Source of the DNA: Amoebidium appalachense
Taxonomy: Eukaryota > Protista > Ichthyosporea
Assembly (NCBI GenBank): GCA_963693365.1
Contig: CAVNZM010000001.1
Span: 7,084,907 to 7,148,906, forward strand
Length of the DNA stretch: 64,000 nt
Direction of reading: 5' to 3'
Of the stretch, positions 1 through 64,000 are shown piece by piece. Positions within the stretch are counted from its first letter, which is position 1. Every line of letters begins with the position of its first letter. The notes beneath the pieces are model-generated. The model searched no databases. It was not told the DNA's origin and saw nothing but the letters and a program-made list of their open reading frames with translations. Both the position numbers and the translations under genes were made by a program.

Positions 1-280
1 ATAGAACCAATAGGTGTTCCTTTTAGATATTTTATGCACTACCCCTTTCAGAACTGTGCTCGAAGAGGGTGTGCGGATGTCTGTGTGGGTGTGGGTGTGG
101 GCATAAGTGTGGTGAGTGTTGTATGGTTGGTTTGCGGTGTGTGGGTGTATGTGTGCGTGTGCGTGTGCGTGGGTGTGCGTGTGGGTGTGGGGCTGGGTGT
201 CGGTGTGCAAGGGCTATATTTGAGAATAATGTGTGGTCAGAACAACAAAAATTCTCGTGCTGACAGTGGTGGTTGTGTAG

Positions 281-540
281 GGACATACTTCGAAGGATGT
301 CTGAGATGGGGTTGGACATTGAGCAGTTTCGAAGGGACCTTGGCGGCAACATACACAGGTGGGTGTGTGTGGGGGGGGGGTGTGGGGGGGTGGGCCGTGC
401 CGCTATCTGTGTGTGTGTATCTGTTTGTACTTGCGCGTGTGCGTGTGAATGTGTGTGTGTAGCACAGGGCAAGGCCGGCAAGCACACACACACACACACA
501 CACACGCGCGCGCAAAATCCTTTTGCCTCCTTCCCTCCTC

Positions 541-575
<35 letters not shown>

Positions 576-1464
576 TCCCCTCTCTTACTCTCTCTCTCTC
601 TCTTCCTCACTCTCGCTTCTCTCTTTCTCTCTCTCTCTCTAATATATATATATATATATCCTCCTCCCCCCCCCCTCCCCCCTCCCCCCTCCCCCCCCCC
701 TTCCTCCCCCCCCCCTCCCCCCCCTCGCTCTTCTCCCTCTCCTTGCCCATGCTTGCTTTGATTGTGTTTGTGGGTATGTTTGAGTGTGCGTGTATGTATG
801 TCGGCCCAAGCACCCTTACGTGCCCACTTGTGTGTTTAAGGGGATGAGGCCAGCGTGGAGAGAGTGAGACAAGAAGCAAAGGGTAGGACTGAGCGATACA
901 GGAAAGTCATGGTAAATGCACGGAGAAAGGGAGAGCTGAGACAGAAGTTGCACGGATAAGGTGTTTATGAAATGTGTTGTGTCTGCATGAGGAAAGGAGT
1001 CGTGGGTGTGGCAGCGGAAGTGGGGAAATGTGGGCTGTCAATGTTCGTTTTCAAGTTTTTTTTGGATCCATCCAGCAGCAGCCAAAAGCAGGGAGAATTG
1101 GGATGTCTACCTTTCCTTCTTTCTTTTTTCTTTCTTTGGTTCTTCTTTTTGTGTGTGTGTGTGTGTGTGTGTGCATATGTGTGAGTCGGGTGGGCGGGGG
1201 AGGGGGGGGGGGGGGGGTAGAGTAGAGGGGAGGGGGGGGGGGGGGCTATATAGACAAGTCCTGGGATATTATACCATGTTCCTGCCGCCAACAATAACCG
1301 TTCACGGGCCATTCATTTATGCCACATCATAGAACGCTGTGTTCTTCTCTAACTGCCTGTGTGATTACAGTCATGCGGTGGCCACGTACCATCTCCTCCG
1401 AACGCAGAAAATAAGAAACAGGAGAGGGAGCGCAGGCGATGACGTATCGATGCGCACAACTCAG

Positions 1465-1503
<39 letters not shown>

Positions 1504-3545
1504 GCACAGTCGAAATTCTGTCCTGAAACATCATGACAATAATACGATCTTGGTATGGCAGCTTATCCCTCTTTGAATCCGTGGGCAGCCGCCGTCTTTA
1601 CTAAGTGTCGCCCCTTCCTGCCATATGCACAACACGCACCCAACACACACACCGTACCACAAGCTTCTGTGCTTCTACTGCGTCGCTTCCAAAAACGTTT
1701 CGTAGTCACCACAATGGATAAAGCTAGCAACACGTTCGTGATCGTCTGCAAAAAACACTACGTTAGCAGCATTACAGCCGAACTGCATGCACCTGCCGCA
1801 ACATACACCGTCTGCAACACTGCACCAAAAGACATTGTTGCACAACACCTTGCATTTCTCAAAACACATGACATAAAAGGCACACCAGGACGTCGCACTG
1901 CACGCTTGCCCACATTTCAGGCCATAGTTAAAATGCACAAAACACCACCCACCTTCCGTTTCATTGCCAACTCCTCTGCCACATCACTTGAACCTCTCTC
2001 CCGCCTTCTCACTAGTGTGTTTAAGTTCGTCTCCCCTGATGTCGAACGTATGTGGTGTGATGTTGTCAAACCCCACCTGCCACACAACACTAGCTCTTGG
2101 ATTCTCACGGATAGCACCGCACTCACACACACAATCAACGCCCTTAACCGTACCACACGCCAACACGAAAATACGCCCGTGTCTGTGTTTGATTTTTCCA
2201 CACTCTACACCAAGATTGACTTGCATGATTTGAAAGCTCGCCTCACTACACTGATTGACGCAATATTTGTCAAAAAATGCACGGACGCTCGCAAACCACA
2301 CATGTTTATTAAGAAAACCGGCTCCACGTTGTCCTGGGTGGATCGTGTAGATGATGATTCCCAGGATGATTCCTTTGAGCCTAAAGAACACTCTCTACAT
2401 CTCTCTAAGGCACAGCTTGTGGATTTTCTATGTTTCCTCGTAGATAACATATATGTTGTGTTTGGCGATACCCTCTACAAACAGGACATTGGTATCCCCA
2501 TGGGTACAAACTGTGCTGTTTTCTTGGCTAATTTCTATCTCTTTACTTATGAGTTGGATTTTGTTCGCAAGCTTATTGCACACGAACGCATTGATGTCTT
2601 GGTAGATTTTCAGTTTACTCGCCGCTACATAGATGATTTGATCTCCCTTCATAATCCTCGCATTCTCTCCCACCTCTATTTAGAAGATTGTGATTTCGGT
2701 CTATATCCCAAGACCAGCCTTCAACTCAACCCTGCCGGTTCCTCCCCCTCTGTCCCCTACCTCGACTTGCATATCACCTGCACTAATCACGGCATTCACA
2801 CAACCATCTACAACAAGCTCGACACACCCACGTTCAATACACTAGACATCGTTCGTTTCCCACATCACGACTCATTCATCTCCCGCACTGCAAAATACGG
2901 CATCATGACAAGTCAAATGCATAGCTACCAGCGCAAATGCTCCACACTTGCTGCATTCACCACATGCACTGCACGACTTGCTAAAACATTGCTTAACAAA
3001 GGCTACTCGTTTAGACTCTTGCACCACAAAATGCACAGCTTTCTCGCCACACACCCGCACATATACCGTGGCGTTCACTCCTCTCACATACTCTCCATCA
3101 TCACTAAAAAGATCAACACTCCCTAGTCCCCCACTCTATCCCGGTTCCCCCCCCCCCCCCCCCCCCCCCCCCTCCCCCCCCTACCAGCCCCTACACCTCC
3201 CCCCCCCCCCCCCCTCCCCCCCCCCTCCCTCTCTCTCTCCCCTCGCTCTCTCCCTCTCCCTCTCTCTCCCTCCCTCTCTCTCTCTCTGTCTCCCTCTCTC
3301 GCTCTCTTTCGTTCTCTCTCGTTCTCTCCCTCCCTCTCTCTCTCTCTCCCTCTCCCCCTCTCTCCCCCTCCTCCCCCCCCCCTTCCCCCTCCCCCCCCCC
3401 CCCCCCCCCCCCCCCCCTCTCTCTCTCCCCCCGCTCCTTTTCCCAAACAATTCCCCCGCCGTTCTTCTTTCTCAGCCGGCTAGGTTTTTTGGGTTGCCTG
3501 GTAAGTTTTGAAATGGAGGTCTCGTCTCTGATCTGTCCACCACAG

Positions 3546-3594
<49 letters not shown>

Positions 3595-3635
3595 CTTTCC
3601 CTCCCTCCCTCCCCTCCCTTCCCTCCCCCCCCCTT

Positions 3636-3668
<33 letters not shown>

Positions 3669-4188
3669 CCCCCTTCTCCTCCCCCCCCCCCCCCCCTTCC
3701 CCTCCTACCTTCTTTTTCCCCCCCCCCTTCCCCCCCCCCCCCCCCCCCCTGGCCAAACCCTGTATACACTCTTCTCATCAGCAGGTCTCTAACCCACTCT
3801 GCAGAACGTTTTACGCATTTCTCCCCTCGGAGAACTTGGTCGTTGGTGCGTTTTTGTCTGACATCTAACGACTCTGCAGGGTCCCCTGAGACTACTGACA
3901 CTCTAACATTCCCTCCCCTCTCTTACTTCCCCCCCCCCCCCCTCCCCCTTTCCCTCCTCCTTCCCCTCCCATTTTCTCTGCACACCCAACAGGTCTTAAC
4001 CAGATCTGCACATCGTTAGTCACAATCTTCTCACATATATGAGAGAATGATCGTATTGGTACGATTTGTCTAATATCTGACGATTCTGCAGCATCCCTAA
4101 GACCCCCCTCCCCCTCCCCTCCCCTCCCCCCCCCCCCCCCCCCCCCTTCTCTCTCTCTCTCTCTCCCTCTCTCCTCTCCTCTCTCTCT

Positions 4189-4281
<93 letters not shown>

Positions 4282-4286
4282 TTCCT

Positions 4287-4329
<43 letters not shown>

Positions 4330-4390
4330 GCGCCTGTTGTTTTGCTTGTCATTTGTTGTTCTGGTTGATTACCTGTAATCTTCGCTTATT

Positions 4391-4425
<35 letters not shown>

Positions 4426-5378
4426 TGTGCGGGGTTGCACATACCGGTGTCTACTTTTCTTCTTACTGTTTTTCTCTCCACACACTTCATCTGTCCACTT
4501 CTGCATACCCCCTTTCATAGCTATAGACACACTTCACACATTGCGTTACGCGCACGCATGCACACACCGCTCTGTTGGCGACAGCTCCCTTGGAACCCAT
4601 GCGGCATGTTACCCGCCGGCGTAACATAACTCGGACTATCAGTTTGGCTTTTTTCAAGCCCAAAGCAATGGGTGATACCATATTTCCGGCTGACATCCGG
4701 GGGCATAGCTTTCCGTTCGAAGACGATAAAGTTCCGCCCTAGTAAGCGTGTTACTACCCTGCGGCGTGGGTCAAATCTCATATTTTCCCCTCTGATTACG
4801 AATTCTGTGGCCTTCGGGACTTAATTCTTTTCAGCTGGTGTAGTATGTTAGCCAGGGAAGTATCGACTTAGGTATCGACGGGGGAGCTTCCTAGAAGCCC
4901 CGTCTCCTGAGTTCCTATCTATATTTTTCTTGCTTCTGCTTACTGCTGCAACTTTAACCCCCGGCCTTTCCCACTGCCCTTGCCTGCATAAGCAACCCTG
5001 CTCGTCTCTGATCAAGACGGGTGACCTACTCATGTTCAAGTGAAACAGTATCTGAGTTGGGTTTCGTTAACGAGGGGAATAGGTCGAAACTCGGGTACTG
5101 TGGATGACGTGGGCCCCCCCTGAGGATGGGCTCTGCTTATTATGCATACTCTTTATGTATGGCTTGCATTCTGCATCGTGTTATCCGTTTGTTCTTGTGT
5201 ACTTCGTACTTTTTGACGCATTCAAAACCCCCCCCCCCCCCCACATACACACACACACACACACACATACACATACACAAACATACACATACACATACAC
5301 ATACACGCACACACTTACACACATACACATACACATACACATACATATACAAACACACACACATGCATACGCATACGC

Positions 5379-5415
<37 letters not shown>

Positions 5416-5573
5416 TTACACACATACACATACACTTACACACACACACACACACACACACATACCTCCTGGGTCTTGATTGATTTCTCAGATTTTATCT
5501 TGTATGTGTTTGCTTTTGCATTCTGCTTACGCTGGTATCTCTGTGCTTCGTACTGTGTATTCTCTCTCTCTCT

Positions 5574-5605
<32 letters not shown>

Positions 5606-5804
5606 TGTATTCTCTCTCTCTCTCTCTCTCCCCCGCTTATGACGCATACTGTGCGCATGGCTGATGCTGCATACTTGAATGTTTGCCTTTGCATGTGTCC
5701 TGCACCATGCTTCTCATCGTGTATGCGTACTTCGTACTGTGTTCCGCATTCAAACCCCCCCCCCCCCCCCCCCCCCCCCCGCCCCCCAACACACACACAC
5801 ACAT

Positions 5805-5847
<43 letters not shown>

Positions 5848-5957
5848 AAAAAAAAAAAACCTAAACCCTAAAAAAAGCACACTTCCCGACCTCCTCTGGT
5901 TTTGTTGTAGAGACAGGCAGAGTCAGGGATGGGGAGGAGGGACCCGCCCCTCTCTCC

Positions 5958-5988
<31 letters not shown>

Positions 5989-6002
5989 TCTCCTCTACCC
6001 CC

Positions 6003-6053
<51 letters not shown>

Positions 6054-8225
6054 GGCCACGAGTAAAGATGATGACAGAAGCAAAACAGCTCAATCTCTCG
6101 CTGTTGTCTGCCAGTGGCCATGCAGTGACTAACATTTCACACACCCAACAGGGCAAATATGACCCGACCCAGCCAGGGATGTCACGTGATAATCCCGACG
6201 GCCCACCAATCGTTCGCAGTCTGTCTTGTGAGGCACTGGGCGTTAGTCCTCAAAATGCGGCCGCTCTGGCTGCTTTGGACGGGTGTGTGCACGTGTTGAT
6301 GCACCTTTTGTGGGTGTGGGTGTGTGTGTGTGTGTTGGGAGGGGGATGAGAAATATGGGCTGGTACGTGCAACCATCGACTACGTGGCATGGGCACACAT
6401 GTGTGTTGGTTGCTTTTCTGCCTGCCCGCCTGCCCGCCTGCCTGCCCGCCTGTCTGCCTACTGCCTGTGTGCGCGCCCCTTTGTGTGCATGCACATACGT
6501 CTTTATGTGCCTGGGCATCTAATCACACTGGTGTTTTTGGTGCTAATGAGTACCTTTGGTTTTGTCGTCGTGGTGTGCGGCGTGTGTGTTTTTTTGTGTG
6601 TGTATTTGTGTGTGTGTGTGTGTGTTTGGGGGGGGGGGGGGGGGGGCTCATGTTCATTGGAGTGGGTGGGTGGTTGCGTATGCTTGTGTGGGCGCCCATG
6701 TGCGTGAATCTGGGTTTTTTTTTTGTTTTTTTTGGGGGGGGGGGGGAGGGGGGGGGGGAGCTCCATTTTCATGTTCTCTTGGTCTTTTTGTTCACGATAT
6801 AGACTAAAGGGGTTCCCCTTTTTGTGTGTTTGCGTGGAGGGGGTGGGGGGGTGGGGGGGATGGGTTGTGTTTGCCACTCGGAAGTTACGCACCACGGTTG
6901 GGTTTCTGGTGTTGTGCCTCTATTTTCCGTCTAATGCTTTTGCTTTTTTCCCTGCTCGCCCGTAGCGGTTTCCCTTTCTCCTTTTTTTTCTTTTTCTTTT
7001 TCTTTTTTTGGGCCTCTATCTGACGTTCACTGCGCAGGACTTTGAGAGGTGGTGTTGGTGACGTGCACTCTCTGCTTGTGCCCCAGTCTCTCAGTACCTT
7101 CTCTGCCCCAATCCACGTCACACAACCACCATCACAGGTCTCCCCCCCCCCCCCCCCCCCTCTCTCTCCCCCTCCCCCCCCCCCCCCCCCCCCCCCCCCT
7201 CACACACACACACACTAACACTAACACACATTGACACACACGCACGCACACACACACACACACATACACACACACACACACTCACTCACTCACTCACCAC
7301 ACACCACCCCTCCCCTCCCCCTCCCCCTTTCCCTCAGAAAAGTTATATATTTGGGGGTATTCCCGAAAGGCAAAATGGAAAAGAAGCGGACGGTGGGAAG
7401 AAGGGAGGGGGGGGGGGGGGGGGAGGCAGAGAGGGAGTGCGTGATTAAGAGGGGAAGGTGGGGGGGGGGGGGGAGGGAGAATGAAAGGAGGCAAGGTGGA
7501 GACGAGAGAGGGGGAAAGAGGGAGAGAGATAGAATAAGGAATGGTCAGTACACACGTGCACTCTGAAATTCGGAAGGCCCTGCAATACATTGCACATATA
7601 CCCAGGGGTGCACACAGTCATGGAGGGATAAGTAGCAATCCCAACGTCTGTTGGTCAGCAACCTAGTGAAATTGCAGTACATATTAAGCACTTTAGACAT
7701 TGCACATGCACACACGAATACACACGAACACACAAAAGCGTGAGAAATAATCCCGGGGGAAGGGGGGGGGGGAGGGGGAGGGGAGAAAGGGAGGGGAGGG
7801 GGGGGGGGGGGGGGGGGGAGTCAATGAGTTGGAGAGACGATGAAGGCAACTCTCGTGAATGTACGTCTTTGTGTGTCTTGCGTTGGTGTTTGTGGATAAA
7901 CGCGATAAAACTAGAAGCCAAGAAGTGCAAACATGCGATAAGTGTATTCCAAACGGTTGTGTTCTGCATCTGAGACATCTATGTATAATGGGAATATGTA
8001 TAAGAAAGGTTCATTATCGAGTACTATCATGATGTAGTGAACACAACCAGCAACACACACCCAGGGAGGGGGGAGGAGCAGAGGAGGAGGGGGGGAGGGG
8101 GAGGGGGGTGGGGGCTGGCATGTGACACGTGTATTCTTGCACACAACTGTCTCACTGCATTGAAGGGGAATGGGAACTCATCTACACCCACATGTGTGTG
8201 TAAGGGTGCCGGTGTGTACCCCCAA

Positions 8226-8297
<72 letters not shown>

Positions 8298-8335
8298 GGG
8301 AAATGAAGACGACAAGCAGAAGCTCGAGAACCAGG

Positions 8336-8381
<46 letters not shown>

Positions 8382-9119
8382 CACAGCCGCAAATGTTCCC
8401 ATCAGTGCGTTCACGGAGTGTACCCAATGCAGCCCTGACGTCAACAGGGCACAGGGCTAATGATGGAGGAAGAAGCAGGTGGGTTCTATGTTTCCTCTTA
8501 AAGGGGGTTTCTTTTAGGAATCCGGGTCAGGTCAGACCCGGAATGGATTTATGCTTTATGATTGGCGAGGTGCGCATCAAGCAGGACTTTGGCCTAACCC
8601 GAAAAGGCCTATAAGAATCTGTCCAAACGAAACACACTTTAAGGGGAGCAAAGATTGTTCCGTGTGTCCCGTGGTTGGAGAGGGTGTTGGTGGAGGCCTG
8701 TGTGAGTGCGTGAATGTGTGGGTGGGTCTGTGTGGGTAGCTGGGTGCATGTGCGTATTTGAGCGAGTGTGGATACTTATATGTGTTGGTATGGATACATG
8801 CATACATCTACATTCCAAGTACACCCTTCCTTCCTGCCACTCCGTCCTTTGTCCCTCCGCCCCCCCTTCCTGCACGTCCTTACCCCCCATCCCAAAAAAG
8901 AAACACACACACAAAAACCAGACACACTAACACTCACAGTCACATTCACACTCACACTTACACTCACACTTACACTCACACTCACACTCACACTCACACT
9001 CCTACTGCACTCACAAACATACTCACAATCCCACCTCCCCCCCACCCACCCCCCCCCCCTCCCACCACCACCACCACCACCACCACCATTGTCCCCCCTC
9101 CCCCCCCCCTCCCCCCTCC

Positions 9120-9180
<61 letters not shown>

Positions 9181-9643
9181 ACACATGCCCACAACCCCCC
9201 CCCCCCCCCCCCCCCCCTTCCACCCCCTCCCCTCACACACACACACGCAGGAGCTCGACCACAGGCACCGTTAAGAGCGGTATTGGGGGAGGCATCAAAG
9301 AGGACACGGGGGAGTCACCAGCACCCCTCGGCAGCCACAGCACAAACGTGCACATAATTGCTGAGGAGGCAGAGGATGAGCAGGATGGTGATGGCTCTAG
9401 CACCCTGTTTTCCCTGCTGCCTAACTGGTATGTAGGGAAGAGGGGGGTTCTACTTGAAAGTTTAGGGGGGAAAGCAGTTGGTTTACACGCTCTATATATG
9501 CAGGCGCAGAATATGGGTCCAGCCCCTGGTTTTCCCTGCTAAAAAACTGATGTGTGTGTGTGGATGGGTGGGTGGGTGGGTGGGTATAATGCATAAATCC
9601 TGCCTACACGCCTCCCAAATTCCATATCTTCAACTAAATACCC

Positions 9644-9674
<31 letters not shown>

Positions 9675-9765
9675 AAAACCGTTTTGATGCCATCCCCCCC
9701 CCCCCCCCCCCCCACCAAAAAAAAAAGAAAATCAATCTCCCCCCCCCCCTCCCCCCCCTTCCCGC

Positions 9766-9848
<83 letters not shown>

Positions 9849-11058
9849 AGTGTAGGGTGGCACGTAGCACAGGAATGATGTGTTTGCGCAGTCAGCCGTG
9901 TATACAGGAGAGTAAGGATGTGTCTCTTTTCCCCTTGGTTCCAGATCGGTATTTTCATCTTTAGTCCTGTAAACGGCCACTTGCCGCGCAATATAAAACC
10001 TCGCAAGCCTATCTCTTTTCTGGTCCTTGGCTTGATGCTCGCATGGCGCATGCACAAGACGCCAAACCAAAGATTCTATGTAGAGACAGCCTGCTCATCC
10101 CAGCCATAAATCAACAACATACTATGTGGTGTTACATGCATCATACACAGACCCCCAAAAGTTTTTTTGCCGGCCATTAAATGCATATTCCGTTTCTCCA
10201 TGTGCTGCTCACATATTTACAATATTCACATGTTACTTGATATAAATTATTCGTTTTTCATATTTGCTCACAGACCCCAAAAAATTTTCTTTCTACTTAC
10301 AAAAGACACACCCTTGCTCACTTTGCAGGCGAAGCCCCACCAACGCAAAGCCCGAAAGCCCCGGACATGGAGGGTCATATGGTGCGGAGGGGGAGGCAGG
10401 GGGGGGGGGGGGGGGGGATGGGGAAATGAGGATGGAGCCCACGGGTAAGATGACGGAGAGAGAGGAGGTGGTGGGGGAGCAGATGGATGATACACAGGAG
10501 GAGGGGGCACCGGCCGGAGGGGTGTGGTGGAGGGTGTGCTGTTGCTTTATTTAGTAATGGGTGATTGCCTTTTTTGGATGGGGTGGGTGGGTGGGTGGGC
10601 GAATCACAAGGGGGTGTGATGGTGTATGTGTGTGTGTTAGGGGAGGGGAGGGGGAGGGGGAGAGAGGGGGAGGGGGGGGGGGGGGGGGGGTATTAGTCTG
10701 GAAACTGCGCATTATGTTTATCATCTGCACCGTGCTTCCTTCGGTTCTTTTTTTTTTTTTTTTTTGTTAGTATAATAACATGCACGCGCGTACTCGCTCT
10801 CGCTCCACATAATGGTTCGATTAGTGTAATCGTTGTGTGGATGCATCTATCCCCTTGTTTTTCTGTCAGTTGTTCCTGTGCAGGCATCCACACGTAGACA
10901 TGTCGTGCTGGTGAGATGGCTTTTCACCTTGCTCATTTGTCCATATCCTTCCCCCCGTCCTTCCCCCCCCCCCCCCCCCCCCCTCTTTCTCTGTCTCCCC
11001 CCTCCCCCCCCCCCCCCCCCCCCATCCCTCCCTCAGCAATTTCCGCGTAACCAAATAA
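281..11058 (+). CDS. 3' portion of a spliced gene: UBA domain and disordered tail, probably an AMPK/MARK/SNF1-related (CAMKL) Ser/Thr kinase; the kinase domain would lie upstream of the window
   Basis: Eight GT-AG exons with consistent phases: 281-358, 1371-1464, 6152-6282, 7038-7137, 8381-8478, 9251-9427, 10884-10910, 11037-11058 (TAA). The first two join as DILRRMSEMGLDIEQFRRDLGGNIHSHAVATYHLL, which fits the kinase-associated UBA pattern (MG...ATYxLL). The protein ends WHPHVDMSCCNFRVTK*. The kinase assignment is inferred from the UBA type only. Confidence 0.72.
1555..3126 (+). CDS. Penelope-like element (PLE) reverse transcriptase, RT plus thumb only, Naiad/Chlamys-like; no GIY-YIG endonuclease in the ORF
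   Basis: Uninterrupted, intronless 523-aa ORF. Motifs: N-terminal DKASN, VKMHK/FRFI, FDFSTLYT, YKQDIGIPMGTNCAVFLANFYL, RYIDD, YLDL, and a thumb segment IYNK...IVRFPHHDSFI...YGIMTSQ. The stop codon follows the thumb directly. Confidence 0.92.
   Translation: MAAYPSLNPWAAAVFTKCRPFLPYAQHAPNTHTVPQASVLLLRRFQKRFVVTTMDKASNTFVIVCKKHYVSSITAELHAPAATYTVCNTAPKDIVAQHLAFLKTHDIKGTPGRRTARLPTFQAIVKMHKTPPTFRFIANSSATSLEPLSRLLTSVFKFVSPDVERMWCDVVKPHLPHNTSSWILTDSTALTHTINALNRTTRQHENTPVSVFDFSTLYTKIDLHDLKARLTTLIDAIFVKKCTDARKPHMFIKKTGSTLSWVDRVDDDSQDDSFEPKEHSLHLSKAQLVDFLCFLVDNIYVVFGDTLYKQDIGIPMGTNCAVFLANFYLFTYELDFVRKLIAHERIDVLVDFQFTRRYIDDLISLHNPRILSHLYLEDCDFGLYPKTSLQLNPAGSSPSVPYLDLHITCTNHGIHTTIYNKLDTPTFNTLDIVRFPHHDSFISRTAKYGIMTSQMHSYQRKCSTLAAFTTCTARLAKTLLNKGYSFRLLHHKMHSFLATHPHIYRGVHSSHILSIITKKINTP
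3784..4104 (+). repeat. Two diverged ~110-nt units with a conserved long hairpin (candidate structured RNA)
   Basis: Unit A is 3784-3893 and unit B is 3992-4104. Terminal stems: GGTCTC/GAGACT and GGTCTTA/TAAGACC. Both have inner CTGCA/TGCAG and CGTT/AACG-type stems and a TTCTC...GAGAA hairpin with different loops. Confidence 0.65.
4993..5227 (+). mobile_element. Diverged long copy of the poly-C-associated non-autonomous retro-repeat family
   Basis: Alignable by eye to 55876-56136 (CAACCCTGCTCGTC..GATCAAGACGGGT, GGTCGAAACTC, CCCTGAGGATGGGCTCTGCTTAT, GTACTTCGTAC, CGCATTCAAA then poly-C). Confidence 0.75.
5635..5754 (+). mobile_element. 5'-truncated copy of the poly-C-associated retro-repeat
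   Basis: GCTTATGACGCATACTGTGCGCATGGCTGATG...GTTCCGCATTCAAA followed by poly-C; near-identical to 41355-41474. Confidence 0.85.
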
Positions 11059-11657
11059 GTGCCCTTAGCATTCTCGATGAGAACTATTACATTTACTAGC
11101 TTTATATGCACCCTATGAAACACGCGCTAGATGTCGACCCATCCAAATGTTGTATTTGCACACGCATCATCCTTAGTTTGTACTCGTGAGATGCAATCTG
11201 GGGTACACTTACACGTAAAACGTGGTTACCATATAGTGATTCCGTTACAGCTAGCAAGTTCTAGTTTGATTGGTTTCTAGTACGCCCATATCACCTTACG
11301 GTAAGCACTCCACATAAGTCTTCTTCTTTAAACAGCACATGATATTTGTTAGATTGATCTACGCGACTTCATAATCTGCAACTCATCTACGCTATTTTCA
11401 TTGGGAATTGATAATCCTTTCGTAGCTGTTAGTACTCCTGTAATTTGTCGTAATTTGTCCATTGGTACTCGAGAATAGAAGTTGTCCCGGCTTTCTGGTG
11501 ATAGTCTGGTGCAGTAGCGAATGAATGACCCAATGCATGTATGATATTAATTTTTAGCGCAGAGCCCTTTTGGCTGATTTATAGTCGCCTAATGGCCTGC
11601 CTGCTGTAATATTCTGTGCCCAGTGCACAATAAAAAGACTTTCCAGGCCCTTTTTCT

Positions 11658-11691
<34 letters not shown>

Positions 11692-11851
11692 ACGCACACA
11701 CACACACACATGTACACACACTCCTACATCACTCTCTGGCGCGCTCTCTCTCTCTCTTCTCACTGGGAACGATGGGTTCTAGATCTGCTAGCATATGGTG
11801 CATACTACCCCACGTGACCTCCACTTTCTAAGTTGCTCTTTTGTGTGTCGT

Positions 11852-11970
11852 AGCTGATATGGCGTGCTGAACATTTGCTTTTGCATGTGTACACATGTCC
11901 AACACCGTGTTTAAGGTCCCCGAGTAGCTTTGGTTATACGTACTTCATACTGTGTTCCACATTTTGATAA
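11852..11970 (+). mobile_element. Old diverged copy of the same retro-repeat family
   Basis: GCTGAT...TTTGCTTTTGCATGTGT...TACGTACTTCATACTGTGTTCCACATT followed by poly-C at about 11972. Confidence 0.55.
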
Positions 11971-12169
11971 TCCCCCCCCCCCCCACCACCACCACCACCA
12001 CCACCACCACCACCACCACCACCACCACACACACACGTGCACACAAGCGCGCGCACGCACGCACGTAGGGCCTCGCAGTGCAAAAAAAAGTTTGTCAAGT
12101 TACCATATACTGTATATGGACAATCCGATTGAAACGGATTCGATCTGGACCGATCATTAAAAACGTGCC

Positions 12170-12203
<34 letters not shown>

Positions 12204-12836
12204 CACACCACCACCACAACAACAACAACAAGACTCGGTCACTTTCTCCGGCACATGTGTACACACACCACCACCAGAACAAGACACTCTCACACACTAA
12301 GTTACTCACTCACTCGCACCACCACCACAACAAGACTCACTCATCACACCACCGGTACCACCACAACAAGACTCACCCACTCACCACCACCACAACAAGA
12401 CCCATCTACCTTTTCGAATGGCACCTCCGGCAGACCTTGTAATCTTTATATAGAATACACCTTGACACTTCGGCTCGTTGCCATATCCATGTCGGACACC
12501 ACTAATTTATTCTAGATAGATCCCAAATGGTCATCGATATATCTGGGTTTTCGATACTATGCATATCAACACAAACGGTAAGTCTAAGCATAATCAATGT
12601 CCCCGAGAATCAAACACTTGAATATGTATACTATTGGTGCCATTCAAATATCTTATAATTCGTCTAACAGCAAACCATGCCACTGAGTCAGCGCTTGCAA
12701 ATATCATTCTTACGTACGCACATGATACAACACGCATTCAGCATAAATTCAAGGCCACAAAAAACGACTCCTTTTGTTATCCGCGTATAGAATCATATCC
12801 CGTACGAATTAGCCTACACAGAACAAGGACGTTCGA

Positions 12837-13985
12837 TTAGAAAAATACGGCAGCAGAACGGAAATTTGCAAGTTCGGGGTAGTGCATGGGGTCACTAGAA
12901 TGGCGCCTTTGAAGCCGAAAACTTGATTGAGCCCCATTTTCATCAAATATATCCATCCTTTCTTCTTCCTGCACAATCCCGTCATCTAGATACGACCAGT
13001 GCCTGTTTTCGTAATTTTGTGCGAAATAGCGTGGGGGGTCCAAAGGTGACGGGGTAGAGGGGGATGTCAGCTGCTCCCATTGCATATCACTGGTGGGGTT
13101 AGAAGCTGAATTTTCATCCTCTGGGGACCAAATTTCACCGGGATATGTTTCGGATAATTGTGTGAGGAAGCGGTGACGTGTTAGGGCTGAGGGAGACTCA
13201 GAGGAGGAGCGCCTGAGGTGTTTCATTTGCGAACAGTGGCGGCGCGGAATCGGCTGTGTCATGTACGAGGCGCGGGGGGATTCGTACTCAATATGCGAAT
13301 TTTCACGCGCGTTGGACGGATTTACCCTGCCGCTGGTTGCCCATTCCGTGGGCTCAAGACCCAAAATCTCCTCCTGCCGCGCGACTGCCAGCTGAACTTC
13401 CGGGAACGTCGGTGCAAACCCCCCCCCAATGGCCGCCGCTTCAAGGGTAGAGAGCCACTTTTTGCGGTTGTTGGTGAGGCGAGGGGGGAGTGTGTCTCCA
13501 AAATACATCTTGAACCATGCCTGCGCCGTTCCGCTACTAACAGTTTCGCGGGGGGATTGTGGGGTCGCCAGTCGTTGCTGGTTAAGGTTAAACTGCACGC
13601 GCAGGCAGTCCGGTGTGTTCCCTTGAATGCGTCTCACTGTAGGGTTAATGCGGTAGAGCGGGTGGCCCGATTGGTCCGTCCCTTCTACCAATCGTTGGCT
13701 GCGAACATATTCAATGAATTGGCGCAAAGTGTTGAATTTCTTGCTGTTGTTGCTTGGACGGCAATTCGAAACGTTTCTCGGCGCAGATTTCTGGCGGGAG
13801 GTGGGGCTTTTTGTCTCGTGGGAAAAATGCACGTCCCCATCACTCATTCTGCGATTAGGCGAATTGAAGGCTTCGTGGCCGTGGTGGGGGTCGTAGGTCG
13901 GGTAGGAAGATGCATGCTGGTCGTTGCCGTGCAACAAAATTTCGCTGCGTGCCCTGTGCGATTCAGTTTTATAACTTGCACCCAT
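12837..13985 (-). CDS. Hypothetical protein (~382 aa, or a large terminal exon): central globular-looking region flanked by Ser/Pro-rich disordered segments
   Basis: Long high-complexity ORF with ATG at 13985 and TAA at 12837. Core reads KFNTLRQFIEYVRSQ...AQAWFKMYFG...KKWLSTLEAAAIGGGFAP. No family recognised. Confidence 0.65.
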   Translation of the reverse strand: MGASYKTESHRARSEILLHGNDQHASSYPTYDPHHGHEAFNSPNRRMSDGDVHFSHETKSPTSRQKSAPRNVSNCRPSNNSKKFNTLRQFIEYVRSQRLVEGTDQSGHPLYRINPTVRRIQGNTPDCLRVQFNLNQQRLATPQSPRETVSSGTAQAWFKMYFGDTLPPRLTNNRKKWLSTLEAAAIGGGFAPTFPEVQLAVARQEEILGLEPTEWATSGRVNPSNARENSHIEYESPRASYMTQPIPRRHCSQMKHLRRSSSESPSALTRHRFLTQLSETYPGEIWSPEDENSASNPTSDMQWEQLTSPSTPSPLDPPRYFAQNYENRHWSYLDDGIVQEEERMDIFDENGAQSSFRLQRRHSSDPMHYPELANFRSAAVFF

Positions 13986-14703
13986 ACCGGAGTCTTGATT
14001 CTTGCCAAACCCCCTCGCCCCTCCCCCCCCCCTCCCCCCCCACCAACCCCCTGGGAGAAATAGAAAAAGCCAATAGAAAAGGGTACGCAAGGTCTTTTAA
14101 GGTAGCATGACTATCAGGTGGAGAAACTGTCTACAGTTTAGGGGCTGTGCATTCATTGAAACAGTGGAATGTGCCGTGAAATGTCCAGCAAAAACCATAG
14201 CACCCGCAGGTGAAGTGGTGAAGAAAAAGCAAACAGACATAAGGAAGTCAAGTTGAATTTCGGAAAAGGAACGAGCACCCCAACTCATTGCGCCTTGGGT
14301 GTCAGGCACACCGGGAGAGAGGGGGGTAGGGGGAGGGGGGGGGGGGGGAGGGGGGGAGGGGGGAAGAGAGAGAGAGTCAATACTATGAAAAAATCATCTA
14401 CTGTGAGCAAAAAAAGGAAAAATCCCTGTCTGCAACTTCATCTCGCCCTAAACACGCTCATGAGGAACGCCCATGACAAGGGCAAGGGCAAGGGCAATCG
14501 TGTGGGTGTCAATGCGCAGCAGATGATGGGTGACTCCGGGAGTACCTGTGTGTGCATGTCTCAGCATGTGCTAAACGATTTCGTGGAGGTGTTTTTCGTG
14601 TGCAAAGAAGGGAGGTGGTGTAAGAAAGGGAAATGTGTGTGCGGGGGGGGGGGGGGGTGGGGAGTGTGTGTGTGTGTGTTTGGGGGGGGGGGGGGGGGTT
14701 TAC

Positions 14704-15092
14704 CTCTCCTGCCCATTGAAGCAGGTCACCTCACCAGCATCATCAGATGCACTTCTCCTGAGGACGGCAGCAGGCACATAGGTATCCATGCACATGTTGT
14801 TGTCGTGCATGTCAACGTCTTGACCCGCACTACCCAGAATGTACTCAATGGAGAAGTGCCCCGCGGATGTGCGTCTTTGTGGGTGTGGGGCATGTGGAAA
14901 ACTCGTTGGGTGGGTGTCTGCCTGCAGCATTTCGGCGCTTTGTGTGATGTGCTGCTCAAAGAGTGTGATGCCATTGTGAGAATGGCTGCGGACACGTCTC
15001 TGGCTGTCGTGGGTATGACTCATGTCTGGTGGGGAGTTGAAAGGACTATGTGTAGAAAGGGAAGAAAAGCGCGTACGTGTTGGTGATTCCAT
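14704..15092 (-). CDS. Probable first exon of a hypothetical protein with an eh1-like motif (FSIEYILG)
   Basis: Open from ATG at 15092 (MESPTRTRF...) to a GTAAAC donor at 14703, which is followed by poly-C on the minus strand like other introns here. Downstream exon structure is unresolved. Confidence 0.5.
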
Positions 15093-15796
15093 TTTTGGAA
15101 GATTTTGTGCTTGCACATATATGAGAACGGGTTGTCTGTTTTCCTGGTAGTGGTTATGTGGGCATTTGGGGGTTGTAATGGTGGTGTGCAGGTGTGGTTT
15201 CGTATATAGAGGTTCGACAAGTGAAGGGTGAATTTGTATTGTAAGCATGTGCTTGTCACGACAATTTTATTCTCCGTTATGGGCATTACCACATGTGCAT
15301 GAGAAACTTGTGTGCTAACGTGAGGGGTATCTGCTAATGGATTAGTTGCATTTCGCCTGTGTATGAGGTCAACGGCTGCTAAACAATGTAATGATACTGC
15401 ATTTGCTCTCTGTGAGAAAAGTAAAGTGCTTGTTTGATAGCAATAAACTTCTAATATGCCCGAAGTACCAAAGCGGGGGTGTGTGGCACGGAGGCACGGA
15501 AAGATAAGATGACTGAACTTGAATGATTGCGTCAACAATATTTGTCAATGTACGACCACGAACAGAATCAATGACGTCATAGATGTAGGTTTTAATAAAT
15601 GTGTCTAATAAGGTATGTACGTATTAGTCTCCAAGGCTATGTACTTAGAGTACTTTGCAGAGAACCGAAAGTTCAGGGATGTGGTGCAAAACACGAACGA
15701 GCGCAGCGACTGAGTGTTTTGTGCCGAATTCCTGTGCTTCGGTTCGAGGTTGGTAGTTGGTACTTGCGGCGTGAGCCACTTTTTTCATTCCCGTGC

Positions 15797-15868
15797 ATAA
15801 GTGTCTGTATTTTGGTGATCCCACGTGCTTTAGTGACTGTATTTTTGTGCTTACACGTGCTCTAGTGA
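15797..15868. repeat. ~32-bp CACGTG-containing minisatellite, left cluster
   Basis: CACGTGCTTTAGTGACTGTA at 15822, CACGTGCTCTAGTGA at 15854, and a partial unit at 15797. Confidence 0.6.
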
Positions 15869-15889
15869 TTGCTTTTTTTTTTTGTGATG

Positions 15890-16092
15890 GGACTTCACTT
15901 TCACTTCGATCACCTAGCTGTCACGTCAACTTTTTTTCCCGATTCTTCACCATGGCAGGTATATAAAGGCTTTCGTTTCTTCTTTTTTGCGGACTTCACT
16001 TTCCGAAACTTCGATCTCTTAGCTGTCACGTCAACTTTTTTTTCCGATTCTTCACCATGGCTGGTATATAAAGGCTTTCGTTTCTTTTTTTT
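15890..16092. repeat. Tandem ~101-bp duplication, each unit containing TATATAAA
   Basis: Units start GGACTTCACTTTC at 15890 and 15991 and share TAGCTGTCACGTCAACTTTTTTT and CCGATTCTTCACCATGGCwGGTATATAAAGGCTTTCGTTTCTT. Confidence 0.9.
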
Positions 16093-16124
16093 GTGGTGGG
16101 AGGGAGTCCCACTCAGGGGAACGT

Positions 16125-16857
16125 GACTGCAGCGTGTGTGTGGTGTGGCCTGGTGTATTCCTACTGCTGTGAGAGTGTGGGGGCATCTCCCCTTCGCGGA
16201 CTCCTTTCTCGCTTGAGAAGTGGTTTCTTCAACGCCTGGTGGTCCACTGCAACCTATGGTAACTTCTACACGATGTCTATGCTTCTACGCGACCTATTGG
16301 CGGTGGGCTGCTGCAACTTCTTCAGCTACTTCTGCGCTGCGTGCGGAGGGGCGGCTACTTGGTCGTCGGAGAGCTTTCCAAGTGACTGCCAGTCCTTAGC
16401 CTCCAGTTGTATGGCAATGACCGGGTTTGCTTGCATGCATTCGGTAATTGTGTTTTTCTGTGCGTCCTGCCTAGGCCACCTTATCAGAGAGCTAGATGCA
16501 GTTTCAACTCCGGGTTATCTAGGGGCCGGGCCCGTTGGGATTGTTTTTTAGCTCAGATTTGGTCTGCATTGCTCTTTTAGAGGCTGGCTTGCTTGCTGTG
16601 CCTTGATAGGTTTTGAGCGGGGCCTGTTAGGAAGGAGAAGTAATGATGTCTTCTTGCGGAGTGTGGTCTGGTCAACATCGATGCATATGACTAGTTGGAG
16701 CAAACTAGTTTCACGCATACACGTACACTTAAGGTTTTGCCCGCTGGTGGCCTTTGTCACTTGACAATCCGAGTCGCTTTATTGTATTAAATTCGTAGCT
16801 TTGGCTTCTTCAGTTGAACTTCTATTGGTGGTTATGTAGCCTGTGGCTGCACGTTGC
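16125..16857 (-). pseudogene. Possible decayed coding sequence (Gln/Lys/Pro-rich) interrupted only by TAA/TAG stops
   Basis: One minus-strand frame reads protein-like for ~245 codons. Stops lie at 16779, 16548, 16515, 16326, 16266, 16254 and 16161; all are TAR and none is TGA. Confidence 0.35.
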
Positions 16858-16898
16858 CTTCATCAACGGATCAATAAACCCGAGTCAAAAGAAAATCA

Positions 16899-16970
16899 GA
16901 CGTACTTTAGTGTCTGTAATATTGTGCTCACACGTGCTTTAGTGTCTGCATCTGTTTCCACACGTGCTGT
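16899..16970. repeat. ~30-32-bp CACGTG-containing minisatellite, right cluster
   Basis: ACGTACTTTAGTGTCTGTA at 16900, CACGTGCTTTAGTGTCTGCA at 16931, CACGTGCT at 16961; same unit and orientation as 15797-15868. Confidence 0.6.
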
Positions 16971-17442
16971 ATTATTTTTGTGTTCCCACGAGTCCATCGA
17001 TATCATAGTTTTGCGATCTCTGATCAGGGTTGATGCATAGCATGCCGCATATGCGCATGGTGATCTCGGCGCCGGCAAGGGTCGGTCCAGGGATCTAAAA
17101 TAGTGCGCTGACCGTGTAGATGGTCAAAAGTTTGCTATGATATCCATGGCATTTTTCCATTCATTTGCATTTAACTTTTCTATTTTATTTGTGTATAAAC
17201 ATTCAATTTTCAAAACTTTTGATCGCTTCCGCCAATCAAAAGAACGTCTTTGACCAGATGCCCATTTCGGCATCCGCCAAAAGGTATATAATAAAGCGTG
17301 ACAACCCTTCATTTTCACGATGGCGGCACTACGCGCGCAATAGTAAAAGTGGCTCACAATGCAAGTACCCACTGGCTTACGTAAGTGGCTGAGCACTACT
17401 ACGCCACGGGACGTCTCCAGCCGGGTTTATGTAATTCTGATA

Positions 17443-17558
17443 GGCAATCGGAACGCTTTATTAAAGTTTATTTTCCTGATGGGCAATAGGAACGCTTCCG
17501 TACTTCTGATGGGCAATAGGAACGCTTCCGCAATTTTGTTGTTGGGCAATAGGAACGC
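17443..17558. repeat. Four spaced copies of GGCAATAGGAACGC
   Basis: Copies at 17443 (one mismatch), 17482, 17512 and 17545; spacings are 39, 30 and 33 bp. Confidence 0.9.
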
Positions 17559-19089
17559 GACATTAATTATTATTGCGACTTTTAACCAACCATCTGCTGT
17601 AGATTTAAATTTGTTTGCGCAATCAGACACTTTGTCCAGTGACTGTCGCCTGCGGCAACATACAAGGTATGTTGAGCCTGGCCGCAGGGGGACAGCACTC
17701 AAAGTGACTATGTACGTATGTGCGTAGTACGTGCCTGCAGGACTCAAAGTTACATTCGTGCTTCTTGCATTTTTTTATGTATGTTTTTATATCCACGCGC
17801 CGTAATTGAACACTTAGAGTCACCACACCATGTCTTTTTGAAGCTTCTCCAACTGCCGCCAAGTGTACATGTACGTGCACTGATCTGAATTTCATCTGAT
17901 AAGACACAACAATGTTTCCGGATAGGTATACATTTTGTCACGTGAAGGCTTCTCGGAATGGAAAAGATAAGCACCCACACAGTCACTGCATCAACACGAT
18001 GGACACAAAAAGCATTGTTGAAATATACGGGATTTCGCTGAAATATTATAAATATCAATGAATGTATGCGGATTTAACCGACAGTGTTTTTGCACAAATG
18101 TATATTGACGACAACCGATGTACGTGAGGGCTGGCATAGCCACAGCCATTCCTCGGACTTTGGAATGTGTCTCCATACAGGCGCCGCCGCGCCGGCCGTG
18201 GTTGCCAACTTGCATGCACGCGAGATCATGTGCGGGCACTGAAAGAGGGTAATGCTGCAAATCATGACCTACTTGTTTCGCACATGTGTCTTCTTGCCTA
18301 CTTCTATTTAGCATGCATTTATTATATCTATAAAGTCAAGTGTCAGTCTAAAAAAGCAGGGCGTCCAATGCCCCATAAATTGGATTGATATGATTGGTGC
18401 AATTTTATACCAGGTGACGTCAATTATCTTCCAGCATAAACGGGTGCAGGAATAGTGACGCAAGACCATGATTTCAGCGTTCGGCAGCCATTGTTCGGTT
18501 CATTGTTCGGTTCATTTTCCTTTCATATGTTGCCCATGTACATCTAGATTTATTACTCTTGAATTAGCCATTTGCTTGGACCTGGCGACAGCGACATTTA
18601 TCCACGCTGCATTCCAGTCTGGAAGCATCTCAACATTCCTTGCATACCAAAGATAAAGATTTGAACGTGCTGGGGGCGCCCGGGCGGACGTTGCGAACGG
18701 TTCAGGTGGTGGTGTAGGAAAGTATGATATGCGATGAATTCTGGAATATTTTTTCTACCACTACCTGTAATATTTTGACCACTTGCGAAAATCATGTTAG
18801 GTGGTGGTGCACGGTTTTTATGTCATACAAGTTCTGTCTGTCCAATCATTTTGACACCAAAAGTATGCTCCGATTGGGTTGATTGGTCCATGTTTATGCA
18901 TTGGTGTGATTTGCTCAAGCTTCAAGGTCGGTTCAACTCGGTTGCTGCCGATGATTGGCTTAGCTTACCCTCGTCATCACCTAATTAGCGTTGCCATTGG
19001 GTACATCTATTCCAAGAATGTTTAGAAATGTTTATCCGTTTAGCGATTGGCTGTTTATCGTGTAAAGCAAATCCGTCTTTTCACTTACT

Positions 19090-19579
19090 GCATTCCACCC
19101 GGCATGCCATCGATCTAGATTGAATGTGGGCTTTCTTCGTAAGTTGTAACACCCCCAGTTGTTTTGGGTGGAATGCGGGTGCCTCCGGGTGGAATGCTGC
19201 TTAAAAAACCCCGATAAAAGCAACGTGGCAAAATAGAACGTTGATTCCAATATTTAGACGTGGCCAATCATATCGCCTATTTAAACAAATCCCTGGATAA
19301 AAAACGAGTCACGTTGAGGTCCCTCCACCACTACCTCCGCTTCGCAACATGGGCGGGACAGGCCCGGGGGAAGGAAGAGGTGTCATGCATGAACGACAGC
19401 CCGGGGGAAGGAAGAGGTGTCATGCATGAAAGCGCACTGCTGCAGTGGAGTCTGACTCGTGACCACCGAAGGAGTCCGACCGGCTCCGGCAGCTTCTGCG
19501 AACATGAGCATGCGTGTACATAGACTAGGCTGGACTTCTGCGAACATGAGCATGCGTGTACATAGGCTAGGCTGGACTT
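19090..19579. repeat. Cluster of short inverted and tandem repeats
   Basis: GCATTCCACCCGG (19090-19102) is inverted to 19185-19197, with a third partial copy at 19166. A 37-bp-period duplication starts at 19362/19399 and a 42-bp-period duplication at 19493/19535. Confidence 0.85.
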
Positions 19580-19734
19580 GAACCTAGGCCTGGCCCGGCT
19601 TGCATGAGGAACCCTCAGGCCCTGTTGAACGGTTTGGGCTTGAGTCACCACCACATCACATATACGGTAGGTCGTGGGACAGACAATTCTGAATCAGTGT
19701 GTGTGTGTGTGTCACAGTGTGTATGTGTGTGTGT

Positions 19735-19783
<49 letters not shown>

Positions 19784-19795
19784 ACGTGTGTGTGT

Positions 19796-19854
<59 letters not shown>

Positions 19855-19857
19855 GTC

Positions 19858-19913
<56 letters not shown>

Positions 19914-20794
19914 ATGTGCGTGTGCGGTGTGTGTGTGTGTGTTCAACGGTGTCTGTGACAGTGTGTACGTGTGCGTGTGTGACGGGGTGTGCGTCACGGT
20001 CTGCGTGTGTCCGTGCGTGTGTGCGCGCGTGTGTGATGGTGTGTGTGTGTGTGTAAGGCCGGGCCACTCAGTACTAGTCTGATGCTTGTGTGTGTGACTG
20101 TCAACTGTGCGTGTGTGGTCACTATGTATTTGCGTCACTGTGTGTGTGTGCGACCGCCATAGGACTTACTGGCGTGCCACATACGCGTGTTTCAGTGTGT
20201 GTGCGCGTGTGTGCAGGTCACCGTTGTGTGTGTGTGTCGGTATGTGTCGGTGTACGTGTCAGTGCAAGTGTGTGTGTATGTGTCAGACCACGGTGTGCGC
20301 CACGGACAGTCTATGCGTGTGTGTGCCATTACGCGTACGTGCATGTATGTGTGTGTGTGTCTCCGAGGCTCTCTCTCTCAGAGTCTCTCTCTCTCTCTCT
20401 CTCTCTAAGGCTCCCGCTAGCTCTCTCACCCCCTCCACCCCCCACCCCCCCCCCCCCCCCCTCTCTCTCTCTCTCAGTCTCTCTCTTGATAAGTCGCCTA
20501 TGAGCCACATGTGGCTCATTCAAGCCGAACGAGCCACCAGAGTGGCCCGTTAACGTTTCAGGCGACCCCCCCTACAGCTTAGTGGTCGAGAGTCGCGCGT
20601 GCTTTCTTGGCATGCCCAGTTAGCTGCTGAAGTTTCGTGCCTTTTTTGTTTCTGGACCAAGGTGATTGGTGCAATAAAAGAGGGTGCCAGCGCTTGCCAA
20701 TCAACAAGGGGTATCGTGTTTTTTCCACATTCCTCGTCTGTCGCCAGATCAAAATTGGCCCAGGGGGCCCTCCAAAGAGGGTGAACCGCTGGAA

Positions 20795-21072
20795 AACGCT
20801 CATAGTGAACTCGATGAAAAGACAACATAAAGCCTCCCAAACTTTGCCCCAGGCAAGCTACCACACTGTTTTTTTGCTTTCTACTACTTCTTAAAGGGCC
20901 CGCGCCCCCTTGGGCGACCATATTTTGAGACAACCTAGAATTTGTCCGGAAAGCCTAGTCAGGCTCGATTCCGCCCGACTGCGGACCTCCCGTCCCGGAT
21001 GATTTCCGGTGGAAGAGGGACCCTCTACAGAACGCTACATAGTGAACTCGATGAAAACACAACAAAAAGCCT
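20795..21072. repeat. Dispersed ~41-bp direct repeat pair
   Basis: AACGCT(A)CATAGTGAACTCGATGAAAAsACAACAwAAAGCCT at 20795 and 21031. Confidence 0.8.
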
Positions 21073-21439
21073 TGAAATTTTGTGACTAGCATGCCTACAT
21101 TCTTTTCTTTATTTGCTACTAATTACTATATGGTGTAGCACGCCGTGGAGAGACGATATTTGGCACGTAACCATGAATTCGACAAGAATATCCAGTGTCG
21201 CTAGCAGCGCCAAGTTCGCAGCGCAGCATACAGCAGTTAGCAGAAACAACACTTACGTGTTCTTGGTGTCCACGTGGTCCGTTAGGTTGTCATGAACATC
21301 GGTATGCAGTTTTTTTCCTGGGTTTCGTGTTGTTACCACTACTTGTATAAGGATCGCGCGCAACTTGTCGAACGAGCCACATAAAGTGGCTCGATCTTGC
21401 CGGCGGCTTATTATCTCACACCGGGCACACACACACACA

Positions 21440-21507
<68 letters not shown>

Positions 21508-22411
21508 CTCGAGTTCTCTCTCCCTTACGCAAGGGCTCCCCCCCCATCCACACCCCCACCCCCACAAAAACCCCTTTCCCGCCCACTCCTCTCCCCCCCC
21601 CTCCCCCGCCCGCCCGCCCGCCGCCCGCCTCCGAAGTCCCTCGGTATTAGTGTGTTTGGGTGTGTGTGTGTGTGTGTGTTGGATTTTTCTTTTTTTTGTG
21701 TGTGTTTTGGGGGGGGGGGGGGAGAGGGGGGGGGGGGGGTTGTCACAACTACTAGTAACTGTTGCACACCAGCGGCTGGGGGGCACGGGTCATGCTCATG
21801 GCTTAGGCTGAAGTTTATAAGCGGAAGAGCTACGCAAGGTGGTAGGCCCTATGGTCATTCTGAGTGCTGTCTTCCCTGGGGCCTCTTTTTTTTTTTTTTA
21901 TGTTGCCGCAGGCGACAGTCACTAGACAATGCCGGTCGTGATGTCGTCATGTCGGACATCATCAGGCGGTGGCTGGTTGAATATCACGCTAAGGATTTTA
22001 TATGAAATGAAGTTGGCTATTGACATGCTTGTTTATAAAATTGGATTCGTGATTACAACTTCATAAGCCAGTGGGTAAAAAAAATAGCGTTGGAGTCTAC
22101 CTATCATTCAAAGTGGGAAGAAGGGCCCTTGGGGGAGAGGGGGGAGAGGGGGATGCAGAGGAGTGTGGTGAGGTGGTGGTGGTGGGGAGGGGGAGGGGGG
22201 AGGGGTGCCATGTACTCCTTGATATGGAAATTTGCTAAAAGTAAAAGACTGGGGACTTTAAAAGTCTCTCGTGAGGGTAATATGAGCAGGTGGACGGAGA
22301 AGTGGGCGGGGAGGGGAAGGATGGAATGGGCTGCGGGGATCCGGTTGGGGCGGAGCCGGCGGGAGGGGGGGGAGGGGGCTCTATGTGTGTATGTGTGTGT
22401 GTGTATGTGTG

Positions 22412-22446
<35 letters not shown>

Positions 22447-23299
22447 GATGGGGTTGATGAGGGGCCCCGGAAGGGGAAGAGTGGGTCCTCGGTTACTGGG
22501 GAGAGAGGTTTGAGAGTGAAGTGCATTTAGCTTTTTGTTTTTTTTTGGTTTTTTTTGTTGTTGTTTGGGGGGGGGGGAGGGGGGGGGGAGGGGGGGTTTG
22601 AGTGTAGGCTAATACGACTGATAAGGAATAGCGGCTTCAAGAAAATTATAAAATGAGAGGAGCGCAGGAGCGGGGGGGGGGGGGGGGGGGGGGGGGGCTG
22701 GAAGGGGAAGAGGTGGAGCGGATAGCCTGGTGGGTTTGGGATGGGAGGAAGGGGTGTTGACCCATAGCAATGCACCGTGACTTATGATATTATATATATA
22801 TATATATATATATATTATGATATTTGTGTGACTCCTATCTGCAAGGCATTCTCCAATGATTATCATAGATAGGATTCCGGAGTTAACCTGTACTTTTTCG
22901 GGGGGAAGGGGGGAAGGGGGTAGCCTCAGGGGGGAGGGGGAGGGGGGGGGGGGGGGAGGGGGGGGGGAGGGGTTCAATTGCAACAAGTTGGGTGGAGTCG
23001 GGGGGCATAGAGAAAAGGTGGGAATGGAAGAAGTAGGGAAGTCCGTTTGCCAAGCCCTCTGATTATGAGTCATATGAAAGTTACCTGGGAATTATTGCCG
23101 GTGAGTTTTATTGGAAACAATGTGGAAACAGTTGATGGAATAAACTCTAAGCTCTTGTGGAAAAACATAGATATGAATCATCAAAAAATTTTAGTGGGGT
23201 TCACAAAATTTGGCTGTTAGATGCTAAGAAGCTTCTTGATGTTCCGTGTATGCAGCTATGCACCGTGAGACTGCAGTGAAAATGATGCAAGTGTCGCAA

Positions 23300-23339
<40 letters not shown>

Positions 23340-23411
23340 TGTGTTGTGTATGTGTATATGTGTATGTGTGTATGTGTCTGTGCGTGTGTGTGTCTGTGCG
23401 TGTGTGCGCGC

Positions 23412-23478
<67 letters not shown>

Positions 23479-23898
23479 TGTGTGTGTGTGTGTGCGTGCG
23501 TGTGTGTGTACGTGTGTGTGTGTGAACGGGACGTTGTGACCTGTAATCATGTATGTGTGTATGTGTGTTCGTTTATTTGTAGATTGTGTGTGCATCATGG
23601 CAGCGGGTGTGTTTTTGTGCACATGTTTTGTGTGCAATGCAGTGCAACACTCACAGGATACATGTGCATGGTTGCTTCGGTGGTTCCATGTGTGTGCATA
23701 TAACGGTGTGATGAGAGGGGGCAAGGAGCCGGGGGGGTTGGGGGGCGGAGGGGGGGGGGGGGGGGGAGGGGGGGGGGAATGGAAATTTCCCCTCCCATTT
23801 ATGCCAATATCCCGTCTTTTTTATGCGTATGCATGAACTGTGTAAGGTCACCGCATGTGGTGCATGCATGTTTGTGTATGTTGGCTGGGGGGTCCCTT

Positions 23899-23937
<39 letters not shown>

Positions 23938-24753
23938 GGGGGGAGGGAGACGAGGGGGGGTGGGGGTAAGGGGGTGGGGGTGGGGGGGGGGGGGGGGGGA
24001 GGTGCTCACCTATCTTCAGTGCATATATTCCTCCTCCCATCCAGCTTTCCGCCATCCCTTCCCTTACCCCCCCCCCCCCCCCCCCCCCTCTCCTCCCAAC
24101 CTCACTCTTCCTCGAGCGTCAGTGAAATGTGTTTCCCAGATAGCCGTGTGACTTATAGTGTTTTATAACCGCCTTCCCCCTCCCCCCCCCCCCCCCCCCT
24201 CCCTCCCCCCCTGGGGCACGTCATCTTGTCTCTCTCTCACCCTACCACCACCACCACCAACTGCCGTTCCCAGCCAGTGCCTTCTAAGTGCCGCAATTTA
24301 TGCACATCTCTGCAGATCCGGCTGCCCCCCCCCCCCCCCCCCCCCTCCCCCTCCCCCTCCTTTCCCCCTTAAAACACCCCCTCTCCTTTACCTCCTGGAG
24401 TCCCCTCCCAGTATAATCGATCGAGCCCCCCCACCCCCCCCCTCACCCTTAACGATTATTCGTGTGCCCACCCACCACCGTGGCGGTCATTTTTAATGGC
24501 AGCCATTTTGCACCCCCCTTAGTCGCACTTTCAGTTATCGACCCCATGGACCCCACTGACCATCTAACTCGTGAGTTATTTTCTCCAAATCACAGGTCAA
24601 ATCGGAACCAATTCGAAACCCCGCCTTGTGACGTCTATAGCCATGTGGCTGCAACCCTCATATCATCCCAACCCCCATCCCCCCCCCCCCCCCCTCCAAA
24701 TCCCCTCCCCGAACCACCACCACCACCTATTTTTCCTCTTCCCCCCCCCCCCC

Positions 24754-24814
<61 letters not shown>

Positions 24815-25958
24815 ACATACCTGTAACGGGGCCCTGTGGAGCCGAGAGGTTGGAGGTTGGGCTTTGTGTTACTGTGCACCCCCCTCTCCCTCTCTCCCCC
24901 CCCCCCGTCCCCCACATTGTGCCCCAAGGAATAAGGGCTCTTCCCCTTTCCCCCCCTTCCCCACCCAACCAACCACATACATGTGCACCCTGTTTCGAAC
25001 CCTCCCCCCCCTCCCCCCTCCCCCCCCCCCCCCCCCCCCCGGGCTCCTGCCGGAGCACGTCGCAATGTATATTACCGCTTACTGTGTGTGCATTCAAGTG
25101 ATAACAGATGCATCTTTTTTTGTTGGTTTGGGGGGGGGGGGGGGGGGTTGCCTTGGACAGTATTTTCCACCCTGCCCCTCCCCCTCCCTCTCAGGCTGCC
25201 AGTCTATTCCCCTTCTAGTTTACCTCCTCTGAAAGGAAAGGCTAACCGCTCCCACCACTTAAACCCCCCCCCCTCCCCCCCGGGCCCCAAACATGACTCG
25301 TCAATTCAGGAAGGTATATCTCAGTCGCATATAAAACCGTGTCAGACTGCCACGTCTGCCCCTTGCGGATAATCACTTGAAATGATGAAAATATATAATC
25401 GAAATAAAAACGAACCCTCCCCCCTCCCCCCTACCCCCAACCCCTTCCCCCCACGCCGCACTGCCGCCAATGTTTTTACAAATTCCTCTTGCTGCAAACA
25501 CCTTTTTAACAACCATTTCCGAGTGTGAGTTTTTGCACACCTCACATCTATAGTCTTCTGTAAGTTTTTCATCCGATCAAGGTTTTAAGTATGCCCCCCC
25601 TCCCCCCCCCCCCCCCCCCCAGATCCACTTACACCCCAGAAATTATAAGCTAGAGGTGTCAAACAGTCCTCCCCCCCCCCCCCCCCCCCCACCTGCCCCT
25701 CCCCCCCTCCCCCCCCCCCCCCCCCTCCCCCACCCCCAACAACCCCCTACCCCACATATATTTATCATGCCGTGACACAGAACCACTGCCAGTTGCACAC
25801 ACACAAATCACACACGCGAATCAGGTTCATGAATACAGCCCTGGCAATTCAAAGAAAAATCATCATCAAAAAATCTTTTGGAACCCGCCCCCGCCCCCCG
25901 GCCCCCCTCCCCCTTTCTCATTCACTCCGTATTCCTGCCAGCATGGGCCCCTCCTCCG

Positions 25959-26030
<72 letters not shown>

Positions 26031-26681
26031 TGCTCATACCTCTCTTCTCTCCCCTGCATACCGTAAGGCCTTCCAGTCAACATTCACCCCAAGATACACG
26101 GCTCAACACTTTCATAGGTCACCCTGTCAGATTTAGCCCCTTCACCTCCTCCCCCTCACCCCCCCCCCCCCCCCCCCCCCCCCCCCACAAAAAAAAAAAA
26201 AAAAAGAAAGAAAGCACGGACAAACGCCACTACCGTCGCCACCACCACCACCACCACCAACGACCCTCATCTTTCGCCCCTGCCCCTTCTCCCCCCCCCC
26301 CCCTCCCCCCCCCCCCCCCCCCCCCTCCCCCCCAGCCCCCTCTCCCACCCCTCCCACACCACCTCCTTGCTCCGGTCTTGCAAACCCCACAAATACCCAC
26401 TTTATTGCCACCAAAACAGCACCAGTAAGATGATATCCTCAACGTGATATAAAAGAACAGGTGACCTGTCATTTAACAATTGAAAGATGTTCAAAGACCT
26501 CGCGTGCAAGAGTCTGGCATAACTCGGTCACGTGACTGTTCCACGTGGCAGTTGCTGCTGTGGGTGACAGGTGCCAATGCTCACTTATGCCTCCCATCCC
26601 TCTCTCTCTCTCTCTCTGTCTGTCTCTCTCTCTCTCTTTCTCTCTCCCTCTCCCTCCCTCCCTCCCTCCCTCCCTCTCTCC

Positions 26682-26739
<58 letters not shown>

Positions 26740-27412
26740 CCCCCTCCCCTTACCCATGTATGTGGCTGTGTACTGCGTCTCTCCCAGTCTCAGCCCTCCC
26801 CCAACCCCCTCCCCCCTGTCTGACTAATTTTTTCTTTTGTGTGTGTGCTTAGGTTGGGGGGGGGGGGGGGGGGGGGGGGGAGAGAGAGAGGGGGAGGGGC
26901 AGCAAACCAAAAAAAAAAAAAAAAAGAACAGCCCGTTATTGCTGGCCGACCAAGCAATATACCGAGTTTACCGGCTGATGGGCTCACTACGAGACAAATC
27001 CCAGGGCAGATATCAGACACCTGTCACTCTGTCATGTAAAATGTTTGTGAAATGTCACATTTGCAACAGTGCCTCGGCTAATTGTCCCAGTGATATATAC
27101 ATACATATACGTTCACGTCCGTAGCAGAGCTCTCATTTGTGATGTCCCCTCCTGCCAGAATTTTGGGTGTCGCTTCGAAATGGTTCCGTCTGTATGCAGA
27201 TTATTTCACACTGCACCCCTGCACTTCACCTGGTCAACCACTGAGTTAACGTTACCGCCTTCAAGGACCTTAAGGCACCTTTATCCGTCGCATACCAATA
27301 AATATATTTATAATATTTGCACCTGCTTTTACACAATGAACGTTTCTCCCTTTTCCCCCTTTTTACGTTTTTTCTGTCGTAGTAGGCGGTGTTGGCCTGT
27401 ACTTTCCCCAGT

Positions 27413-28275
27413 ATGGACTCCATTGGGGGTGGGGGTGGGGGTGGGCAGAACAACCCACCAACCTCTCTACCACCAATGGACAGGGACACCGCTTTAACCC
27501 TTTTCAAATTACTGCAAACACTCAGCCAGGATTCTCTCGCTAAATTTTCAGCGGAAACACTTTTCAACGAAGCTAAACAGGTCATCGGTTCCGACAAAAC
27601 AGCTTGCAGGGAAAGTGTTGAAAATGACTCGGTTGGTGGTGTGGGCGTCCGGGGACTGACGAAAGGAACAGCGTCAAGCACAGACCAAGAAAGCAGCGGC
27701 ACCAATTTGGATAACCTTGGGATAGACAACGAAAATTCGGCACCATGTGGCATAATTTCAAACGACTACTATTGCACAGGCTACTCTGACGATGTTGGCA
27801 GTTCAGGTTCGGACTCCGATTCGAAAGACTCTGCATCAGAGAGCGAATTGGAGGGTGGGGGAGGGCACGAAAACCCAACAGGAGAGATTTCAGAATCCCC
27901 CCCACCACTTGCAACCAGTCAACCCATCACCCTACGCGACCTAGCGCCCGAGTTTGCACGCGATTGGCCGATTTTTGCGCAAAATGAAGTTTTGGACCTC
28001 ACACTGAGCGGTGTGCAGCGGGGCCACTGGGCCCACTGTGTGCTTTGCCGCCTTCTGATTGGCTTACTCACCACCGACAAAACGAAAAGGGCGCCAGATG
28101 TCCCCAGCCAATGGGAGTCGTTTCCGGTGGCAGGAAAGCTCGATTTTGATTGGACGATAGATGATCCTCGCCCGGTGCTCAACCCTGCCTGTGGGAATGT
28201 CCAGGTGAGTGTACATGTTGGTGGAGTTGGGTCTGCTCGTGCGTGAGAGAGGAAAAAGGGGTGGGTGGGGTGGGG

Positions 28276-28310
<35 letters not shown>

Positions 28311-28327
28311 GTGGGTTTTTTTTTTTT

Positions 28328-28358
<31 letters not shown>

Positions 28359-28482
28359 GGGCAAGATTAGTGTTTTGTCGACGTCATTGTTGGTTTTTGA
28401 TTAACTGTAGCATCAATGTATAAGCCCGATATCACTCCTACTGATTGTGTATTATCTTTGTTTGACCTTTTTGTATTTTTAG

Positions 28483-28516
<34 letters not shown>

Positions 28517-30373
28517 CTAAAAAAAAAACAAAAAAAAAAACAAAAAAAAAACCCCCCCTTTCCTTTTTATTATTAGTTTTAGTCACAAAGTTTTCAGTAT
28601 AACACCGAATGTGTCGGGTCCATTTGATCAGTTTCCATCCCATCCCATCAGTCGTTATTATTGTACTGACAATCTCCCCCTTCCATCCGCCTTGCCCATT
28701 ACGTCAATCTCCCAACCCCAAACCCCCTACCCTCCTTCAACTCCTCCCCCCTCCCCCCCCCCCCCCAGACCCTGTCCCTCCCCGGGACCCCCCGCCCTCT
28801 CCCCCCTCTGGAACCCTCCCCCCCCCCCTCCCCCTCCCCCCCCCCCCCTTTTTTTTTCCCCTTTCAATTCACGAAGTGCCATTTTGTATTTAGCCCCCCC
28901 CCTCCCCCATCAACCCATCCCTTGTCCACCCACCCGTCCATTACAGTTGTCCCTCTCTCCCTTTATTAACCCTACCACACCTTCTCTCTTCCCTTCTTTT
29001 ATGTCCATATCATCCCAATACCCCACCTCTCCCCTCCCCTCCTCCCCCCCTTCCCCCCGGCTCCCTCTCCCTTTCCCTCCTCCCCCCCCCCTCCCCTCCC
29101 CCCTCCCTTCCCTCACCCCCTCCTTTCCCCTCCCTTCCTCCCCCAAACTTCCTGACCCGTCCCCCTTCCAATCCATCGCCCTATCACCCACACCATATGT
29201 CAAAACACAGGCCGGGAAAAGCGAGTAAATGCTGATTATGGCCTGGGTTTTCTTTCACTTCTACGGGTGCCTGCCCGTCATTTTCCTCAAGCAGTTGGGG
29301 GGTTTAAGCGCCTCCCAGCAGATCAGGGGGGATTTCGAGTCTTTCAACAACAAGCTGTGCCGCATGCTCAGAGAGCACGGGGAGGAGTGGGGGTGGCCTG
29401 TCTACAATGGGGCCTTGGATGACTTCGACTACTACATTAAACGTTTCCTCGTTCAAAGAGCACGACGTCATGGAGAACGTACCCAATCGGCAAGGAGGCG
29501 TCGTGGCTTTTGGCCAACCGGATGGCGGTCGTGTCCGTCGCAATGCCGTCCTGGTCGTGGTCAGCAACATCACGCATGTGGATCGAATTTTGGGTCACGT
29601 GCTTGGACCAGTCACGAGCGCACATGGACCAAAAATCGATCACACGGGCCAGGTGCGATTGCGGTGCATTGCGATCTGCGATGAGGATGACCGTAACATC
29701 ACCTCCAACGGCCAATCGGATCGCACGGAGCGCGGTTTCCATAGCAAACAGGAAGCAACGGGTGTGGACCTATATGGGAGCTTTTCAGGAATTCCCGGGT
29801 TGGATGGGATCGAATTTCCGGGGCTCAGGCAGTGTGTCTGTCAGTGTCTATGGGGCCGTGGGGGTCACGGCAACTCCAGCCCCCATCCTGGCGATGGAAT
29901 TTCTGGAAATTCGCCCTCACAAAATCGAAACAACGGATACCTACGTGGGGTACAGGGAGGGTTTGGACGGGTAACACCTGAGAGACGGTTACGAAATCCA
30001 ACCGCGAATTACGGGAAGTCGGGTTACGGCGACACGGGGAGCCAAAATACGGCACTATGAAGATGTGGTGTGGCCCCAGCTGGGCAACAAAACTATAAAC
30101 AAGGTGCGGGCCGAGCACGGGTTCAAACCGGGGAGGGTGACCCAGGCAGCCATGGGTGCTGTGGACTACTTGCACGTGGTCCGGCTGAGCGGGGTCCCTG
30201 TCTGCTTACGACAGAGACAGAGCGGTGCGTTACCTACCCCCCCCCCCCCCCCCTTTTGCCCCCTCACACCCGAGTCTCCCCCCCACCCCCTCTCCTTCCC
30301 CCGCCCGCCCCCCTCCCTTCCCCTCCCTTCTCATCCCCAATGGCCCCTCTCTCTCGTCCCCTCCTCCTCCCCC

Positions 30374-30411
<38 letters not shown>

Positions 30412-31325
30412 TCTGCCACCCTTCCAACACACACACATGCACATACACAAGCACAGTTCTCCCCTGCCCAACTGATCTCCACGTGTTTTTGACAACCGCC
30501 CTCCCTCCCTCCCTTCACCCTCCCCCCCCCCTCTCCCCCCCTCCCCAGCGCCTCCCCTCTTCCTCTATGCATGTATATACGTGTGGTCACATGACCCATT
30601 ACACCCACCACCCCCTCCCCTGGCCCCTCTCCCCGATTGCAGAGTTCTCCAAAATCCCCACCCTCTTCCTTGCCCTACAAGTACTTGTAGCCAAAATGAA
30701 CTCCTAGATCTTAAAAATTTGTGAAAATTGCCTGCACCTCTCATTCAATCCCCCCCCCCCTCCCCCCCCCCCTCCCTCCCCCCCCCCCCCCCTCCCAAAA
30801 AAAATAAAAAATTACTGAACGGTCATATGCGAAACTCTCTCCCCTTCTCCTCTCCCCTCCCCTCTCCCACTTACACACCCACCCACCAACCTCATGCAGC
30901 CTCTCCAGTCTTATTGAACCTGTCACACCTTCTACCCCCCTCAGGGCCTGGAGGAGGCACTCTATGACGTCACCAGTCTGGAAGACACCAGTCCCTTCCG
31001 CCACCTTCTAGCCATCACCGAGCAGAGCAAACAGCTCAAGGGGCAGACCGAGCTCGTTGCCGCAATTCTGGACAAGTGGGTGGCACCGTCACGTGACCGG
31101 CGTCCAACCATGTGTGCTCTTTGGCGTCATGACCGCCTATATTTCTACACCCCCTTCGATTCTAGCCAATGGTTGAAGGGGGTTTCTGGTGTCGTGGGGC
31201 TGGAAACAAACGTGGATGGGGTGCATGGGTACCAGCTGAAGGGTGAATCGGCAAACTCCGGGGCTATATTGGATGTCATCTGGTCCCAGGTGCGTATTAA
31301 TATGCTCCCCCGGGCAATATGAGTT

Positions 31326-31363
<38 letters not shown>

Positions 31364-31979
31364 AAACCCCCCTCCGTCCCCCCCTGCCGCACCCTCGTTT
31401 CCTGAACCCCGCTCTCCCATCAACCCTACTCTCCTCTCCTCCCCTTTTCACTCCTAATTCAGGGGCCTCTAGTGAACCACATTACGCCACTACCGTTGAG
31501 CCTATCATGCTCGCCTCGTTTTTCACCCCCAATTTTCCTAAACAAAGCATTTTGACGATGATCTTTTTTTTATCCAACACACCCCATCACCCTTCCAAAG
31601 CAACCCCCAACCCAGAAACCCACCAACATACCTACATCCCACTCCGCTACAGGTCGATGCAGCGGTGCCCGTAGCCCAACACTGGCGCCTTGTGACCGTT
31701 GCAGGGGAGTTATTTGGCCGGGGCACCAAAGCAAAACCCCAGCATGGCCGAAACAACAGCAGAGGCTACCTCACAGACGAATATGTGGGCCAGAGTTTGT
31801 GTCTGGGCCGTGCCGGTGGCCCGCATGCCGAGATGTTGATGCAGGCTGCAGGCAGGCTGTGTGGTGTCATAACAGACCCTGCACAGCTCCACACACCCCC
31901 AACCCTATGGTACGTTGACACTCCCCCCTCCCCCCTCCCCCCCTCCCCCCCTCCCCCCGTTCTCCCCCCCTCCCCATCC

Positions 31980-32010
<31 letters not shown>

Positions 32011-34046
32011 AGCCCTCGATCTTCCTAATGGGCAGACCCCCCCCCCCCCCCCCCCCCCCCCCCCCGCCCAACCCCCCTCCACCCCCCCCCCCCCCTCCCC
32101 TCCCCTTCGGCAGCCACCGCCGTCACAGCCGTCCACTCCTCCCCTCTCCCCTCCTCCCCAACTTAAAAATTTTCAAAACCACCCTATACCCCCCTCCCTC
32201 CCACTCCCCCCCCCCCCCCCCCCCCCCTCCTCCCCTCCCCCCTTCCCTTAATTAATGCCCTCTTCTCAGAACCCTGCCCTGCCGTAATATCCCCCAGCCC
32301 TCACACGAACTTCTCCCTTCAACCTTCCTCCCCTCCCCCCTCCCCCCCCCCCCCCCCCCAAAAAAAAAAAGGCTCCCCCTTCCCCCCCCTCAATCCCTTC
32401 CTTAGTCAATTCTCACACACACAGGACTCATCCCCCCCTCCCCACCCACCCAACATTTCCCTCCCCCTCCCCCCCTTGGAATCCATGCCCCCCCCTTCCC
32501 CCGCCTCCTTCCCAGGCACCTCTGTTGTTAACTGAACTCTTTCTTGCTCGAAGCTCCCCCCCCCCTTCCCCCCACGTATTGCCACCCTGTCTGCATCAAG
32601 TTCCAATCACCCATGGATACTCAGTAGGCTAATACAGGGCACGCAAAGACAACTCACTTTTTTATTTTTATTTTTATTTTTATTTTTATTTTTTATTTAT
32701 TTTTTTTTGGGGGGGGGGAGGGGGGGGGAGGGGGGAGGGGTATGTGATACCATCAACAAGCACTTAAATAGCGTAACCCCCCCCAGGGCATCGGAAACTG
32801 TTCATCTCATGCACGCCCTTGCTCTCCGCCTGAACGCCATTATGATCGAGGCGAAAATTCAATCTTCCGCTGCCCCCCTTGTCGAACTTCTGGCAGAAAC
32901 AATCACCAGCGGTCCAGGTGATGCCAGCCACGTGGGTGCACACTTCAGAGACATCAAGCGCACCACCGCCATAGGCCGCAAACAGGTTGGGACTCTGAAA
33001 ATTACGCGCAATCGCATTCATCGCCAAGTGTTCCAACCAATTGGTGACGAGCTCAAGCGGCGTGCCGGTGACGATTTGCCTGGGGTTGAAATCACCAAAC
33101 GGCTCCGCCTAGACCCCACCAAGCCACCTCCACCCATCGTCACGTCCTTCCTAATTGATGAAACCACCCGCGAACGCCCAAATCCCAAACCCCCCTCTCA
33201 GGTTTTGGCTTCCAAATTGGTTAACGAAAACTTCTCGAAACGCATAGAGAATCGGCAAACAGCAACGGGGTGATGTCGGATGGGGACGGTGTGGCTCGAG
33301 ACGCCTTGCATGTGCTCTGTGGCTTCGGCTGATTCGCGATCGAAGAAAACGACCTCCTTTCACGGTTGGCGGACCCGGACCAAGACACGGAGCTGTTTGA
33401 AGCGTCGCGGGATGACGTCATGGACCGTCTTCAATTGGCTACAAGTCACGGCTTTCCGGAGGACTTTTTCCATACAGCGTGCAAAGATGTGCGTCACGAA
33501 CTGCGAAATTTCCATGTGACGGAACATGGTGACCCCGGGGAGGAGGATGGTGTCTCGTTGGGCATACCGGAGGTGCTGGTAAAGGCGATGGCGACGGAAT
33601 CGAAGAAACGGATTGCAAGGGCAATAAGCGGACGCAAAAACCGAAAACAGCCCATTTTTCGCGCAAACCCCCCCCCAACCACCCATTTCAGACCAAAGGC
33701 GTATGTACTGCCAAGAGCTGGTGCACGATCTTCGCCAGTTGGCTATGTTGCCGGCGGAGAGGTGGCGAGAATATCAGTACACGGTGGGCAAAAATGACGA
33801 AACATTCGGGCGGCTGGCTGCGAGATTATTGAGGATGTGCAAGTGTACAAGGTGGCTCACCTAGTGCCCGAGTTGGCATGGAGTACGCGGCTACTTACCG
33901 AATTGCGGCTGGGTGACATGAATGGAGAATTTGGGCAGACGGGGTTGCGGTCATACCGGGCTGTGATATCCCATGGACCCCACTTGGTGAGATCTGGTCA
34001 CCGGGGAAAATATGCATTGCACCCGGATATCGCCAATTTTCTGTGA
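27413..34046 (+). pseudogene. Intron-containing, disrupted SF2 helicase-like ATPase with motifs resembling Z1-domain-associated helicases
   Basis: Exons at about 27413-28204, 29211-30224, 30945-31289, 31653-31909 and 32787-34046. Splicing creates Walker A GNVQ|AGKS. Also present: Walker B CIAICDEDD, motif III GVTATP followed by TYVGY, motif V-like VAGELFGRG and motif VI-like EMLMQAAGRLCG. There is an in-frame TAA at 29226 and several frameshifts (about 29440, 29760, 30000-30190, 33270-33360, 33790). Confidence 0.75.
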
Positions 34047-34118
34047 ATCGCTGGGGCATTCTATCACTATTACGGGAGAGGGGGAGGGGGTGGGGGTCGA
34101 GTGGGGGTGGGGGTGGGG

Positions 34119-34149
<31 letters not shown>

Positions 34150-34383
34150 GGGGGGGGAGGGTGGGTGGGTGGGTGGGTTGGGGGTGGGTAAGTGAGAGTT
34201 TGGAATTGTTTAAGTTATTGTCAAAGGGATACCAGGAGGGGGGGTTTCGTTTGAGGAATTGACGGGGGGGGGGGGGTTTGGAGCAGAAAATTTGGGGGAA
34301 GAGGGGTTAGGGGGGGGGGGGGGGGGAGGGAGGGGGTGGCCATCAGGCTAAGTGGGTTGTTCAAGCGGAGTGTACCCGGGTGG

Positions 34384-34416
<33 letters not shown>

Positions 34417-34715
34417 GGGGGGGGGGGGAGGGGGGAGGGGGGAGGGGGGAGGATGGGGGTTGGGGGAGGGGGTGGGGGGAGGGGGGTGGGGGGGGGGGGG
34501 TGGGGGAGGATCCGGAAGGGTCAGTGGAGGGTTGGATTCTGATCATAATGTTTATTGTTGGCTACAACTAGCAACTGAAGTGGATGCAGTGTCGAGTGTT
34601 TACAAGGTGGTGTACTGACAAGCACACAGTTTTTTTTTTTTTTTTTTTTTTTTCTTTCAAAAAAGAGGCTTCCCTTCTTTTTCTTTTTCTTTCTTTCTTT
34701 CTTTTTTCTTTCTTT

Positions 34716-34746
<31 letters not shown>

Positions 34747-34751
34747 GGGGA

Positions 34752-34790
<39 letters not shown>

Positions 34791-34940
34791 GTTTGAGTTG
34801 AAGTAACTGTTGGCTTGGGGTTAGAAATATTTTTTGGAGTGGGGGGCTGGGGGTGGTGGGGGGGGGGAGGGGGAGGAGGAGGGGCTCGGAGGGGGGAGGA
34901 GGGCCTGGGGGAGGGGGGTTGGAGAGAGAGAGATAGATAG

Positions 34941-35032
<92 letters not shown>

Positions 35033-35422
35033 GGCGGTGGCAGCCAGTTGCCAAAAGTATTGCATTTGCGGCCGAAATTTCAAACAAAAAATCGGTCCTG
35101 CTAGATATACCAATAATATCCTTAAGGTCTCAGAATATATACCACATATGTGTCTCCCAATTGAAATATTCGCCTTTCCTGTAACAGGTGTGCATGACCT
35201 TTCACCCCCCTCCCCACTGGCGGGTGCCCACGGTCAAAAAAAAAACGGGTGTGTACGGTCAAAAAAAAAAAAAAAAAAAAAGCGGTTGGGGAGCATCGAT
35301 TTTGGGGCTATGTTCAGTATGCACGGCAGGGGAAGTATTTGCGAGATCATAATGTGGGTTGTTTGTGTGCTGGCAAGTATGCTCGTGTGTGTGTGTGACG
35401 TGCATGAGCCCCCCCCCCCTCT

Positions 35423-35461
<39 letters not shown>

Positions 35462-35503
35462 GTGTATGTATATGTGTGTGCGTGTGCGTACATGTGTGTG
35501 TTT

Positions 35504-35565
<62 letters not shown>

Positions 35566-35615
35566 TGCTCTTTGTGTGAGCGTGTACGTGCATGTGCGCG
35601 TTGTGTGCGTGTGCG

Positions 35616-35650
<35 letters not shown>

Positions 35651-35806
35651 CGCGCGTGTGTGTGTGTGCATGCGCATGCGTGCATATATATACGCGCATG
35701 CGTGCGTATGTACTAAGGTGATTATTATTCGTTTCCCCTTAAGTACCAAAAAAAAGTGAAGATGCAGCACCACTAACTAACGGGAGGCTTAAGCTTATTC
35801 CCCCCC

Positions 35807-35845
<39 letters not shown>

Positions 35846-36660
35846 TCCCCCTCCCTTCCCCTAGCCTTGTCCTTCCCTTCTCCCTGCCCCTCGTGCGACA
35901 ACGGCATTGTGGGTATGGAGAAAAAGCGAGGGGGGGCAGGGAGAAGGGATGAGCGCGTGCGGGGGGGGGGGGAGGGGGGGGGGGGGAGGGGGTGTTGGCA
36001 CAGTCACAAATGGTTTGCAGCGCAAGAACAACATCCGCGCAATGCATAAAGGCGAGGGGAGGGAGGAGGATTGATGCGCAGACCTGACTGCTCAGAGAAC
36101 ACAGGCAAAGATCTCGCCGTGTATAAAAAACGAAGAGGGGTTTTGAAAACAAAGACAATGGAAGCAGCCAATACATGGGCTCGACAGGCAACGTAAACCA
36201 GAAGCCGGCTAGGGCAGGCAGGCATGCAGGAGACGGTGTAGGAGCGAGCGGGACCAGATGATGTTAGTGCTGGGTCGTAAAGAAATAATACGGAACTTTG
36301 CACGACGATGGCATGGCTAGGAGCGGCTATAGGTGAAGCGGAACACGAGGGGGAACGGCTCAACGTGGCAGGGGAAAAAAAAGGGGAGGATACAAAGAAC
36401 GGAGGTTGGTTGATGATCTCGTTGTGAACATGCAAAGGACATCAACCATTAATCATAGGTCGTTAAGTGGTTTTTGTAGCTTTATTATAGAACCAAATCG
36501 CTCAAAATCTTACGCCACTACAAAAAATGGGCATCCTTTAATTGGCTAAATGCTGGTTTGCTCTTTGGCTTCCCCAGGATTACCCGGCTGGGATGCGCAC
36601 ATGGCCCCAAGTCACGCAAACTTTCGAAGGAGCCAGCCATCATGGCAATGCTACTGGCGG

Positions 36661-36771
36661 AAAAAGGAGCAGAAGCAAATGATTGCACTAGTCCCTAACA
36701 CTCCGTTTGTTTCCAGAAAAAGGAGCAGAGGCAAATGATTGCACTACCCCTAACGCACCGTTTGTTTCCAG
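36661..36771. repeat. Tandem ~56-bp duplication
   Basis: AAAAAGGAGCAGArGCAAATGATTGCACTA..CCCTAAC..CCGTTTGTTTCCAG at 36661 and 36717. Confidence 0.9.
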
Positions 36772-38287
36772 GGTATTCCTAAAAACTCTCTCGTGACGGA
36801 CCTCGGAAGCCACTCCTCAAATCTATACTTGAACATCGATTGAGGACAAGGCTTTAAATTTGCCCAGGCTGGTAGCCTGGCAGAGCCCGACGGCGTTCCG
36901 GCAGTGCGTGCCGGAGCAGTGATCGAGTGGAATACCTAGCTAGGACTATAGCACCATCCAGTAGTATTGTGAGGTCAAATTCCGATGTGTTCTTAAACCT
37001 AAATAGGGGTTAAAAACGGCCTGATCGTACACTTTGGTTCTTTTTTTAACAGGCATATAATTATTATAATAAGCTGTTTAAAGGCGCATTAATTTTGAAC
37101 CAGAGATACTTTTATCTGGTGGCTTTCCCGCCGAACATTCCTTACGATCCAATTAGAATCCGACTTCGAATGGCACATCTGTACACGCGATAGTATTCGA
37201 GGTCTCTGGATCTCCACGGATCGCAAGCCGATTCAATCGCGTATAAGCCACACCATAAGTATAGTGCACTTGAATACGTACAAATACACAAACTATTACA
37301 CAGTATATACAGCTTGGGGCTGATAGGCTGAAGGACTGTGCAAGGTAATAAGACATATGGTGCCTTTATACTTATTTGCTTTTATACATTTTGCGAATTC
37401 CAGAGTGGCTGCGGATCGGCGATATCGGTTACCTGTTTGTGACAATGGACTCAGGCACGGTGACTATGTTCTGTTGTTTGTGAAGGGGATTTTGACGTGG
37501 GGAAGTTCAAAGTTGTCCTATCAATGGGAACGCCAAAAGCATCTATCTCGTCACCAGCAGTGCCAGAAGTATACTCGGGGTCCTTAGGGGATTTTTTCTT
37601 TCTAGTTTGCAGGTGCGTTTAGGAGCCACACGTCCACCTCATTTTATGATTCCTGTGACGGGACACGTGGATTATTGTAGGTTCAAAGGATTTCAAGGAG
37701 GTTTGAGCCTCTTTCAGGGTTTTCAGGGGAGCTACATACAGCCCTCGAAGCCAGCGCGGTGGTTTCTAGGTTTACCTTTGCTCGAGACAGCTTTAACCCC
37801 CAAGTGAGGTAGCACCAGGATGGAATCAGTTCGAACAAGCTAGGGCTCGAGGCACTAAGAAGGGGAAGCAGGACATTCCTATGCGCCGTTTATGCGCCAA
37901 AAATTCCTCTTTCCCCCACCCTTTTTTTCCACCTTTTCCCCCTCGAAAGATAGATTATTTTATACCGGGTGGGAGTTGGTGAGAAAGTATTTAGTTCAAT
38001 CATACATGCTGTGACCCGGAGAGAGAGAGCCCCAGTGGTGGCGTGGAGGTGCCTTTACGGCTTTTCAAACCCTTACGAGGCAGGGCCACTCAAACTTTAC
38101 GGAGAAAAGTGCAGTTGAGACAGCGCTAATGGGTCCGCAAACATGACATTAGGTAAGCTGCATCGTAACTGTGGCGTCAGTGATTCACTGTGCACTAGCA
38201 TTTTTTTTTTTTTTTTTTTTTTTTTTCCCCTCCCGCTGTGCGACACCATCACGCCTGCTTGAGTATGCACGTGTGTACATAGTGGTC

Positions 38288-63668
<25,381 letters not shown>

Positions 63669-63781
63669 GTTGGTAGTTTACTGCTTGCAAAGGCAACCCC
63701 CCCCCCCCCCCCCCCTCCCCTCCCTCCCAACACACACATACACAAACACACATCCACACGCACGCACCCAAAAGCACAATC

Positions 63782-63814
<33 letters not shown>

Positions 63815-64000
63815 CCCCTTTTGTAGATGGAAGAGTCGCAACGTGTTGCTTGGATGTTTTGGTTTTCGGTTCTTGTGCTTCTGTCACTTTCTGCTTTTTT
63901 GGCGCCAACCTGAGCCTCCGAGCTGACTCCGGACTCCTGAGGCAACACCCGGTCACACACAAAACACAAATGCTCCGCCCACACAACCGCTTCACACACC

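What the first reader, a model, noticed from the sequence alone, without database searches (positions are those of the whole stretch)
27413..34046. Spliced eukaryotic copy of a Z1-type SF2 helicase-like gene, now decaying
Seen: Walker A GNVQAGKS is formed across an exon junction, followed by DEDD, TATP..YVGY, AGELFGRG and LMQAAGRLCG in the correct order, with long unrecognised N- and C-terminal extensions. Established: the GxVQSGKT / TATP / RG / LxQxGRxxG pattern typifies Z1-domain SF2 helicase-like proteins of prokaryotic MORC/restriction-type loci. From recall only, related proteins also occur in large DNA viruses. It is not a standard eukaryotic housekeeping family. The gene has host-style poly-C introns yet carries a stop and several frameshifts, while neighbouring host exons are error-free, which argues for real decay rather than assembly noise. 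Inference: cargo or core gene of an uncharacterised large mobile element or endogenised virus, or an HGT-derived defence gene.
Basis: partly seen in the sequence, partly recalled or inferred. Interest (0 to 1): 0.72.

Follow-up and report, generated by a model that had tools for sequence, protein, structure and literature searches.

The report
Dead restriction-type DNA motor in protist
A single-celled eukaryote carries a spliced but broken gene for a protein that resembles the DNA-tracking motors of some bacterial restriction enzymes; it likely came from outside, likely lived for a time as an ordinary host gene, and likely died only recently.

Summary
The gene has five exons (27413-34046) and four GT-AG, C-rich introns like the host's. 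Six Z1-family motif blocks occur in order: chain score 44 against at most 27 in 500 shuffles and 11-23 for five ordinary SF2 helicases, but 153-185 for true Z1 proteins. So it is a distant DEAD-Z1-like ATPase, not a Pfam Z1 member; motif VI spacing and the H/H motif differ. The decay is real. Short-read contigs of two samples match every exon except one extra C at 33668, an assembly error. A strain about 1% apart shares four lesions, lacks three and has one of its own; its differences are 7 synonymous to 25 non-synonymous, i.e. neutral. The 'cargo of a large element' reading is not supported. No element ends, viral genes or close paralogue were seen. A base-converted library shows CGC/GCG-only methylation, which points to an Amoebidium-like host and is the host-gene pattern there, not the viral-insertion pattern. 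No homologue close enough for a tree was found, so the donor (giant virus or bacterium) is unresolved. Best reading: a laterally acquired, domesticated, recently dead DNA translocase gene.

The parts
27413..28204 (+). Exon 1: ATG, acidic low-complexity N-terminal extension, first half of Walker A (GNVQ)
   Evidence: matched letter for letter by contigs of X1 and X4; X7 has a 4-base deletion at 28113
28205..29210 (+). Intron 1 (GTGAGT..ACAG, 1006 nt, C run of 31), phase 0, inside Walker A
   Evidence: splicing inferred, no RNA junction seen
29211..30199 (+). Exon 2: AGKS, Walker B (DEDD), motif III (TATP), Y motif; stops at 29226 and 29972; two frame changes (about 29452-29540 and about 29690-29850). 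Alternative donor at 30225 would need a further frame change
30200..30944 (+). Intron 2 (GTCTGC or GTGCGT donor..TCAG), C-rich
   Evidence: donor choice unresolved
30945..31289 (+). Exon 3: open, 115 codons, region of the second RecA-like half; no H/H motif
   Evidence: covered without differences in X1
31290..31652 (+). Intron 3 (GTGCGT..ACAG, 363 nt)
31653..31909 (+). Exon 4: motif V (GELFGRG) and motif VI (QAAGR); 8 columns invariant with eight bacterial Z1 segments
31910..32786 (+). Intron 4 (GTACGT..CCAG, 877 nt), phase 2
32787..34046 (+). Exon 5: about 420-codon unrecognised C-terminal region; frame changes near 33222 and 33825 (absent in X7), stop at 33330, assembly error at 33668, terminal TGA 34044-34046

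Best explanation
This is a broken five-exon gene that likely encoded a distant DEAD-Z1-type ATP-driven double-stranded-DNA translocase, likely acquired laterally and likely kept as a solitary host gene until it recently began to decay neutrally. Predicted mechanism of the intact protein: two RecA-like halves bind ATP through the Gln-containing Walker A and DEDD, motif VI supplies the arginine finger, and the motor tracks along duplex DNA without unwinding it, as H.CglI does. With no nuclease or methyltransferase beside it, the motor would have acted in trans, most plausibly moving or loading a DNA-modifying or chromatin factor chosen by its long C-terminal region in the methylation-based control of foreign DNA. 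Shown: exon anatomy, motif order, real lesions, strain-specific lesions, neutral substitution ratio, host-type methylation. Inferred: translocase activity, lateral origin, domestication, partner and role.
For: Motif chain 44.2 bits vs 0 of 500 shuffles and vs 10.6-23.3 for five E. coli SF2 proteins. hhalign against 42 Z1 cores scored 30.0, above all 30 shuffles (max 25.1), P 0.004. Exon 4 aligns with 8 invariant columns. Lesions are confirmed by short-read contigs; strain X7 differs by 7 synonymous and 25 non-synonymous changes, omega about 1.1-1.5. Four introns have host-like donors, acceptors and C runs. Converted library X12: 420 differences seen over 8 pieces vs 433 expected if only CGC/GCG CpGs resist, 357 if all CpGs resist, 492 if none. 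PMC11244446 (sections 6-8 read) describes CGC/GCG-only methylation as the default of host genes in Amoebidium, all-CpG methylation as the mark of viral insertions, and solitary KDM4-like genes outside insertions as possible domesticated remnants. The gene stands alone, 3.2 kb from the first exon of a neighbouring spliced transcript, with no recognised neighbour.
Against: No standard profile search is significant: Pfam, PADLOC, PHROGs and NCBIfam on fragments give nothing credible, hmmsearch of my Z1 profiles gives E 0.04-0.14, and hhalign probability is only 8%. No homologue was found for a tree, so lateral origin is inferred from family distribution only. No intact copy was seen, so purifying selection in the host was never observed. 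The same paper reports intron-bearing genes inside viral insertions, so introns do not prove domestication. It also reports higher methylation on silent genes, which this locus does not show. The host name rests on a methylation signature, not on a marker gene. The substitution count omits 7 unlisted rows and exon 3.
Confidence: 0.55

Rival explanations
1. The gene is the last remnant of an endogenised giant virus or large intron-tolerant mobile element, never useful to the host, left behind after the rest was purged.
For: The likely host has many such insertions with fast turnover, and some viral genes there keep introns (PMC11244446 sections 7, 8). Unchecked notes of this scan report Z1-like motors as common in giant viruses. 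Exon CpG o/e is 0.84 against 0.67 in host kinase exons. About 12 kb upstream holds no recognised gene.
Against: Host-type methylation, no terminal repeats, no viral neighbours, no close paralogue. Four long C-rich introns match the host's own. The locus is shared by strains about 1% apart, while most insertions are reported as strain-specific.
Confidence: 0.25
2. The gene belongs to an old, vertically inherited but often lost eukaryotic family of Z1-like motors tied to DNA methylation, and this lineage has just lost it.
For: Very deep divergence from all bacterial Z1 proteins (44 vs 153-185 bits). Full host-like anatomy. Unchecked notes report Z1-like motors in diatoms and a marine protist.
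Against: Exon 4 found no relative among 1.84 billion cluster representatives (one hit, a repeat protein that I judge false), although that library may under-represent spliced genes. Five exons in 3.7 kb of coding DNA, two of them over 950 nt, against 16 exons of 50-190 nt in the host kinase, suggests recent intron gain.
Confidence: 0.12
3. It is some other divergent SF2 helicase pseudogene whose short motifs only resemble Z1 motors.
For: Motif VI has the ordinary QxxxR spacing and the H/H motif is absent. RecG's Walker A scores as well as the query's in the Z1 matrix (17.4 vs 16.3). Profile searches are not significant.
Against: The whole chain scores about twice the best ordinary SF2 control. 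The Gln in Walker A, the Y motif at the right distance and the G-x5-RG...L...Y pattern of exon 4 are Z1 features.
Confidence: 0.08

Closest known systems
[quoted passage not shown]
   Same: Order and rough spacing of Walker A with Gln, Walker B, motif III TATP, Y motif, motif V RG and motif VI; two-RecA layout followed by a family-specific C-terminal region.
   Different: Motif VI QxxxR rather than QxxR; no H/H motif; DEDD rather than DDEAD; no significant PF10593 match; about 260-residue N-terminal and 420-residue C-terminal extensions; four introns; no nuclease or methyltransferase neighbour; broken.
Solitary KDM4-like genes of Amoebidium outside viral insertions (PMC11244446 section 8)
   Same: Multi-exon gene flanked by host genes with CGC/GCG-only methylation, from a family linked to foreign DNA.
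   Different: Different protein family; here no copies inside viral insertions could be looked for, and the gene is dead.
Giant endogenous viral elements, adintoviruses and Plavaka giant repeats of Amoebidium (PMC11244446 section 7)
   Same: Same likely host; a plausible route by which such a gene could arrive.
   Different: Those are gene-dense, intron-poor, hypermethylated at all CpGs and carry core viral genes or transposases; none of this is seen here.

Membership tests
DEAD-Z1 motors (PF10593) | Walker A with Gln in place of Gly | tested here: met
   GNVQAGKS across intron 1; 74 of 74 reference cores have the Gln; feature named in PMC5861437
DEAD-Z1 motors (PF10593) | Walker B, motif III and Y motif in order at family-like spacing | tested here: met
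   Walker B is DEDD and scores weakly (1.7 bits)
DEAD-Z1 motors (PF10593) | Motif V with RG | tested here: met
DEAD-Z1 motors (PF10593) | Motif VI with short QxxR spacing | tested here: not met
   QAAGR needs a one-residue gap against all eight reference segments
DEAD-Z1 motors (PF10593) | H/H motif (two His eight residues apart) in the Z1 domain | tested here: not met
   read by eye from the translation between the Y motif and motif V: no such pair
DEAD-Z1 motors (PF10593) | Significant match to the Z1 profile | tested here: not met
   Pfam on fragments; own profiles E 0.04-0.14; fragments and divergence lower the power
DEAD-Z1 motors (PF10593) | Two RecA-like folds | tested here: inconclusive
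   only fragments could be folded; mean pLDDT 38 and 42
DEAD-Z1 motors (PF10593) | DNA-stimulated ATPase and dsDNA translocation | not testable with these tools
   needs biochemistry on an intact homologue
CglI-type restriction-modification system | Neighbouring methyltransferase and nuclease genes | tested here: not met
   0 of 78 flanking frames hit such a family; small or decayed exons could be missed
Amoebidium giant endogenous viral element / giant repeat | Hypermethylation of non-CGC/GCG CpGs | tested here: not met
   at most 13 of 76 such CpGs resist conversion in 8 contig pieces; contig consensus, one library
Amoebidium giant endogenous viral element / giant repeat | Gene-dense, intron-poor cluster with viral core genes or transposase | tested here: not met
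Amoebidium giant endogenous viral element / giant repeat | Related copies elsewhere in the genome | tested here: inconclusive
   none at 85% identity or more in X1, X4, X7; no genome-wide protein search was possible

The most novel reading that the evidence does not exclude
Eukaryotes with DNA methylation repeatedly domesticate restriction-type DEAD-Z1 motors, relayed by giant viruses, as nuclease-free DNA translocases that help mark or silence foreign DNA. This locus would be such a gene in a close relative of animals, intact until just before the present strains split, and sister species would still carry a working copy.
Probability: 0.2. Interest if true: 0.75.

Novelty: new variant of a known kind. 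Interest (0 to 1): 0.4.

Why it matters
DEAD-Z1 motors are described only from bacterial restriction systems in the papers my searches returned. A spliced copy with host-type methylation in a likely animal relative suggests this motor family can become an ordinary eukaryotic gene, as other restriction-system parts did (PMC2292703, passages, on MORCs). The strain comparison catches the loss in progress: four shared and four private lesions over about 1% divergence. Its weight is limited because the copy is dead and apparently single, has no partner gene, and no intact homologue was found.

Tried and rejected
Assembly noise as the cause of the breaks: rejected for all but the C run at 33668. Alternative genetic code: host kinase exons need none, and strain X7 has a sense codon at one of the stops. 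Homologue searches that found nothing: exon-2 piece against longer proteins (0 of 692 candidates), exon 4 against 1.84 billion representatives (one hit, a repeat protein that looks RCC1-like by recall), viral contigs, metagenome contigs, prokaryote genomes (one 26-residue chance match), phages, PDB sequences, Atlas for exon 4. One search returned only bacterial-type Z1 proteins because the profile was mostly bacterial, so it is no evidence about the query. I could not obtain giant-virus Z1-like sequences (searches gave bacterial-type ones), so no tree was built. The Atlas hit of exon 5 to phage DUF6441 proteins (0.94, recognition under threshold) was set aside as weak; Pfam did not match that family. 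phrog_6156 and phrog_13194 weak hits are not Z1 families by test with four Z1 proteins. A winged-helix guess for the last 74 residues is recalled and was not supported by a pLDDT 38 model. Expression: no RNA holder was listed, and two probable RNA runs of one sample have no listed contig on the exons although they cover the neighbouring transcript; this is not counted as evidence. X9 and X11 hold only short identical pieces at low depth and say nothing about relatives. The genome index did not complete and no own genome is held. Rfam: no match. Supplements of PMC11244446: two files searched for four terms, no hit; its full gene tables may not be among them.

Full report
Observation. The window is eukaryotic DNA rich in C, G and CA runs. 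Three-frame translation gives five coding blocks on the plus strand: 27413-28204, 29211-30199 or 30224, 30945-31289, 31653-31909 and 32787-34046. The four introns are 363-1006 nt, GT-AG, 39-54% C, with C runs of 29-36; the 15 introns of the host histidine-kinase gene further right are 199-2199 nt with similar donors and runs ('kinase' is my label from recalled motifs). Walker A is split by intron 1. Splicing is inferred; no RNA junction was seen. Read through with X at breaks the product is about 1220 residues.

Are the breaks real? The window has three in-frame stops (29226, 29972, 33330) and up to six frame changes. Short-read contigs of samples X1 and X4, either of which may be the source of the assembly, match all five exons with no other letters and one gap: one C fewer at 33668. 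X7 and X12 show the same, so that frame change is an assembly error. The change near 30190 vanishes with an alternative donor. Strain X7, about 1% apart (33 listed coding differences over about 3.3 kb covered; exon 3 not covered), has Glu at the first stop, lacks the frame changes at 33222 and 33825, and has its own 4-base deletion at 28113. No listed row alters the two exon-2 frame changes or the other two stops, so four lesions appear shared; 7 rows were not shown. Of 32 classifiable differences 7 are synonymous and 25 not, against 24-29% synonymous expected by chance. The gene is decaying neutrally. With four private lesions over 1% divergence and four shared ones, death probably came not long before the strains split; this is a rough inference from small counts.

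What protein? Family libraries on fragments gave nothing credible. I gathered Z1 proteins (8 of 201 genomes; 80 viral-contig loci) and aligned 74 cores. HMMER was not significant (E 0.14, 0.058, 0.039). hhalign gave probability 1.6% with 7 sequences, within the shuffle range, and 8% with 42, above all 30 shuffles. It gave 44.2 bits, with 0 of 500 shuffles reaching it. Five E. coli SF2 proteins scored 10.6-23.3 and 88 held-out Z1 proteins 153-185; the latter were selected by a Z1 profile. PMC5861437 (passages) defines the DEAD-Z1 motor by a Gln-bearing Walker A, a Y motif, a short QxxR motif VI and an H/H motif, and shows dsDNA translocation. The first two are met, the last two motifs are not. 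It probably works like a DEAD-Z1 motor but is not filed as a member of PF10593.

Host and context. Run X12 differs from the window only by C>T and G>A, so it is a base-converted library. Over 8 listed pieces 420 differences were seen; 492 are expected if all cytosines convert, 357 if all CpGs resist, and 433 if only CGC/GCG CpGs resist (summed misfit 72, 63 and 13). In the one stretch listed base by base, the single CGC site resisted, as did 1 of 6 other CpGs. PMC11244446 (sections 6, 7, 8 read whole) reports this context preference for the ichthyosporean Amoebidium, about 70% against 20%, with all-CpG methylation marking viral insertions, young transposons and silent genes. The host is therefore likely Amoebidium or a close relative, and the locus has the default host-gene pattern (at most 9 of 56 other CpGs resist in the five gene pieces). 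This comes from contig consensus of one library. A 4102-nt contig of a probable RNA run covers 37281-38152 and stops at a GT donor, so a spliced neighbour begins 3.2 kb downstream; that it is the kinase is inferred. No terminal repeats flank the gene (one search was swamped by simple repeats). 77 of 78 flanking frames have no Pfam hit. No diverged second copy at 85% identity or more was laid in three samples; older paralogues would be missed.

Mechanism and origin. Best reading (0.55): a laterally acquired, nuclease-free DNA translocase that gained host introns, served as a solitary host gene and recently died. Its role in methylation-linked handling of foreign DNA is a guess from the family's known context and from unchecked notes of this scan, which describe Z1-like motors beside DNA-modifying enzymes in giant viruses and diatoms; no such partner is seen here. 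Rivals: a never-useful viral or element remnant (0.25), an old eukaryotic family being lost (0.12), or another SF2 family (0.08). All searches for close homologues failed, each limited to exon-sized fragments, and the genome index was unavailable, so donor and copy number at the protein level are open.

Literature. Searches for Z1 terms, for restriction-type helicases in giant viruses and eukaryotes and for Amoebidium with helicase listed no title or abstract start on a eukaryotic DEAD-Z1 motor; I saw those as listings only. PMC12344493 and PMC2292703 were seen as passages, PMC7159879 as one reference line. Subscription journals are largely missing from the library.

Verdict. A real and unusual gene, but dead, apparently single and without an identified intact relative: new variant of a known kind, interest 0.4.

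Noticed in passing
window:1546-3126 (+): Intact 526-codon frame with reverse-transcriptase-like motifs, Penelope-like by recall; no Pfam or PDB sequence match.
   Followed up: partly
window:12840-13995 (-) and 14703-15266 (-): Two open frames that look like exons of an unrecognised gene; no family hit and no homologue among 2588 candidates for the first.
   Followed up: partly
window:37281-64000 (+): Intron-rich host gene with hybrid histidine-kinase motifs (label from recall); 16 exons translated are open; one intron appears to use a GC donor near 54591; a 4102-nt contig of a probable RNA run covers 37281-38152.
   Followed up: partly
window:4993-5150, 41293-41473, 55876-56136: Dispersed short repeat of 70-160 nt at 77-95% identity, perhaps a SINE-like or retroelement end; no Rfam match.
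   Followed up: partly
window:48760-49200 (+): About 145-codon basic, Cys/His-bearing frame inside a kinase intron, possibly a transposon fragment; no credible hit.
   Followed up: partly
window:15301-19690: 4.4 kb block of lower GC (43-49%) almost free of the homopolymer runs seen elsewhere, with short local duplications at 15890-16086 and 17431-17558; no recognised gene.
   Followed up: partly
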